Positions 1 to 64,000 of a DNA stretch of 64,000 nt are shown here, piece after piece. The notes beneath the pieces were generated by a model. It did not search any database. It was not told the DNA's origin and saw only the letters and a list, made by a program, of their open reading frames with translations. The stretch is from a virus. A program made the position numbers and the translations under genes. Each line of letters begins with the position of its first letter. The first letter of the stretch is position 1. The stretch covers positions 1 to 64,000 of IMG/VR virus record IMGVR_UViG_3300037847_007805; one strand, 5' to 3'.

Positions 1-314
1 GCGATAACATTTTAGGACGGAAAAGTTTTTTAGGGGAAGGTTTGTATTGATGAGTTGAGGGAAGGTTAAGGCGAAAGAAAAAAAGAATGAAAAAAGAAGC
101 TGTTTAAGACAGGGAAAGTTGTATCTTGGACAAACTACACGGGCAAACAGCCCAAACCCCCGCAGAAAGCCTTAAAATAGATATAGATGCCGAGTACACG
201 CAGGACAAACACAGACGTAGCGTAGTGAAGGAGTGCCAACGACTGAACGAAGCGGTTGGGGGAAGGTAAAGGACAAGTGCGAACAGAAATTTCGTAAAAT
301 AAATGCAGATATAT

Positions 315-345
315 TTTGTCGAACCAAAAACCTTTTGTATATTTA
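315..345 (+). promoter_or_regulatory. Bacteroidota-type promoter (-33 TTTG, -7 TATATTTA variant)
   Basis: TTTG at 315-318, 19-nt spacer, TATATTTA at 338-345, upstream of the first operon. Confidence 0.5.
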
Positions 346-369
346 CAATGTAATCATAAAACTGAAACG

Positions 370-492
370 ATGAAATTAATTACTGCAAGTAAACTCGGAA
401 AAATAATCAATAAACTTCAATGGTGGCTCATCTATAGTGCAGGGGCTTACTTTATTGGTAGATTTTCTATTGGATTAATCTTTGATATTTAA
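370..492 (+). CDS. small membrane peptide (40 aa, not in ORF track)
   Basis: MKLITASKLGKIINKLQWWLIYSAGAYFIGRFSIGLIFDI, between the promoter and the 496 ORF. Confidence 0.55.
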   Translation: MKLITASKLGKIINKLQWWLIYSAGAYFIGRFSIGLIFDI

Positions 493-495
493 TAA

Positions 496-891
496 ATGAA
501 AATACAGGTTTCAAATGGAGAACTTTTAGACAAACTTTCAATTCTCTCCATAAAAAAACAAAAGCTAAAAGGAGATAAACTCGAAAACGTAGAGAAAGAG
601 TATAAATATCTTCAGAAAAAATATGATGCTCTTTATGTAACTATTTCCCCCGTAGTAAGAAATGAATTTGTAATGTACAATACTGAACTCAAAATAATAA
701 ACTACAAACTTTGGGAAATAGAAGATGATATAAGGGAGTGTGAAAAAGAAAAAAACTTCGGTAAAAGGTTTATTGAACTTGCAAGACAGGTTTATAAAAC
801 AAATGACGAAAGAAGTAAAATAAAGAAAATTATAAATCTATTAACTGATTCCTCTTTTGTTGAGGAAAAATCCTATCAAGATTATGACTGA
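496..891 (+). CDS. DUF6165-like protein
   Basis: VSNGELLDKLSIL...INYKLWEIEDDIR...ARQVYKTNDERS...EEKSY pattern. Confidence 0.8.
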   Translation: MKIQVSNGELLDKLSILSIKKQKLKGDKLENVEKEYKYLQKKYDALYVTISPVVRNEFVMYNTELKIINYKLWEIEDDIRECEKEKNFGKRFIELARQVYKTNDERSKIKKIINLLTDSSFVEEKSYQDYD

Positions 892-1063
892 AAGTGAATT
901 ACATGACTTGCTAAGAAACATAGCTATAAAGAATAAAGCGAATGTTAGAACACTTGTTCAGGCAGGATTAACTAAAGAGCAATTTGATTTTGCGATTGGC
1001 TTTTTAATTTTATCTTTGAGGGAAACAAAAAACGAATTTTTAAATCAAAAACTTATAAAATAA
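884..1063 (+). CDS. hypothetical protein
   Basis: ORF in operon; ATG at 884 overlaps the end of the upstream gene. Confidence 0.55.
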   Translation: MTESELHDLLRNIAIKNKANVRTLVQAGLTKEQFDFAIGFLILSLRETKNEFLNQKLIK

Positions 1064-1067
1064 TAAT

Positions 1068-1373
1068 ATGAGAGTAACAGGAAACATTAAAACCATTTTA
1101 GACAAAGTAAGCGGAGAAAAACGAGATGGTTCAGGAACATGGGAAAAGCAAAGTTTTATTGTGGAAACCAATGAAAATTACAACAACATTTACTGTTTTG
1201 AACTATTTGGGGCAGACAGAGTAAGCGTATTAAACTCCAAATTCGCTGTAGGAAGCCCTATAACGGTAGATTTCAACATTAGCACTAATGAGTATAAGGG
1301 AAAGTATTATACGTCCTTACAAGCGTGGAAATTGACTGAAGCTGATTTTACTGACCAAGATTTAGTAGGATAG
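1068..1373 (+). CDS. DUF3127-family OB-fold ssDNA-binding protein
   Basis: GTWEKQSFIVET...CFELFGAD...EYKGKYYTSLQAWK, acidic tail; typical of Bacteroidota and their phages. Confidence 0.85.
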   Translation: MRVTGNIKTILDKVSGEKRDGSGTWEKQSFIVETNENYNNIYCFELFGADRVSVLNSKFAVGSPITVDFNISTNEYKGKYYTSLQAWKLTEADFTDQDLVG

Positions 1374-1375
1374 TT

Positions 1376-1759
1376 ATGGGGGATAAGTATAGTTTATTAC
1401 AGGAAGATTTAAACGAGTTTGAACTCAAATGTATTGACCCCATCATAAAGGGATTATCAAATAAAATCGGAAAAGAAAATGCTGTAAGCAATAACTACAT
1501 CATTGATAAAATGAATAAGTTTGGCTACATAGGGCTTACTCCACCAAGAGTTAGAAAAATCATAAATCATATTAGAAATAATAATCTTTTAATGTGCGTT
1601 TGTGCAAATTCTAAAGGTTATTTCCTTCCAAAAAATATGAAGGAACTAAATGATTACATGGACACCATGGAAAAGAGAATTAACTCTCAAATTAGAACTT
1701 TTGATAAATTAAAAGAGCAAAGCGATATGCTTAAAAATTACCACAGAGAAAATGTCTAA
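1376..1759 (+). CDS. winged-helix DNA-binding protein
   Basis: PRVRKIINHIR...CANSKGYF pattern. Confidence 0.6.
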   Translation: MGDKYSLLQEDLNEFELKCIDPIIKGLSNKIGKENAVSNNYIIDKMNKFGYIGLTPPRVRKIINHIRNNNLLMCVCANSKGYFLPKNMKELNDYMDTMEKRINSQIRTFDKLKEQSDMLKNYHRENV

Positions 1760-2090
1760 AAAAAGAGTAAAAGAAAGAATAGAGATGTATTCTGAAATCA
1801 GTAAAATGAAAGAAGTGAAATTCTATCAGTTTACAGTTCTCTATCATAGGAAAGAAAAAATTTGGTTTCTATATTTAGAATACTCAAATACTGAAAAAGA
1901 AAAAGATAGTGAAGAAATGGTAACTTACAATATCAAAGAAATGGAATGTTTTGATGGAAAGGGTTGGTTAAAGATTAGTCAGGATTTCACGGAAGAAGAT
2001 TTTAAAAATGTTTTTGATGAATGTGAAAAATCTAAATTTAAAACTAAAGGTGTAAAAATTTATTCAAGAAATGTTTTGAAAGTAGTTTAG
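1752..2090 (+). CDS. hypothetical protein
   Basis: overlapping ORF in operon. Confidence 0.6.
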   Translation: MSKKRVKERIEMYSEISKMKEVKFYQFTVLYHRKEKIWFLYLEYSNTEKEKDSEEMVTYNIKEMECFDGKGWLKISQDFTEEDFKNVFDECEKSKFKTKGVKIYSRNVLKVV

Positions 2091-2306
2091 GTGAAAAGAG
2101 TTCCTTTAAAACAAATAGAAAATTATTTTAAAGACGTTGAGTTTACCGATGACCATATTCAAATAGACCAATGTACTACAGTAACAAACATTGAGAAATT
2201 TTATAATACCCATCTTGAAACATTAAAGAAAAATAGCGGTAACAAACTTTTCATGCCATTTTACATGAGATTATTAAAATTATATTACTTCTATAAAAAC
2301 CATTAA
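2091..2306 (+). CDS. hypothetical protein (DUF6965-like)
   Basis: IENYF...IQIDQCTTVTNIEKFYNTHL...PFYMRL resembles a small Bacteroidota protein family. Confidence 0.55.
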   Translation: MKRVPLKQIENYFKDVEFTDDHIQIDQCTTVTNIEKFYNTHLETLKKNSGNKLFMPFYMRLLKLYYFYKNH

Positions 2307-2313
2307 TAAAAAA

Positions 2314-2384
2314 ATAAGAAAATTATAAGACAAAATATAATTGATATTCAGTAACTTAAATAATCTTATAAGAAAACTATAAGA
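2314..2384. repeat. 17-bp direct repeat pair ATAAGAAAAYTATAAGA
   Basis: copies at 2314-2330 and 2368-2384, intergenic. Confidence 0.6.
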
Positions 2385-2400
2385 ATCTAATAATAAAATT

Positions 2401-2619
2401 ATGAAGTATTTTTTCATCTTTTCCTTTTTGTTTTGTATAAATTGTAAAGCCAATTATGATTTAGATAAAGACCCAAATGTTTTATATTGGGAAATCATTG
2501 ATGATAGTTTGCATATTTATACTAAGCAAGATTCTATCCGAGATGAATTAGAAAGATGGAGATATAAAGATTCAATTTATAGAGCCGATTCACATGATAC
2601 TAAAATAAATAAGTTATGA
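2401..2619 (+). CDS. hypothetical exported/lipoprotein-like protein
   Basis: hydrophobic N-terminus ending in Cys. Confidence 0.5.
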   Translation: MKYFFIFSFLFCINCKANYDLDKDPNVLYWEIIDDSLHIYTKQDSIRDELERWRYKDSIYRADSHDTKINKL

Positions 2620-2771
2620 AACACTTTTACAACAACGGATTAGAATATATTAGAAAAGAACCTGATTATCAAGGAAGGTCTGAAAGACAAATTATTTCAA
2701 ATTATAAAATCACTTTTTTTTCAATTATTGGTTTAATCTTAACTATTTTTTTTATCTTTCTTCTTAAATAA
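2616..2771 (+). CDS. small membrane protein (51 aa, not in ORF track)
   Basis: ATGA overlap; C-terminal hydrophobic helix ITFFSIIGLILTIFFIFLL. Confidence 0.6.
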   Translation: MKHFYNNGLEYIRKEPDYQGRSERQIISNYKITFFSIIGLILTIFFIFLLK

Positions 2772-2772
2772 A

Positions 2773-2877
2773 ATGAATTTAGCTTTTTTACACCCTTGTC
2801 CCATTTGTATTTCTATAGGTATAGCTTCATACTTTGGGTATAAATTCATCAAAAAAAAGAATGCGAAAAAAGAATAA
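2773..2877 (+). CDS. small membrane peptide with HPCPIC (34 aa)
   Basis: MNLAFLHPCPICISIGIASYFGYKFIKKKNAKKE. Confidence 0.5.
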   Translation: MNLAFLHPCPICISIGIASYFGYKFIKKKNAKKE

Positions 2878-2962
2878 TTTTTTACACGAAGTTCTTGACC
2901 TACTTGTTTTTCTACTTGTAGTAGGTTTTATATATTTATTCTTTACTTTTACTTTTTCTCTT

Positions 2963-3835
2963 TTATAAAGACACAAGCATATCTAAAAGTTCCTGTTGGG
3001 GAAAACAATCAAATTTATCTTTTCTTGTATTTGTGTGTGTCCAAATACCCTTAACCTTTCCATAGTAGGCATCTGAATTAAATTCAAAAGCTGAAGCCCC
3101 TTTTTGTTTTACTAAAGCAGGTAAACCCTTTCTAATATCTATTGAATCTCTTTCTCCAATAAATTTTAAAAGTTTTTCAAGTGATTTTATTTGCAAGTTT
3201 GAATATCTGTGCCAAAATTTATATCCCTTAAATTCTTTATCTAATTCCACGACCTGATTAGGAGATGCAGTTTGCCCTGCATAAGTTTTGCCATTTTTTA
3301 TATACCCAAAGTTATTTAATTCTATACCTACACTATGGGTATGCATTCTTTGGTTTCCATTTTTTCCTAAATGCCAAGCATAATGACCTGTTGGGAAAGC
3401 CTGAACAATCACTCCGTCATACATAAGTTCTGTTGGCTTTTTAATGTTTTGTCCACCTATAACAAATTCTGTCGCTATCATACCTCTTGAATCCCTGCCC
3501 CATCTATCTATTGTTTTGAATGGATTGTTCCAACCTGCTGTATGATGGATAAAAATATATTCTTTACTTGTTTTTCTTGTGGAGTATTCACCATGAGGTA
3601 AATAATGCTTTTCATAAAGTCCGTTTTCTCGATGATAAGATTCGTCTGTATCTATATTTTCTAAAGCACTCCAAGTTTTTTTTCCTACGATACCATCAGG
3701 TTTAAGACCTACAGAAATTTGAAAATTTTTAACTGCATTCTCTGTCCCCTTCCCAAAAACACCATCATCATTTATACCTAATAGTTGTTGAAGCTGTTTC
3801 ACTTCTTTTCCTACGCTGTTTATTTTTAGTATCAT
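2963..3835 (-). CDS. endolysin: peptidoglycan-binding domain + N-acetylmuramoyl-L-alanine amidase (Amidase_2)
   Basis: VKQLQ...DGVFG...DGIVGKKTW (PG_binding_1); IHHTAG, AWHLG, SVGIEL, THTN.RKDKFDC Zn-amidase motifs. Confidence 0.9.
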   Translation of the reverse strand: MILKINSVGKEVKQLQQLLGINDDGVFGKGTENAVKNFQISVGLKPDGIVGKKTWSALENIDTDESYHRENGLYEKHYLPHGEYSTRKTSKEYIFIHHTAGWNNPFKTIDRWGRDSRGMIATEFVIGGQNIKKPTELMYDGVIVQAFPTGHYAWHLGKNGNQRMHTHSVGIELNNFGYIKNGKTYAGQTASPNQVVELDKEFKGYKFWHRYSNLQIKSLEKLLKFIGERDSIDIRKGLPALVKQKGASAFEFNSDAYYGKVKGIWTHTNTRKDKFDCFPQQELLDMLVSL

Positions 3836-3898
3836 AATAATTTTTTTTAAATAAAGGTAATTAGTTCCTAACCCTGTAAAAGAGATTAACTCTTTACG

Positions 3899-4108
3899 TT
3901 AAAACTTTTTATCCTTGTTATTTTTGATAAAAGAACTTAACGATGTTAGCAAAGTATCGGCACTAAAACACATCATAGTTCCAAATACTAATAGAATAAC
4001 GAAAATCCAAAGCTGTGCGTGAGCAACTTCTAATAAATAGTAGAAAGCTACTCCATAGGTAATTAAACCTATTAGCGTGGTTTTCCATTCTTTTAATTTA
4101 CTACCCAT
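3899..4108 (-). CDS. putative holin
   Basis: WKTTLIG start, two TM helices, basic C-terminus, directly upstream of the endolysin. Confidence 0.7.
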   Translation of the reverse strand: MGSKLKEWKTTLIGLITYGVAFYYLLEVAHAQLWIFVILLVFGTMMCFSADTLLTSLSSFIKNNKDKKF

Positions 4109-4134
4109 AATTATAGTTTTAAAGGTTAATGGTT

Positions 4135-4190
4135 CAAAGATAATTTATTTATCTTTTTTTATGTAGTAAATCTTATATTTTTTATATTTG
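4135..4190. promoter_or_regulatory. divergent Bacteroidota -7 promoter elements
   Basis: TATCTTTG on minus strand (4135-4142) toward holin/lysin; TATATTTG on plus strand (4183-4190) toward 4217. Confidence 0.6.
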
Positions 4191-4216
4191 GTAATAATAT
4201 ATTTTAAAGCAAAAAG

Positions 4217-4426
4217 ATGATTAATCTTGAATTTGAAACTTTTGAAGAAATCGCTGAAACCTTATCTACTGTAGGTAATGCGATAAATGATACGCTGAAT
4301 AAAAATGAAAAGATTACTGAATTTACTATCAAGGACACTACATATACTATAGATACAGAAAGTGATATATTTAAAGCAGGACTTCTTTACGGTCTATCTA
4401 TTTCTAAAGACATTTCAATCACTTAA
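4217..4426 (+). CDS. hypothetical protein
   Basis: ORF following promoter. Confidence 0.55.
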   Translation: MINLEFETFEEIAETLSTVGNAINDTLNKNEKITEFTIKDTTYTIDTESDIFKAGLLYGLSISKDISIT

Positions 4427-4429
4427 CAT

Positions 4430-4470
4430 TTATTTTAAAAAATAATTTTTTTATTTTAAAAAATAATTTT
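4430..4470. repeat. tandem AT-only repeat TTATTTTAAAAAATAATTTT x2, possible operator
   Basis: copies at 4430-4449 and 4451-4470 upstream of the HTH gene. Confidence 0.45.
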
Positions 4471-4511
4471 ATTTTTGGAAATAATTACGTTAATACGCAA
4501 ACAAGAAACTT

Positions 4512-4721
4512 ATGGCTATTACTAAATTACAAATGATTCTGCGTAGCAGAGGTTTAACCCAAACAGATTTATTTCATTTAATAAACGATTCTCCCTTTAA
4601 AAATATCGGACAAGACAGAATTAATAAGTTGGTTCTTGGAAAACAAAAGAATTATACTATTGAAACTGCAAAAACGATTTCCAATATACTTGGGGTAAAA
4701 ATTGACGATATTGTGGATTGA
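4512..4721 (+). CDS. XRE/Cro-type HTH transcriptional regulator
   Basis: RGLTQTDL...TIETAKTISNILGVKIDDI. Confidence 0.8.
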   Translation: MAITKLQMILRSRGLTQTDLFHLINDSPFKNIGQDRINKLVLGKQKNYTIETAKTISNILGVKIDDIVD

Positions 4722-5356
4722 TGATTTTATTAGATTTTTTAAAACAGTTTACTGATAAACCAAAACTCCATGGTGATATATGGTTTTATATATTATGCAG
4801 AACCCATAATAAAATAAGTATCATTGAAATAATGAGTTTATATAAGGTTTCTAAATCTTCTTTATATAGGATTTTTTCTATATATAAATCTGAAATAGAA
4901 TCCGATGAAGAAATAATAATTTTTTATATAAAAAACTCTTATATATATTCCCTGTCAGAATATAAAAAAGAAAAGCTAAAAAAACCTATACCAAAAAAGG
5001 TAAAAAATATAAAAGTCGAATCTGAAGATGTAAATAATATATATATGGAAATTATATCGTATCTTAATAATAAAAGCGGTAAAAGATTTTCATATAAAAA
5101 TCAGCAAACAAAAAAATATATAAATGCAAGAATTAAAGAAGGGTATATATTAGATGATTTTAAAAAGGTTATTGATATAAAATGTTTAAAGTGGCTAAAC
5201 TCGTCAATGGAAGATTATTTAAGACCACAAACTTTATTTAGTAATAAGTTTGAGGGATATATAAATGAAACTCTTAAAACAAAAAAAGATACAGTAGATA
5301 AAGCAAATGAAACAATTAATAAAGCAAAACAATTCGATTGGGACTTTGATTCCTAA
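4721..5356 (+). CDS. replication initiator-like protein (conserved phage C-terminal domain)
   Basis: IISYLNNKSGKRF...INARIKEGY..DDFKKVID.K...W....MEDYLRPQTLFSNKFEGY. Confidence 0.8.
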   Translation: MILLDFLKQFTDKPKLHGDIWFYILCRTHNKISIIEIMSLYKVSKSSLYRIFSIYKSEIESDEEIIIFYIKNSYIYSLSEYKKEKLKKPIPKKVKNIKVESEDVNNIYMEIISYLNNKSGKRFSYKNQQTKKYINARIKEGYILDDFKKVIDIKCLKWLNSSMEDYLRPQTLFSNKFEGYINETLKTKKDTVDKANETINKAKQFDWDFDS

Positions 5357-6113
5357 TATATCCAAAACAAATGTAGGGATATATGATGCGTATAAAAATG
5401 AGAAAAGAATAGAAAGTTTCAATACCAATGCTCAAATGAATAGATTGGTTGAACTTTTAGGTCAATGGTCTTTTTATTTAGGCTTATCAGAAAAAGTGTC
5501 TGATAAAGAACTTATTTTAAATGCACAGTTTATAAAAGAAAACTTTGGTGCATTGAATTTATATGATATAAAAGAAGCTATGAAAATGTCCGCTACAGAA
5601 AAATTAGGAGATATTGAGCATTACGGAAAACTATCGCCTTTATTTATTGGTAAAATTTTAAATGCATATAAATCCAAAAGAAGCGAAGTAATTGTAACAA
5701 TAAACCAACAAGTTCAAAAAATAAATTTTTCAAAAGAAAATAAAAAGCCTACTGAAAAGGAAAGCATAACTAATATGAAAATTATTTTACAAACAGCTTG
5801 GGACACGGTAAATGTGGAAAAAAAAACTTACTTGGATTTCGGTGATTGTGTTTACAATTTTATAAAAAAGTACAAATTAGTTTCGGTAAATGATAAATTG
5901 GTAGGTGAAGCCATGAAGTATGCTGAAGCCAAAATTAGAGAAGAAAAACACAACTCATCTTTAAAGTCAGTAATTAATAATACTGCTTTTAAAAAACTTG
6001 ATAAAGAAAGTTTAAAAAGAAAAAAAGCAAGGGAGTTTATGGTAAATAGTTGGCTTAAGGCAAAAAGCAAATCTTTTATGGATAAATTTTTGAAAGAGTT
6101 AAAATATCATTAA
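5307..6113 (+). CDS. replication-associated protein (possible helicase loader)
   Basis: follows the initiator; DIKEA...HYGKLSPLFIGKILNAYK. Confidence 0.45.
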   Translation: MKQLIKQNNSIGTLIPNISKTNVGIYDAYKNEKRIESFNTNAQMNRLVELLGQWSFYLGLSEKVSDKELILNAQFIKENFGALNLYDIKEAMKMSATEKLGDIEHYGKLSPLFIGKILNAYKSKRSEVIVTINQQVQKINFSKENKKPTEKESITNMKIILQTAWDTVNVEKKTYLDFGDCVYNFIKKYKLVSVNDKLVGEAMKYAEAKIREEKHNSSLKSVINNTAFKKLDKESLKRKKAREFMVNSWLKAKSKSFMDKFLKELKYH

Positions 6114-6418
6114 TGGTTATTGAAGGATATATTTTTGATAAAATAAATGTTTCTGAAAAGGTTACGCAAATTGTAATGCGTAAAAAACATAAGGATAGAT
6201 ATAACTATATCTGCTTTGTAGCTTTTGGTTGGGTGAGGGAAAAAATAGAAGAACTTGATTTAGACCAAAAAGATAAAGTGAGAATCGAGTATTATATAAA
6301 AAGCAAAAAATGGAATGAAAGATATTCTACCGATGCTATTATAGAACAAATTGAACTAAAAGAAAGAAGGACGAATCAAATCAGGGTTGATTTTGAAACA
6401 GGAGAAATTTTAGAATAA
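6113..6418 (+). CDS. second OB-fold/SSB-like protein
   Basis: ICFVAFG...KVRIEYYIKSKKWNERYST resembles 1068..1373; C-terminal DFETGEI. Confidence 0.55.
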   Translation: MVIEGYIFDKINVSEKVTQIVMRKKHKDRYNYICFVAFGWVREKIEELDLDQKDKVRIEYYIKSKKWNERYSTDAIIEQIELKERRTNQIRVDFETGEILE

Positions 6419-6419
6419 T

Positions 6420-7073
6420 ATGGAAAACAAGAAAAAACATCAGTTTTTAGTTGGCATACCTACAATAAATAGGGCGGATTTGCTCAATGAGGTTTTGCCA
6501 AAGTATTATGAAGATTTCTATAAGAATGATATTTTTATAATTGATAATGGAAATCAAAACATAATCGAAAGAGAAGAAAAATTCCATTTACTCAAACCAA
6601 ATAAAAATTTAGGTGTAGCTAAGAGTTGGAATAAAATAATTGAAAAAGGAATAGAGTTAGGTTATCAGCGTGTTCTTATTTTAAATGATGATGTTTATTT
6701 AGGAAAGCACAGAAAAGATATAGAAGCCCTGATAGAAAAATTTTATCATGCAGATATAATTCATTCAACAAAGAATTTTTGTGCTTTTGTAATATCTACT
6801 TTTGCATATCAGATGTACGGAAAATTTGATGAAAACTTTTTCCCTGCATATTTTGAAGATAAAGATTATATGTATCGGTTGAAAATTGAAGGGGGATATT
6901 GCATTGAATCAGAAGAATTAGACCCCGAAGTTTATAGAAACAGCATGACAATCAAAAAAGATATTGAACTCAATAATGACTTTGGTCTGAACGAGAGGCG
7001 ATATATTTCAAAATGGGGTGGATTGCCAAACGAAGAAATTTTTAAAACACCTTACGATGAAAAGAAAAATTAA
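6420..7073 (+). CDS. glycosyltransferase family 2
   Basis: GIPTINR, IIDNG, NLGVAKSWN, LNDD, FDENF.PAYFEDKD. Confidence 0.85.
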   Translation: MENKKKHQFLVGIPTINRADLLNEVLPKYYEDFYKNDIFIIDNGNQNIIEREEKFHLLKPNKNLGVAKSWNKIIEKGIELGYQRVLILNDDVYLGKHRKDIEALIEKFYHADIIHSTKNFCAFVISTFAYQMYGKFDENFFPAYFEDKDYMYRLKIEGGYCIESEELDPEVYRNSMTIKKDIELNNDFGLNERRYISKWGGLPNEEIFKTPYDEKKN

Positions 7074-7224
7074 GCATGAACATATTTTTTGTACACTTTT
7101 TTTATTTTGTGCATCTTTAATTATTATTTTAGACAACTACTTTATTGAGTTGTTTTGGCTGTTTTGTTATTCAATTTGGCTACTTTTATATTTTGAAAAG
7201 AAAAAAGATAAATTTTTTGAATGA
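7057..7224 (+). CDS. small membrane protein
   Basis: two hydrophobic segments; ATGA overlap with the next gene. Confidence 0.5.
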   Translation: MKRKIKHEHIFCTLFLFCASLIIILDNYFIELFWLFCYSIWLLLYFEKKKDKFFE

Positions 7225-7892
7225 GTAATTATATTAATAAAACTTTGATTTTGGCTCTTGCTATAGTTTGCATAATCCTTTTTTATAGGTCATGTGAAAT
7301 ACAAAAAGATTATGAAAGGGTTGCGAGTGCATTAACTATTTCTGATTTAAAGAACCAAAAATTTGAAACAGAATTAAATAAAAAAGGTGAAGAAATATCT
7401 ACACAAAAGCAACTTATTCTTTCACAAGAAGAAGCCCTTGAAAATAACTTGTTGGAAATAGAAGAATTAAAAAAATATAAAAAAATTCAAAGTAAAACCA
7501 CAGTTAAGACCGTAACACAAATAGATACTGTTTTTGTTGCCTTTAGCGAAAACCCAACTGACAGTATAAAAATGCCGATACCTGATGGTTTTTTCAGATA
7601 TTTTGATTATCAAGAAAAAGATAATTGGTATTCATTTTCAGGAACAGTAAGTGATTTAGGGCTTACAATGTATGATATGAGTATTACAAATAAATACAGC
7701 CTTTTAATTGCTGATAAGAAATTAGGCTTTTTCACTAAGCCTGAACCCCAAATAGTGCTTACTAACGAAAACCCATACACCTCAACAATTTCTATGAATA
7801 ATGTGCAAATAGATTATCAGTTGCCATTTTATAAAAAAGAATGGTTTTGGTTTGCCTTGGGTAGTGCAACCACTATTTTTATAACCAAATGA
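7221..7892 (+). CDS. membrane-anchored coiled-coil protein (possible Bacteroidota phage spanin-like)
   Basis: N-terminal TM, coiled coil, IDTVFV, NENPY, PFYKKEWFW + C-terminal TM. Confidence 0.5.
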   Translation: MSNYINKTLILALAIVCIILFYRSCEIQKDYERVASALTISDLKNQKFETELNKKGEEISTQKQLILSQEEALENNLLEIEELKKYKKIQSKTTVKTVTQIDTVFVAFSENPTDSIKMPIPDGFFRYFDYQEKDNWYSFSGTVSDLGLTMYDMSITNKYSLLIADKKLGFFTKPEPQIVLTNENPYTSTISMNNVQIDYQLPFYKKEWFWFALGSATTIFITK

Positions 7893-7971
7893 GAGAAACA
7901 AGAAACTTTATAATTAGGGTTATTATTTTATTTATTATATCTCTATTTATAGCATTTTACACACAATAAGC

Positions 7972-9162
7972 ATGAAACAATTACTCTATTTTGGAGATTT
8001 TGATTGTACGACAGGATTTGGAAATGTATCAAAAGAATTAATAAGTCATTTTTCTAAGGAAAATCTTTTTATAACAGTATTTGCCACTAACAACCATTCT
8101 AAAGAACCATATAATTTTTCTGAAAACGTATATGTTATTCCTGCCCTAAAAACAAGAGATGGTGATGACGATGATTTATATGCAAGAAAATCTTTTCTTA
8201 AATTAATCTACAACGGAAATTACGATTTAGTTTTTTGCTTGAATGATTTAGAAGTGATAAATGAACTCACTAAACACCTAAAAGAGGTAAAGTTTGCAAA
8301 ATCAAAAGCAAATAAAAAATCTTTTAAAACAGTATTTTATTTTCCTATTGACAGCCCTATACGAAAAAAAGATTTAGATATTTTATCTTTCGTTGATGTA
8401 TCTGCTACTTATACAGATTATGCAAAACAAGAAGTAAAAAATCACTTAGGATTTAGCAACAGTTTTAAAAAGTTAAAAGTAATTCCTCACGGAGTTAGTT
8501 CAACTTTTAAAAAGAATGGAATGTATATAAATAAAAATTTTACTTTCGGAAGCGTTAATAGAAACTCTGTAAGAAAAGATTTTGGAACTTTAATTTATGC
8601 TTTTAGTTTGTTAAAAAAGAAAAAAGAATATCAGGATTCAGTTTTGAAATTACATTGTAATCCTCTCGACCCTTTTGGTTTGAACCTATATCGTTTATGT
8701 CAAAGGCTTGAACTCGAAATTGATAAAGATGTTTATTTTCCTGAAGATTTTAACGAAAATAAAGGGTTTTCCGAAGAAGAACTCAATAAATTTTATAATT
8801 CTTTAGATTGTTTTATAACAACTACTACTGCTGAAGGTTGGGGGCTAACTGTTCACGAAGCAATGGCTTGTGAAACTTTAGTAATATGTCCCATGCACAC
8901 CTCTTTACAAGAAATAACTAATCAAGGAGAAGCTGTTATACCAATTTGGGATAATTCACCAACAGTTTTTAAAGATGACTTTGAAAAAATAAGATATGTT
9001 TCAAATGCCTATGAGGTTGAAGAAGCGATGATAGAAGCTATTAACATGACACCTTCGGTTAGGGCAAAAAAAATTTTAGACGCAAAAAAAATTGCATCTA
9101 AATATAATTGGAAAAAGACAGCCGAAATGTTTTATGGACTAATTCAAAGACAAATCGGCTAA
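7972..9162 (+). CDS. glycosyltransferase family 4 (GT-B)
   Basis: TGFGNVS, VIPHGV, NRNSVRKD, EGWGLTVHEAMAC. Confidence 0.9.
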   Translation: MKQLLYFGDFDCTTGFGNVSKELISHFSKENLFITVFATNNHSKEPYNFSENVYVIPALKTRDGDDDDLYARKSFLKLIYNGNYDLVFCLNDLEVINELTKHLKEVKFAKSKANKKSFKTVFYFPIDSPIRKKDLDILSFVDVSATYTDYAKQEVKNHLGFSNSFKKLKVIPHGVSSTFKKNGMYINKNFTFGSVNRNSVRKDFGTLIYAFSLLKKKKEYQDSVLKLHCNPLDPFGLNLYRLCQRLELEIDKDVYFPEDFNENKGFSEEELNKFYNSLDCFITTTTAEGWGLTVHEAMACETLVICPMHTSLQEITNQGEAVIPIWDNSPTVFKDDFEKIRYVSNAYEVEEAMIEAINMTPSVRAKKILDAKKIASKYNWKKTAEMFYGLIQRQIG

Positions 9163-9168
9163 ATCTAA

Positions 9169-9288
9169 TTACCTTTTGAATACTCCGACTTTGTAAGCTA
9201 CTGCAACTACACCAACAAGAATTAAGGTGTTGTGTACGTTATTTCCACCTAACCAATTCGGGCTTTTAATGTCAAAAAATCCGTTCAT
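9169..9288 (-). CDS. small membrane protein (39 aa, not in ORF track)
   Basis: MNGFFDIKSPNWLGGNNVHNTLILVGVVAVAYKVGVFKR; minus-strand TAGATTTG at 9315-9322 upstream. Confidence 0.65.
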   Translation of the reverse strand: MNGFFDIKSPNWLGGNNVHNTLILVGVVAVAYKVGVFKR

Positions 9289-9416
9289 TGTATTTTTTTT
9301 AAATGATTGATTAACAAATCTAAAAAGTATTACTTTATTTTTATTGTTTAAAACAAATTATATCTGCAAAAATCTTTGAAAATCTATTTTATAATTTTTA
9401 ATTGATTCGTTTATAT

Positions 9417-9424
9417 TAAATTTG
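9417..9424 (+). promoter_or_regulatory. Bacteroidota -7 promoter element TAAATTTG
   Basis: in AT-rich intergenic region before the long plus-strand operon. Confidence 0.5.
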
Positions 9425-9520
9425 ATTCACAAAGAAATATATCTTTTTTATTTTTAAAAATAATAATTTTTTTTTCTTTGCTTTTCACCTGTAGAATATA
9501 TATTTTTGTTAGTTATAATT

Positions 9521-12500
9521 ATGAAAAGAATAGATTTTTATGAAACATATTATAAAAATTTAAGTCCTTCGACATTTGAAGTAAAAAAAACTGATGAAAA
9601 AATTGAAATAACAGGTTTTAAAAATAAATATCCGAAAAACTTTACGGTTAAAGATGTTAAACAATTTCCTGTAAAACAACAATCTATGCAATCATACGAA
9701 AAAGGCGGACAAACTAATTTTAATCCTGACGGAGTAATGAAAGATAAAGTCGTTCACAGTTCAGGTAATGCAGGTGGAATGCTTGTAGGTAAAAGACATA
9801 GCGAAGGCGGAATAAAAGCAATTAACAAATCTACAGGTCAGCCAATAGAAATGGAAGGCGGAGAAGTTGTAATTACACGAAACGCTGTTTCTGATAACAA
9901 AAAAAGAAGTTTTAATGGCAAGATGATGACCAACCGTCAAATACTTTCAGAAATTAATCAAAGTGGTGGCGGTGTTTCTTTTGCTGATGGGGGCGAAATA
10001 CCTGACAATGTTAAATTTGATTGTAATGCTCAATATGAATACGGTGGTAAAACCATGTGTGGTAAAGATTTAGCAAAAAAAATGGCTAAAGGTGGTGCTG
10101 TAGATGATGATATGAGTGAATTAACTTCTGCTGTTCAACAAATGAATGAAATGATGCAAGAGGGTGGAGAAGTTGAAACAATTTCAGAAGAAAATTATGA
10201 GGTTCAAGTATTATATACAACAAAAGATTTTTACAAGAAATTTGTAACAATAAATTTAAAAGAAGTTAATATAAAAAATGGTTTTATAAAAAGTTTTACA
10301 CCTTTTACATTAGGAGAAGCGTTTTTTAAATCCTTGGATAATAGTTATCAAGACCTAAAACTTGATTCTGAATTTGATTTTTCTTTAAAAGATGCATCGG
10401 AAGAATATAGGATTAATGTTACAAAACAAGATATTGAAAATTTTATTTCGAGTTTAAAAGCATTTCAAGGTGTTTTAAAAGAAATAGTAGCTAACGATGA
10501 TACATATATTCAAAAAATAGATACAAAAATTGAAAGATTAAGAATAGATGGGCAACCCTATGAAGGTGCTGAAGGTTATGAAGAATCAATTTTAGAAAAT
10601 TTAGAGGGATATGGGAACTTCAACTCTACTTACATAATAAGACCCGAAGGTAGTACGAATCCTTATGATTGGTTTCCTATTTCTTCACTTGAAGGAAGGA
10701 GTAATCTTGATTATTTTGACTTTAAAAACAGTTTATATTTTACTGACCCTACAAAAGAGCCTTTGAATTTTATTACTGTTTATCCTGTAATCGGAAATCA
10801 AAATTTTCCACTTATAGATTCAAATAAGCCATTCGGTGTCGCTACTAATTTTGAAGAATTAGGAAAAGTAGTTTATGATTTAAGAAACGCAACTAAATTT
10901 CAAGAAGTTAGATATGCTTTATATCTTAATTCACAAGCAGAAAAATATGATTTTATAAATAACAATTTTTGTTTGGATATTGATGTTTTAAAAAATAAAG
11001 ATGTATTAATTTTAACTTTAAGGAAAAGAAGGTCATCTCGAGGACTTGCAGTTGCGGACTTTAAAGGAAATCCCGCAGGTTATTTTTTATATCGAACAAA
11101 AAGAATTTTTCAAAACCCAAACAAATTCTTATACTTATACAAGACAGTTAATTTGTATAAAGATGGTAATAAAATACAAACATTTTATAAAACATCAAAA
11201 TTGAATGTTTATGGTTGGACTAATTTTTCTCTTGGTTTAGATACAAGTAAAAGTGAAAAGGAAAAAATAAAATTATTAAAAAACACTCAAAAAATTAGGT
11301 CAAAGTTTATTAAAAAATATCAGACAAGTTCTATTGTACCTATGATTTTAAAAGATGAAACTGCAATAGACAAAACTATAAAATTTGAAGGTTTTGACTT
11401 TGCTTCTCAAGGAAAAAAAGGTTCAATGGCTTATAAAATCTTTCCAAGAAATGAAAAAGCATTTAACTTTGCTAAAGAAGTTGGTCTAATTGAAGCTGAT
11501 GCGGAAATACAAACCCTGATGGCTAAAGATTTATCATCACCCATAAAAAGCTATGATAAAATAATTCAATCTCTTTCAAAAGAATTAAAAATACAAAGAC
11601 CACTACTTACAAACGATGAAATAGCTTTGTATCAAAGAAAAATAACAAACTTAATTTTTAATCAAAGAAAATTACAGCAAAAACTTAATGAGCAAATTCC
11701 TTTGATTGACAGAGTTAAAAATTCTTTACAAACAAAATTTGGAGATATTAATAAAAAATATCCTGCAACTAAGTTAATGTCTATAAATGGCAAAAAATCA
11801 GAATTAACAAAACAAGAATATGAATTGGTTAGAACACAGCAATTTAAAACATTCTTCGGTGATTGGGAAACAGCTTATGAAACAGGGGACTATAACGGGT
11901 GTTCCAAAATTATTAATCAAGAAACAAAAGAACCTTTAGCTGTATTCCATGGTTCTGATACATTGTTTGCAGAGTTTCAAACTTATGAAACAAACAAATT
12001 ACATTATTTCGCTAAAAAAAGAGAAATGGCTAATTTTTTTGCTACATCTTGGAAAGAACGAGCCGATAAATCAGCACTTGATTCAGAAGCAATAAAACAG
12101 CTTAACCCAATGAAGGGTGAATTTATTTACAGGTGTTTTTTAGATATAAAAAACCCTATAGATTTTTCAAGATTTGGAATAGACCAAAGACCTATAAAGG
12201 ACTACCTAAAGTTTTTAGAAATAAATTATGATATAAGAGGTTTTGATTTCTTAATCACAGGCTCAAAGTATGGAAAATCATTTTTAGATAAAAAAGTTCC
12301 TGCTTGGTTAATTATTAGAACATGGCAAGATTTTAATTCTTACATAAATAATTTTACCCAATATGACGGTTATATTTTCTATGAATCCATACCTGAAAAA
12401 AGCCCAAAAACTATGGCTAACGCATCTTTATCATTTTGTGCATTTGAAAGCAGACAAATAAAATTAGCTGATTCAAATAATTTTAATGCACTTGTAGAAG

Positions 12501-13240
12501 ATATAAGATTTGAAAAAGGTGGTCGTACAATTAAAATTGTAAATGACGGAGTAAAGTTTGATAAGTCAAAATATAAAGCAGTTTATGGAGATTTTGATAA
12601 AGATGGTACTGTAAACATTGACGATGCTAACCCACTTGATGCAAAAAAATCAGGCAAGGTCGAACAAGTCGAACTTAAAGATACTTTTGACAAGCTATTA
12701 GGGGTTAAAGCTGAACTTGATGATATTATGTACGATGCTGTTGATACACTTGATGAAAAAGCACCATCTGATGCCGATATATATGCAAGAACTAAAACAC
12801 CGTACTCAATTCTCAAAAAACTTGTAGAAAAAAGAATGTTAGACCGTGAAAAAGGACTTACAGATATGATAGGAACAACCATTGCTGTAAAAAATCAAAA
12901 AGAACTCGAGCAAGTTAGAGATGATATTGACAATGGATTATTGGGTAAAATTTTAGACAGAGATGATTACTATAAATCTCCAAAAGCGGGATATAAGGCT
13001 TATCATTACATTGTAGATTATAAAGGTGTACCTGTTGAGGTTCAGTTAAAAACAAAAACTCAAAAGAAACTTCATGAAGCAAGTCATGATTTATATAAAA
13101 AAGGAAAATTAAATCCTTCTGAATTAAATAAAATGTCTGATTTATTTGAACAAGCTGATAGAGGAAACGCTAAAGCTAAAGCACAGGTAAATAAATTAGT
13201 AAAAAATAAAAAACAACTAACAAAAAAGATTTCTAAATGA
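9521..13240 (+). CDS. polyvalent protein: N-terminal G-H-GG/E-EGGE module, ADP-ribosyltransferase-like domain, Ca-binding-like repeat, C-terminal RelA/SpoT-type nucleotidyltransferase
   Basis: GKRHSEGG...IEMEGGEVVI; VRTQQFKTFFGDW...PLAVFHG...YFA...FLDIKNP...YDGYI...AFESRQIK; GDFDKDGTVNIDD; RTKTPYSILKK...DMIG...GYKAYH...VEVQLKT. Confidence 0.8.
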   Translation: MKRIDFYETYYKNLSPSTFEVKKTDEKIEITGFKNKYPKNFTVKDVKQFPVKQQSMQSYEKGGQTNFNPDGVMKDKVVHSSGNAGGMLVGKRHSEGGIKAINKSTGQPIEMEGGEVVITRNAVSDNKKRSFNGKMMTNRQILSEINQSGGGVSFADGGEIPDNVKFDCNAQYEYGGKTMCGKDLAKKMAKGGAVDDDMSELTSAVQQMNEMMQEGGEVETISEENYEVQVLYTTKDFYKKFVTINLKEVNIKNGFIKSFTPFTLGEAFFKSLDNSYQDLKLDSEFDFSLKDASEEYRINVTKQDIENFISSLKAFQGVLKEIVANDDTYIQKIDTKIERLRIDGQPYEGAEGYEESILENLEGYGNFNSTYIIRPEGSTNPYDWFPISSLEGRSNLDYFDFKNSLYFTDPTKEPLNFITVYPVIGNQNFPLIDSNKPFGVATNFEELGKVVYDLRNATKFQEVRYALYLNSQAEKYDFINNNFCLDIDVLKNKDVLILTLRKRRSSRGLAVADFKGNPAGYFLYRTKRIFQNPNKFLYLYKTVNLYKDGNKIQTFYKTSKLNVYGWTNFSLGLDTSKSEKEKIKLLKNTQKIRSKFIKKYQTSSIVPMILKDETAIDKTIKFEGFDFASQGKKGSMAYKIFPRNEKAFNFAKEVGLIEADAEIQTLMAKDLSSPIKSYDKIIQSLSKELKIQRPLLTNDEIALYQRKITNLIFNQRKLQQKLNEQIPLIDRVKNSLQTKFGDINKKYPATKLMSINGKKSELTKQEYELVRTQQFKTFFGDWETAYETGDYNGCSKIINQETKEPLAVFHGSDTLFAEFQTYETNKLHYFAKKREMANFFATSWKERADKSALDSEAIKQLNPMKGEFIYRCFLDIKNPIDFSRFGIDQRPIKDYLKFLEINYDIRGFDFLITGSKYGKSFLDKKVPAWLIIRTWQDFNSYINNFTQYDGYIFYESIPEKSPKTMANASLSFCAFESRQIKLADSNNFNALVEDIRFEKGGRTIKIVNDGVKFDKSKYKAVYGDFDKDGTVNIDDANPLDAKKSGKVEQVELKDTFDKLLGVKAELDDIMYDAVDTLDEKAPSDADIYARTKTPYSILKKLVEKRMLDREKGLTDMIGTTIAVKNQKELEQVRDDIDNGLLGKILDRDDYYKSPKAGYKAYHYIVDYKGVPVEVQLKTKTQKKLHEASHDLYKKGKLNPSELNKMSDLFEQADRGNAKAKAQVNKLVKNKKQLTKKISK

Positions 13241-14091
13241 GTGTTCTATCAAATATAGTCGGTACAGAATTACTTGGAAGTGGAACGGGTTTTCAAAGTA
13301 AGTTCCCTACAATGGTTTCTAAAGCTAATCTAATTAATAGTTCATCTTCTCAAGAGATAGATTCTATTATTGATAAAGCAATTTCTAAAGGAGTTTTTGA
13401 ATCAGGTGTGCGTTCATTAGATAATTCGGGAAAAAAAACCATTATACAAGCCCAATTAAATCAAGAACAAAAGGGCGAACCTTCTTTTATGCCAAATTAT
13501 GGTAAAACAGATGAAGAAGGAGAAAAAAATCCACCCACGGGGCAATCGCAATTTAAAGGTGGTGAAGGAGATTTTGATATTCAAAAATTCTTAGACGATG
13601 GCGAAGGAGAAGGCGAAGGTGAAGGCGAAGGCGAAGGAAAGGGAGAAGGACAAGGACAAGGAGAAGATGATAGCGAAGGAGAAGGAGAAGGAGAAGGAGA
13701 AGGAGAAGGAGAACCTCAACTACCTGAATTTAAAGAAGATGAAACTGAAGAAGAAAGAGAAGAAAGAGAGCAGAAAGAAAAAGAGGAAGAAGAAAAAAGA
13801 GAAAATCTAAACTTGTTGCCCCTTATTATAATTCCTGATGAATTGAAAAAAAATAAAGACGTAAAATATAGTTTAAAAGAATCCGAAATTGGAGTAATAA
13901 TTTCTATAAAAGCCAATAACGAATACTATGGTGTGCAAAAGGAATTTATGTTTGAAGTCAATAGACAGCCAATAACACTTGAAGGAAGGACTTTAAATTT
14001 TGATGGACAAGTAAATTTATTAAATAAAGAGTATGAGGATTTTGCAAAATCATACAATGAAGAAGTTTTAACAAAATATAAATCTAAATAA
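13237..14091 (+). CDS. acidic protein with (GE)n low-complexity tract
   Basis: GEGEGE repeat at ~13600-13713; immediately upstream of the AAA+ gene. Confidence 0.7.
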   Translation: MSVLSNIVGTELLGSGTGFQSKFPTMVSKANLINSSSSQEIDSIIDKAISKGVFESGVRSLDNSGKKTIIQAQLNQEQKGEPSFMPNYGKTDEEGEKNPPTGQSQFKGGEGDFDIQKFLDDGEGEGEGEGEGEGKGEGQGQGEDDSEGEGEGEGEGEGEPQLPEFKEDETEEEREEREQKEKEEEEKRENLNLLPLIIIPDELKKNKDVKYSLKESEIGVIISIKANNEYYGVQKEFMFEVNRQPITLEGRTLNFDGQVNLLNKEYEDFAKSYNEEVLTKYKSK

Positions 14092-14092
14092 A

Positions 14093-15451
14093 ATGACAAA
14101 AGAAGAATTATTAGAAATAGTAAACAACCCTGATAATCCTCAAGATTTGATTGATGATGCAAAAGAGCAGATAAGTAGATTAGAAAATCTTGAAAAAAGT
14201 GAAGTAAGCGGGGTAGATGCAGATGTTAGATTTGCTGTAGAGCAGTTTAACAGAGGTATAGAACAAATAGTTACAAAAGGTGTTGATAAACAAGAGGTGG
14301 CTGAAATAGTCAATAAAGAGTTTAGAAACAGTAAAATTGGAATTGACAACCTTGATAAATCAGTAAAAGAACTTATTGGTAAATCTCAAACTGTTCAAAT
14401 CGTAAACTATGAAGGAGTAACTGTAAAAACCTCTGATGGAAAAAAGAGAAAAGTATTTGATATTATACTTTCTGATTTTGAAGCGGGTAACAACGTATAT
14501 TTATATGGGGGTGCAGGAACAGGTAAAACTTTTATTGCAGGTCAAATAGCTAAAGCAATTAACTATAAATTAGTTACACTAAACTGTAATCAATTTACAT
14601 CTCCTTTGGATATTATTGGTGGACAAACCATTGAAGGGTATCAGGAAGGTAGATTAATTACAGCTTTTGGAAATTTAGATTTAGGTGTTAATCCTGCTAC
14701 AGGAAAAGAATTTAGTGGTGCTTTGTTACTATTAGATGAATTACCAAAACTTGACCCAAATACAGCAGGTGTTTTGAATGATGGATTGTCAAAAATTAAA
14801 GACCCTATAGAAAAATCACAAACGGGGAAAATAATTCCACCAACAATTACAAACGGTAGAGGTCAAGCTATTTCTAAAGGTAAAATTTTTGTTATCGCTA
14901 CAGGGAACTCTTTATTGAATGAAGCAGATGCCGACTATGAAGCAAACTTCAAACAGGATTTATCACTTCAAGATAGATTTGCAGGAAGTACATACGAATT
15001 AATTATTGACCCTGAATATGAATTAAATAACATTTTGCAGAATATAATGGTAGATGACAAGCTGTGTAACTTTACATTTATATTTAATTTCTTGTTTAGG
15101 CTTAGAGAAGTTATTGAAAAATACGAATTTCAAGGAAGGGCTTTTGTTTCCCAAAGGCTATCAGTATCATGCAGAGATACATATATTGCTTACAGATTAA
15201 ATGAAAGAATGGGAAGTAAAAAAATACCGAATGCAAAAACACTTCAGGTAGCAATTACAACTTTCTTGAGTTTGTTTACAAGCACTCAACAAAATGCAAT
15301 CAAATCTGATATTGATGTAGATGAGTTTTTCACTTTGGTAGATGAGAAAAACAAAATGCCATTAGATAAGTTAGATACTGAAAAAGATATTGAAGAAGCT
15401 GAAATGTTAATTTCTGCGTTCCAAAAAAATAACCAAGGTAAAATTACTTAA
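14093..15451 (+). CDS. MoxR/CobS-like AAA+ ATPase
   Basis: Walker A GGAGTGKT, Walker B LLLDE, IATGN sensor, SLQDRF. Confidence 0.85.
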   Translation: MTKEELLEIVNNPDNPQDLIDDAKEQISRLENLEKSEVSGVDADVRFAVEQFNRGIEQIVTKGVDKQEVAEIVNKEFRNSKIGIDNLDKSVKELIGKSQTVQIVNYEGVTVKTSDGKKRKVFDIILSDFEAGNNVYLYGGAGTGKTFIAGQIAKAINYKLVTLNCNQFTSPLDIIGGQTIEGYQEGRLITAFGNLDLGVNPATGKEFSGALLLLDELPKLDPNTAGVLNDGLSKIKDPIEKSQTGKIIPPTITNGRGQAISKGKIFVIATGNSLLNEADADYEANFKQDLSLQDRFAGSTYELIIDPEYELNNILQNIMVDDKLCNFTFIFNFLFRLREVIEKYEFQGRAFVSQRLSVSCRDTYIAYRLNERMGSKKIPNAKTLQVAITTFLSLFTSTQQNAIKSDIDVDEFFTLVDEKNKMPLDKLDTEKDIEEAEMLISAFQKNNQGKIT

Positions 15452-16998
15452 TGAATAGAACCAATTACATATACTATTCTTTTGACCCCGTTAAAGATAT
15501 AATGGCGGGTATGAAAACTGTTGAAGATAGAAATTTAGAAAGATGGACAACTCTAAGAAAAATTCAAGCAGATAATTCAAAACAATGGGAAGATACTAAC
15601 TTTTCAGGAAGAAAAATTGGAAGTAAGGATTCTGTAGAAAAACAATTTGACCTTGAAGATGGTCTTTCAAAATTTATAAGCACTCGACTTTTAAAACAAC
15701 TTGAAGATGCTTATGATACTGTTTTATCTGAAGTGGATTTGGGCGGTAATATACTTCCAAGCAGAATAAAATTTTCTTCTAAACCCATGGGTATTTTTGA
15801 CTTTGGTCAAGCATCAAAAGGTTTAATTAGACCTGTAGAGTTTTTTTCTACTGTAGACAATAAAATAATAAACCCTAAAGTGGTCAATAAAGAAACTAAA
15901 GGTGGTGAAAATTTATTTTATTACTTGAAAAAAACAGAAAAGATTTATGTTCAAAGAAGGCAAGAGGGTACAACTAAAATGGTTGATAATTGTCCTGAAT
16001 TGGATATAAAACAAAATAATAAACTAAAACTATTTTTACCTTACAGGGGAAATGAAATAGTAAATGAATGTAAAGGATTTAGATTGAGGTACACCTCTAC
16101 GAACCCCAAAGTTTATGCATATAGAGAAAAATTAGGTGGGGGAACAACTCCGTATGTTGATTTATATATAGCGATGGGGGGAGTATATGACCAAAACCCT
16201 GAATCAATGTCTATTAGAAGCGTACCTAACTTACTTTTAGCAAGAACTCTTGAAAACGCAGGAGTTAAAGTAAGAATTTTTGGTTTGTGGAGTACGGGAA
16301 ATAGGAATGATATTTTCTCAATCGCTTTGCTTATAAAAAATTATGGTGAATCAGTATCTACAAACCAATTAGCTATTTTATGTGCTGATACAAGGTTTTA
16401 CAGATATTGGCTTTCTATTTCAGCTAAAGGTATGATATATGATAAATTTGGTGTAGAAAAACCTGTCTTTGAAGGTACGGGTACTTTGAGAACTGAAGAT
16501 ATAAATGATTATATAATGCCAAGATTGAGAAATTTCACATTGTATAATATACAAGACGGAAAATTTCCTTCACAGCTTGTAAATAAACGACTAATAGTAT
16601 TTGTTCCTCTTGATGCAGATTCAGACGATAAAATTGATAGTGAAGAAGTAAGAAAACAAATTAAAGAAACTTATACAAAATTTGTAGATTATATATGTTT
16701 AGAGTTTTCGATTAACCCTGCTAAAGTAATTAAAGATATTCGAGTAAGACAGAATGAAGAAGGAATGAGTGCGAGTGAAACAAAAAGATATTTAAGAGAA
16801 GCTATTGCAAACGTATATAAAACAACAAGAGAATATAAGGGTAGTGATTTAGAATTGACAGATTCTGAAAAAATAGAACAAGCTGATAATATATTAGATA
16901 AAGAAAATCAATATATATTAGATACTCAAGATGGATATGAAGATACTGAAAAGAGTAGGGAAAAATTATTTGAAATTATAAACAAAACAATAAAATGA
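15451..16998 (+). CDS. putative VWA-like (CobT-like) partner of the AAA+ ATPase
   Basis: coupled to AAA gene; VDLYIA...LARTLENAGVKVRI...IKNYGE...FYR pattern; no canonical MIDAS. Confidence 0.5.
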   Translation: MNRTNYIYYSFDPVKDIMAGMKTVEDRNLERWTTLRKIQADNSKQWEDTNFSGRKIGSKDSVEKQFDLEDGLSKFISTRLLKQLEDAYDTVLSEVDLGGNILPSRIKFSSKPMGIFDFGQASKGLIRPVEFFSTVDNKIINPKVVNKETKGGENLFYYLKKTEKIYVQRRQEGTTKMVDNCPELDIKQNNKLKLFLPYRGNEIVNECKGFRLRYTSTNPKVYAYREKLGGGTTPYVDLYIAMGGVYDQNPESMSIRSVPNLLLARTLENAGVKVRIFGLWSTGNRNDIFSIALLIKNYGESVSTNQLAILCADTRFYRYWLSISAKGMIYDKFGVEKPVFEGTGTLRTEDINDYIMPRLRNFTLYNIQDGKFPSQLVNKRLIVFVPLDADSDDKIDSEEVRKQIKETYTKFVDYICLEFSINPAKVIKDIRVRQNEEGMSASETKRYLREAIANVYKTTREYKGSDLELTDSEKIEQADNILDKENQYILDTQDGYEDTEKSREKLFEIINKTIK

Positions 16999-17858
16999 TA
17001 GGATTAGATGGATTAGCATATATTGATAAAGAAATTAACCCTGTAATTGTTGTCGGTTTAGTTGATTTTATAGATAAGAAGTATTTAGTTCTAAATACTC
17101 CACCTCTTAATGGCGAATTTGGGAGTTATTTTTCTGAAACATATAATAATATAGATTCGATTATGAGGGCTTGTGAATTGTCTGTATTATCACAAGAGGA
17201 AATAATTAGAAGGGACGATAATTCTTCTATTGTATGGGGTACAAGGTCAAATGAATTAGATTTAGGCGATATTGTTTTTTATAATTTTAAAAAATATACG
17301 GTTATAGGACGGGTCTTAAACACCTATGCTCAACTTAATATACAAACTCCTGTTTTATTTAGTATGGACAGAATGTTTGAGGAATATAAAAATTTATTGT
17401 ATTCAAAGTATTCAGATGATGAGATACTAAATATAATTAACGATAAGCTAAAAGGGGGGGAATACAAAGATGATTTTGTATTGCCTTTTACTAATTCTGA
17501 AGATGAAAACTCTTGGGGTGAAAAAATCAAATTAGTTAAAAATTATAATAGGGAAGCCTATTCAAAAATTATTCAAAATTTAAATGATAGATATTTTGAA
17601 TTTGAAGAAAAAAGGCAAACTAAGGATTTTTTAAAGGACTTTTTATTAACTCGACAAGATGAAAAATTAGAAATTTTAGCAGATAGAAAGCCTGAATTTT
17701 ATGAATCGTTTGTGAGGCTTATCAACGTAGTAAACAACAAAATATATAGTCAAGAAAAAGGAATGGCTCAAGTCGAACCTGAAATTCTTGATTTTGAAAA
17801 AATGATGGAAGAAGAATTAGATTTTGAATCATTAATGGAAGAACAACTTGGGGAATAA
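16995..17858 (+). CDS. hypothetical protein
   Basis: ATGA-coupled ORF. Confidence 0.65.
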   Translation: MIGLDGLAYIDKEINPVIVVGLVDFIDKKYLVLNTPPLNGEFGSYFSETYNNIDSIMRACELSVLSQEEIIRRDDNSSIVWGTRSNELDLGDIVFYNFKKYTVIGRVLNTYAQLNIQTPVLFSMDRMFEEYKNLLYSKYSDDEILNIINDKLKGGEYKDDFVLPFTNSEDENSWGEKIKLVKNYNREAYSKIIQNLNDRYFEFEEKRQTKDFLKDFLLTRQDEKLEILADRKPEFYESFVRLINVVNNKIYSQEKGMAQVEPEILDFEKMMEEELDFESLMEEQLGE

Positions 17859-17888
17859 TTAGATATAAATAAAATTAAATTTAAAAAA

Positions 17889-20800
17889 ATGAGTGCAAAA
17901 GCAAAATACGAAAGTTTAGATAGAAGTAAATTGGACAAAGGGGTTCTAAAACTTCTCGATGTTATGAAGAAAAAAACAGACAACTTTGAAAACAAAGAAG
18001 TTGTAAAAGCATCTAAAGTAGAAGGTGCTTTGGATAAGCTGATAGCTAAATATCCTGATGCTGTTAAAAAGTCAAAGCCAAAAGCTAAAGCCAAGCCAAA
18101 AGCAAAGGCGAAAGCAAAAGCTAAATCTACAGGTTCTCCTAAAAAAGAAACTGTAATGACTGTGGCTAAAAGAATTAGAAAGGACGGAGAAAAATGGCAA
18201 GATGCACTCAAAAGAGCCAAAGCAGAAATGGGTAAAGAAACCAAAAAATCTAAATCTGCTGTTGAATCTGAAATGGATAAATTAAAGAAACTAATTGCCG
18301 AAGATAGTGTTCTAAAAGGATTTCAAAAATCTGACTTACAAAGAGATTCTGTAAGAAAAGCTAAACCAAGAGGAAAAAGAAAATCTACTACCAAAGGTGA
18401 AACTACTAATCAATATGGTACATTCAAAAATAAAGTTGGTAGACCTTATTGGGAAAGCAGAGAAAATCGTTCTGATAGATATGCACCAAAATATCCTGCT
18501 AACAAACCATTTTTAGAAGATGGTGGAGTAATTGTAGGTGGTTCAACAGTTCTTAGAAACAATGCCGATATAATGGATTTAGGAATTGCTAATTCTGATG
18601 CTGTATTTAAGCACGGTGGGGCAATACATAAAATGAGAAAAGAAAAAGATATTGACATTTACGAAGAACAAATGAAACATGGTGGTAAAACGCATGGTTC
18701 AGATTGTGGCTGTAAAACCTGTATGGAAAAAGGTGGTATGGTTGAGTATGCTATTTTAGAAGATTATGATGGGAATGACATAGAAAAAATGAAGTTTCCA
18801 AAACCAATAATTGAAAGTGAAGTAGTAGAGCCAATGGGTTATTCATTAGCTGATATTGAGGAAGATGAAGATGGAGTTCTTTATGCAAGATTTCAGCAAG
18901 ATGATGAATTTGCTAAAGGTGGAAGAATGAAGCAAGGTTACAATGACCGATTAGACGAAAGTTTAGGTATGCGTGATGGTGTCGAACCTATGATGATGCA
19001 ATCTTACAAAGACCGTAGAGATGAATCCAAAGGAATGGAAAAAGCTATGGGTCGTAGAGCATATCAATCGGTTGGCACAATGGATAAAATGGGTCATGGT
19101 GGTATGATGCAAGGTTACAACGATAGATTAGATGAAAGTTTAGGTATGCGTGATGGTGTCGAACCTATGATGATGCAATCTTACAAAGACCGTAGAGATG
19201 AATCCAAAGGAATGGAAAAAGCTATGGGTCGTAGAGCATATCAATCTGTGGGTACTATGGACAAAATGGGCATGGGTGGATATTTATTAGCGGGTGGCAC
19301 AGGTGCTTATTTAGGTGCTAAATATCCTGATAAAGTAAAAAAAGTAACTGACCCGTTAGATAAAGCTGTTGAAGATATAAATAGAAACTTAAGAAATAGA
19401 TATGAAGATGGCGGACTTGTAGTAGGTGGCTCAACAGTCCTAAGAGATAACGGAGATATTATGCCCTTGGGAACTGCTAATGCCGATGCAGTATTTCAGA
19501 CAGGTGGAGTTACAGCCCAAACTGTTGTAAACCCAAATGAAGCGATGGCTGATTTACAAAGCACTTATGGTTTTGATGATGTTTATGCTAAAGGTGGGAA
19601 GATAAAAATTAGGAATGGCAAGGTAGTAAAAACCGATATAATTCACGAAAAGGAATCGTTAGGTTTGCCATTTCGAATTGTTTATTCTAAATTTTTAAGA
19701 GCAAATGATATTTCTGAATCATCTTTGTCATTGGCAGATTCACTTGAACTTGAAACTATTGCGTTAAATGAGTGGGAAAAAAGTAATAAAACCTACGCTA
19801 AAGGGGGTTATATTGTTGAATGGTATGAAAATGACCAAAATAATTTTGAATACTTTGATAGCAACGAACTTAATGAGGCAAAGGACTTCTATAAATTTAT
19901 TAAAGACGAAAAATTCTATTACGAGAAACCTAAAGTGGTTTTAACTTCAAGAAGTGATGGAGAAGTATTAATGGGTAAAAAATTTGCTAAAGGTGGTAAA
20001 ATTGATGTAAGTAATTATAAAATCAATTATTTTGAAACTGAAAGCGATAGAGATAGTGGCGAATCTCAACAATTTGATTCTTTTGAAACTGATTATGATG
20101 CTTTCATAAATGATGCAAGACGTTTATATAAAAGAGATGGAATGGAAGCTGTTGAGGTTTTAAACGAAAAAGGAGAAACAGTCGTAATTTTTGATAATGA
20201 CACTCCCGATGGAGAATTTTATATGACTAAACCTTCCAAAAAATCTTCTAAATTAGAAGTTGGAGAATTTCAAGTAGGCAAAAGGGTAGGATTTATAAAT
20301 ACTCCACACGATGAAAGAGTTGGTGAAATTGTGGGAGAAGAACAGAATGGTAAATACCCTGTTAAATTAAAAAGCAAAATACACCAAGGATTTGAAGATA
20401 GAAAAGGTGAGCCAAAACTCATAAAAAGAGAGAACTTAATTAGATTATATAGTAGATGGGACGAAAGGGAAGAATTGGAGAAAAAATTTGATAGCGAAAT
20501 GAAAAGAATTTCACCTAAACAAATAGATAGGATTAAAAAAGAGTATGAAAAATATGAAGATATGCTCTCTCCTAAAAGGGATAATCCCGAATTTCAGGAA
20601 TTTTTTGTCAGAGAATCCCAAAAAATATCCATGGCTAAAGGTGGGAAGATTGATAATATGATAGGTAAAAAAGTTAAAGTTGATTTCAGAAAAGAGGTAG
20701 GCAAAATAATAAATATAGAAAATGATGATGTTACTGTTTTTTATCCTGAATTGGGATTTTCAGAAGTATTAGATGCTAAAGCAGTAGAAATTGTTTTTTT

Positions 20801-22004
20801 ACCAAATAAATTCGCTAAAGGTGGGGAGATTGATGGATTTACTATGAGCATGGTCAAATCAAGTGGAGATGTTACAAAAGTTGAAACCGAAGATGCTAAA
20901 ATCAAAATGGCTAAAGGTGGTATAGTAAAAAACCAAGATGAAAACCATTTATTGCGAACTGCAATAGGTTATTCAATAAGTAAAGGTAATCTTGATAAAG
21001 AAGATAGAAAAAAATTAACTGAAATATACAATAGGTTAGTTAGTTCAAAATTTCATTATGCTAAAGGTGGTAAAGTTGATGACTTAGGAAACCCAACAGA
21101 CCCAAAAGTCATTTCACAAATGGAAAAATTTATAAAAGAAAAAATGCCTAAATTGGATAAGGATAGATTTTTTACAGATGGAATGAAAAGAAAAGAAGCA
21201 AAAAGAATGTTCTATGAAAAATATGGTTATGGTGCTTATAACCCAAGGTTTTCAATTTTTGAAAAAGGTGGAAGGACAATGTATGATGCACCACCAAGTA
21301 AAATAGGTAAAGTGAAATTTTCTTTAGCAAAGGGTAGAGATTTTGACATAATTGTTCCTGAAGGTAAATTCAGGATTTTACGAATCCCCCCTTTTGATTT
21401 ACCAACAGAAGTTGTCGATATGAATAAAGGAAAAAATTTCCAAAAAACTCCCGTAAATGATAGTAAAATTGCTCAAAAATATCAAAAAGAAATTCAAGAG
21501 TATTTAAATATGGATAGTACAAGATTTGAAAAAGGTGGTAAAATAGGATTTGAAGCATTGTCAAAAAAAGTTGCTAAAAGATATGTTGGCAAAAAAGTTC
21601 CTAAAAAATTCCAAAATCAATATGGTAAAACATATAGTCCTGCCGAAGCAAAAGAAGTTGGAGATAAAGTAGCAGGTGCAGTATACAGAATGCAACAGGC
21701 TAAAAAAATGGCTAAAGGTGGTAAAACACAAGGGTACAATGATAAACTTGATGAAAGTTTAGGAAACACCAAAGGGAAGCGTTCTACTAAAGAGCAAAAC
21801 TATAAAGACCGCAGAAATGAATCCGAAGCAATGGAGAAAAAGGGCGGTAAAAGAAAGTATGCCCGTGTGAAAACAATGGATAAAGGTTCAAGAAAAAAGA
21901 AGCCAAATAGCTTTTTTGCTGTTGTAAAAAGAAAGCAGAAAAAAGGAGAGGCTTGGCAAGATGCTATTCAAAGAGTAAAAAAAGAAATGAAAATGAATAA
22001 ATAA
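17889..22004 (+). CDS. giant modular protein punctuated by [MFYL]xxGG motifs (putative core/cargo polyprotein)
   Basis: about 19 motif copies separating short modules; basic termini; internal duplications. Confidence 0.8.
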   Translation: MSAKAKYESLDRSKLDKGVLKLLDVMKKKTDNFENKEVVKASKVEGALDKLIAKYPDAVKKSKPKAKAKPKAKAKAKAKSTGSPKKETVMTVAKRIRKDGEKWQDALKRAKAEMGKETKKSKSAVESEMDKLKKLIAEDSVLKGFQKSDLQRDSVRKAKPRGKRKSTTKGETTNQYGTFKNKVGRPYWESRENRSDRYAPKYPANKPFLEDGGVIVGGSTVLRNNADIMDLGIANSDAVFKHGGAIHKMRKEKDIDIYEEQMKHGGKTHGSDCGCKTCMEKGGMVEYAILEDYDGNDIEKMKFPKPIIESEVVEPMGYSLADIEEDEDGVLYARFQQDDEFAKGGRMKQGYNDRLDESLGMRDGVEPMMMQSYKDRRDESKGMEKAMGRRAYQSVGTMDKMGHGGMMQGYNDRLDESLGMRDGVEPMMMQSYKDRRDESKGMEKAMGRRAYQSVGTMDKMGMGGYLLAGGTGAYLGAKYPDKVKKVTDPLDKAVEDINRNLRNRYEDGGLVVGGSTVLRDNGDIMPLGTANADAVFQTGGVTAQTVVNPNEAMADLQSTYGFDDVYAKGGKIKIRNGKVVKTDIIHEKESLGLPFRIVYSKFLRANDISESSLSLADSLELETIALNEWEKSNKTYAKGGYIVEWYENDQNNFEYFDSNELNEAKDFYKFIKDEKFYYEKPKVVLTSRSDGEVLMGKKFAKGGKIDVSNYKINYFETESDRDSGESQQFDSFETDYDAFINDARRLYKRDGMEAVEVLNEKGETVVIFDNDTPDGEFYMTKPSKKSSKLEVGEFQVGKRVGFINTPHDERVGEIVGEEQNGKYPVKLKSKIHQGFEDRKGEPKLIKRENLIRLYSRWDEREELEKKFDSEMKRISPKQIDRIKKEYEKYEDMLSPKRDNPEFQEFFVRESQKISMAKGGKIDNMIGKKVKVDFRKEVGKIINIENDDVTVFYPELGFSEVLDAKAVEIVFLPNKFAKGGEIDGFTMSMVKSSGDVTKVETEDAKIKMAKGGIVKNQDENHLLRTAIGYSISKGNLDKEDRKKLTEIYNRLVSSKFHYAKGGKVDDLGNPTDPKVISQMEKFIKEKMPKLDKDRFFTDGMKRKEAKRMFYEKYGYGAYNPRFSIFEKGGRTMYDAPPSKIGKVKFSLAKGRDFDIIVPEGKFRILRIPPFDLPTEVVDMNKGKNFQKTPVNDSKIAQKYQKEIQEYLNMDSTRFEKGGKIGFEALSKKVAKRYVGKKVPKKFQNQYGKTYSPAEAKEVGDKVAGAVYRMQQAKKMAKGGKTQGYNDKLDESLGNTKGKRSTKEQNYKDRRNESEAMEKKGGKRKYARVKTMDKGSRKKKPNSFFAVVKRKQKKGEAWQDAIQRVKKEMKMNK
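18933..19270 (+). repeat. 177-bp tandem duplication encoding QGYNDRLDESLG...GTMDK
   Basis: near-identical DNA copies starting at 18933 and 19110; diverged third copy at ~21729. Confidence 0.9.
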
Positions 22005-22441
22005 TGAGAAAAATTTTACTTGGCGGTGCTTTTATTATTGGCGGTTACTTTATTATTAAGAAATTGATGGCTAAAGATATTGAATTAAAAAAAGCAGAAC
22101 TTGAATATGTACCTTATGAGCATGAGTGGGATTTAGAATCTCGAGAAAAATTATATGAACATTTAAAAGTTGTTCAGAGCAACGCTGAAAACAACACACA
22201 TCATTTATCGAGAATAGATATTGAAAAAGGATTTACTCCTGAAGTAGTTGAAAAATTTAAAGAAACAGATATTTATAAACAGCTAAGTAAGTTTAAACCA
22301 TATCAAATTGATACTACAGCTATTGAAAACTTAGGTAAAAATGAAGGTCAAATTCCAAGTTTTGGGTTTAGTCAAGAACAGCTAAATGCATTACTTGAAA
22401 ATTATAGAGCAGGTACTCCAATCCTTCCAAGTTATGATTAA
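22004..22441 (+). CDS. N-terminally membrane-anchored protein
   Basis: MRKILLGGAFIIGGYFIIKK. Confidence 0.7.
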   Translation: MRKILLGGAFIIGGYFIIKKLMAKDIELKKAELEYVPYEHEWDLESREKLYEHLKVVQSNAENNTHHLSRIDIEKGFTPEVVEKFKETDIYKQLSKFKPYQIDTTAIENLGKNEGQIPSFGFSQEQLNALLENYRAGTPILPSYD

Positions 22442-22967
22442 AAAAAACTACATATTTGGTGGTCTTGCTGTTTTGGGTGGATTAATTTTTATTATAAGTT
22501 TTAGAAAAAAACAAAAGCAAAATCAAATGGTCGAATCGGTTTTACCAAAAACTGATTTTGAGTGTCCCTATAATAAATATACAGACCCTGAATATATAGC
22601 TGAAAAAGAAAAAAGAAGAAAAGAGTATATTAAAAACAACCCTTTAGCAGAATTATTTGGAGAATCATTTGCTGATAAAGAGTTTAAATATAATAGCCCA
22701 TATTTCGACCCTAATTTAGATTGTACTGCTGAAGAAAGATTAAAGTTTAAAAAAAGTTTTGATGATAGCATTAATAGGCTAAAAGAAGTTGCTACTAAAG
22801 GATTAGTAAAACCTTTACATTCACCACAAACATCAATTATGTTAGCAAAAAAATTTGGTAAAGCTGAACTTGGTACAGCCTATGACCCAAATAAAAATTA
22901 TGAAAGAAGCTGTGGAACAGAACAATGTTGGGTTTGGGACGGTAAAAAATGGATAAAAGAAAATTAG
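22434..22967 (+). CDS. N-terminally membrane-anchored protein
   Basis: MIKKNYIFGGLAVLGGLIFIISFRKK; start moved to ATG 22434. Confidence 0.7.
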   Translation: MIKKNYIFGGLAVLGGLIFIISFRKKQKQNQMVESVLPKTDFECPYNKYTDPEYIAEKEKRRKEYIKNNPLAELFGESFADKEFKYNSPYFDPNLDCTAEERLKFKKSFDDSINRLKEVATKGLVKPLHSPQTSIMLAKKFGKAELGTAYDPNKNYERSCGTEQCWVWDGKKWIKEN

Positions 22968-22971
22968 AATT

Positions 22972-23694
22972 ATGAAAAAAGAAACACTTTATTATTTAGG
23001 GGGTTTGATTGTAACCCTTGGTGGGATTTTCATTTTTACTTCACTAAAGAAAAAAGACGATTCTATTGATGGTGTTACCACAAAAGATAATTTTTGGAAA
23101 AAAGTTTTATACGGAGTAATTTCTGTAGAAAACGGATTTAACACACCGTGTGATAATATATGGAGTAGAGGCTGTACAGGAAAAAGATATACTGATGTTT
23201 TGCATTTAGATAGTGGAACTATAGGCATTGCACATTTTGCTTCAGGTGGACTTAAAAAGGTTTATCAGGCTATGGACACAGAAAAGTATTTTGGTCGTTC
23301 TGAAAAAGAAATGATTGATAATTACGCATCAAGAACAAGTGGTGCATCTGATAATCAATGGTGGATAGATGGATTTAAAAGATGGGTCAATAATCCAAAA
23401 CATAATAAAATTCAAGATAGATTATTTAAAGATTCAAGACAAGAAGCAGTAAATGATGCAAAGAAAAATGGTTGGACAACTGATAGAGAATTTGCTATAG
23501 CTGTAGGGGTTAGTAACTCTTATGGAAATTCAGGATTTAGAAATCATGCCGAAAAATATAATTGGAATGCAGAAGATATTTTAGATGCTTATGTTTACAA
23601 ATTTAGTAATGATTTTAGTAATCACAAGAATAAAAGAAAAAAGCAAATCAATAAATGGTTTCCTAAAAATAAACAAGTTAAAATAAACTTATAA
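22972..23694 (+). CDS. membrane-anchored putative lysozyme-fold muralytic enzyme
   Basis: N-terminal TM; ISVENG...DSGTIGIAHF...NSYG resembles lysozyme-superfamily motifs. Confidence 0.45.
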   Translation: MKKETLYYLGGLIVTLGGIFIFTSLKKKDDSIDGVTTKDNFWKKVLYGVISVENGFNTPCDNIWSRGCTGKRYTDVLHLDSGTIGIAHFASGGLKKVYQAMDTEKYFGRSEKEMIDNYASRTSGASDNQWWIDGFKRWVNNPKHNKIQDRLFKDSRQEAVNDAKKNGWTTDREFAIAVGVSNSYGNSGFRNHAEKYNWNAEDILDAYVYKFSNDFSNHKNKRKKQINKWFPKNKQVKINL

Positions 23695-23972
23695 TGAAAA
23701 AAATTTTAATTGGGGGTTCTGTTATTACATTAGGTTTTTTATTTTATAAATTTTTTACTAAAAAAAATAAAGATATTGATTTAGAAAAAGTGGAAATTAA
23801 AACAGCCGAACTTTCAGAACAAGAAAAAAAGAGTTTAAAGAAAAAGGAAGATTTATATAGAATGTATGTTAAAGATGATTCAGCAGGATTCAGACCTAAC
23901 CAAGGTGAAATTTCTATGGATATGTTAAATAATTATATGTATCATTTGAATCAAAAAAATAAAAAAAGATAA
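23694..23972 (+). CDS. N-terminally membrane-anchored protein
   Basis: MKKILIGGSVITLGFLFYKFFTKK, similar to the 22004 N-terminus. Confidence 0.7.
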   Translation: MKKILIGGSVITLGFLFYKFFTKKNKDIDLEKVEIKTAELSEQEKKSLKKKEDLYRMYVKDDSAGFRPNQGEISMDMLNNYMYHLNQKNKKR

Positions 23973-24007
23973 TTTTAAAAAAAATTATTATTAAATAAAA
24001 TAATATA

Positions 24008-24015
24008 TATATTTG
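24008..24015 (+). promoter_or_regulatory. Bacteroidota -7 promoter element TATATTTG
   Basis: intergenic, upstream of 24049. Confidence 0.6.
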
Positions 24016-24048
24016 TAATTCACTTATAATTTTTATACTTTTTACTTT

Positions 24049-24561
24049 ATGGACACAATTTTAACATTAGAGGGAGAGATTGGTAGAGAAAATCTTTCCA
24101 CTCAAGGGAAAAAAAGAATTACTACTTATCACAATTTAAAAAAACAAGTAGCTAATTTAGAAAAAGCATATCAAGGGGCTGATGAAAAAGAAAAAGAAAA
24201 CTATGGCTCTGAATTAGATAGTGCTACTGATTATCTAAATAATTTTAGAAAAGCAACTATTGATTTTCTACAAGATGAATTAGATGATTTAAAAGCAAAG
24301 CAAAAAGCCAAAGAAGAAAAACTTAGGCTGAAAAAAGAAAGGGAAGAAAAGGCAAAAGCTGATGCGGAAGCAAAAGCGAAAGAGGAAAAGGAAAAGCAAA
24401 AAGCTGAATCAAATGATAACCCTACTGATATTGACAATCTTGCAAAGCCACCTAAAGAAGATGACGATTCTGACAAAAGTTCAGGAATAACAAGCATTTT
24501 ATTTGGTGGGTTGGTTTTAGTAGCTACACTTGGTGCAGTTAATTATTTTAGAAATAGATAA
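24049..24561 (+). CDS. coiled-coil protein with C-terminal membrane anchor
   Basis: KE-rich helix; ILFGGLVLVATLGAV. Confidence 0.7.
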   Translation: MDTILTLEGEIGRENLSTQGKKRITTYHNLKKQVANLEKAYQGADEKEKENYGSELDSATDYLNNFRKATIDFLQDELDDLKAKQKAKEEKLRLKKEREEKAKADAEAKAKEEKEKQKAESNDNPTDIDNLAKPPKEDDDSDKSSGITSILFGGLVLVATLGAVNYFRNR

Positions 24562-24564
24562 TAG

Positions 24565-24984
24565 ATGAAAAGAAGCGGTAGAAAGAGTAAGGCTCAAACT
24601 CCTGCACCCCGTAAAGACAGAATAAAAGGTTCAAAAACCAATGTCAAAGGTAGTGCTAAAAGTCGAACCTCTGCTCGTTCTATCAAATTTTCTGATTCAA
24701 CTTTAAACTCTATAAAATCAAAACTAAAAGAATACAATGCTAAAAATCCAAATAAAAAAATTTCCCTACCAACTGCAAAAGCTGTTGTTAGAAGGGGAAT
24801 GGGTGCATATTCTACATCTTACAGACCCACGATAAGGGGTGGTAAACCAAATAGTAGGAATGCATGGGGTCTTTCAAGGTTGTATGCTTTTATGAGAAAA
24901 AAAAGTCGTTCTGAATCCGCAAAAGGAGTTGTTCCAAAAAGAGCAATTAAAAAATCTTATGTTCAAGATAATGATTTATTATAA
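24565..24984 (+). CDS. basic protein, DUF5824-like
   Basis: KAVVRRGMGAYSTSYRP...AWGLSRLYAF...DNDL. Confidence 0.6.
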   Translation: MKRSGRKSKAQTPAPRKDRIKGSKTNVKGSAKSRTSARSIKFSDSTLNSIKSKLKEYNAKNPNKKISLPTAKAVVRRGMGAYSTSYRPTIRGGKPNSRNAWGLSRLYAFMRKKSRSESAKGVVPKRAIKKSYVQDNDLL

Positions 24985-25277
24985 TGGGTTACAGAATTAC
25001 AGATTATACAAAACAACAAGCTAAAAAACTTGGTGTTGAAGTAAAGCCTTCTAAAACGAAAGGTAAAAAAATAGATGTCTTTAAAAAAGGCAAAAAAGTT
25101 GCTTCTGTAGGTGCTATAGGATATAAAGATTTTCCTACTTACTCAAAACTTGAAAAAAAAGGTATATATGAAAAAGGGTATGCTAATAAAAGAAGGAAAC
25201 TTTACAAAATAAGACACAAAAAAGACAGGAATGTTAAAGGTAGTGCAGGTTACTACGCAGATAAATTATTATGGTAA
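24984..25277 (+). CDS. basic protein, Tlr6F/DUF5754-like
   Basis: ITDYTKQQAKKLGV...GAIGYKDFPTY...RRKLYKIRH...SAGYYADKLLW. Confidence 0.7.
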   Translation: MGYRITDYTKQQAKKLGVEVKPSKTKGKKIDVFKKGKKVASVGAIGYKDFPTYSKLEKKGIYEKGYANKRRKLYKIRHKKDRNVKGSAGYYADKLLW

Positions 25278-25642
25278 ATCTATCAAATACAGTTCCACCA
25301 CTAATTCACAAGTGGTCAAAAGCTATCAGCTTGATGAATCCAAAATTAATGGCGGATTTTTATTGTGAAAACGCTGTCTTAGTAGGCACTTACAGTCAGC
25401 CTTATGAAATCGGCAAAAAACAAATTTTAAAATACTTTGAAGATTTTTTGAATAATGATAGTATGACTTGTGTTATTAACGAGCAAACTTGTCAAAAAAT
25501 AGGAAATTTATGTGTTTCAAGTGGAGTTTACACTTTTACAATAAATGGAGAAAGTATTGAAGCGAGATTTAGTTTTGTTTGTATTCCAAGAAACGGTCAA
25601 ATGAAAATTTTAAACCATCATTCGTCTGTTTATGAAAGATAG
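25271..25642 (+). CDS. NTF2/SnoaL-fold protein, COG4875 (iota-carbonic anhydrase-like)
   Basis: FYCENAVLVGT...YFEDFL...SGVYTF...ARFSFV...KILNHHSS. Confidence 0.7.
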   Translation: MVNLSNTVPPLIHKWSKAISLMNPKLMADFYCENAVLVGTYSQPYEIGKKQILKYFEDFLNNDSMTCVINEQTCQKIGNLCVSSGVYTFTINGESIEARFSFVCIPRNGQMKILNHHSSVYER

Positions 25643-25841
25643 TCAGATAGTAGCGTTATCAACTTTCGTATTATTTACGGGAGAAGCATACGGTCATTAT
25701 TTAATTGCAAAAAATGAGGGCAAAGAAAAGTTTACTTTTTATTTCCCTGAATTTGATACAACAGTAAAAAATTTAATGTTAGTTGGTGCTTTTTCTTTGG
25801 CTAATGGATTTATAGTATCACAAGTAAAAAAACTTTTATAA
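25632..25841 (+). CDS. small membrane protein
   Basis: two hydrophobic segments. Confidence 0.6.
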   Translation: MKDSQIVALSTFVLFTGEAYGHYLIAKNEGKEKFTFYFPEFDTTVKNLMLVGAFSLANGFIVSQVKKLL

Positions 25842-25984
25842 TGGTATATAGAGAATCAGGAGAAGAATCAAAAAAAGAAAAAATACATAAAAACCTTTTG
25901 CTTGTTTTTACAGCAGTAGGTATAATTAGTTTTAGTTTAGGTGCGTTAGTAAATTACCATACATTAAAAAAAATCAATAAATAA
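25841..25984 (+). CDS. small membrane protein (47 aa, not in ORF track)
   Basis: TAATG coupling on both sides; LLLVFTAVGIISFSLGALV. Confidence 0.65.
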   Translation: MVYRESGEESKKEKIHKNLLLVFTAVGIISFSLGALVNYHTLKKINK

Positions 25985-26373
25985 TGATTTCAATTTCAGG
26001 TAATATACAAAACACTTTGGGTGAGCCATTAATGGGGGCAAATGTTTATGCAGATACCTTAAGTGGTAAACAAGGGGGAATATCCGATTTTGATGGAGAT
26101 TTTAAAATAAATTTTGACCAAGAATTATCATCTCCTATAACAATTTCTTATATGGGCTATAAGAGTGAAACCTTCAGCCCTGAACAATTACAAAATTCAC
26201 AGGTAACCCTTGAAGAAAACATTGAAGAATTAGATGCGGTATTTATTAGTAACAAAAAACCTAAAAGCAAAAAAAAGTTAGAAAAAAACAAACTTATAGG
26301 AATTATTAGCATAGGTGCAGGTCTTTTAGCCTTGGGAATAATCCTTGTAAATATAAATAGAAATGGAAAATAA
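25984..26373 (+). CDS. CarboxypepD_reg-like domain protein with C-terminal TM
   Basis: ISGNI...GEPLMGANV...SDFDGDF...ISYMGY...LEE...LDAV. Confidence 0.8.
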   Translation: MISISGNIQNTLGEPLMGANVYADTLSGKQGGISDFDGDFKINFDQELSSPITISYMGYKSETFSPEQLQNSQVTLEENIEELDAVFISNKKPKSKKKLEKNKLIGIISIGAGLLALGIILVNINRNGK

Positions 26374-26695
26374 ACCTACAAATCAAACAGCAGAAACTAC
26401 AGGGGCTGAAGCAGTAGCCTCTCAAGATACAGCAGGGGCAGTAGATAGTACAAGCCCTTCGCCATCTAATTTTGAAGAAGGTGGTGAATTAAAAGCAGGT
26501 GGGGAATACTCACTTGTATATTATTTGACATTTGCATTATTACTTTCTGCATCAGCTTATAGTATTTATTATCATAGACAGGCATTAAACAAATTAATGG
26601 ACGATGATAATGATGAACTAAAAAGAGAAGTGCGTGAAGTAAAATCTAATCTTAAAAAATTAATGGGCAACAAGTATGAAATTATCACTAAATAA
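26363..26695 (+). CDS. membrane protein
   Basis: FEEGG motif followed by TM helix and coiled coil. Confidence 0.65.
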   Translation: MENKPTNQTAETTGAEAVASQDTAGAVDSTSPSPSNFEEGGELKAGGEYSLVYYLTFALLLSASAYSIYYHRQALNKLMDDDNDELKREVREVKSNLKKLMGNKYEIITK

Positions 26696-27326
26696 TATAA
26701 CATACGGAAATCCTAATTCATCTCACAAGAAGGCTTTATCAAAAACCTGTCTTGTGGATTCTTTATTTGAGGAACTAACAAAATTTCCATTTCCTGAAAA
26801 TGAAAGCGATACTACAAAACAAGAACTAAATGAACTTGTAGATTACTTAGAAGATATGGACATTGTAGATAATGAAAAAATTAGAAAAAGATACATTTTC
26901 TACGATAGAAACCTATTTCAAGCAATCATAAATACTTTCAGAACTGATAAAGTAGATATAAAACAACTTATAAACGATATTGATAATGACATAACAGGTT
27001 TAATAGTAAAATTAAAATACTTTTACCAAAGACCAAGACCTTATCAACTTGCCAATTATTACAAACTAAAACTTTTTCCAATAAATACAAAATCGGGACA
27101 TTCACCGTCTTATCCAAGCGGACACACTACACAGGCTTATGTAATTTTAACAATTTTAGGAAATCTTGTGCCTGAATACTATCAAAAAACAAAAAAAATG
27201 ATAGAAGATGTTGCGTATAGCAGATGCTATATGGGTGTCCATTATCAAACTGATAATGATTTTGCGTTTCTTGTAGCACAAAAGATTTTAAAACAACCTG
27301 AATTTGTTGAAAAATATGGAATTTGA
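26676..27326 (+). CDS. PAP2-superfamily phosphatase/haloperoxidase-like protein
   Basis: KYFYQRPRP, SYPSGH, SRCYMGVHYQTD (C1-C3 motifs). Confidence 0.85.
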   Translation: MKLSLNNITYGNPNSSHKKALSKTCLVDSLFEELTKFPFPENESDTTKQELNELVDYLEDMDIVDNEKIRKRYIFYDRNLFQAIINTFRTDKVDIKQLINDIDNDITGLIVKLKYFYQRPRPYQLANYYKLKLFPINTKSGHSPSYPSGHTTQAYVILTILGNLVPEYYQKTKKMIEDVAYSRCYMGVHYQTDNDFAFLVAQKILKQPEFVEKYGI

Positions 27327-27723
27327 AAACATTACTTTTCCTGTTTGTCCTTTTCCAAAACCGAGAATGACACAAAGAGATAGGTGGAAAAAAAGACCTG
27401 TTGTAGTCAAATATCATATTTACAAAGATAGCATGAAGCACTATGCAAATGAATTTAATTATTGTGTAGATGAGGATTTATCTTTGACATTTATAATGCC
27501 CTTTCCTAAATCTTACTCAAAAAAGAAAAAAAATGAATTAAGAGGAAAACCACATAGGTTAAGACCTGATTTAGACAATCTACTAAAAGCATTCAAAGAT
27601 GCTCTTTGTCAAGAAGATTCATATATACACACTTATAGTAGTATTCAAAAAATATGGGGAGATGATGGAAAAATCATAGTAAAGAAACTTAAACTTGAAG
27701 AAAATGACACTACTCCCGAATAG
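27316..27723 (+). CDS. rusA: RusA-like Holliday junction resolvase
   Basis: KPRMTQRDRW, RPDLDNLLKAFKDAL, KIWG. Confidence 0.85.
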   Translation: MEFENITFPVCPFPKPRMTQRDRWKKRPVVVKYHIYKDSMKHYANEFNYCVDEDLSLTFIMPFPKSYSKKKKNELRGKPHRLRPDLDNLLKAFKDALCQEDSYIHTYSSIQKIWGDDGKIIVKKLKLEENDTTPE

Positions 27724-28300
27724 CAATAAATCAAAACACGAAGATTTATTTATTGAATTTTCATATTTCACAAGAGATTATGGAACAAATGCTTTATTGC
27801 ATAATTTAAAAATTCTAAACGATTCTTCAGGCTACCTTGAAAACCAATCCTCACAAGAAGAAATTTTGACACATGAATTGGGTCTTGCTTTTTCAGAATA
27901 TGGCATAAATTTTATTTCACTTTTTTTTCAAACAAATCGAACTAAAATGCTTAATTTTGAATACAGCGAAAACTCGGCATTAAATGACAAGGTTTTTGAA
28001 ATTATTTGTAGGGTTTTTAAAACTACCAAGGATTCAATCTTAGACAAGTTTGATAGAGATGGAGTAAGAGTTTATGCAAGTGGTTCGCTATTTAAATTGT
28101 TATTAGATACTTGTGGATATAGTGTAAAAGAGGTAATGTTGCTCACAGGAAAGCCAAGAAGCATAATTAGTAGACACAAAAACATAATCAGCAATTTAGA
28201 CCATAAACACATATTTGATAAAAAGATTATCAAAAAATTTATAGAATCTAAAAAACAATTAATTAAATATATTTTAAATGAGTACAAGCAAGAAAACTAA
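27704..28300 (+). CDS. hypothetical protein with C-terminal HTH-like region
   Basis: GYSVKEVMLLTGKPRSIISRH. Confidence 0.5.
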   Translation: MTLLPNSNKSKHEDLFIEFSYFTRDYGTNALLHNLKILNDSSGYLENQSSQEEILTHELGLAFSEYGINFISLFFQTNRTKMLNFEYSENSALNDKVFEIICRVFKTTKDSILDKFDRDGVRVYASGSLFKLLLDTCGYSVKEVMLLTGKPRSIISRHKNIISNLDHKHIFDKKIIKKFIESKKQLIKYILNEYKQEN

Positions 28301-29252
28301 TGACGAAGCAGAAGAAGTAGAGTTTGAAGAAGTCGGCTCTTTTGATGCTAACCCTGATTTTTCTCCTTTTGACGAACCTGTTAAAGAAAGAGATTATACT
28401 AAGCCAAACATAGATGCTTCACAAATTGAAGGTGAATTAGAAGAACCTACATTTGAAGCACCAAGTTTTTCTGATTTTGAAGAAGAAGAAGAACCCAAAC
28501 CATTTAATCCAAGTTACAATGAATTAGGTAATAAGGAAAAACAAATGGGTGCGGAAATGATTGCAGACGTTGTAGTAGACGGATATGCTCGTTTGAAAAA
28601 AGGTATGGGTAGCCTTTCCACTATTTCAGAAAATAAATTAGAAAGAGAATTTGCTGAAGGAAATATCAACCCTAATTTACAATTACCTATAGATGAATAT
28701 GGAAATACTGCATCTATTAGAGAATTTGTAAAAGAGTTTAATGAAACAAGTAAAGAAGCGTTTGATACTCCTCAAGATTTTAAAGAAAAAGTAAAGCCAC
28801 CTCTTATTAGAGTATTCAAAAAAAGAGGTGTAGGAATGACTGATGAACAGTTATTACTTTACTATTTTGGAACTGACTTTGCTACAGCAGGTATTACCGC
28901 ATTTGGTCTTAAAAAATCAGCAGATGGGATTTTGAAACAATTAAGAGAACAAACTGATTTAATGCGTTCTCCCGCAAGTCCACCACCCCCACCTTCTAAT
29001 CAATCATCAACAGATGTTTCGGAAAGTGAAAGTGAGTTTGAAGAACCTGAAGAAGTTTTTGAGGTACAGCCCGATATAGTAGCACCAAAGAAACAGTCGA
29101 ACTCAAACTTTAGTTCAGAGCAAGAAGTTCCTGAAAATATGCCTTCTTTTGGCGACCCTGCTATTTTGAAGGAGATTGATAAGATTGCTTCACAAGAGAA
29201 CTTAGATTCAAAACCCAAACGAAAAAGGGGTAGACCTAAAAAGAAAAAATAG
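28278..29252 (+). CDS. acidic protein upstream of the packaging ATPase
   Basis: E/P-rich termini, hydrophobic central helix, C-terminal KRKRGRPKKKK. Confidence 0.7.
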   Translation: MSTSKKTNDEAEEVEFEEVGSFDANPDFSPFDEPVKERDYTKPNIDASQIEGELEEPTFEAPSFSDFEEEEEPKPFNPSYNELGNKEKQMGAEMIADVVVDGYARLKKGMGSLSTISENKLEREFAEGNINPNLQLPIDEYGNTASIREFVKEFNETSKEAFDTPQDFKEKVKPPLIRVFKKRGVGMTDEQLLLYYFGTDFATAGITAFGLKKSADGILKQLREQTDLMRSPASPPPPPSNQSSTDVSESESEFEEPEEVFEVQPDIVAPKKQSNSNFSSEQEVPENMPSFGDPAILKEIDKIASQENLDSKPKRKRGRPKKKK

Positions 29253-29257
29253 GCATT

Positions 29258-29410
29258 ATGTTTACCAAGGAAACAAATACATTAACTAACCTGTTTTTAC
29301 GGGGAATTAGTTTAACAACTCCGTGTGTTACTTATACATACATAACTTTAGATAATCAAACATTTGTTTGTATAGATGAAAAATACACGATAAAATATCA
29401 TACAATATGA
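29258..29410 (+). CDS. small hypothetical protein (50 aa, not in ORF track)
   Basis: ATGA overlap with the ATPase start. Confidence 0.4.
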   Translation: MFTKETNTLTNLFLRGISLTTPCVTYTYITLDNQTFVCIDEKYTIKYHTI

Positions 29411-30219
29411 GAGAGCCAAAATTAGGAGTAGCTGTAGGGAAAAAAGGTGTAGGGAAAACTTACACTACTGATAAGGTAATACAAAGCTATGTTCAAGGTA
29501 ACCCGAGCAAAGGTGTAAAACCAAGACGAGCATTAATACTTGATGTAAATGATGAATTTGAACATATAAAAGCCTTACGAGTAAAAGACGTTATGAAGTT
29601 TTCTGTCCACCCTACCGTAGAAGCAAGAAGAATACGACCATTTATGGAAGATGGTCAAAAAATGACCATAAGAGAAATTCAAGAAACTTTATTTGAAATC
29701 TTAAGACACTATAGAGGCGGTTTACTTTTGATAGAGGATATAAACAGATATATTTCAGACCAACTACCAAATGACGTTGTGGGTGCTATATGTACAAACA
29801 GACACTCTGACACAGATATAATTCTTCATTTTCAATCTATTGGAAGGGTAACTACAAAAATTTGGCAGAACCTAAATTGGTTAAGATTTCATAAAAACAC
29901 CGATTCTGTAGATAGACACAAACACAAATTTGAAGATAAATTTGAATATCTTAAAATAGCAGAAATTTTAGTAAACCATAAATACTATAATGGCGATGAA
30001 AGATATTTTTTATATGTAGATGTTGATAGTGAGAAGATATTAGGAAACGTATCAAAAAAAGATTTAGATTTTGCTATCGAGGAATACATTTCTAAGTATT
30101 ATAAAAAAATTGTTACTCCACTTTTAAATCAAGTTGGCATGGACGGAAAAAAGAAATATACACCCGAATCAGCCATCAAAGAGATTAAATCCAAGATTTA
30201 CAAGAATTTTAGTAAATAA
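29407..30219 (+). CDS. A32/P9-like (FtsK-HerA superfamily) genome-packaging ATPase
   Basis: N-terminal Walker A GKKGVGKT, LILD strand, Walker B LLLIED, NRH arginine motif, HFQ glutamine motif; 270 aa, no nuclease domain. Confidence 0.75.
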   Translation: MREPKLGVAVGKKGVGKTYTTDKVIQSYVQGNPSKGVKPRRALILDVNDEFEHIKALRVKDVMKFSVHPTVEARRIRPFMEDGQKMTIREIQETLFEILRHYRGGLLLIEDINRYISDQLPNDVVGAICTNRHSDTDIILHFQSIGRVTTKIWQNLNWLRFHKNTDSVDRHKHKFEDKFEYLKIAEILVNHKYYNGDERYFLYVDVDSEKILGNVSKKDLDFAIEEYISKYYKKIVTPLLNQVGMDGKKKYTPESAIKEIKSKIYKNFSK

Positions 30220-30285
30220 ATGCAATTATCCTTTTTATTTGCAGATAATTTTATTTATTAAAATAAAAATTATTATAAAAGACAA

Positions 30286-30293
30286 TATATTTG
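30286..30293 (+). promoter_or_regulatory. Bacteroidota -7 promoter element TATATTTG
   Basis: upstream of the 30357/30537 unit. Confidence 0.6.
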
Positions 30294-30356
30294 AAGCGTA
30301 GATAGTTCTGTAACTGTTTACGCTAATTTATTTATTAACTTTTATATCATTCTGTA

Positions 30357-30485
30357 ATGAATACCAAAGTGCTTATGGAGTTTGGTAAGTCCGTTTTAAC
30401 TGTCGTTGTAGGAGTAGCTGTATATAATGCAGTAAAACCTATGCTCGATAAGGCAAAATTGTCTGCACCAAGTTCTGACGAATAG
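30357..30485 (+). CDS. small membrane protein (42 aa, not in ORF track)
   Basis: MNTKVLMEFGKSVLTVVVGVAVYNAVKPMLDKAKLSAPSSDE, apparently co-transcribed with the capsid candidate. Confidence 0.65.
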   Translation: MNTKVLMEFGKSVLTVVVGVAVYNAVKPMLDKAKLSAPSSDE

Positions 30486-30536
30486 TCAAACGAAATTTTA
30501 AAAATTATTTATTAACCTTATTTTAAATTATTTATC

Positions 30537-31229
30537 ATGTCAAATGTACGCAGATATTTAGCAAATGCACAGAGAATGGCAAACGAATCTTTCTCTAATG
30601 CAGATGGTTTCATTGATGATGATTTGTCTTTCACAGGCGAAGATTTTTTCAGTGCTAATGGAGTAGGCGGTGGTTCAGCACCAACTTCTCAACCATATAT
30701 TGTTACTGTAACTTCTACATCAGGAAGTGCTGTATCAAACTTTAAGGTGCTTGGTTCTTACGAGTATCTTAACAATTCAGGTTTCACCGCAGGTGGCGAC
30801 CTTGTAATTGGTTCAATCACTATTTCAAGTGGAATTTCAGGTATCACATACCGTGAAATGTTGTACCAATTTATGAACAATCCGTATAGTGTAGGACTTA
30901 CTTATGTACAGTCAGCTACAGCTAATCAGATTTTGGAAACTATTTCTGTTAATACAAGAGATGCTAACGGTAATGAAGCACAAAAAACACTTGTGCCAAC
31001 AATCGACCCGTATCAGCAACAATCTACAGTATTAGCTATGAAATATGCTTACCGAATTGATGGTTTCACAAAACTAATCATTCGTCAGATTTTAGCTAAC
31101 GCTACTGTTAAATTGTACTTCTACCCATCTGACAACATTAACCTTGCAAGAGGTCTTGCAGGACAAAATGTTTCTCGTCAGTACGGAAACCCAGGCATTG
31201 TAAAAGCACAAACTATCAAATTAACATAA
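30537..31229 (+). CDS. candidate major capsid protein (beta-rich, possible single jelly-roll)
   Basis: follows the packaging ATPase, has its own promoter and terminator, strand-rich, paralog at 54559. Confidence 0.55.
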   Translation: MSNVRRYLANAQRMANESFSNADGFIDDDLSFTGEDFFSANGVGGGSAPTSQPYIVTVTSTSGSAVSNFKVLGSYEYLNNSGFTAGGDLVIGSITISSGISGITYREMLYQFMNNPYSVGLTYVQSATANQILETISVNTRDANGNEAQKTLVPTIDPYQQQSTVLAMKYAYRIDGFTKLIIRQILANATVKLYFYPSDNINLARGLAGQNVSRQYGNPGIVKAQTIKLT

Positions 31230-31269
31230 TTAGATAGTTAATGCTTAACAATAGTATTGGATAATTAAC

Positions 31270-31305
31270 AAGGGGCGGATTGATTTATTCAACTTGCCCC
31301 TTTTT
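31270..31305 (+). terminator. intrinsic terminator
   Basis: AAGGGGC-GGATTGA-TTTAT-TCAACTT-GCCCCTT hairpin + T tract. Confidence 0.75.
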
Positions 31306-31319
31306 AAAATTTAAAAACT

Positions 31320-31685
31320 ATGGACGTATATAATTATGTAGCAGGTGCATCACCAATTAAAGCACAGGGTATTATAAACAGCTTTGGATATAAAGTCGTA
31401 GATAAAAACGATATGGGTGGAAACCTTAAGTCGCTTGTGGCAAAAGAGGGAGAACCCGCACTTAAAATGATATTAGAATCACACCCTGATAAAGATGTGA
31501 TTTTAGAACTTTACGGAACTTCTGAAGGGGAGTGTAAAACCTGTAGAGATTCACAAATTATAGAAAAATTTTTAAACGCAAGTGGTAAAGAGCAAAGCGA
31601 GGCTAAAAAAAGTGATAATAACTTTTCATTAGTTTTCCTTGCAGGTATTTTGGCATTATCATTTGCAATCATTTCAAAAAAATAA
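31320..31685 (+). CDS. structural membrane protein, NAxG family
   Basis: CKTC, FLNASG, C-terminal TM + KK. Confidence 0.7.
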   Translation: MDVYNYVAGASPIKAQGIINSFGYKVVDKNDMGGNLKSLVAKEGEPALKMILESHPDKDVILELYGTSEGECKTCRDSQIIEKFLNASGKEQSEAKKSDNNFSLVFLAGILALSFAIISKK

Positions 31686-31688
31686 AAA

Positions 31689-32360
31689 ATGGCTCGATTT
31701 AACAAATTAGGACAAGCTATTGGTATTGCCATTTCAAAAGATGAGCAGGGAATAAGAAATTTGCTTCAAAGAAACGGTGTATCAACAGCTAACATAAAAA
31801 CTAAAAACCAACTTGCAGATGTTTTTGTAGAATCACTTGTCGCATCTAAAGGTTTGGCTCAAGATTTTTCAAACTATGTAAAATCTAAAGATAATGTAAA
31901 CTTCATGTATAATAATGCAGGTGGAATGTATAACAACATGACATTAGAAATGTCATCTTTTGCAAGTGTTGTTGGTGATGGAGTGCCTGATGCTTATAAT
32001 ATGACGGGAGATGAATCAAATACTAACATTTGGTCGCCTTCAGGAACAAGCACTTCAGTAAATGCTGATGGCGAAAATGAAGAAGAAAAGAAAAAAGGTG
32101 GATTTTTTGAAGGAATAACCTTAAAAGAAATACTTAATCAAGCTAAAGATATTTACTTAGCTGATAAAAATGATTCAATCGCAAGACAAGAAACAGAACA
32201 AATAAAGACAATAGCTAACACGCAAATCAATAACGATAATTTTTCACCTAACAGAACTTCTCCTGAAAAAAAATCAAACACAGGACTATATATTTTCCTT
32301 GGTGTTTTAGGATTAGCAGTCGTTGGTGGGGTTATTTATTTCGTATCAAAAAAGAAATAA
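31689..32360 (+). CDS. structural membrane protein, NAxG family
   Basis: IRNLLQRNGV domain, YNNAGG, C-terminal TM. Confidence 0.7.
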   Translation: MARFNKLGQAIGIAISKDEQGIRNLLQRNGVSTANIKTKNQLADVFVESLVASKGLAQDFSNYVKSKDNVNFMYNNAGGMYNNMTLEMSSFASVVGDGVPDAYNMTGDESNTNIWSPSGTSTSVNADGENEEEKKKGGFFEGITLKEILNQAKDIYLADKNDSIARQETEQIKTIANTQINNDNFSPNRTSPEKKSNTGLYIFLGVLGLAVVGGVIYFVSKKK

Positions 32361-32361
32361 T

Positions 32362-32961
32362 ATGGCAACACAAGACCAATTACGTCAATTAGGAAATGCT
32401 GTAGGATTTTTGTCAGTAGCTGATATTCAAGGGCTTTCTAACCTTTTAGCTAAATATGGCAATATGCCTGATAACATTTCTTATCAAAGTTTGAATAAAG
32501 CAACAATAGAATCTTTATCAAACCGAAATTTTTACCAAGAATTTTTAAGATTAGTTTCTGCTAATGTAAAAGAGGTTGCTCAAATTAACCAATTCAGCAA
32601 TGTAGCAGGTGATACGGTTGCAACTACCCCTGCAACCACTCCCGCTTCAACGGGTTCAGGCTTTTTTTCAGGGTTTAACTTAAACACTCTAATCGGTCTT
32701 GGAACTACTATTTACGCAACTGAATCAGCAGGAAAACAACAAGACAGGCTGTTAAATGCTCAAGCTAATCAACAAGCACAGCAAAACCAAGATACGATTA
32801 TGGCAGGTCAATTAGCTTTAGAAACCGAAAAATTAAAACTTGCTCAAATTCAGGCGGGTGGTGGACAAGGCGGTGCTAACAACACTATGCTATATGTAGG
32901 ATTAGGTATATTAGGATTACTTGTAGTTGGTGGAGTTATTTACGCAGTAGCTAAAAAATAA
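32362..32961 (+). CDS. structural membrane protein, NAxG family
   Basis: LSNLLAKYG domain, FSNVAG, Gly-rich amphipathic segment, Q-rich coil, C-terminal TM. Confidence 0.7.
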   Translation: MATQDQLRQLGNAVGFLSVADIQGLSNLLAKYGNMPDNISYQSLNKATIESLSNRNFYQEFLRLVSANVKEVAQINQFSNVAGDTVATTPATTPASTGSGFFSGFNLNTLIGLGTTIYATESAGKQQDRLLNAQANQQAQQNQDTIMAGQLALETEKLKLAQIQAGGGQGGANNTMLYVGLGILGLLVVGGVIYAVAKK

Positions 32962-32964
32962 TAT

Positions 32965-33192
32965 ATGAAAAGTCCAAAAGAGATAGTTGAAGATGTTTCT
33001 TCAATGACCGATGAAAAGAAAAGAAAAGCATTTATGGTAAAAGCACAGTCAAGTGTGCATGGTGCTTTTTGGGGTGGTGCTTTTGGTCTTATGTTCGCTT
33101 TTTATAAAGGCAAAAATAAATATACAAGTGCCTTATTAGGTGCGGGTATTGGTGCGTTAGTGTCGAACCTTTTAACCGTTGAAAAAAAATAA
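32965..33192 (+). CDS. glycine-zipper membrane protein
   Basis: GAFWGGAFG...LLGAGIGAL. Confidence 0.7.
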   Translation: MKSPKEIVEDVSSMTDEKKRKAFMVKAQSSVHGAFWGGAFGLMFAFYKGKNKYTSALLGAGIGALVSNLLTVEKK

Positions 33193-33196
33193 AATT

Positions 33197-33469
33197 ATGA
33201 TAAATCCCGAAAGAAAGTATACGTTTGGCGACCCCAAGAATAAAAGTCAATTTTTTATAGATAATAATGTGACAATTTTACCTGTTAGGGGTGATAGAAT
33301 GACAAAAGAGGAACAAAAAGCTAAAATAGAAGAAGAAAAAATAAAATTACAGGCAAGTCAAGATGAAAAGAAAATAAAGGAAAAAATCAAAAGAAATAAA
33401 AATGTTCTTATATATGTGGCTGTAGCAGTAGCAGGTTTCTTTGCTTATAAAAAATTATTTAAAAAATAA
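33197..33469 (+). CDS. C-terminally anchored protein
   Basis: YVAVAVAGFFAYKKLFKK. Confidence 0.7.
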   Translation: MINPERKYTFGDPKNKSQFFIDNNVTILPVRGDRMTKEEQKAKIEEEKIKLQASQDEKKIKEKIKRNKNVLIYVAVAVAGFFAYKKLFKK

Positions 33470-33473
33470 AGTT

Positions 33474-33812
33474 ATGAGAAAAATGAGTAAGGAAGCACAA
33501 TTAGAACGCTTAAGAAAAAAATTAGCAGAATTTGAGGCTATCATGCAAAAAGGCGGTAAAGTTCAAGGTACTGTTGATAGTTTAAGAAAACAAATTGCTG
33601 TTTTAGAACAAGCAACTTCAAAAAGCGACAAAAACATTGACTTAAGCAATTTAAAACCTGTCGGTGGTTCTGACACAGAAAAAGAAGTTTTTGAAATGCA
33701 AAGACAAGAATTTGAAAAGGAAAAAAAGAAAGAAAAAAATAAAAAAATTCTTTTATACGTTGCCCTTGCAGTAGCAGGTTTCTTTGCTTATAAAAAATTA
33801 TTTAAAAAATAA
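33474..33812 (+). CDS. C-terminally anchored protein
   Basis: YVALAVAGFFAYKKLFKK; 3' end identical in DNA to the previous gene. Confidence 0.7.
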   Translation: MRKMSKEAQLERLRKKLAEFEAIMQKGGKVQGTVDSLRKQIAVLEQATSKSDKNIDLSNLKPVGGSDTEKEVFEMQRQEFEKEKKKEKNKKILLYVALAVAGFFAYKKLFKK

Positions 33813-34238
33813 ATGATGCATCATTCAGATTACATGGAAGATTTTAACAATGCTATGGGTGGAAATTATAATTTCGGACTACATGGTTTTAAGCCTTCAA
33901 AAGGTAGTTTACTAAATACTTCTGTATTGGATAAAAAATTACGAGGAATTAGTGATAGTAGTGAATTGAAATCTGATGTCCAACCATCTGAAGAAGAATT
34001 ACAAATGCAAGAAAAATATATGCAAGAGTTGATAGATGCAAATAAAAAATATCGTGCTACTTTAATTGGTGGTAGGATAGGAAGTTCTTTGGGCTTCATT
34101 GTAGCTTTAGGCTACGCTTTTAAAGTAAAGTCAGGATTTTGGAAAGGTTGGGGTTATACAATCTTGGGAAGCATGGCTTTAGGTGGATTAGGGGCAGGAG
34201 TAGGTTTTGCTATTGATTCATCAAAGAAGAATAATTAA
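33813..34238 (+). CDS. membrane protein
   Basis: FNNAMGG near N-terminus, two C-terminal Gly-rich TM segments. Confidence 0.7.
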   Translation: MMHHSDYMEDFNNAMGGNYNFGLHGFKPSKGSLLNTSVLDKKLRGISDSSELKSDVQPSEEELQMQEKYMQELIDANKKYRATLIGGRIGSSLGFIVALGYAFKVKSGFWKGWGYTILGSMALGGLGAGVGFAIDSSKKNN

Positions 34239-34266
34239 TATATGTTAAACTTTAAATTTTAAAACT

Positions 34267-34386
34267 ATGAAATTAGATGTTAAATCTTTAGTAGGAGTAG
34301 CAGTATCAGTTGCTGTACTTTATGTAACCGTATATTACGGTGGACAAGCGTGGAAGCGTTCTCAAGAAGGTGAGAAACTATTATAA
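34267..34386 (+). CDS. small membrane protein (39 aa, not in ORF track)
   Basis: MKLDVKSLVGVAVSVAVLYVTVYYGGQAWKRSQEGEKLL. Confidence 0.65.
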   Translation: MKLDVKSLVGVAVSVAVLYVTVYYGGQAWKRSQEGEKLL

Positions 34387-34389
34387 TAA

Positions 34390-34491
34390 ATGAAACAAAG
34401 AACTTTAATAGGATTTTTTTTAGTTGTTGCAGGGATTGGGGGTCTATCTTATGTTTACAATCGTTACATAAAGGACGATTCTCAATCGTAG
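34390..34491 (+). CDS. small membrane protein (33 aa, not in ORF track)
   Basis: MKQRTLIGFFLVVAGIGGLSYVYNRYIKDDSQS. Confidence 0.6.
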   Translation: MKQRTLIGFFLVVAGIGGLSYVYNRYIKDDSQS

Positions 34492-34506
34492 CAATGTTAT
34501 TATAAT

Positions 34507-34770
34507 ATGGAAAAGTCAGCAAATCAATTATGGAGAGAAAGCGGTACTTCATTATCTTTTAAAGATTGGATTCAAAGAGAGAAAGATAAAGGTGTACAAA
34601 TAAAAAACAAACTCCTTGAAAATGTTGTCGATTCGTTTAAAGAAACTGACGAACAAGACACAATAGATACAACAAGGTTTGCCTTTGGAATACCAAAATG
34701 GGTAGTTTATACAGGTGTTTCAATTTTAACCTTTGCTGTTGTATATAAACTTTACAAAGCCAAAAAATGA
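34507..34770 (+). CDS. C-terminally anchored protein
   Basis: SFKDWI; C-terminal TM + KAKK. Confidence 0.7.
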   Translation: MEKSANQLWRESGTSLSFKDWIQREKDKGVQIKNKLLENVVDSFKETDEQDTIDTTRFAFGIPKWVVYTGVSILTFAVVYKLYKAKK

Positions 34771-35555
34771 ATTTAAGGATTAATACCCGATATGAAGAAC
34801 TATCCTTGGCTATATATGTACAAACACTTGCACCCTGCAAAATCAGGATAAAAGTTTTTGATGCAGAACAGCCTAAAACTGTTTTTACCGACAGGTATAA
34901 AACCGTAAAAGGAAAAGAGGTTTTTTATGTCAGAATGCCCTTAACTTCAAGCAAGGTAATTGTAAGCATATACAACGAAGCTGTTGGAAATAAAAGGAAA
35001 GGCGAAGATAGTAGCTTTATTGTTACAGAGGTCAAAAAACTTCCGTTGCAAAAAAGAACAGATGTTGGCGATATAAAAGATTATACCGTTTCAGCTTTTG
35101 TAGATTTTGCACAAAGGTTTTCATTTAATGCCTCGTATTTAGACGACAATAAAACTTATCAGAGCCAAAGCGGAGAGTTTTTGATAGAGTATTTACCAAA
35201 TATAGTTAGTTCAAAAACAGGGAAAAAAATGAAAACCCCTGCTCGAATTTCCAAAGTAAATGGTAGAATACAAGTATCAAAAGAAGCGTTTGACACATAT
35301 ACTGTACCTATGCGTATGGCTATATTGTTACACGAATTTTCCCACTTTTATTTAAATGATAATATGGACGATGAGGTTGAAGCTGACCTTAATGGTCTTT
35401 TAATCTATTTAGGCTTGGGCTATCCAAGGATAGAAGGTTATCAGGCTTTTTTAGAGGTGTTTCAAGAAAGTCCATCACAACAGAACAGAAACCGTTATGA
35501 TATTATAAATAAATTCATAAGGGATTTTGAGAATAATAAAATGGTAATGAATTAA
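34767..35555 (+). CDS. zincin-type metallopeptidase
   Basis: AILLHEFSH (HExxH) followed by EVEAD. Confidence 0.7.
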   Translation: MNLRINTRYEELSLAIYVQTLAPCKIRIKVFDAEQPKTVFTDRYKTVKGKEVFYVRMPLTSSKVIVSIYNEAVGNKRKGEDSSFIVTEVKKLPLQKRTDVGDIKDYTVSAFVDFAQRFSFNASYLDDNKTYQSQSGEFLIEYLPNIVSSKTGKKMKTPARISKVNGRIQVSKEAFDTYTVPMRMAILLHEFSHFYLNDNMDDEVEADLNGLLIYLGLGYPRIEGYQAFLEVFQESPSQQNRNRYDIINKFIRDFENNKMVMN

Positions 35556-35566
35556 AAAAATTAAAC

Positions 35567-35704
35567 ATGGCAAAGAAAATGAACGCATATATGAAAGCAC
35601 TACAAAAAGCAAGAAAAAGCGGTGCAAGTAGTTTTAAGTACAATGGCAAAACATACAAGAAAGCTAAGACCAAAACAGGTATGGTAATTTATAAAGCAAG
35701 ATAA
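35567..35704 (+). CDS. small basic putative DNA-binding protein (45 aa, not in ORF track)
   Basis: MAKKMNAYMKALQKARKSGASSFKYNGKTYKKAKTKTGMVIYKAR. Confidence 0.7.
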   Translation: MAKKMNAYMKALQKARKSGASSFKYNGKTYKKAKTKTGMVIYKAR

Positions 35705-35705
35705 A

Positions 35706-35963
35706 ATGAAAAATAGTACAATTATAACCTTGTTAGCAGGTTTAAGCCTTTTCTTGTTGTTTGAAAAATATGGTAAAAAGAAAAAAGGTTGCGGTTGCAA
35801 AGGAAAAGAGGACAGTCAAGTCGAACCTTCGGATTCTGATGATGTTGATTGTCAAGAAGCAGTCGATATGATTATGGCAGAAAGAATGAAAACAATGAAA
35901 ATGTCCCAAGAGGCTTTTGCAAAAATGAGAGAAGAAGAATTAGAAAAATGTAAAAACTCATAA
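35706..35963 (+). CDS. N-terminally anchored protein
   Basis: TM then KKKKGCGC. Confidence 0.65.
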   Translation: MKNSTIITLLAGLSLFLLFEKYGKKKKGCGCKGKEDSQVEPSDSDDVDCQEAVDMIMAERMKTMKMSQEAFAKMREEELEKCKNS

Positions 35964-35966
35964 ATT

Positions 35967-36407
35967 ATGTCTTTACAGTCAGTTAAAATCTTGCCAACAA
36001 AAAACAGTTCCGACCAAGAATGGCTATCGTGGTACTTAGATTTAAAAAACCTTATAGGTACTAAAAAAGCTAACAGAATTTTTACAATGCTTTGGAATAA
36101 TGAAGATGGGTATAATTCTGATGCAAACTCCGTGTATTTACGAGATGAAATGGAAGGTTACGGAGTAGAGATAGCAGGTGGAGTTATTGGTGATGTAGCT
36201 GATTTCTTTTCTACTGCTAAAGGTTACTTTGGTGGATTTTTTACAGCAGGAAAATGGATTGGTATTGTATTGGCAGGTGTGGTTGTTGTTTCTGTAGGTG
36301 GATTACTATTACAGATAGCTTTCAAACCATCAGTAAGACAAGAAGCTGTAAAAATTGGCACAGCAATAGGTACAAGAGGAATGTCTGAACTCCCCGCAAA
36401 AAAATAA
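35967..36407 (+). CDS. membrane protein
   Basis: Gly-rich amphipathic stretch and TM. Confidence 0.7.
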   Translation: MSLQSVKILPTKNSSDQEWLSWYLDLKNLIGTKKANRIFTMLWNNEDGYNSDANSVYLRDEMEGYGVEIAGGVIGDVADFFSTAKGYFGGFFTAGKWIGIVLAGVVVVSVGGLLLQIAFKPSVRQEAVKIGTAIGTRGMSELPAKK

Positions 36408-36413
36408 TTAAGA

Positions 36414-36893
36414 ATGACGAGGCAACAAAAAATAATAGTTTATGCAAGTGTAAGTGCTTTAAGCATTGGCTATCTGTCTTATAAAGCTATTAGAAGAAAT
36501 CAAATTTATAACGAATTGATTGGTGTAATAGAAAAAACAGGTGGTGGATATAATAAGAGTAAAAATGAAAGTGCATTAAAAGGTACTCTACACCCCATAA
36601 TAGAAAGTCAAAACTATGATAAGGGTATAATTATTTTACAACCTGATGAAGTAAAAAACAGAGCAGAAGCATTATTTAGTGCTATAGATGGGGCAGGAAC
36701 AGATGAAGAAAAAATTGCTTCTGTTATTACGATGTTCAATGATAAATTTGCTTTATCACAGGTTGCATCTTTTTATAGAGCAAAATATAATGAAACTCTT
36801 TATGATGCACTAAAGGGAGATTTGAATAATAGCGATTTTGAGTATTATGTAACGGAAAACATGGCAAAATTGCCTGAAGTAAGATTTGTTTAA
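36414..36893 (+). CDS. membrane-anchored annexin-repeat-like protein
   Basis: ALFSAIDGAGTDEEKIASVI...QVASFYRAKYNETLYDALKGDL matches the annexin GxGTDE repeat. Confidence 0.65.
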   Translation: MTRQQKIIVYASVSALSIGYLSYKAIRRNQIYNELIGVIEKTGGGYNKSKNESALKGTLHPIIESQNYDKGIIILQPDEVKNRAEALFSAIDGAGTDEEKIASVITMFNDKFALSQVASFYRAKYNETLYDALKGDLNNSDFEYYVTENMAKLPEVRFV

Positions 36894-36903
36894 AAAAAAA
36901 GCT

Positions 36904-37416
36904 ATGAATAAAAACACAAAAACACTTTTATATGTATTAGGCGGAGTAGTAGTTTCCGTAGTAGGAGTATTTGCTTATACGCTTTTAAAAAACAGAAAAT
37001 CTGCTAATATAACAGATTTGAATATAGACGAAGTAATAAAAGAAGAAAGCCAAAATACAGGAACGCAAAATAATGAAGTAGCGGATAATGAAGCTATATT
37101 GGGACAAGCTATTCCTTCAAGAGAAAGTTTCCCATTACAAATTGGTATGTATGGAAAAAATGTTCATGTAATGCAACAAGCCTTAAAAGAATTAGGAAAT
37201 TATAGTGGAAAAATAGATGGTAAATATGGGGCATTAACAGACGAAGCGTTAGATAAAGGCGGTTCAAGGTATAATGGAAGTATGTGTGGTAATTGGCTCG
37301 TAGGGGCTTGTGAAGTAACAATGTCAGGATTTAACAGATTGATGGCTGATGCAAAAAGAGAAAAAGGGTTTGATAAAGATTTGGCATTGATAGAAGCCCA
37401 AAAAATGTATTTGTAA
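36904..37416 (+). CDS. membrane-anchored peptidoglycan-binding domain protein
   Basis: FPLQIGMYGKNVHVMQQAL...IDGKYGALTDEAL. Confidence 0.75.
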   Translation: MNKNTKTLLYVLGGVVVSVVGVFAYTLLKNRKSANITDLNIDEVIKEESQNTGTQNNEVADNEAILGQAIPSRESFPLQIGMYGKNVHVMQQALKELGNYSGKIDGKYGALTDEALDKGGSRYNGSMCGNWLVGACEVTMSGFNRLMADAKREKGFDKDLALIEAQKMYL

Positions 37417-37435
37417 CTTATTTAAATGGTTTTAT

Positions 37436-37840
37436 ATGAGTTACAGTTCATATTTGAAAGGAAAGGCACAAGCAAATCAAGATTTAAGGAATAAATATCT
37501 TGCAACAAAGAGTTGTCCTGATGCCTTAAAAAATAGAGATGAATTACAATTTGTAGTTTCTGACCTTACAAAAAAAGCAATAAATAGTGATTATTGGCGA
37601 GGCTATTCTGATGCACACGCACAAAGGCTCAAAGATGTTTCGGCATATTACAATTTTGGTGATTGCGACAATTATTTTAATCGCTATAAGGTTGATAAGT
37701 TGGGCAAAATAGTAGATAAAAAAAATACAAAAGCCCAAGAATTAATTAATGCACAAACCAAAAAACAAAATAGGCTTGTCTTATTTGTTGGATTTGCAGT
37801 TATGTTAGTTGGAACAATAATTATTTTAAAAAGAAAATAG
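37436..37840 (+). CDS. C-terminally anchored protein
   Basis: C...DLTKK...C, TM; similar to 37843. Confidence 0.7.
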   Translation: MSYSSYLKGKAQANQDLRNKYLATKSCPDALKNRDELQFVVSDLTKKAINSDYWRGYSDAHAQRLKDVSAYYNFGDCDNYFNRYKVDKLGKIVDKKNTKAQELINAQTKKQNRLVLFVGFAVMLVGTIIILKRK

Positions 37841-37842
37841 TT

Positions 37843-38277
37843 ATGAAAAAGCTAATAGATAAAATTAAAAATATACAGCAAAATAGGTCAGATGCTGAAA
37901 ATTCTGCTACAAACATTAATAATTTAGGTATAAACAAGACAAACACCTTTACTATTTGTGCAGATTTAGACCAAAAAATTACTCGGTACGATGTGCTTAT
38001 TGCAGACCTTACAAAAAAAAATGTAAAGGGTAAATCATACGGAGATTTAATAAAAAAATATAGTTCTGAAAGATTAGAACTACAAAAAAGATTTACACGA
38101 TTATCGTGTTTAGAAGAAATAGAATTTCAAAAGTTAGAAGAATCTGCTGACATTTTAGACACGCAGTTTTCTCAAGCTGAAATAGATATTCTTGAGAAAT
38201 CAAGAAAAGAACAAAATAAACTGTATTTCATTGGTGCAGGAGTTTTATTATTAGGTGCATATATAATTATTAGATAA
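37843..38277 (+). CDS. C-terminally anchored protein
   Basis: C...DLTKK...C, TM. Confidence 0.7.
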   Translation: MKKLIDKIKNIQQNRSDAENSATNINNLGINKTNTFTICADLDQKITRYDVLIADLTKKNVKGKSYGDLIKKYSSERLELQKRFTRLSCLEEIEFQKLEESADILDTQFSQAEIDILEKSRKEQNKLYFIGAGVLLLGAYIIIR

Positions 38278-38489
38278 TGAAAAGAGAATATAATTATAGG
38301 GGTATTTATGATAAAGATGAAGTCGGAAGAATAAACGACTTACTTGGTACGCAAAGAGAACTGTTTATAGAAGAAGAAAAAAAACAGCTTCCAACACAAC
38401 AAAAAGTTCAAAAATACTTTTTGATTGCGATGGGAGTTTCATTAATTATTGTATTAACTAAAGTTTTATCAAATGGAAAACGCAAATAA
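38277..38489 (+). CDS. small membrane protein
   Basis: C-terminal TM. Confidence 0.65.
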   Translation: MKREYNYRGIYDKDEVGRINDLLGTQRELFIEEEKKQLPTQQKVQKYFLIAMGVSLIIVLTKVLSNGKRK

Positions 38490-38781
38490 CATTTTAAATC
38501 CACCTCAAAATAATAATTGGGAAGAAAATGACAATTTCGCATCTAATACACTTGCTAAGGGCGAAGGTATCGTAAAAGACATCGTAGATGGTGCTAAAGA
38601 TACTTTTAATCTTGCTGTAGAAGAAGCAAAAACTGTAGCACCTGATGTAGTTGATGTTTTTGAAGAATCATCAGACAGGTTGAATGCAGAGCCAAGAATT
38701 ATAAAGGCTGTACCTAACAACTATTTGGTTTATGGAGTTGTATTGTTAGCATCTTATATTATTGTCAAGAAGGTGCTGTAA
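38473..38781 (+). CDS. C-terminally anchored protein
   Basis: C-terminal TM + KK. Confidence 0.65.
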   Translation: MENANNILNPPQNNNWEENDNFASNTLAKGEGIVKDIVDGAKDTFNLAVEEAKTVAPDVVDVFEESSDRLNAEPRIIKAVPNNYLVYGVVLLASYIIVKKVL

Positions 38782-39344
38782 TGAGAAAACTGTTTTTTTA
38801 CGGTGGTATTGGTATTATAGGTTACGCTTTTTATTCATATTTTAAAAAGCAATATAACCTTGCGGTAAACTATACCTATCGTTTAAAAGACATCAATGTC
38901 CTTGAACTAACAAAAGAAAAAGCAACCTTAGATTGTACAGTAGAAATTAAAAATAAATCCTCTTTTCAAGTAGAAATAAGAGGCTGGGATTTAGTTTTTA
39001 AATACAAGGGTGTTGAATTTGCTGACACAAAAAGCAATGAAAGATTTGCAATACCACCTGATTCAGTATTTTCTGTAAGTGCAGTTGGAGATTTAGATTT
39101 TACTAATTACAAAAGTGTTTTGTACCCCGCAGTTTTAGATATACTGTCAAGAAAACCGATTGACGTTCAAGTTGATGGAAAGCTATTTGTAACTTTCATG
39201 GGAATAAATAGAACAATTAATTTTAGTGATGAAGAATTTAGATATTCAGATGATATTATTGAAGAAGTTGGTTTAGGTAAAAAATATGATAAAACTTTAG
39301 CAAAAATCCAAGATATATTCGGTAAAATTGGAGTAAAAGTTTAA
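38781..39344 (+). CDS. membrane-anchored LEA_2/WHy-like domain protein
   Basis: N-terminal TM; VEIKNKSSFQVEI...YKGVEFA...IPP. Confidence 0.6.
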   Translation: MRKLFFYGGIGIIGYAFYSYFKKQYNLAVNYTYRLKDINVLELTKEKATLDCTVEIKNKSSFQVEIRGWDLVFKYKGVEFADTKSNERFAIPPDSVFSVSAVGDLDFTNYKSVLYPAVLDILSRKPIDVQVDGKLFVTFMGINRTINFSDEEFRYSDDIIEEVGLGKKYDKTLAKIQDIFGKIGVKV

Positions 39345-39374
39345 TTTTACAAAATAAGAAACATTTAAAAAGAC

Positions 39375-39770
39375 ATGATACAGCAGATTACGAGTAAAAT
39401 TATGCTTGGTGGTATTTGTAAATATGCAAATATATATCAAGATGAAGAAAAAAATGTTCAGATAAGAGTGTCTAAAAATGGAGAAGATTCATTGAATTAT
39501 GAAATGTGTCAAAATTGGCAACCAAAAGAATCGGTAACTTTTAAAGACATACTTAATAAAAAAATAGACATTCTTGGTTATGAGCAACTGTCTACTCCTT
39601 TTTTGCTTAAGTCATTAAACTTATATCAAAAAGAGTTTGAGGCAGAAAATGAAACATTGAGCATATTTCTCTTTAACAGAAATGATAAAGTGGGATTAGC
39701 TGTTTTTGAAGATAAGAAAAATTTAAAATTATTAACTCTATCAAAACATTTTGAGCAATTAGGATTATAA
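39375..39770 (+). CDS. hypothetical protein
   Basis: ORF in operon. Confidence 0.65.
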   Translation: MIQQITSKIMLGGICKYANIYQDEEKNVQIRVSKNGEDSLNYEMCQNWQPKESVTFKDILNKKIDILGYEQLSTPFLLKSLNLYQKEFEAENETLSIFLFNRNDKVGLAVFEDKKNLKLLTLSKHFEQLGL

Positions 39771-40049
39771 ATGGCTACTACAAGAAGAAAGACCGTGAGT
39801 GTGAGCAACGCTGATATTAATTGGATTAAAGACCAATTACTTGAACAGCACACAGTTTTGATGAAACTTAACCAAACTATAATTGGGGATAAAGAGTACG
39901 GTCAAAAAGGTCTTGTCGAGCAAGTAAATGACCATAGAAGGTACATTCTTAAAGACCAAAATCTCAAAGCTAAATTTGTGGGCGGTACAACTGTAGTAGG
40001 TGTTGTATGGACTTTATTGCTCAAGTTTTGGGATAAAATTTTTGCTTAA
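39771..40049 (+). CDS. small membrane protein
   Basis: IIGDKEYGQKGLV, C-terminal TM. Confidence 0.65.
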   Translation: MATTRRKTVSVSNADINWIKDQLLEQHTVLMKLNQTIIGDKEYGQKGLVEQVNDHRRYILKDQNLKAKFVGGTTVVGVVWTLLLKFWDKIFA

Positions 40050-40052
40050 AAT

Positions 40053-43000
40053 ATGAGCATTCAGGTATCTTTAGCCAACGATATTAAAGTCGTTCAGGGC
40101 AATGGTTTAGCTATCTTTTTAGATAGTGATACAAACCTTTTAACCCTGAAAGATACTAATGGGTGTGTTCAAGCCCTCGACAGTTATATATTACAAGAGG
40201 GGATTACTGAAATTATAGCGGGTTGTTGTATAACAGGTGGTGGCACATCTGCAATAGTTACAATTAATCACGCAGACACTTCTTCATTAGATGGCGATTA
40301 TGGTGCTACAGGTTCTCAAAATGGCTGTTACATCAAATCTGTTACAGTTGATGGTCTTGGACATTTAACAGGTGTAACAAGTGCTAATTTTGATACAAGA
40401 TATTTAGGAATTTGTGCTTGTGCTTGTGATTCAGCTTCGTTAAACGCTTTAGACCCTGATTACTATTTAAACTTTTGTAATTTTTTCAATGTCCCACCAT
40501 TAGGAGATATAACTGATGTTGTTGCAGGAGATGGTTTAGGCGGTGGTGGTTGTTGTGGTTGTATTACTTTATGTAACACAGATAAAGGTTCAGACCAAGC
40601 AATTATAAAAAGAATTGCAGATAATTCTTCAACAGTATTTACAGCTTCCACCAATAATGATTTGTTTTGTATTGTTGGAACAGGGGCTATAAGCACATCT
40701 ATAAGTGGAGATACTTTAACAATATCTTCTTCAACTGTTGCTAATAATTGTCAAATTGAGGTTTCGGCAGGTACAGGTTTAAGTGGTGGTGGCTGTTTTA
40801 ACTTAAATCAAAGTTCTAATTGTACACTTACTATTAATAACTGCGATAGAGGTTCACAGCAAAATATATTTAAAAACATTGCTGTATCAGGACAAAATAC
40901 AATTATTGCAGGTTCAAATACAGCCACATTAACTTTAGTTGAGGGTGCTAACATTGATATTACTACTTGTACTACTGATGGTTCGGTAACAATAAGCAGT
41001 ACACAGTCAGCCCCAAATAATTGTCAAATACAAATTACAGGCGGAGATGGGCTTGGGGGAAGTGCAACCTTTACTTTAAATCAAGCAACAAATGGTAGTT
41101 TCTCACTTTGTAATACAGACAAAGGTTCTGACCAATGCTTTTTTCAAAACATTGCGGTTGTTGGTTCATGCACGATAACAGCAGACAGTAATGCCGACAC
41201 CGTTTGTTTATCAGCAGGAACAGGAATTACTCTAACCTCTGACAGTTCTCAAGATTTAATTACGATAGGTACTACAGCTACAGGCTGTACAGGAACAGTA
41301 ACCGAAGTATGTGTACAAAGTGGCACAACAGGTTCTGATTTTAATGTTTCGGGTAGCCCGATTACAACTTCAGGAACAATTACTTTAAACTTGCCCATAG
41401 CAAGTGCGACCAAAACAGGTAAATTATCATGCACAGATTGGGCAACATTTAATAGTAAAACGTCATGCACAGGAACAGTAACAAGCGTAGGGTTCTGCAC
41501 AGCAGAAGGGGGAACAGATGTCAATGTATCAGGAAGTCCGATAACGTCAAGCGGGGACATAACATTGAACATACCGATTGCAAGTGCAACAAAAACAGGT
41601 AAATTATCATCAACTGATTGGAGTGATTTTGATGCAAAAGTAGATGATGTAACAGCAGGTTCAGGTATTGCGGTAAGTGGAACTGATACTATTGAAGTAA
41701 CAAATACTGACAAAGGTTCAGACCAATGTATATTTAAAACATTTGCAGTTTCAGGACAAAATGATATTGTAGCTGATTCAAATAGCGACACGCTTACTTT
41801 TGCAGGTTCAGGTATTGCAATTACAACTGATGATGCTACAGACACCATTACATTCACCGTTACTGATGCAGGTGGTACGGTTACAGAGATTTGTGGTGCA
41901 GTAGGAACAACGGGAACAGATTTTAATGTTTCAGGAAGTCCAATCACGACAAGTGGAACTCTAACCTTTAACCTTCCTGATGCGAGTGCAACCTCAAGAG
42001 GTGCATTAACAAGTACAGATTGGAGTACATTTAATTCTAAAACAACTTGCACGGGTACAGTAACAAGTGTCCAAATTGGTGGGGGAGAAGGAATTGTAGC
42101 CACAGGAACTAATCCTGTTACAACAAGTGGTACTATAAATCTTGCAGTTTGCCTTAATGAATTAACAACAACAACAGATAATGATTGCGGTTGTTATTTT
42201 GCTGTAGTAGATTCTTCAGGTGTACAAAGTAAACTTTGTAAATCAAACATAAATAATTCAGGATTCAACAATGATGCGGGATATACAACCTGTACAGGAA
42301 CTGTATCGAGTGTAGGATTGTCAGCAGGAACAGGAATATCTGTTTCAGGAAGCCCCGTTACGGGAAGCGGAACTATGACGGTTACAAATACTGACCGTGG
42401 TTCTTCTCAATGCATTTTTAAATGTGTGGCTGTTTCAGGACAAACAACAATAGAAGCTGATAGCAATGCCGATACATTAACCTTTGCAGAGGGAACGGGT
42501 ATTACTATAACAACTGATGATTCAACAGATACTATTACGATTTCAAATGAAGGTGCAGACGGAACAGTTACTTGTATAAATTTTGCTACAGATGAATCGG
42601 GTACTAATGTAGGGGTGTCAGGTGTTCCGATTACAACAAGCGGAACAATAACTTTATCTATACCTGAAGCAAGTGCTACTTCTACAGGTAAACTTACTGC
42701 AACTGATTGGAGTACATTCAACTCTAAAACCACTTGTACGGGTACTGTAACAAGTGTTGGTCTTACAACGGGAACAACAGGGACAGATGTAAATGTTTCA
42801 GGAAGCCCCGTTACAGGAAGTGGTAATATAACTTTAAATATACCTACTGCAAGTGCTACAAAGAGAGGTGCATTATCCTCTACTGATTGGAGTACATTTA
42901 ACTCCAAAACTACTTGTACAGGTACAGTAACAAGCGTGGGTCTTGCTACTGATGAAACGGGAACAGACGTAGCTGTATCGGGAAGCCCTGTAACGGGAAG

Positions 43001-46000
43001 TGGAGATATAACGCTTTCTATTCCTGTGGCAAGTGCAACTAAAACAGGTAAATTATCAAATACAGATTGGACTACATTTAATTCTAAAACAACCTGTACA
43101 GGAACTGTAACAAGTGTTTCAGGCGGGGCAGGTTTAACGGGAACTGTAACAACTTCAGGCTCTATTTGTGTTGATTATGCAGGTGCAGATAATATAATTT
43201 TAGCAAGTCCTTGTACAGCTACAGGCACATTAGATGTCGATGACTTTATTATGATAAATAATTGTAACACAAATAATGTTACAAAATCAGCTATATCTAA
43301 TTTACCTTTCTCAAATTGTTCAGGAACTGTTACAAGCGTAGGTTTAACCACAGGAACAACAGGTACTGATGTAAATGTATCGGGAAGTCCTGTAACGGGT
43401 AGTGGGGACATTACCTTAAATATACCCGATGCAAGTGCAACCTCAAGGGGTGCTTTAACAAGTACAGATTGGTCTACATTTAATTCAAAAACGACTTGTG
43501 TTGGTACGGTTACAAGCGTAGGTATTACAAGTGGTGGTGGATTAAGTGTTTCAGGTAGCCCTATAACTACAAATGGAGATATAACTGTTACAAATACAGA
43601 TAAAGGTTCTGACCAATGCATATTCAAAACTTTTGCAGTTTCAGGTCAAGATGATATTGTAGCCGATTCTAATAGTGATACTGTTACTTTTGCAGGTTCA
43701 GGTATTGCGATTACAACCGATAATACTACAGATACAATAACATTTACAGTTACCGATGCAGGTGGTACGGTTACAGAGATTTGTGGTGCGGTTGGAACTT
43801 CAGGAAGTGATTTTAACGTAACAGGAAGTCCAATAACGACAAGCGGAACTCTAACCTTTAACCTTCCGACAGCGAGTGCAACAAAACGAGGTGCTTTATC
43901 AAGTTCAGATTGGACTTCATTTAATTCTAAAGTAGACGATGTAACCGCAGGTGCAGGTATAAGTGTAACAGGTTCGGGTACTAAAACCGTTACAAATACA
44001 ACCTGCATATTTAAAAATATAGCTTCAACAGGTCAATCCACTTTAGTTGCAGACAGCTTGACTGATACGGTAAATATAGAATCAGGAACAGGGATTTCTA
44101 TAACTACAGATGATACTACTGACACCTTAACTATAGCAAACACACTTAGTGTATCTGATTGTACAATCTGTATTCAAGCAGGTTCAGGTCTTGGTGGTGG
44201 TGGAGATTTTACCTTAAATCAAAGTTCAGGTGAAACTGTAACTTTAACAAATGCTGACAAGGGTTCTTCCCAATGCATTTTCAAAAATATAGCTGTTTCA
44301 GGTCAAAACACAATTTCAGCAGACAGCAATGCCGACACACTTACTTTTGCAGGTTCGGGTATAGCAATTACAACTGATGATAGTACAGACACGGTTACGT
44401 TTACAGTAACAGATGCAGGTGGTACAGTAACCTGTATAAATGCAGTTGCTTGTAATACAGGTTCAGATATTTCTGTTACAGGAGTTCCAATTACCACAAG
44501 TGGAGAAATATGTATTAACATACCGACAGCAAGTGCAACTAAACGAGGTGCTTTATCATCTACAGATTGGTCTACATTCAATAGCAAAACAGATTGTACG
44601 GGTACAGTTACAAGCGTATCGGGTGGAGTAGGTCTTACAGGAACAGTAACAAGTTCAGGAAATATAAATGTAGATTACTTAGGTACAGACAATATAATTT
44701 TATCAGCTACAAATTGTGAAGGTGCTTCAGCTTCTTCAGGATTTACATTACTATTAAATGATGATTCCACTTGTAATGTCGGAAGATATGAATTAAGTGA
44801 TTTACCATTTTCAAATTGTGGTGGAACTGTTACAAGCGTAGGTTTAACAACTAACGAATCAGGAACAGATGTTTCAGTATCGAACAGTCCAATTACAAGT
44901 AGCGGGGATATTACCCTATCAATACCGATTGCAAATGCGACCAAAACAGGTAAATTATCTAATACAGATTGGAGTACATTTAACGCAAAAACTACTTGTG
45001 TTGGAACAGTAACAAGTGTAGGAATTACAAGTGGCGGGGGCTTAAGTGTATCAGGTAGTCCGATTACAACAAACGGTGATATAACCGTAACAAATACAGA
45101 TAAAGGGTCTGACCAATGTATATTTAAAAATATAATAGTTTCGGGTCAAGACACTATATCTGCCGAAATAAATGATGATAGCTTAACCCTTATTGCGGGT
45201 ACAAATATGTCTATCTCAACAAATTGCACTTTAGATTCAATAACCTTTGCTTCGACAGGAACAACTTGCACAGGAACAGTTACAAGTGTTGGGCTTACAG
45301 CAGGTACAGGAATATCTGTTTCAGGAAGTCCAATTACAAGTAGTGGCTCTATTACAGTTTGTAATACTGATAAAGGTTCAGACCAATGCATATTTAAAAC
45401 TTTTGCGGTTTCAGGTCAAGATGATATTGTTGCTGATTCAAATAGTGATACTCTTACTTTGGTAGGTTCAGGAATTGCAATCACAACTGATGACACAACC
45501 GATACAATTACTTTTACTGTAACTGATGCAGGTGGAACTGTAACTTGTGTTTGTACTACAGCACCTTTAACAGGGGGTAATTTTTCTACTACGGGTACAA
45601 TAGGTATTACCGAAGCAGATTCAACAACAGATGGTTATTTATCATCTACAGATTGGAATACATTTAACGATAAAACCGATTGTACAGGAACTGTTACAAG
45701 CGTTGGACTTACAGCAGGTTCAGGTATTTCTGTTTCAGGAAGCCCTATAACAGGAAGTGGGTCTATAACTGTTACGAACTCTGACAAAGGTTCTGACCAA
45801 TGTATGTTTAAGTGTATTGCTGTAGCGGGACAAGATACTATTGTAGCTGATAGTAACACCGATACTCTTACAGTTGTCGGTGGAAATAATATATCAGTTT
45901 TAACAAATGCCACAAGTGATACTCTAACTATTTGTACTATATCTACATCATGCACAGGTACTGTTACGAGTGTTGGTCTTTGTACGGGTACTGCGGGTTC

Positions 46001-49000
46001 AGATGTAAATGTTACAGGCACACCTGTTACAAGTAGTGGTAACATAACTTTAAATGTTCCAACAGCGAGTGCAACGAAACGAGGTGCTTTATCTTCTACA
46101 GATTGGTCTACTTTTAATAGTAAAACTGATTGTGTAGGAACTGTTACAAGTGTAGGTTTAACAGCAGGTACGGGAATATCTGTATCAGGAAGCCCTGTAA
46201 CAAGTAGTGGCTCAATAACTGTATGTAATACTGACAAAGGTTCTTCGCAATGTATTTTCAAATCTATCGCAGTATCAGGACAAAATACTATTACAGCAGA
46301 TAGCAATGCCGACACACTTACATTTGCAGGTTCAGGTATAGCTATTACGACTGACGATAGTACCGATACTGTAACATTTACAGTAACTGATGCGGGTGGA
46401 ACTGTTACAGAGGTTTGTGCAGTTACAGGAACATCGGGTACAGATTTTAATATAGGTGGAAGTCCAATTACTACAAACGGAACTCTAACCTTCAATCTCC
46501 CTGTTGCTTCGGCTTCAGCTACAGGTAAATTATCTTCAACTGATTGGAATACATTTAATAATAAAACTGATTGCACGGGAACGGTTACAAGCGTTTCAGG
46601 TAGCAATGGATTATGTGGAAGTGTTACAACTTCAGGAAGTATTTGTGTAGATTATGCAGGAGTTGATAACATAATTTTATCAGCAACAGACGTAACGGGT
46701 AATACTATAGGTTCAACCGATAAATTACTTATTTCTTGTCAAACTAATGGTAATGTTGGTTATTATTGTGTATCTGATTTACCATTTTCAAATTGTACAG
46801 GTACTGTTACAAGTGTAGGATTAACAGCAGGTTCGGGTATTTCCGTTTCAGGTAGCCCTATAACGGGTAGTGGCTCAATGACTGTTACTAACTCTGATAG
46901 AGGTTCTTCTCAATGTATCTTTAAAACTTTTGCTGTATCAGGACAAAACGATATTGTAGCTGATTCAAATAGCGACACAGTAACTTTAGTAGGTTCAGGT
47001 ATTGCAATAACTACAGACGATTCTACAGATACAATAACATTTACTGTTACAGATGCAGGGGGTACGGTAACAAGTGTAGGATTGTGTACAGGAACTACAG
47101 GTACAGATATAAATGTTTCAAATACACCTATTACTACAAGTGGTAATATAACTTTAAACGTACCAACCGCAAGTGCATCAAATCGTGGTGCTTTATCAAG
47201 TACAGATTGGAGTACATTTAACGACAAACTTGATGATGTTACCGCAGGTGTAGGTATATCCATTTCAGGTTCAGGAAATAAAACTATATGCAATAGTGAT
47301 AGAGGTTCTGCACAATGTATATTTAAAAAGGTGGCAGTTTCAGGACAAGCTACAATTCAAGCTGACACAAATGATGACACGCTTACTTTTGCAGAAGGTA
47401 CAGGCATTACAATTACAACAAATGATACAACCGATACTGTTACGATAAGTAGTTCAATCGTTGGTGATATTACTTGCGTGGGTGCAGGTGCAGGACTAAC
47501 GGGTGGGGGTAGCACAGGTGATGTAACATTATGCGTAGATTATGGTAGTACAGGTCTGATTGCAGATGCAACTTGTGTTGGTTCAGTAAGTAGTTCAGAT
47601 TTCTTATTAGTAGGTTTAGCCGATAGTAGTTCAGGAGAAACAAGAAAAATTGAAATAGTTGATTTCTTCTCTTGTGTCGGTGGAGATATAACAGGAGTAA
47701 CAGGCTCGGGTGGACTATGTGGTGGTGGAACTTCAGGTGCTGTAACTGTTTGTGTAGATTATGAGGGTGCTGACAACATTATTTGTACAGCTTCTTCATG
47801 TGAAGGCACAGCTATAGGAACAGGTGATGCAATAATTGTTAATGAAGATGCATCAGATTGTGTTAGACGACATTTAGTAAGTGATTTACCATTTTCAAAT
47901 TGTACAGGTACTGTTACAAGTGTAGGTTTGACCGCAGGTTCAGGAATTTCGGTTTCAGGAAGTCCAATAACGGGTAGTGGTTCAATGACTGTTACTAACT
48001 CTGACAGGGGTTCTTCACAATGTATTTTCAAAACTATAGCCGTATCAGGTCAAAGTGATATAGTCGCAGATACAAATAGCGATACTTTAACATTTGCAGA
48101 GGGAACTAATGTTACAATAACCACAAACGCTACAAGTGATACTCTTACTATTTCTTCATCTGCAACAACTTGTACAGGAACTGTAACAAGTGTAGGTCTT
48201 ACAACGGGTACAACAGGGACAGATGTAAATGTTTCAGGAAGTCCAATTACAGGAAGTGGTGATATTACTTTAAATATACCTACTGCAAGTGCATCAAATC
48301 GTGGTGCTTTATCATCTACAGATTGGTCTACATTCAATGATAAAACTGATTGCTTAGGAACTGTTACAAGTGTAGGTTTAACAGCAGGTACGGGAATATC
48401 AGTTTCAGGAAGCCCTATTACAAGTAGCGGGTCAATGACTGTTACGAACTCTGATAGAGGTTCTTCACAATGCATATTTAAAACGATTGCTGTTTCAGGA
48501 CAAAGTGATATTGTAGCAGATACAAATAGTGATACACTTACATTTGTTGGTTCGGGTGTTACAATTACTACAGATGCATCAACCGATACAGTTACTTTCA
48601 CAGCTACACAGGGAGATATTACAGGTGTTACAGGAACAAGTGGTCTTTGCGGTGGTGGAACAGTAGGAGATGTTTCAGTATGTGTAGATTATGCAGGTAC
48701 AGATAACATTATTGCTTGTTCCCCTTGTACAGCAACGGGTACACTTTCTACAAGTGATTGTATTATGATTAGTAACAATGCTACTAACAATGTTACTAAA
48801 GCAACAATAGGTTTATTACCATTCTCAAATTGTCAAGGTGATATAACAAACGTAACAGCTACTTGTGGATTGTGTGGCGGTGGTGCTTCAGGTAGTGTAT
48901 CAGTTTGTGTTGATTATTGTGGAAGTGATAATATAATTTTAGCCTCACCATATCCTGCGTTTGTAATCAATTCAAGTGATAAAATTCTTACTACAAACAC

Positions 49001-51371
49001 TTCTAATTGTTGTGTTTATCAAACAGAATTATCCTGTTTACCTTTTTCAAATTGTTCAGGAACAGTTACAAGTGTTTCAGCGAATGCAGGGACAGGAATA
49101 AACATAACGGGAGATACAACAATTACAACAAGTGGTGCATTTACTGTTTGTAATACTGACAGAGGTTCTTCTCAATGTATTTTTAAAACCATAGCTGTTT
49201 CAGGACAAAGTGATATAGTAGCAGATACAAATAGTGATACACTAACTTTTGTTGGTTCAGGTGTTACAATCACTACTGATGCCTCTACTGATACGGTTAC
49301 ATTTACAGCAACGCAGGGAGATATAACAGGTGTAACAGGTTCAGGCGGTCTTTGTGGTGGTGGCACAAGTGGTGCAGTTACAGTTTGTGCTGATTATGAA
49401 GGAAGCGATAATATAATTTTAGCTACTCCATCTTGTTCAGGTGGTACTGTTAGTTTAAGTGATAAAATCATTACAACAAGCACTTCGGGTTCTCAGGCAG
49501 TTTGTCAAACACCTTTATCGGATTTACCTTTTACTAATTGTTCAGGAGATATTACTTGTGTAGGTACAGGTGCAGGACTAACGGGTGGGGGTAGCACAGG
49601 TGCTGTAACTGTTTGTGTTGATTATTTAGGTTCAGATTCAGTAGTAATGTCTGCACCTTCAGGAACAGGAACTATAGCACCTGATGATTTCTTACTTATT
49701 GGTAGAGATAGTTCAGAATCAGGAAATTCTGATAGATTCCCAATAGAAGATGTGCCATTAAGTTGTTTTTGCAATGATAGTGGATTTACAAGCTGTACGG
49801 GAGATATTAATACTGTAGGTGCAGGTGCAGGACTAACAGGTGGTGGTGCTTCAGGTAGTGTTGCACTTTGTGTTGATTATGCAGGTACTGATAACATTAT
49901 TGCTTGTTCCCCTTGTACAGCAACGGGTACACTTTCTACAAGTGATTGCATAATGATTAGTAATAATGCTACTAACAATGTTACTAAGGCATCAATAAGT
50001 TTATTACCTTTTACTAATTGTTCAGGAGATATTACTTGTGTAGGTACAGGTGCAGGATTAACAGGTGGTGGTACTTCAGGAAATGTTACGGTTTGTGTAG
50101 ATTATAGTTCTTCGGGTCTTATTGCAGATGCACCTATAGGTAGTGGTTCACCTGATTCAGATGATTACGTCTTAATTGGTAAAGATTCCACAGGTAGTGG
50201 TGAAACTGTTTCTTATCAGCTTACAGATTTGCCATTCAATCAAACCAATGCAACAGTTTGTTGCGTAAATCTTGTAAATGGGGGTGGAATGACAATTTCA
50301 GGAAGTCCAATAACAACAAGTGGTTCTATAAGTTTAACAAATTCTGACCGTGGTTCAAATCAATGTATATTTAAGAATATAGCTGTTTCAGGACAAAGTA
50401 CCATAGTTGCAGATTCAAACAATGACACTCTTACTTTTGCAGGTGGAACAAATGTTACTATAACTACAGATGCCTCAACGGACACAGTAACAATAAGTGC
50501 AAATGATTCTTGCACAGGGGACGTTAGTAGATGTGGAAGCATCACTTGTAACGATATAGCTTTATGGTGTAATAATACGGGGATTTATTCTTGTAATTGT
50601 TTTACTTATTGCCCTACAACTTGTTCATTATTTGTTCATGGTGGAAGCGGTGGTGTTTTTGCTACTCCTGATAAAAACTGTCCATCTTATTCTTTTATTG
50701 GTGATACAGACACAGGTGTTGTAAATTCAGGTGGAAGTGCTAATCAAGTTGGTTTCATGACAGGGAGTAAAAATGCACTAACTGTTACAAGTGGACAACA
50801 GCTAAAACTTGATTGCTATTGTGCAACTATGACAAGTTCATTAGGTTGTTCTATAGACCCTGACCAACAAAACTACTATCCGTGTAATGGCACAATAGCA
50901 GAAATAGGAGTAGATAGATGCGGAAATGTTGCAAGAGGATTTCAAGAAGCAACATGGAAATTTACACTTGCTCAATTAAATGCAGGGTTTGGTGGAAGTG
51001 GTCAAACACTTTTACAATCAGCAGGTGCAGGAAAATTTGTGGTGATTCAGGAATCTACCTTTATGGGTGAATTTAATGCTGATTTTAGTAGTGCAAATAA
51101 TAATATAGAAATAAGACAAGGAAATCAAAATAATTCAAATGCAACCGTTTCAATTTTACCCGCAACTCAACTTAACTTAATGGCTACTAATATAGCTACA
51201 AATGGAAACTTTGGTATTTATAGTAGAAATGTACCTCAAGTTGGAAGGATATTCAAAGCTAATACACCTACTACAATACACTTAGTTAATAGTAATAACT
51301 TTCCATCAGGTCTTACAGCAGTATATATAAAATTAAGATATAGGGTTTATGACCAAACAAATTACATATAA
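40053..51371 (+). CDS. giant Thr/Gly/Ser/Cys-rich repetitive fibre/spike protein (3772 aa)
   Basis: recurring GTVTSV, GSPITTSG, GALSSTDWSTFNSK, GSSQCIFK.IAVSGQ..I.AD.N.DTLT, CVDY...DNII modules; globular C-terminal domain. Confidence 0.85.
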   Translation: MSIQVSLANDIKVVQGNGLAIFLDSDTNLLTLKDTNGCVQALDSYILQEGITEIIAGCCITGGGTSAIVTINHADTSSLDGDYGATGSQNGCYIKSVTVDGLGHLTGVTSANFDTRYLGICACACDSASLNALDPDYYLNFCNFFNVPPLGDITDVVAGDGLGGGGCCGCITLCNTDKGSDQAIIKRIADNSSTVFTASTNNDLFCIVGTGAISTSISGDTLTISSSTVANNCQIEVSAGTGLSGGGCFNLNQSSNCTLTINNCDRGSQQNIFKNIAVSGQNTIIAGSNTATLTLVEGANIDITTCTTDGSVTISSTQSAPNNCQIQITGGDGLGGSATFTLNQATNGSFSLCNTDKGSDQCFFQNIAVVGSCTITADSNADTVCLSAGTGITLTSDSSQDLITIGTTATGCTGTVTEVCVQSGTTGSDFNVSGSPITTSGTITLNLPIASATKTGKLSCTDWATFNSKTSCTGTVTSVGFCTAEGGTDVNVSGSPITSSGDITLNIPIASATKTGKLSSTDWSDFDAKVDDVTAGSGIAVSGTDTIEVTNTDKGSDQCIFKTFAVSGQNDIVADSNSDTLTFAGSGIAITTDDATDTITFTVTDAGGTVTEICGAVGTTGTDFNVSGSPITTSGTLTFNLPDASATSRGALTSTDWSTFNSKTTCTGTVTSVQIGGGEGIVATGTNPVTTSGTINLAVCLNELTTTTDNDCGCYFAVVDSSGVQSKLCKSNINNSGFNNDAGYTTCTGTVSSVGLSAGTGISVSGSPVTGSGTMTVTNTDRGSSQCIFKCVAVSGQTTIEADSNADTLTFAEGTGITITTDDSTDTITISNEGADGTVTCINFATDESGTNVGVSGVPITTSGTITLSIPEASATSTGKLTATDWSTFNSKTTCTGTVTSVGLTTGTTGTDVNVSGSPVTGSGNITLNIPTASATKRGALSSTDWSTFNSKTTCTGTVTSVGLATDETGTDVAVSGSPVTGSGDITLSIPVASATKTGKLSNTDWTTFNSKTTCTGTVTSVSGGAGLTGTVTTSGSICVDYAGADNIILASPCTATGTLDVDDFIMINNCNTNNVTKSAISNLPFSNCSGTVTSVGLTTGTTGTDVNVSGSPVTGSGDITLNIPDASATSRGALTSTDWSTFNSKTTCVGTVTSVGITSGGGLSVSGSPITTNGDITVTNTDKGSDQCIFKTFAVSGQDDIVADSNSDTVTFAGSGIAITTDNTTDTITFTVTDAGGTVTEICGAVGTSGSDFNVTGSPITTSGTLTFNLPTASATKRGALSSSDWTSFNSKVDDVTAGAGISVTGSGTKTVTNTTCIFKNIASTGQSTLVADSLTDTVNIESGTGISITTDDTTDTLTIANTLSVSDCTICIQAGSGLGGGGDFTLNQSSGETVTLTNADKGSSQCIFKNIAVSGQNTISADSNADTLTFAGSGIAITTDDSTDTVTFTVTDAGGTVTCINAVACNTGSDISVTGVPITTSGEICINIPTASATKRGALSSTDWSTFNSKTDCTGTVTSVSGGVGLTGTVTSSGNINVDYLGTDNIILSATNCEGASASSGFTLLLNDDSTCNVGRYELSDLPFSNCGGTVTSVGLTTNESGTDVSVSNSPITSSGDITLSIPIANATKTGKLSNTDWSTFNAKTTCVGTVTSVGITSGGGLSVSGSPITTNGDITVTNTDKGSDQCIFKNIIVSGQDTISAEINDDSLTLIAGTNMSISTNCTLDSITFASTGTTCTGTVTSVGLTAGTGISVSGSPITSSGSITVCNTDKGSDQCIFKTFAVSGQDDIVADSNSDTLTLVGSGIAITTDDTTDTITFTVTDAGGTVTCVCTTAPLTGGNFSTTGTIGITEADSTTDGYLSSTDWNTFNDKTDCTGTVTSVGLTAGSGISVSGSPITGSGSITVTNSDKGSDQCMFKCIAVAGQDTIVADSNTDTLTVVGGNNISVLTNATSDTLTICTISTSCTGTVTSVGLCTGTAGSDVNVTGTPVTSSGNITLNVPTASATKRGALSSTDWSTFNSKTDCVGTVTSVGLTAGTGISVSGSPVTSSGSITVCNTDKGSSQCIFKSIAVSGQNTITADSNADTLTFAGSGIAITTDDSTDTVTFTVTDAGGTVTEVCAVTGTSGTDFNIGGSPITTNGTLTFNLPVASASATGKLSSTDWNTFNNKTDCTGTVTSVSGSNGLCGSVTTSGSICVDYAGVDNIILSATDVTGNTIGSTDKLLISCQTNGNVGYYCVSDLPFSNCTGTVTSVGLTAGSGISVSGSPITGSGSMTVTNSDRGSSQCIFKTFAVSGQNDIVADSNSDTVTLVGSGIAITTDDSTDTITFTVTDAGGTVTSVGLCTGTTGTDINVSNTPITTSGNITLNVPTASASNRGALSSTDWSTFNDKLDDVTAGVGISISGSGNKTICNSDRGSAQCIFKKVAVSGQATIQADTNDDTLTFAEGTGITITTNDTTDTVTISSSIVGDITCVGAGAGLTGGGSTGDVTLCVDYGSTGLIADATCVGSVSSSDFLLVGLADSSSGETRKIEIVDFFSCVGGDITGVTGSGGLCGGGTSGAVTVCVDYEGADNIICTASSCEGTAIGTGDAIIVNEDASDCVRRHLVSDLPFSNCTGTVTSVGLTAGSGISVSGSPITGSGSMTVTNSDRGSSQCIFKTIAVSGQSDIVADTNSDTLTFAEGTNVTITTNATSDTLTISSSATTCTGTVTSVGLTTGTTGTDVNVSGSPITGSGDITLNIPTASASNRGALSSTDWSTFNDKTDCLGTVTSVGLTAGTGISVSGSPITSSGSMTVTNSDRGSSQCIFKTIAVSGQSDIVADTNSDTLTFVGSGVTITTDASTDTVTFTATQGDITGVTGTSGLCGGGTVGDVSVCVDYAGTDNIIACSPCTATGTLSTSDCIMISNNATNNVTKATIGLLPFSNCQGDITNVTATCGLCGGGASGSVSVCVDYCGSDNIILASPYPAFVINSSDKILTTNTSNCCVYQTELSCLPFSNCSGTVTSVSANAGTGINITGDTTITTSGAFTVCNTDRGSSQCIFKTIAVSGQSDIVADTNSDTLTFVGSGVTITTDASTDTVTFTATQGDITGVTGSGGLCGGGTSGAVTVCADYEGSDNIILATPSCSGGTVSLSDKIITTSTSGSQAVCQTPLSDLPFTNCSGDITCVGTGAGLTGGGSTGAVTVCVDYLGSDSVVMSAPSGTGTIAPDDFLLIGRDSSESGNSDRFPIEDVPLSCFCNDSGFTSCTGDINTVGAGAGLTGGGASGSVALCVDYAGTDNIIACSPCTATGTLSTSDCIMISNNATNNVTKASISLLPFTNCSGDITCVGTGAGLTGGGTSGNVTVCVDYSSSGLIADAPIGSGSPDSDDYVLIGKDSTGSGETVSYQLTDLPFNQTNATVCCVNLVNGGGMTISGSPITTSGSISLTNSDRGSNQCIFKNIAVSGQSTIVADSNNDTLTFAGGTNVTITTDASTDTVTISANDSCTGDVSRCGSITCNDIALWCNNTGIYSCNCFTYCPTTCSLFVHGGSGGVFATPDKNCPSYSFIGDTDTGVVNSGGSANQVGFMTGSKNALTVTSGQQLKLDCYCATMTSSLGCSIDPDQQNYYPCNGTIAEIGVDRCGNVARGFQEATWKFTLAQLNAGFGGSGQTLLQSAGAGKFVVIQESTFMGEFNADFSSANNNIEIRQGNQNNSNATVSILPATQLNLMATNIATNGNFGIYSRNVPQVGRIFKANTPTTIHLVNSNNFPSGLTAVYIKLRYRVYDQTNYI

Positions 51372-51459
51372 AAACTATTTTTTTTATTTATTATAATAAA
51401 AATTTTCTTAAATTGTGCATCTCTAAAAAGACATCAGAAACTAATTAAAAATTCAAAAT

Positions 51460-51909
51460 ATGATTTATTGGTTCACAGGACAACCTGCTCATGGTAAAAC
51501 TACCCTTGCAAGAAAACTAATGAAATATCACAAAGATATTTATGATAACAAAATCAAAAGCATATCTATTGATGGCGATGATTTAAGAGAAGTTTTTAAT
51601 AACAAAGATTACAGCGAAAAAGGAAGAAGGAAAAACATAAAATTAGCACAAGATTTGGCTCTGTTTATGCATCATAAGGGTTACGATGTATATGTTTCTT
51701 TGGTAACTCCATTTATAGATATGAGAGAAGATTTCAAACAATTAATGAAATCTGAAATTAAAGAATTTTACGTTTACTGTAGTAAAGAAAGGGAAAGAGA
51801 AATGTATAAAGTAAAAGATTATCAGCCACCAAAAGATAACTTTACTTTGATTGATACTACTGAAGATAGTATAGAAAAATCTCTTTTTAAAATTTTACAA
51901 AATATATGA
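51460..51909 (+). CDS. cysC: adenylyl-sulfate (APS) kinase-like protein
   Basis: WFTGQPAHGKTT, IDGDDLR, DYSEKGRRKNI, SLVTPF, YQPP. Confidence 0.8.
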   Translation: MIYWFTGQPAHGKTTLARKLMKYHKDIYDNKIKSISIDGDDLREVFNNKDYSEKGRRKNIKLAQDLALFMHHKGYDVYVSLVTPFIDMREDFKQLMKSEIKEFYVYCSKEREREMYKVKDYQPPKDNFTLIDTTEDSIEKSLFKILQNI

Positions 51910-52784
51910 ATATAATACTAAACATTCAAGGCGGTCTTGGTAAAAACATTTTAGCAACAGCTTTGGTAAAAGGAATTAAAAAAAGATACCCCAACTCCTT
52001 TCTAATCGTTATTAGTGGTTATCCTGATGTGTTTTTAAATAATCCGTCTGTCAGCAAATGTTTAAGGCATGACCAACAGGTAGGCATTTATAATAAATAC
52101 ATAAAAAATCACGACACAAAATTTTTCATAATTGACCCTTACATGACGAGTGATTTTCAAAATGGAAAAGGACATTTGTTACGAATTTGGTTTGAATTGT
52201 GTGGTCTAAACTATAAGGGTGAGCAACCTCAATTTTTTCTTTCTAAAGTCGAAAAACAGTATTATAAAACAGCATATCCAATAACAAAACCAATTTTAGC
52301 TATTCAACCTAATGGTGGGGCTAAAAATCAGGGTATGTATTATAATTGGGCAAGAGATATTCCTGAAGTTATTACTACAAAAATTATAAATAAATTTAAA
52401 AACGATTATCAGATTGTTCATATAAAACGTCAAGACCAAATGTCGTTTACAAACACTACACAGGCTTTAGACAGTTTTAGAAGCATTGCATATTTAATAT
52501 CCATATCTGAAAAGTGTTTGTTTATTGATAGTTTTGCACAGCACTTGGCTAAAGCAGTAAATAAAAAAGCTGTTGTGCTTTGGTCAGCAACAGAGCCTGA
52601 AATGTTTGGCTACGATTCACATATAAACATTAAAGCAAATAAATACACAAAAGAACCACAATACAATCATGGACACTATAAGCCTTTTGAACTTGTTGAG
52701 CCAATAGAAAAATGTCCTTATCAAGATTTATCTGAAATTTTTGATTATAATTTAGTTTATAACAAACTTTATTCGTATAATTAG
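51906..52784 (+). CDS. GT9-like (heptosyltransferase-fold) glycosyltransferase
   Basis: IQGGLGKNI...KKRYP, FIDSFAQHLA, AVVLW, FGY. Confidence 0.7.
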   Translation: MNIILNIQGGLGKNILATALVKGIKKRYPNSFLIVISGYPDVFLNNPSVSKCLRHDQQVGIYNKYIKNHDTKFFIIDPYMTSDFQNGKGHLLRIWFELCGLNYKGEQPQFFLSKVEKQYYKTAYPITKPILAIQPNGGAKNQGMYYNWARDIPEVITTKIINKFKNDYQIVHIKRQDQMSFTNTTQALDSFRSIAYLISISEKCLFIDSFAQHLAKAVNKKAVVLWSATEPEMFGYDSHINIKANKYTKEPQYNHGHYKPFELVEPIEKCPYQDLSEIFDYNLVYNKLYSYN

Positions 52785-52823
52785 TTTATTTTTGTATTAG
52801 TTTTATAAAATAATTTTAATATC

Positions 52824-53135
52824 ATGGCAAAAAAGATTCAAGAAACACAAAAAATTGAAAAAGAAGAACTTAAGGAGTTACAAGAATTAGTAGGTGCTAC
52901 TACTGATGCAAACAACAGGATTGCACAACTTTGTCTTAACAAAGAAAGAACTTTTAGAAATCTTCAAAAGGAGTTTGATGAGAGCATGGAACTTATTGAA
53001 CTTCAAATAAAAGAAGCTAATGAAAAGCAAGTTGAATTTGTTAAAGAATTAGACAGCAAGTACGGTCAGGGCAAAAGCTATGACCTATCCACAGGGGAAA
53101 TAAAAGATGTGGAGAAAAAAGATGAAAGTAATTGA
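52824..53135 (+). CDS. coiled-coil protein (possible fibre chaperone)
   Basis: EELKELQ...LDSKYG...YDLSTGEI, near the fibre gene. Confidence 0.55.
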   Translation: MAKKIQETQKIEKEELKELQELVGATTDANNRIAQLCLNKERTFRNLQKEFDESMELIELQIKEANEKQVEFVKELDSKYGQGKSYDLSTGEIKDVEKKDESN

Positions 53136-53658
53136 CCCTGCTGATAAAGTAATACAAAACGTAATTTTTGAGAAACCCGAAGTCGTAGTAAAGATTTTGA
53201 GGGATAGCGGTGTGTCTGTATCTAACAGACCTACTCTTGATGAAATTACTGAAAAAACATTTGTAGAGGTTTACGATAAGCAGAACAAAGAGTTTGCTAA
53301 AAAGTTTGATAGCTTAATCAAAACGGGTGAGTACAACAATGCTGTAGGTATTGTTCTAACTATTGCTTCAGGTATCTTTTCGGGTATCATGGGTTCAAGA
53401 CAAGCAAGAAAGCAAAGGGCAACTATGGAAAGAATTGCTGTTGCTCAATTAGAAAATGATAAATTACTTGCCCAAGACCAAAACAGAATTTACGGAGAAA
53501 CCGAAAGAACTAAAATTTTAGCAAGTAGCTTACTCGATTATAGAGGTAAACTACAAGATGCTTCCACAGAAAGACAAAAAAATGTTTATTATTACTTGAT
53601 TGCCCTTGGATTAGGAATATCAATTATTTATGGTACAAACTTATTATTAGCTGACTAA
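53122..53658 (+). CDS. structural membrane protein, NAxG family
   Basis: VVKILRDSGV domain, YNNAVG, Gly-rich hydrophobic segment, coil, C-terminal TM. Confidence 0.7.
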   Translation: MKVIDPADKVIQNVIFEKPEVVVKILRDSGVSVSNRPTLDEITEKTFVEVYDKQNKEFAKKFDSLIKTGEYNNAVGIVLTIASGIFSGIMGSRQARKQRATMERIAVAQLENDKLLAQDQNRIYGETERTKILASSLLDYRGKLQDASTERQKNVYYYLIALGLGISIIYGTNLLLAD

Positions 53659-53999
53659 TGGCAAAGCAAGGTGGATTTGACGTAGGTAATTTAGCGGGTA
53701 CTTTAATTAGTACCTTTATTGGTATTGGCTTTGCTAAAAATGATGCTAAAAAACAGCGACAGCTTCAAGAAAAGATAGCAAATATGTCGCTTGAAAATCA
53801 ACAAGCAATCGCTAATAGATTAGCAGAGGCACAAACAAACATTGAAAAACAAAGAATAGCTTTTCAAATTTTAGCACTTGAAAACAACGCTAATTTAGTA
53901 AGAGAATTAGAGGGAGAAAAAAATAAATCATTAATTGTTCTTGGTGTTGGTGCTATCGCACTTGCAGTTGTTATAGTTTTAGCAAAATTTAAAAAGTAG
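53658..53999 (+). CDS. membrane protein with coiled coil
   Basis: N-terminal Gly-rich hydrophobic segment, C-terminal TM. Confidence 0.7.
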   Translation: MAKQGGFDVGNLAGTLISTFIGIGFAKNDAKKQRQLQEKIANMSLENQQAIANRLAEAQTNIEKQRIAFQILALENNANLVRELEGEKNKSLIVLGVGAIALAVVIVLAKFKK

Positions 54000-54004
54000 A
54001 TATT

Positions 54005-54211
54005 ATGAGCCAAAGAGTAGGAGATTTTGGAAGTGAACTTATGAGTTGTGGAAACGATAGTGAAATTAAAAAATATGGTTCAGAACAAGCGTGTAGGGAA
54101 GCAAAACTATTTCCAAATAAAAAGAAATCTGAAAAGGTAAGTAAACAATATCTTATGTATGGTCTTATAGCAGTAGCGGGATATTTCGCATACAAAAAAT
54201 TTAAAAAATAA
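54005..54211 (+). CDS. C-terminally anchored protein
   Basis: IAVAGYFAYKKFKK like 33197/33474. Confidence 0.7.
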   Translation: MSQRVGDFGSELMSCGNDSEIKKYGSEQACREAKLFPNKKKSEKVSKQYLMYGLIAVAGYFAYKKFKK

Positions 54212-54555
54212 TGGACGGGCAAACTAAAAAACTTTTAATAGTAGTTGGAATAGCTGTATTAGTTCTATGGGTTACGAAACCAAAAAACAATATGGTAGAT
54301 TCAATGAGAAAAGGTGGTTCTAAAAAATTAGATGCACCTAAAACTTTAGATTCAAAACTTGCTCAAGAACAGCATGAAGGTACAGTTGGTATTCAAGCGA
54401 TGCGAAGTGCAATAGCAAATGGAGAAACGAAAAAAGAACTTGACAAACTAAATAGAATGCTTTTGAATGAAAATGGCATCAAAGTTTATGTAATGTCAAA
54501 TGGTAAATTGTGTGCGAGAAACAGAAAGGGTAAAACAGTTGCAAAAGAAAAATAA
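54211..54555 (+). CDS. N-terminally anchored protein
   Basis: LLIVVGIAVLVLWV. Confidence 0.7.
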   Translation: MDGQTKKLLIVVGIAVLVLWVTKPKNNMVDSMRKGGSKKLDAPKTLDSKLAQEQHEGTVGIQAMRSAIANGETKKELDKLNRMLLNENGIKVYVMSNGKLCARNRKGKTVAKEK

Positions 54556-54558
54556 TTT

Positions 54559-55101
54559 ATGGGAGTATATTCACCATCAACAACATCTTTTCCTAACGGG
54601 GTGGTTACTATAGAAAGTGAAGATGACACTTTGTATAGCACCATTCAAGAAGCTGTTGCAGGTTCTCATAACTACCAAATCAATGAAATTTACCTAAAAG
54701 CAAACGACATATCCCAAATCCTACAGCCGATTACTTTTCAAAAGTATGATTCAAATGGAGATATTCTTGAGGATAAAAGAGTTCCCACAGTAGACCCATT
54801 TTCATTTCAACCTTCTATAAAAATAAATTTTAAAAACAAGGATTATATTTTAGATGGTCGCTTAGAAATAGATTATACAGTCAAAGGTGGAGAAGAAGTT
54901 TATTTCTATTTAGATACGACTGTGTTAGACAATGGTGCATTACTTGGCGATGATAAAAGTATGCCGAAAGATTTTTTGAAAACATATAATTTTTTCCAAG
55001 ATTACGGAAAAGAAATAGAAATTGATTTTAGTTATGACGAAAGGGCAATACCTGAATGCACAGACCAAGAGGCGAGTGATTTCAGGACTGAAAACAGGTG
55101 A
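54559..55101 (+). CDS. paralog of the capsid candidate (minor capsid/vertex protein)
   Basis: SQILQPI...DSNG...VPTVDPFSFQ...YILDG...VYFY aligns with NQILETI...DANG...VPTIDPYQQQ...YRIDG...VKLYFY. Confidence 0.65.
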   Translation: MGVYSPSTTSFPNGVVTIESEDDTLYSTIQEAVAGSHNYQINEIYLKANDISQILQPITFQKYDSNGDILEDKRVPTVDPFSFQPSIKINFKNKDYILDGRLEIDYTVKGGEEVYFYLDTTVLDNGALLGDDKSMPKDFLKTYNFFQDYGKEIEIDFSYDERAIPECTDQEASDFRTENR

Positions 55102-55486
55102 TTTAGTTAAACTTCGTTCAGAATACATTTTTTTGCCTTTTGTATTTCACTATGGAATCATAAGTTTAGAAGATGGTAAAATATATATTTACCACTCAAT
55201 TACCGACAAAGAAAATAAACATGGTGGTAATTTAGTAAGAGAAGATTTTGAGCAAGTAATAAAAGGTAGAGAAATTTTAGCTGTAGAAAGTTTAGATATA
55301 AAAAAAGAAAATTTTTATAATACCTTAGATAAATTACAAAAAAGAAAATATGATGTGTTTACAAATAACTGTGAGCATTTTGTTAATTTTATAAAAGAAA
55401 AAAGATTTGTTTCAAATCAACTTAAAACTTGGGGTTTAGCAGTTTCCCTTGGGATAGTTGTATATTTATTTATTAAGAAAAAATGA
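55022..55486 (+). CDS. LRAT/PLAAT-like permuted NlpC/P60 thiol hydrolase with C-terminal TM
   Basis: GDLV, HYGI...IYH, YDVFTNNCEHFV; start uncertain. Confidence 0.8.
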   Translation: MILVMTKGQYLNAQTKRRVISGLKTGDLVKLRSEYIFLPFVFHYGIISLEDGKIYIYHSITDKENKHGGNLVREDFEQVIKGREILAVESLDIKKENFYNTLDKLQKRKYDVFTNNCEHFVNFIKEKRFVSNQLKTWGLAVSLGIVVYLFIKKK

Positions 55487-56958
55487 GTTACAAAGAAGCC
55501 ATAAGTTTAAAACTAACAAATAACACTTCTATTGACCAACCCATTGGAATACTTGGGGGGCAATCTTCTACATATCAAAACTCAAATAATAACATTTTAG
55601 TTGAGTGGGATTTAGCAGGTGAAACTTTTTCTGCCACAACTGTTACTCTTGATACTACTGTGCCTGTTACGGTAGATTTGCCTTCTCAAAACATACAGGG
55701 AGTAGTAGAAGCGTTAAATACAACAGATAAAGCTATCTTTACTACTTCAGGAACAAAAGTTTATGCAACATCTTTAAGAGATAGTAGTGTTCAATCCGCA
55801 GATATAAGTGTTGGTACAAGTGGAACATATTTAGCAAAGGTTTTAGGAACAACTGCCGATAGTGTTAATTTTACTCAATTTTCTCCGTCATCTGTAATTA
55901 GTGCATTTGAAAGTGCCACAACAAATACAGGAACAACTTTATACATAGACCCAAGTGATACAATTACTGTAGGGACACAGCTTTATGATGATTCTTTTGG
56001 AAATACCGCATCAACAGTAACGCAGTTTGCAACTCAAGGACTTGGCTCTAACCCAAATGTGCTTACTATTCATAATGGAATTATAACAGAAGTAACTCCC
56101 CGAGGTAACTTAACTAATAATTTTTCGAGGGATATAACTGCGATGCCTAATTTTAATAAATCTACAGTTTTTACAGGAACTACGGGGCAGACGGGTAAAT
56201 TCATAAAACAATGGGTGCTTTCAACAAATGGTAAATATGTATTTGCCATTGAAGATAATGCTGTAATTTACAGATGGACATTTACAACCGCATGGGATTT
56301 TTCGACATTTGATAATACTTCAACTACCTCGCTTGACTTAACAGGTCTTGATGGTTCTGTAGGCACTCAAAAAGGATTGGCTATAAACCCCATTGGAAAT
56401 AAATTATATTTTTATGATAATGGTAATGGTGGCTATAGAAGTGTTAGTTTAAGCACTCCGTTTGATTTATCAACTGCTACGTTAGATAGTTTTACAGCTA
56501 ACGTAAGTACAGCAAGACAAATTTGTTGGAATAATGATGGCACATCTTTAGTGGGTATTGATAAAACTGCGGGTATTAATATAAGTGCTTATTCAACACC
56601 TTTTGATTTATCTTCATATCAATCTAATCAGAATGAGCCGACTATGACAACCTACATAAACCCCTCAAAAAGTAATGCATCATGTGAGAGTTTAATTATT
56701 TCGCCTGATGGGACTAAATGGTATGTACTGTTTTTCGCTGTTGGTACTCCGAATGAATTTGAAACCATACAGGTAGATATTAGTAGTTATAGCGATATAA
56801 CAACACTAAACCAAACAGACAACAATAGGCAATTCGATGGAATATCAGAGGTTACAAATGGCTTGTGGTGGAATGAAAATCAAACTGAATTATTTTTCCA
56901 CCAATCAGCAAATGGTGGTGATAATGATATTTATAGAGTTGATTTCCCTGCACCTTAA
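55483..56958 (+). CDS. putative spike/receptor-binding protein with beta-propeller repeats
   Basis: TTAWDFST, LSTPFDLST, YSTPFDLSS repeats with NPIGNK/NNDGT/SPDGTK turns. Confidence 0.65.
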   Translation: MSYKEAISLKLTNNTSIDQPIGILGGQSSTYQNSNNNILVEWDLAGETFSATTVTLDTTVPVTVDLPSQNIQGVVEALNTTDKAIFTTSGTKVYATSLRDSSVQSADISVGTSGTYLAKVLGTTADSVNFTQFSPSSVISAFESATTNTGTTLYIDPSDTITVGTQLYDDSFGNTASTVTQFATQGLGSNPNVLTIHNGIITEVTPRGNLTNNFSRDITAMPNFNKSTVFTGTTGQTGKFIKQWVLSTNGKYVFAIEDNAVIYRWTFTTAWDFSTFDNTSTTSLDLTGLDGSVGTQKGLAINPIGNKLYFYDNGNGGYRSVSLSTPFDLSTATLDSFTANVSTARQICWNNDGTSLVGIDKTAGINISAYSTPFDLSSYQSNQNEPTMTTYINPSKSNASCESLIISPDGTKWYVLFFAVGTPNEFETIQVDISSYSDITTLNQTDNNRQFDGISEVTNGLWWNENQTELFFHQSANGGDNDIYRVDFPAP

Positions 56959-57758
56959 AATTCATCATCTATATCCAACGATTTGGTAAGGTTAGAATAT
57001 AATGGGTTTTTACCAACCATTTTCCCTCTAATAAGATTTACGTTGTCAGATTCATCAACAACTATATAATCGCCACCCTCAACATGGTCATCATAAGAAA
57101 TGGCTTTTTGTAACTTTAAATCTTCTTTTGGCAGGGTTTTACTTAATTGTTTTAGGACTATTTTTTTTACAGTCCAATACTGTGGGTCTTTAGTATCATT
57201 AAAATATAAATGATTTGGAGTTTTTTGCATTTTAATAATTTGAGAAATTTCTGTTTTAGACATCACTTTAAATACAATATCGTCATCATTTAGCTTTACA
57301 CAAGCATAAATGTATTTTATATTTTCAGCTTTTTTTACAGCTTTTTCGGAAGGTATGTGGGTTAGCTTCGGGTTAATTCCTAATTCGTACTCGAAGTCAT
57401 CACCCTCAAAAACTACCTCTGTCCAAACTTTTTTTATCTTATTGCTACGATATAATAAAGTGATAAGCCCCTTGTAACCAATTATAGGGTTTATGGAGTT
57501 TTTAAAAGGTATGAAGAAAAACTCACCAACCAACTCACTTGGATTTAACCCTAACTCGGCACAATGCAAAATAGATGCAAATAATGATGCAGGATTTTTT
57601 TGAAATGCTGATTGAAGCTGTGGACTTCTTTTCAGTTCCGTTATCATAATCTGCTTGAATTTCGCAGGACTTATTGGACTATCCTCAAGAAGTTCAGTAA
57701 AGTTTTTCTTTTCATATTTTTCTATTGTGTTTTGAAAATTTGTTATAAGTTCTTTCAT
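56955..57758 (-). CDS. recT: RecT-family ssDNA annealing protein
   Basis: CAELGLNP, FFIPF, IIGYKGLITL, VFEGDDFEYELG, KKIVLKQLSKTLP. Confidence 0.9.
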   Translation of the reverse strand: MKELITNFQNTIEKYEKKNFTELLEDSPISPAKFKQIMITELKRSPQLQSAFQKNPASLFASILHCAELGLNPSELVGEFFFIPFKNSINPIIGYKGLITLLYRSNKIKKVWTEVVFEGDDFEYELGINPKLTHIPSEKAVKKAENIKYIYACVKLNDDDIVFKVMSKTEISQIIKMQKTPNHLYFNDTKDPQYWTVKKIVLKQLSKTLPKEDLKLQKAISYDDHVEGGDYIVVDESDNVNLIRGKMVGKNPLYSNLTKSLDIDDEF

Positions 57759-57770
57759 CTTTAGTTTTTG

Positions 57771-57995
57771 TTACGTTAATTTTTCATGTTCAAGTCGTAT
57801 AGCATCAGAGATTTTTTTGTTTTTCTTTTTTATTTCTCTGTCTATTCGATTTATTTCTTTAAATAACTTTTCTCCGTCCATTATAGGTAAAGGAGTTTTA
57901 ATCAAAAAATTTTTAAGAGATTTTTTATATCTCTCTAAGGCGATTATTTTTAATTCGTGTCTAAACACTTTGGCACTTGCTTTTTCTAAATACAT
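57771..57995 (-). CDS. hypothetical protein
   Basis: between nuclease and RecT. Confidence 0.55.
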   Translation of the reverse strand: MYLEKASAKVFRHELKIIALERYKKSLKNFLIKTPLPIMDGEKLFKEINRIDREIKKKNKKISDAIRLEHEKLT

Positions 57996-57997
57996 AA

Positions 57998-58792
57998 TTA
58001 ATAATATACTGTATCAATTAAGGGTAATCGAGTAGCATATTCACAATCCTCAAACAAAGGACATTGTGTGCAGTTTTTAAGGCTTGGTTTGGCTTTAAAA
58101 ATCTTATCTAACGGATTACTATTGATTTGGTTATATACGAAGGCTACGTTGTTCTTATGAAGTTCTAATGTGGATTCATCAATAACTTGTTTTATGATTT
58201 TTGCTTGTTTTGGGTTTGATTGTGAAAAAACAAAGTAATAAAAGTCAAAATCTTCAGGTTCATGATTTAAACAATCTTTTGCCAACAGGGTGTATTGAAC
58301 CCCCTGTATCATTAATTTATGCTTTTCTGTTAATGAGTTTGTTTCCCAACCCCTTTCGTCCCATTTGTTATCTATAAGACCACTATATTTTAAATCTATG
58401 AAGCAGAACCTATCGTTCCATTTTGCATAAATATCTGCAATCCCATTCATTTGTTCATTTTTCAATGAAAGCCCTACGTCAATAATTTCTATTCCATATT
58501 CTTTTACAATATCTTTAAAGTAAGAAGCACTATCTTCTGCCCTTTGAAAAGGTGCAGACAATTTTTCACGGGCTGTTCCTTTATAGCTTATTTTAGGTTC
58601 AGGAACTTTTCCGTTTCTTGGTAAAGCCCCTGTGCATTTATATTCAAAATAGTTACCTAAGTCCATAGCTTCACTACTTGGAAACTCTACACCCTCAAAA
58701 TACTTTGCTTTTATTTGTAAACCACAAACATCTACGAAATCAGATTTATAATCTGAAAAATCTTTTAAAAATGATTGGCTTATTCTATGCAT
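57998..58792 (-). CDS. PD-(D/E)XK exonuclease (RecE/Cas4-like)
   Basis: ISQS, C, GIADI, IDLKY, Q..QY, C-terminal CTQCP...C. Confidence 0.75.
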   Translation of the reverse strand: MHRISQSFLKDFSDYKSDFVDVCGLQIKAKYFEGVEFPSSEAMDLGNYFEYKCTGALPRNGKVPEPKISYKGTAREKLSAPFQRAEDSASYFKDIVKEYGIEIIDVGLSLKNEQMNGIADIYAKWNDRFCFIDLKYSGLIDNKWDERGWETNSLTEKHKLMIQGVQYTLLAKDCLNHEPEDFDFYYFVFSQSNPKQAKIIKQVIDESTLELHKNNVAFVYNQINSNPLDKIFKAKPSLKNCTQCPLFEDCEYATRLPLIDTVYY

Positions 58793-59090
58793 TATTTATT
58801 TTTTTAAATTCATTTTCTTCAATCCAACCATCTGAAGTTACATCTGTTCCAACCCAAATGTGATTTTTACCATGTCTTTTTCTTTCTGAAACTCCTTTTA
58901 CAGGCATTTCAATCCTTACATCTTCAAGAGTTCTCAAGTCAAGAACATCTGTTTTATTTGCCAATTCGTTTAACATATTATCTGCTTCATCTTTTGAGTA
59001 TGCTTCCATAATCACAGGTTTTGGGTTACCCATAAAGTAATACTTATAGAATTTCACTTTTGGTTTTGACCAATCCTTCATATTTCTCAT
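58785..59090 (-). CDS. hypothetical protein
   Basis: overlapping ORF in operon. Confidence 0.6.
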   Translation of the reverse strand: MRNMKDWSKPKVKFYKYYFMGNPKPVIMEAYSKDEADNMLNELANKTDVLDLRTLEDVRIEMPVKGVSERKRHGKNHIWVGTDVTSDGWIEENEFKKINNA

Positions 59091-59277
59091 TTAATTGATT
59101 ATATAAAACGTAGGTGAGGATTCCTGTTTCTCTAAATTTATCATCGCCTGATGTTTTAATGTGAAAATTATAGAAATTTTCAATTAAACGAACCAAACCC
59201 TCGTAATGTTCATTGCAATTACGATTTGAACGAATTATTGCAGATATTTTCTCAAAGTGTTGTACAAGTTGTTCCAT
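59044..59277 (-). CDS. hypothetical protein
   Basis: ORF in operon. Confidence 0.55.
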   Translation of the reverse strand: MEQLVQHFEKISAIIRSNRNCNEHYEGLVRLIENFYNFHIKTSGDDKFRETGILTYVLYNQLNEKYEGLVKTKSEIL

Positions 59278-59337
59278 TTCGTGTTAATTTTGATTTACCC
59301 TGTATTGTGTCTAATTAGGGTAATTAGTTTCTTGGAT

Positions 59338-59368
59338 AGCGGGTCGCTTTATGCGACCTGCTTTTTTT
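59338..59368 (+). terminator. intrinsic terminator-like hairpin in plus-strand orientation
   Basis: AGCGGGTCGC-TTTAT-GCGACCTGCT then T tract; G.U pair only on the plus strand. Confidence 0.7.
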
Positions 59369-59765
59369 ATACACATAGTTTATATTTATTTTCATAGTAT
59401 TTTTTAATTCCATAAGACAGTAAAACCTTTTTCATAAGTAAAAACAAAAACTCTTTATCTTGTTTTTTTAAATCCATAAAAGTTTCTTTTACAATATCAT
59501 CTTCAGATTGTTTGATTCCATAATAAAGTAATTCCATTAAAAACTCTGAAATTACTATTTCCTTTATAGGAAGTTCCTCTGTCAGTTGCTCGGTAATCAT
59601 TATGTCCTTAAAAAAGTGCATAAAATTACTATCCTTTAATAGACCATCTACCATAACAGCAGTATTCCTGTCCTCTTTCCTGTGTGCTATATCAAGCAAA
59701 GATTCAGTAGCCCTGTCATCTATCTGCTGAAAAAATACATTCCAATCTTTCTGTGTTATCATCAA
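59367..59765 (-). CDS. hypothetical protein
   Basis: ORF. Confidence 0.6.
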   Translation of the reverse strand: MMITQKDWNVFFQQIDDRATESLLDIAHRKEDRNTAVMVDGLLKDSNFMHFFKDIMITEQLTEELPIKEIVISEFLMELLYYGIKQSEDDIVKETFMDLKKQDKEFLFLLMKKVLLSYGIKKYYENKYKLCV

Positions 59766-60091
59766 AAATCCTTAAAGGCAAATGGTTTGCCTAAAGAATT
59801 ATTTTTGCAGTAAGTTAAGAGTGCATTATAGTATTTTAAAGCATCTAAACGATTTTTCGCAACAACTTTCCCATAGAAAAACCAATAGTAATTACCATCG
59901 TTATCTAATACTCCAAATTTATAGTTTGTTTTTGAATTAAGAAAGAAATTTTCGTCAATTATGCTTAAAACAGCCATAGGATAGCCCCTTTCGACAAATT
60001 CGTTATACTCAAATTTGTGGGACAATTCTTCTTCAGTAAATGGTATGATTTTAAATTCCACTTCTGTCTTTATTTTAATTACACATGGCAA
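59762..60091 (-). CDS. hypothetical protein (start probably downstream of 60091)
   Basis: minus-strand TATATTTG at 60089-60096 overlaps the called TTG start. Confidence 0.55.
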   Translation of the reverse strand: MPCVIKIKTEVEFKIIPFTEEELSHKFEYNEFVERGYPMAVLSIIDENFFLNSKTNYKFGVLDNDGNYYWFFYGKVVAKNRLDALKYYNALLTYCKNNSLGKPFAFKDF

Positions 60092-60162
60092 ATATATAAA
60101 AAATTATTTTCTACAACAAAAATTATTTTACAAAATAAAATTATTATATAAAATAAAAATAT

Positions 60163-60870
60163 CTAATCTACTAACTGCTTGAATAACATATCTTTAGAGG
60201 TAAAGTATGCTGTAACTTTTTCTACGTTTTCAGGAGTATCTCTGTAATAAATACAGTCAGTTTTCCAACAATCAAAGTCATCACCAAGTAAAACAGAGCA
60301 TTCGTACATTAGCTGATAACAAAAATATCTTATGTATTTATAAATCATTCTTTTGTTTTCATCACCTTCATCAATACAAACCCTTTCTCCCATGTATTTA
60401 CCATCAAAACGGGTAAAATGTTTTTTCCTACCTAAAACAGATAAAGTTGCCAATCTAAGGGCTTTAGACGGGCTTTTAAGACCTTTTTCATAAGTATCTT
60501 CACTTATTATTCCTTTAATCATAGCTATTCTCCAATAAGCATGGTCGAGGTCAGTTCCTGTAACTTTGCCTTTATTGTGGTCGAAATCAAGATTATATTT
60601 AGTTACTTCGTGTTTAGGTGGTAATGCAATCTTTTTTCTTCCTTTCAACCATTTAGTTACATCTCTATTGACACTTTTAAACATAAATAAATAGTTGCGA
60701 GGGAAATTTTTTGAGTGAGGAAAGTAAAACATTGTATTCTCAAAAATAATTTGAGTGGATTCAGATGTTTTTTTTAAGAAGAATTTTGTGTTTTTATTTT
60801 TTAAAGTCCTAATTAATCTATTAGGATTTGAAAACATCATTTTAGTTATTTCATAGTTAAATGAACTCAT
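60163..60870 (-). CDS. minimal family-B-like DNA polymerase (palm/fingers only)
   Basis: motif A-like GTDLDHAYW, motif B-like KALRLATLSVLG, motif C-like WKTDCIYY. Confidence 0.55.
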   Translation of the reverse strand: MSSFNYEITKMMFSNPNRLIRTLKNKNTKFFLKKTSESTQIIFENTMFYFPHSKNFPRNYLFMFKSVNRDVTKWLKGRKKIALPPKHEVTKYNLDFDHNKGKVTGTDLDHAYWRIAMIKGIISEDTYEKGLKSPSKALRLATLSVLGRKKHFTRFDGKYMGERVCIDEGDENKRMIYKYIRYFCYQLMYECSVLLGDDFDCWKTDCIYYRDTPENVEKVTAYFTSKDMLFKQLVD

Positions 60871-60885
60871 TGTGTCTAATAAGTT

Positions 60886-61770
60886 TTATATTATTCCCCC
60901 TTCATCAAACATTTCTTCTATTTCTTTTACAGCTTTTCTGTATTCAGCTTTTGTTTTAAGACCAAGTTTAAATTCTTCTAACAGTATTTCTTTTGCTCTA
61001 TTTTTATCTGCAAGTGGGGTTCTTTGCCTTGTAGGTTTTTTAACAGTTTCTTTTTTTGATTTCGTTGGTCTTTTTTGTGTTTTTGCTTTTTTTAATCTTT
61101 CTCTTTTAGTTTGCTTTTTCTTTGATTGAACTTTTTTGATACGTTCTACCCTTCCTGTATCTTCTACAGGCACTTCTCTTTCCTGTGCAACTTGACCTTC
61201 TTCATCTAAAAGTTTTGTTCCATCAGATAAAACAAAATCAATAAAATAAGAACAGTTTGAGCCATCATCTTTTTTGTTTGGAACAACTTTTATAATTCCT
61301 TCAAACACAAGTCCACTTTTGTTATCTACAAATTGTCTTATGTTTTCTACAATAGGCTGAACCTCTATTTCGATATTTATGTTTTGAACTTGGTCAATTC
61401 TTGTTCTGCCAAATTCTGAACCCCCATTTACTCTGACTTGAACATTTTGTGGAAGCCCTTGTAGTGTATTTTCTATTTCCCACCACTCTAAAGAAATTAT
61501 ATCAGCTTTATTTACAGCGAAAACAGAAAAACAAGGAGAAACTTTTTTTGGTGCTGTTAAGCCTAATGCTAATTCAACCTCTTTTTTAATATCAGCAACT
61601 TTGACTTGGTTTACTGACTTTCCTTTAAATTTAGGATATACATTAGCCGAAGTCCATTTTTGGATTTCATTCCATTTTTCGGGTCTACCCTGCTTCTCAA
61701 ATTCTTTTTTGACTTGCTTTGCACACTTGTTAAACAATCGCAAACCATTATTTTTGGGTAATTTCGGCAT
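60886..61770 (-). CDS. basic hypothetical protein upstream of the polymerase-like gene
   Basis: K/R-rich termini; ends FDEGGII. Confidence 0.65.
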   Translation of the reverse strand: MPKLPKNNGLRLFNKCAKQVKKEFEKQGRPEKWNEIQKWTSANVYPKFKGKSVNQVKVADIKKEVELALGLTAPKKVSPCFSVFAVNKADIISLEWWEIENTLQGLPQNVQVRVNGGSEFGRTRIDQVQNINIEIEVQPIVENIRQFVDNKSGLVFEGIIKVVPNKKDDGSNCSYFIDFVLSDGTKLLDEEGQVAQEREVPVEDTGRVERIKKVQSKKKQTKRERLKKAKTQKRPTKSKKETVKKPTRQRTPLADKNRAKEILLEEFKLGLKTKAEYRKAVKEIEEMFDEGGII

Positions 61771-61878
61771 TTTTACCTTTAAGTATTAGGATTTAATAAA
61801 AGATTATCGTTATTTTGTTTTTCCAACGCAAGTTCCATTCATCATCGTTGGTTTTTGATTACACATAAAAGCCACTTG

Positions 61879-62166
61879 TTAATCCTCAATAGGTGGCTTT
61901 TTATATTTCTTTATTGATGATTTAGAAACCCCAAAATACTTCACAGCTTCATTGATAGAATTATCTTTACAAAACTGATAAATTTTTTCGGCAGTATCAC
62001 TATCAATTCGGTTATTTTTAAACCCAATATCGGTTAAATCGTGCTTTTTGCAATGATAGTTTATTGTGCTTTTAGCACACTCTAATTCTTTGGCTATTTC
62101 ATTGTAGGTTTTACCTTCCTCTCGAAGCGATAAAATCGCATTTTTTATTTGTCGTGGTCTTGCCAT
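61879..62166 (-). CDS. tandem HTH DNA-binding protein
   Basis: GKTYNEIAKELECAKSTINYH and SINEAVKYFGVSKSSIKKY. Confidence 0.75.
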   Translation of the reverse strand: MARPRQIKNAILSLREEGKTYNEIAKELECAKSTINYHCKKHDLTDIGFKNNRIDSDTAEKIYQFCKDNSINEAVKYFGVSKSSIKKYKKPPIED

Positions 62167-62279
62167 ATTTTGAATTTTTTAAGTTTCTTTAAAAGTTGGA
62201 CTAAAGTACGACTTTTTATAAAAGAGGCAAAAAAAAATAGACAAAAAATCTATTTTAATTTTTAGTATGTAACAAAAAT

Positions 62280-62801
62280 TTATGCTCTTTTTATGTTTTT
62301 GTGAACGTATTTAGGATTTATTGCTTTTCCATCTACTAATACTTCATAATGTAGATGGTCGCCCATAGAATTTCCTTTCATTGGGTCATTATATCCACCA
62401 CCTGATAATCCTATAACTTGACCCTTTGTAACCTTATCACCTTTTTTTACAAAAAACTTTTTTAAATGGCAATACTTAGTTGATAAACCGTCTTTATGAT
62501 TTAATTGAATAAATCCACCGCAACCATTCGGCTCTGTGTTTTTAGCGTACTTAACTACTGCATCTGCTACTGCATATACATTGCTTCCTGATTTTGCTCT
62601 TAAATCCCAACCATTATGCATTCTTCCCCATCTCCAACCATAAGGGCTTGTTATAGCAGTATTGTTGATAGGCGGAAGGTCTATGGCATTAGCATCTCCA
62701 TATTTTAAATCATCTCTTATTCTTTTAAAAACAAGGGGAATACTTACTAAACCAACAGCTATACCAATTCCATAAATTACAAATGGATATTTTTTAAGCA
62801 T
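62280..62801 (-). CDS. membrane-anchored M23 peptidase
   Basis: ITSPYGWR, HNGWD, YCHL, HLHYE; N-terminal TM. Confidence 0.9.
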   Translation of the reverse strand: MLKKYPFVIYGIGIAVGLVSIPLVFKRIRDDLKYGDANAIDLPPINNTAITSPYGWRWGRMHNGWDLRAKSGSNVYAVADAVVKYAKNTEPNGCGGFIQLNHKDGLSTKYCHLKKFFVKKGDKVTKGQVIGLSGGGYNDPMKGNSMGDHLHYEVLVDGKAINPKYVHKNIKRA

Positions 62802-63247
62802 TAGTCAAATTTTCCTTTGATAAATAAATTATAGTATTCTTCAGTAACTTGTCCTTTTACAGCATCAGGATAGAAATTTTTAAAATTTTGCCAACTTTTA
62901 TCATCTCCGTCAAAGCCCATCTGCTCATTAAGAACTGCATTTTCAGTTAAGTTTCCAAATTTTCCATCAACAGCCAAACCATAAGAACCCGCATCATTCA
63001 AAAATTTCTGTAATGCTTTTACTTTATCCCCACCGCTTCCTTTTCTAAGTGGAAACCCTTTATCTGTATATTTGCTTGTTACAACAGAACTTACTTCATC
63101 GGGAAGATTTACTATTGTTTCTTTTACATCGGTTACAGCTTCACCAAAACTTGTTGGCTTTTTTCTAAGTAAGCTAAAAACTAAATAACCAACTCCTGCT
63201 GTGGCAACCCCGCCTAATGTTATGAAAATTATTTTTTTTGTGTTCAT
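62801..63247 (-). CDS. membrane-anchored peptidoglycan-binding domain protein
   Basis: FPLRKGSGGDKVKALQKFLN...VDGKFGNLTENAV. Confidence 0.8.
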   Translation of the reverse strand: MNTKKIIFITLGGVATAGVGYLVFSLLRKKPTSFGEAVTDVKETIVNLPDEVSSVVTSKYTDKGFPLRKGSGGDKVKALQKFLNDAGSYGLAVDGKFGNLTENAVLNEQMGFDGDDKSWQNFKNFYPDAVKGQVTEEYYNLFIKGKFD

Positions 63248-63257
63248 TTTGAGTAAT

Positions 63258-63728
63258 TTATGATGTTAATATGTTAGAGGATTTTACAAAAGTATCGCCC
63301 ACTTTTTTATATCCTAAATTATTTATTTTTTGTTCCACTTCGTCTAAATCGTTTTTTAACGAAACTAATTTTTTATAAAATATCACCCGTCCAAATCCTG
63401 TTGGCACTTGACCTGTTTTAACAAAATTTTCAAATGCAACTCTATTACGAATATCTCTATTCATCAAAGGATTATTTCGTGTTTTGTCAATTTCTTTTTT
63501 ATATATTTTATTAATTTCTTCATATTGGTCAAGAAAAAACTGTGCTTCTTCTTTTGTAGTGTCTTTTACAACGCTTGAAGAATCTAATACGTTATCTTTT
63601 GGTGTAGAAGCTACTGAATCATCTACAACTGATTGTTGCTCTAATACATTATTCTTTTTTCTAAAGAACATGAAATATGCTAAAACACCTGTAATTGCTA
63701 AACCCGATACTAAGTATATTTTTTTCAT
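63258..63728 (-). CDS. N-terminally anchored protein
   Basis: TM + RKK; DTTKEEAQF...LGYKKVGDTFVK. Confidence 0.7.
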   Translation of the reverse strand: MKKIYLVSGLAITGVLAYFMFFRKKNNVLEQQSVVDDSVASTPKDNVLDSSSVVKDTTKEEAQFFLDQYEEINKIYKKEIDKTRNNPLMNRDIRNRVAFENFVKTGQVPTGFGRVIFYKKLVSLKNDLDEVEQKINNLGYKKVGDTFVKSSNILTS

Positions 63729-63732
63729 AGTT

Positions 63733-64000
63733 TTATCCTAATACTGTTCCTGCTTTTACAAATCTATTTCCAACCTGAACCCAACCTAATCTTGCAATTT
63801 TATCTAAAAGAGGCTGTATTTCTTCTCTCCTCATTTTCTCTGCTTTCTTTTTTTTGTTAGCAATAATAGTCATATTACTACAAGTCCTTCCCCTACAATT
63901 TTTATTTGTAGCAAGAGCATCGGCTTGTTCGATTAAATCTTTTACTTGTTTTATTAAAAACTGTGCTTCTTCTACTGATGTATCTTGCGTATAAAAATTT
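63733..64000 (-). CDS. partial paralog of 63258..63728 (5' end outside the window)
   Basis: translated ...TQDTSVEEAQFLIKQ...KIARLGWVQVGNRFVKAGTVLG*. Confidence 0.7.
   Translation of the reverse strand, partial: NFYTQDTSVEEAQFLIKQVKDLIEQADALATNKNCRGRTCSNMTIIANKKKKAEKMRREEIQPLLDKIARLGWVQVGNRFVKAGTVLG

Follow-up and report, generated by a model that had tools for sequence, protein, structure and literature searches.

The window analysed here (i.e. the whole stretch of 64,000 nt) comprises positions 1–64,000 of a 79,409-bp IMG/VR viral record that was assessed as 100% complete by CheckV. Two neighbouring ORFs on the minus strand encode a 235-aa protein resembling the palm of family-B DNA polymerases (hereafter mPolB) and a basic 294-aa partner (hereafter B294), with B294 located upstream and separated from mPolB by 15 nt. 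Both ORFs had been described in an initial annotation of this DNA and were confirmed at the positions given there, on the minus strand. The same annotation had recognised polymerase motifs A, B and C in mPolB, and these were present in that order as T-D107-L-D-H-A-Y-W, K136-A-L-R-L-A-T-L-S-V-L-G and K-T-D205-C-I-Y, respectively. The genes of the surrounding module and one feature of the left end are listed in Table 1.

Table 1. Features of the window discussed in the text, with the evidence for each.
Feature	Position	Strand	Evidence
mPolB, PolB-like palm protein, 235 aa	60163..60870	-	ORF, homologs, AF2 model
B294, basic partner, 294 aa	60886..61770	-	Upstream of mPolB in 65/65 loci, AF2 model
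Small HTH protein	61879..62166	-	Pfam HTH_38 and HTH_7; upstream of B294 in 26/65 loci
109-aa protein directly downstream of mPolB	59762..60091	-	48/65 loci
101-aa protein upstream of nuclease gene	58785..59090	-	44/65 loci
RecB/Cas4-like PD-(D/E)XK nuclease	57998..58792	-	Invariant residues; 49 loci
RecT single-strand annealing protein, last gene of module	56955..57758	-	Pfam RecT 6e-31, phrog_148 4e-46
Left-end sequence homologous to G009 ITR	296..350	+	90% identity over 30 nt, ITR nt 24–53

Conservation of the module was examined by clustering all of the ORFs from 64 related viral loci and the window (i.e. 65 loci). A B294 homolog was encoded upstream of mPolB on the same strand in every locus, and the distance between the two genes was between -11 and +50 nt in 60 of the 65. 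The small HTH protein is likely to be a regulator of the early module. Neither the 109-aa nor the 101-aa protein was matched by a Pfam or PHROG family. Invariant residues of the nuclease were D120, D133-x-K135, Q163, Y167, C23, C241, C244 and C250, and PDDEXK_1 was matched by 12 of the 23 members of this family. The nuclease and RecT were each found in 49 loci, comprising every locus that extended far enough. The linkage to RecT and a nuclease fits a role in recombination equally well as one in replication. In a divergent subgroup (i.e. loci L127 and L128), the polymerase-like gene and its upstream neighbour occurred as a pair without an adjacent RecT or nuclease gene. One divergent mPolB member adjoins a DnaB-type helicase, indicating that the cassette is not confined to helicase-less genomes. 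For contigs of at least 45 kb, the module was positioned within the first 15% of the contig and was read inward in 26 of 33 cases.

Homologs of mPolB were sought exhaustively with phmmer among 1.84 billion representatives. The search recovered 350 cluster representatives at E<=1e-3, with 38 of these at E<=1e-30; nearly all had lengths of 230–300 aa. A word-indexed search yielded 380 clusters, all of which were unnamed or labelled as 'hypothetical protein' and none of which had a Pfam domain; their contigs reached ~117 kb. No Pfam or PHROG model matched mPolB and no Pfam model matched any of 81 relatives. Assemblies of ~186,000 species contained only three MAG contigs with a member of the family, and all three carried the same viral module. 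The mPolB family is restricted to viruses and has no name. Searches of 50,697 deposited phage genomes, performed by tblastn with mPolB, B294, the capsid candidate and the ATPase and by blastn with 8 kb of DNA, produced no match. No fused or longer forms of mPolB (at least 413 aa) were found, which constitutes weak evidence.

Conserved residues were identified from an alignment of 81 diverse sequences exhibiting ~22–52% identity to the query. Only D107, K136 and D205 were invariant, whilst Y112, W113 and A116 were conserved in at least 90% of sequences, with position 112 being Y in 76 and F in 5 of the 81. Motif A of family-B polymerases has the form D-x4-Y, in which the Tyr is the steric gate, and the D107-x4-Y112 spacing of mPolB is identical. 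Members of this family have K, R or N in place of the first Asp of the canonical D-T-D. Members of the divergent subgroup (290–330 aa) have kept the equivalents of D107, K136 and D205. The two Asp residues singled out in the initial annotation were thus conserved in 81 of 81 homologs. Invariance of D107, D205 and K136 at 22–52% identity is typical of a maintained active site, and these three residues together with the 350 homolog clusters indicate that the order of the motifs did not arise by chance. D107 in motif A, K136 in motif B, D205 in motif C and Y112 at the position of the steric gate are candidate catalytic residues.

An AlphaFold2 model of mPolB, generated with the 81-sequence alignment as input, had a pLDDT of 95.2 and a pTM of 0.88. 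The model consists of an N-terminal beta/alpha domain (residues ~1–75) and a palm (residues ~88–235), with vestigial fingers represented by helices in 124–144 and a hairpin at 150–167. A strand (103–108) ends in D107 and is followed by a helix (111–118), then by two short helices (124–131 and 136–144), the second of which starts with K136. After the fingers, a long helix (171–198) leads into a hairpin (199–210) with D205 at the turn, and the model ends with a helix (213–225) and the last palm strand (230–233). As modelled, this arrangement of a strand bearing D107, a helix and a hairpin bearing D205 is the classic layout of the palm of right-hand polymerases. Exonuclease, TPR and thumb domains are absent from the 235 aa of mPolB, with the model stopping at the palm, in agreement with the earlier remark that the protein has no room for an exonuclease or a thumb. 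A candidate clamp-binding motif at the C-terminus (K-Q-L-x-Y/F) was rejected as it forms the last palm strand and has the Gln in only 17 of the 81 sequences.

The mPolB model was compared to 48,161 PDB representatives using VIA-align. All of the top seven entries were family-B polymerases (i.e. two of human Pol alpha, a catalytic-domain Pol alpha, HSV-1 Pol, Pyrobaculum PolB, RB69 gp43 and phi29 polymerase), with Z-scores of 7.2–8.1, 128–222 aligned residues and rmsd values of 3.5–6.2. Generic ferredoxin-like and cyclase folds had Z-scores of 5.5–6.4 over only 61–70 residues. As a Z-score of ~8 is middling by the tool's own scale, the assignment relies on the consistency of the hits and not on a single score. 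Foldseek, which had been proposed in the initial annotation as a check, gave HIV RT, E. coli Pol II, retron RTs and RdRPs as the top PDB matches (E-values of 2e-3 to 3e-2) and, as the top BFVD matches, small uncharacterised viral proteins, a 290-aa 'divergent family B DNA polymerase' and herpesvirus UL8, so that right-hand polymerases headed the matches in both databases. The predicted fold of mPolB is, as had been anticipated, a polymerase palm, and it is closest to family B. In the VIA-align alignment with phi29 polymerase, residues 7–235 of the model mapped to 55–488, a range that puts D205 exactly on the catalytic D458. Residues 88–235 mapped to 842–1043 of Pol alpha, placing D107 within 1 residue of D860, and the range aligned to RB69 came within 3 residues of D411; both of these are catalytic Asp residues. 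These aligned ranges are consistent with D107 and D205 being located at or near catalytic Asp positions.

Comparisons at the sequence level did not detect a relationship to family B. A PDB profile search with mPolB returned no match at E<=10, neither mPolB nor the 81 relatives had a significant match to DNA_pol_B (PF00136) or DNA_pol_B_2 (PF03175) of Pfam, and hhalign comparisons of mPolB with phi29 polymerase and with a profile of 12 Bacteroidota PolB sequences were insignificant. The lone alignment obtained with the latter profile matched D107 to the Asp and Y112 to the Tyr of motif A, at a probability of 0.13. A search for PF03175 sequences in 401 Bacteroidota genomes gave none at E<=1e-20. 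Those ESM-atlas neighbours of mPolB that have a Pfam family carry PolB families (score 0.84–0.85), which serves as a lead only. With sequence comparison below detection, the assignment to family B depends on structure and on the logic of the motifs. We describe mPolB as a PolB-type polymerase with an upstream partner and not as a demonstrated member of family B.

The description of a basic protein preceding mPolB in the initial annotation was borne out for B294, which has an overall pI of 9.7 and is the neighbour of mPolB throughout the 65 loci. The charge is concentrated in residues 1–70 (pI 10.0) and 196–250 (pI 11.2), and the central domain is acidic. An AF2 model of B294 (pLDDT 87) contained a basic helical bundle (8–68), an acidic alpha/beta domain (96–182), a Lys/Arg-rich helix (202–231) and a C-terminal SHOCT-like hairpin ending in F-x-x-G-G-I-I; matches to SHOCT itself were weak and limited to 6 of 39 members. 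An alignment of these 39 members contained an invariant R145 and conserved hydroxyl residues at T123 (37/39), Y175 (34/39), S/T41 (31/39) and S/T273 (36/39). Family searches of Pfam and PHROG with B294 gave no match, a structure search found nothing above helical-hairpin noise and the atlas contained no usable match. B294 is unlike any known terminal protein or solved fold.

Upstream partners of the divergent subgroup were also examined. In L127 and L128, a basic protein of 222–256 aa precedes the polymerase-like gene with overlapping stop and start codons. These two proteins are related to each other, and hhalign of B294 against the upstream protein of this subgroup was insignificant. By analogy, a basic partner that is fixed in position and evolves quickly is the pattern known for terminal proteins. 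Prediction of an mPolB–B294 complex gave a score of 0.25 (mark 0.32), a value that speaks neither for nor against contact. A weak hhalign match (E-value 0.02, probability 2%) was observed between the C-terminal motif of B294 and the N-terminal extension of 355-aa forms of mPolB.

Inverted terminal repeats (ITRs), whose presence had been suggested as a check on protein priming, were absent from the record itself and present in its relatives. No terminal repeat was detected in the 79,409-bp record, whilst 8 of 32 long relatives had inverted repeats at their ends (five in the ITR class of IMG/VR and three by our own measurement). Flush and perfect ITRs were observed in G009 (123 bp), G420 (127 bp), G424 (127 bp), G431 (123 bp) and G432 (653 bp). 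Four of these lengths are lower bounds as 123 and 127 are common k-max values of assemblers. A tRNA-Leu gene makes up most of the G431 repeat, which could reflect a contig broken at a repeat. Inverted copies with one internal arm were found in G010 (117 bp perfect plus 101 bp at 93%, located ~0.9–1.3 kb from the end), G011 (50 bp) and G002 (48 bp), which is the pattern left in an assembly by the collapse of a longer ITR. Direct terminal repeats were detected in none of the 32 relatives and neither was a match to the ResT/TelK protelomerase family (PF16684).

G009, a 72.5-kb genome (100% complete), is colinear with the genome studied here over 4.7–62.2 kb, and its ITR has a homologous sequence near the left end of the window (Table 1). 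This sequence contains TTTG...TAnnTTTG, which resembles the Bacteroidota-type promoter consensus; a sigma-70 promoter scan gave background levels, with a consensus that is unsuited to Bacteroidota. At the right end, one independent public contig runs 186 nt beyond the record, indicating that the record is not end-complete on this side; coverage was too thin to define the terminus.

Other replication genes were sought with family profiles. The genome itself contained no match to PolA or PolB profiles, DNA_pol_B_2 was not matched in five relatives nor DNA_pol_B in five others, and DnaB_C, Prim-Pol and SSB were not matched in five genomes of at least 98% completeness. Family scans of 40 proteins from the window and genome, representing a part of the ORFs, identified lysis enzymes, glycosyltransferases, an AAA+ ATPase, an HD hydrolase, a MazZ-like domain and a phrog_704 'DNA repair exonuclease' and found no initiator among these proteins. 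An initiator-type replication module, as claimed in the initial annotation, was thus not recovered, with no match to DnaB_C, Prim-Pol, SSB, PolA or PolB in the scanned ORFs.

The reading that we favour, at a probability approaching but not reaching one half, is that mPolB is a minimal but catalytically active enzyme of the PolB type and that it initiates replication from the ends of linear genomes, with B294 serving as the terminal protein or priming partner. Under this reading, mPolB would be reduced to the palm and a remnant of the fingers, the exonuclease, TPR and thumb having been lost, and would form with B294 a two-gene cassette near one genome end that is read inward, in viruses whose linear genomes end in ITRs and carry no other recognisable polymerase, primase or helicase. 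B294 would bind the genome ends and offer the hydroxyl of a side chain as primer (candidates T123, Y175 and S41), to which mPolB would add the first nucleotides using the ITR as template. Further extension could be achieved by mPolB tethered to the DNA through B294 or by hand-over to the host replisome; these options are suggested because bare mPolB is unlikely to elongate 70–146 kb unaided, and a thumbless, proofreading-free enzyme of 235 aa is implausible as the sole replicase for genomes of this size. The downstream Cas4-like nuclease and RecT may aid recombination or end repair. Catalytic activity of mPolB, priming by B294 and physical contact between the two proteins are all inferred, and the terminal-protein role of B294 is an unproven proposal drawn by analogy from gene order and genome ends. 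The interpretation offered in the initial annotation is therefore partly supported. A broader claim, that a group of large (70–146 kb) linear-genome Bacteroidota viruses replicates the ends or the whole of its genomes with the smallest PolB-type polymerase and with B294 as a new terminal protein acting as both primer and thumb substitute, is rather doubtful. The mPolB/B294 pair may perhaps be the smallest protein-primed replication system so far.

In the phi29 record, the terminal-protein gene immediately precedes that of the polymerase close to the genome end. The cassette resembles this p3/p2 pair, and those of Tectiviridae PRD1 and Bam35, in having a palm with Asp (A), Lys (B) and Asp (C) in the same order, a co-oriented partner gene that immediately precedes the polymerase gene close to one end of the genome, linear genomes with ITRs (here in relatives) and a basic partner whose sequence is little conserved from one group to another. 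It differs, however, in that mPolB has 235 aa as compared to ~550–575 aa, lacks the 3'-5' exonuclease, TPR1, TPR2 and thumb, has a replacement of the first Asp of D-T-D and exhibits no detectable sequence similarity; the genomes are of 70–146 kb rather than 15–20 kb, B294 is dissimilar to known terminal proteins and covalent priming is, for this group, a proposal only. The piPolB enzymes of pipolins likewise have a palm of the PolB type, are encoded by a mobile element and start synthesis in an unconventional way (as is proposed for mPolB) but are full-length enzymes with an exonuclease and a thumb, and no sequence relation to mPolB was found. Herpesvirus UL8 and divergent small PolB-like viral proteins are structural neighbours of mPolB, showing that viruses keep stripped-down PolB folds, and BFVD contains uncharacterised palm proteins of 250–340 aa from giant viruses with models similar to mPolB. 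UL8 has lost its catalytic residues, whereas those of the mPolB family are invariant. ASFV Pol X, a very small (174 aa) viral gap-filling polymerase of family X, is comparable in being cut down to a minimal core for short-patch synthesis but its fold family is unrelated, and no gene resembling that of a terminal protein accompanies it.

A serious rival, if an unlikely one, is that mPolB is a distributive gap-filling polymerase for recombination or repair that acts behind the nuclease and RecT, with B294 as a DNA-binding accessory and bulk replication performed by the host. The order B294-mPolB-...-nuclease-RecT in every locus of sufficient length, the two strongly basic segments of B294 and a polymerase whose model appears too small and too bare for processive synthesis all fit this proposal, for which ASFV Pol X provides a precedent among very small viral gap-filling enzymes. 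Early regions of phages commonly contain Exo and RecT without any polymerase, however, and the pairs of L127 and L128 have neither RecT nor nuclease beside them; a repair role also leaves the terminal position, the ITRs and the upstream placement of a terminal-protein-like partner unexplained. An improbable reading is that mPolB is a primase-like initiator that, in the manner of primer-independent PolBs, synthesises short de novo primers at a B294-bound origin for extension by host Pol III. The small, thumbless enzyme would suit short products, no primase was recognised in the five near-complete genomes and the location of one divergent member beside a DnaB-type helicase is one often occupied by primases. 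Against this, the residue at position 112 (Y in 76/81 and F in 5/81) suggests selectivity for dNTPs, although DNA primers are made by piPolB too, and internal priming would not explain linear genomes ending in ITRs.

Two further readings, which like primase-like initiation are less likely, concern the chemistry of mPolB. Slightly more improbable than primer synthesis is a palm enzyme with non-replicative chemistry (e.g. cyclase or signalling activity, nucleotidyl transfer for modification of DNA or protein, or anti-defence) that shares an RRM-like palm with polymerases. The moderate Z-scores, the presence of ferredoxin-like and cyclase folds at 5.5–6.4 and the lack of a sequence-level link to PolB are in keeping with such an enzyme, but the best and longest alignments (128–222 residues) were all to PolB, those to generic folds covered only 61–70 residues, the invariant residues are ordered and spaced as in motifs A, B and C, and the language-model neighbours with Pfam families carry those of PolB (as a lead only). 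Very improbable is that mPolB is what remains of a PolB that has lost its activity and now serves as a structural or scaffolding protein, as herpesvirus UL8 does in the helicase-primase complex. Proteins of the UL8 type did appear among the structural matches, and the exonuclease, the thumb and the first Asp of D-T-D have been lost; the metal-ligand Asp pair and the motif-B Lys are, however, invariant across the 81 sequences and the divergent subgroup, as would not be expected of a remnant.

No description of the mPolB family or of its virus group was found in the searchable literature, and surveys of DJR viruses and of bacterial polymerases make no mention of the family. If active, mPolB would be by far the smallest polymerase of family-B type and would define, from a natural example, the minimal catalytic core of PolB, with a bearing on palm-first evolution of polymerases and on enzyme engineering. 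If the broader claim is true, the exonuclease, TPR and thumb would be dispensable for protein-primed initiation. The combination of mPolB and B294 in ITR-ended genomes is a candidate new protein-priming system that can be tested directly. As the family comprises 350 clusters with no name and no Pfam model, annotation would resolve a recurrent 'hypothetical protein' of environmental viromes. The virus group that carries the cassette, which has no cultured member, is widespread and was found in marine metagenomes of 11 studies.

The basic 294-aa protein encoded directly upstream of the minimal PolB-like protein (i.e. B294) ends in M-F-D-E-G-G-I-I, which matches an [MFYL]-x-x-G-G motif that recurs within a 1371-aa protein of the same genome. 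This large protein contains 21 copies of the motif as compared to 1.9 expected, with a maximum of 7 being reached in 500 shuffles. The motif was located at the C-terminal end in 48 of 65 B294 homologs. No protease was identified for this motif. If [MFYL]-x-x-G-G is a protease site, B294 would undergo processing like that of a virion precursor, a behaviour that recalls the pTP of adenovirus. Some homologs of the PolB-like protein (P0002, P0008 and P0172) are longer, at ~355 aa, and carry an N-terminal extension of ~110 aa whose motifs exhibit a weak similarity (E 0.02) to the SHOCT-like C-terminus of B294, suggesting that the two families may be linked at the domain level.

The ATPase and the capsid candidate are encoded within window positions 28278-31229. 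In scans of ten large proteins from the window, no portal, HK97 capsid or tail family was matched, and just one hit carried a terminase annotation: the 270-aa ATPase matched phrog_2666 weakly. The 230-aa capsid candidate was assigned to no family and had no match in deposited phages; its conservation of 79% between this genome and the colinear relative G009 was the highest of all proteins compared. These results would be compatible with a tailless virus. Beyond the window, the 404-aa protein has no Pfam family match and, as judged from its phrog_704 similarity, is a predicted second nuclease of the early region. A MazZ-like domain and an HD-domain phosphohydrolase are encoded here by adjoining genes; in phages whose DNA is modified, pairs of this kind go along with editing of the nucleotide pool. 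In a contig from a Sediminibacterium MAG (i.e. L098), the nuclease is divided into two ORFs and preceded by an inserted ORF of 531 aa, an arrangement that may represent a mobile insertion.

Features of the viral genome and of related loci
Feature	Location	Observation
Left end	window 1-276	purine- and G-rich composition
1371-aa protein	window 17889-22004	repeated [MFYL]-x-x-G-G motif
270-aa ATPase	window 29407-30219	weak matches to phrog_2666 (terminase-annotated) and AAA_22
230-aa capsid candidate	window 30537-31229	best-conserved protein between this genome and G009
B294 C-terminus	window 60886-60910	terminal [MFYL]-x-x-G-G motif
404-aa protein	L066:12771-13985(-) = genome 75771-76985	phrog_704 'DNA repair exonuclease' match, 5e-71
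MazZ-like dATP/dGTP diphosphohydrolase N-terminal domain and HD-domain phosphohydrolase, adjoining genes	L066:14186-14491(-) and L066:15044-15616(-) = genome 77186-77491 and 78044-78616, outside window	PF18909, 3e-7 (MazZ-like)
Altered nuclease region, Sediminibacterium MAG contig	L098:11281-14201	extra 531-aa ORF and split nuclease
tRNA-Leu(AAG) gene	L119:8-82 (G431 left end)	most of 123-bp inverted terminal repeat

The G-rich left end of the record is unlike the remaining genome, which has roughly 30% GC, and lies outside the stretch homologous to the inverted terminal repeat of G009. Terminal sequences of three related genomes (i.e. G011, G005 and G010) are likewise G-rich, and in G010 a 12-nt unit, ACTTATTTGACC, is repeated four times adjoining the inverted repeat. 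These sequences could be either telomere-like termini or assembly artefacts. Genes for tRNA-Met and tRNA-Gln were found close to the ends of G431, whose inverted terminal repeat is largely a tRNA gene, and of G432. Sequence near-identical to this genome was detected in marine metagenome runs of 11 studies, dated 2014-2025, indicating that the virus occurs repeatedly in marine waters.
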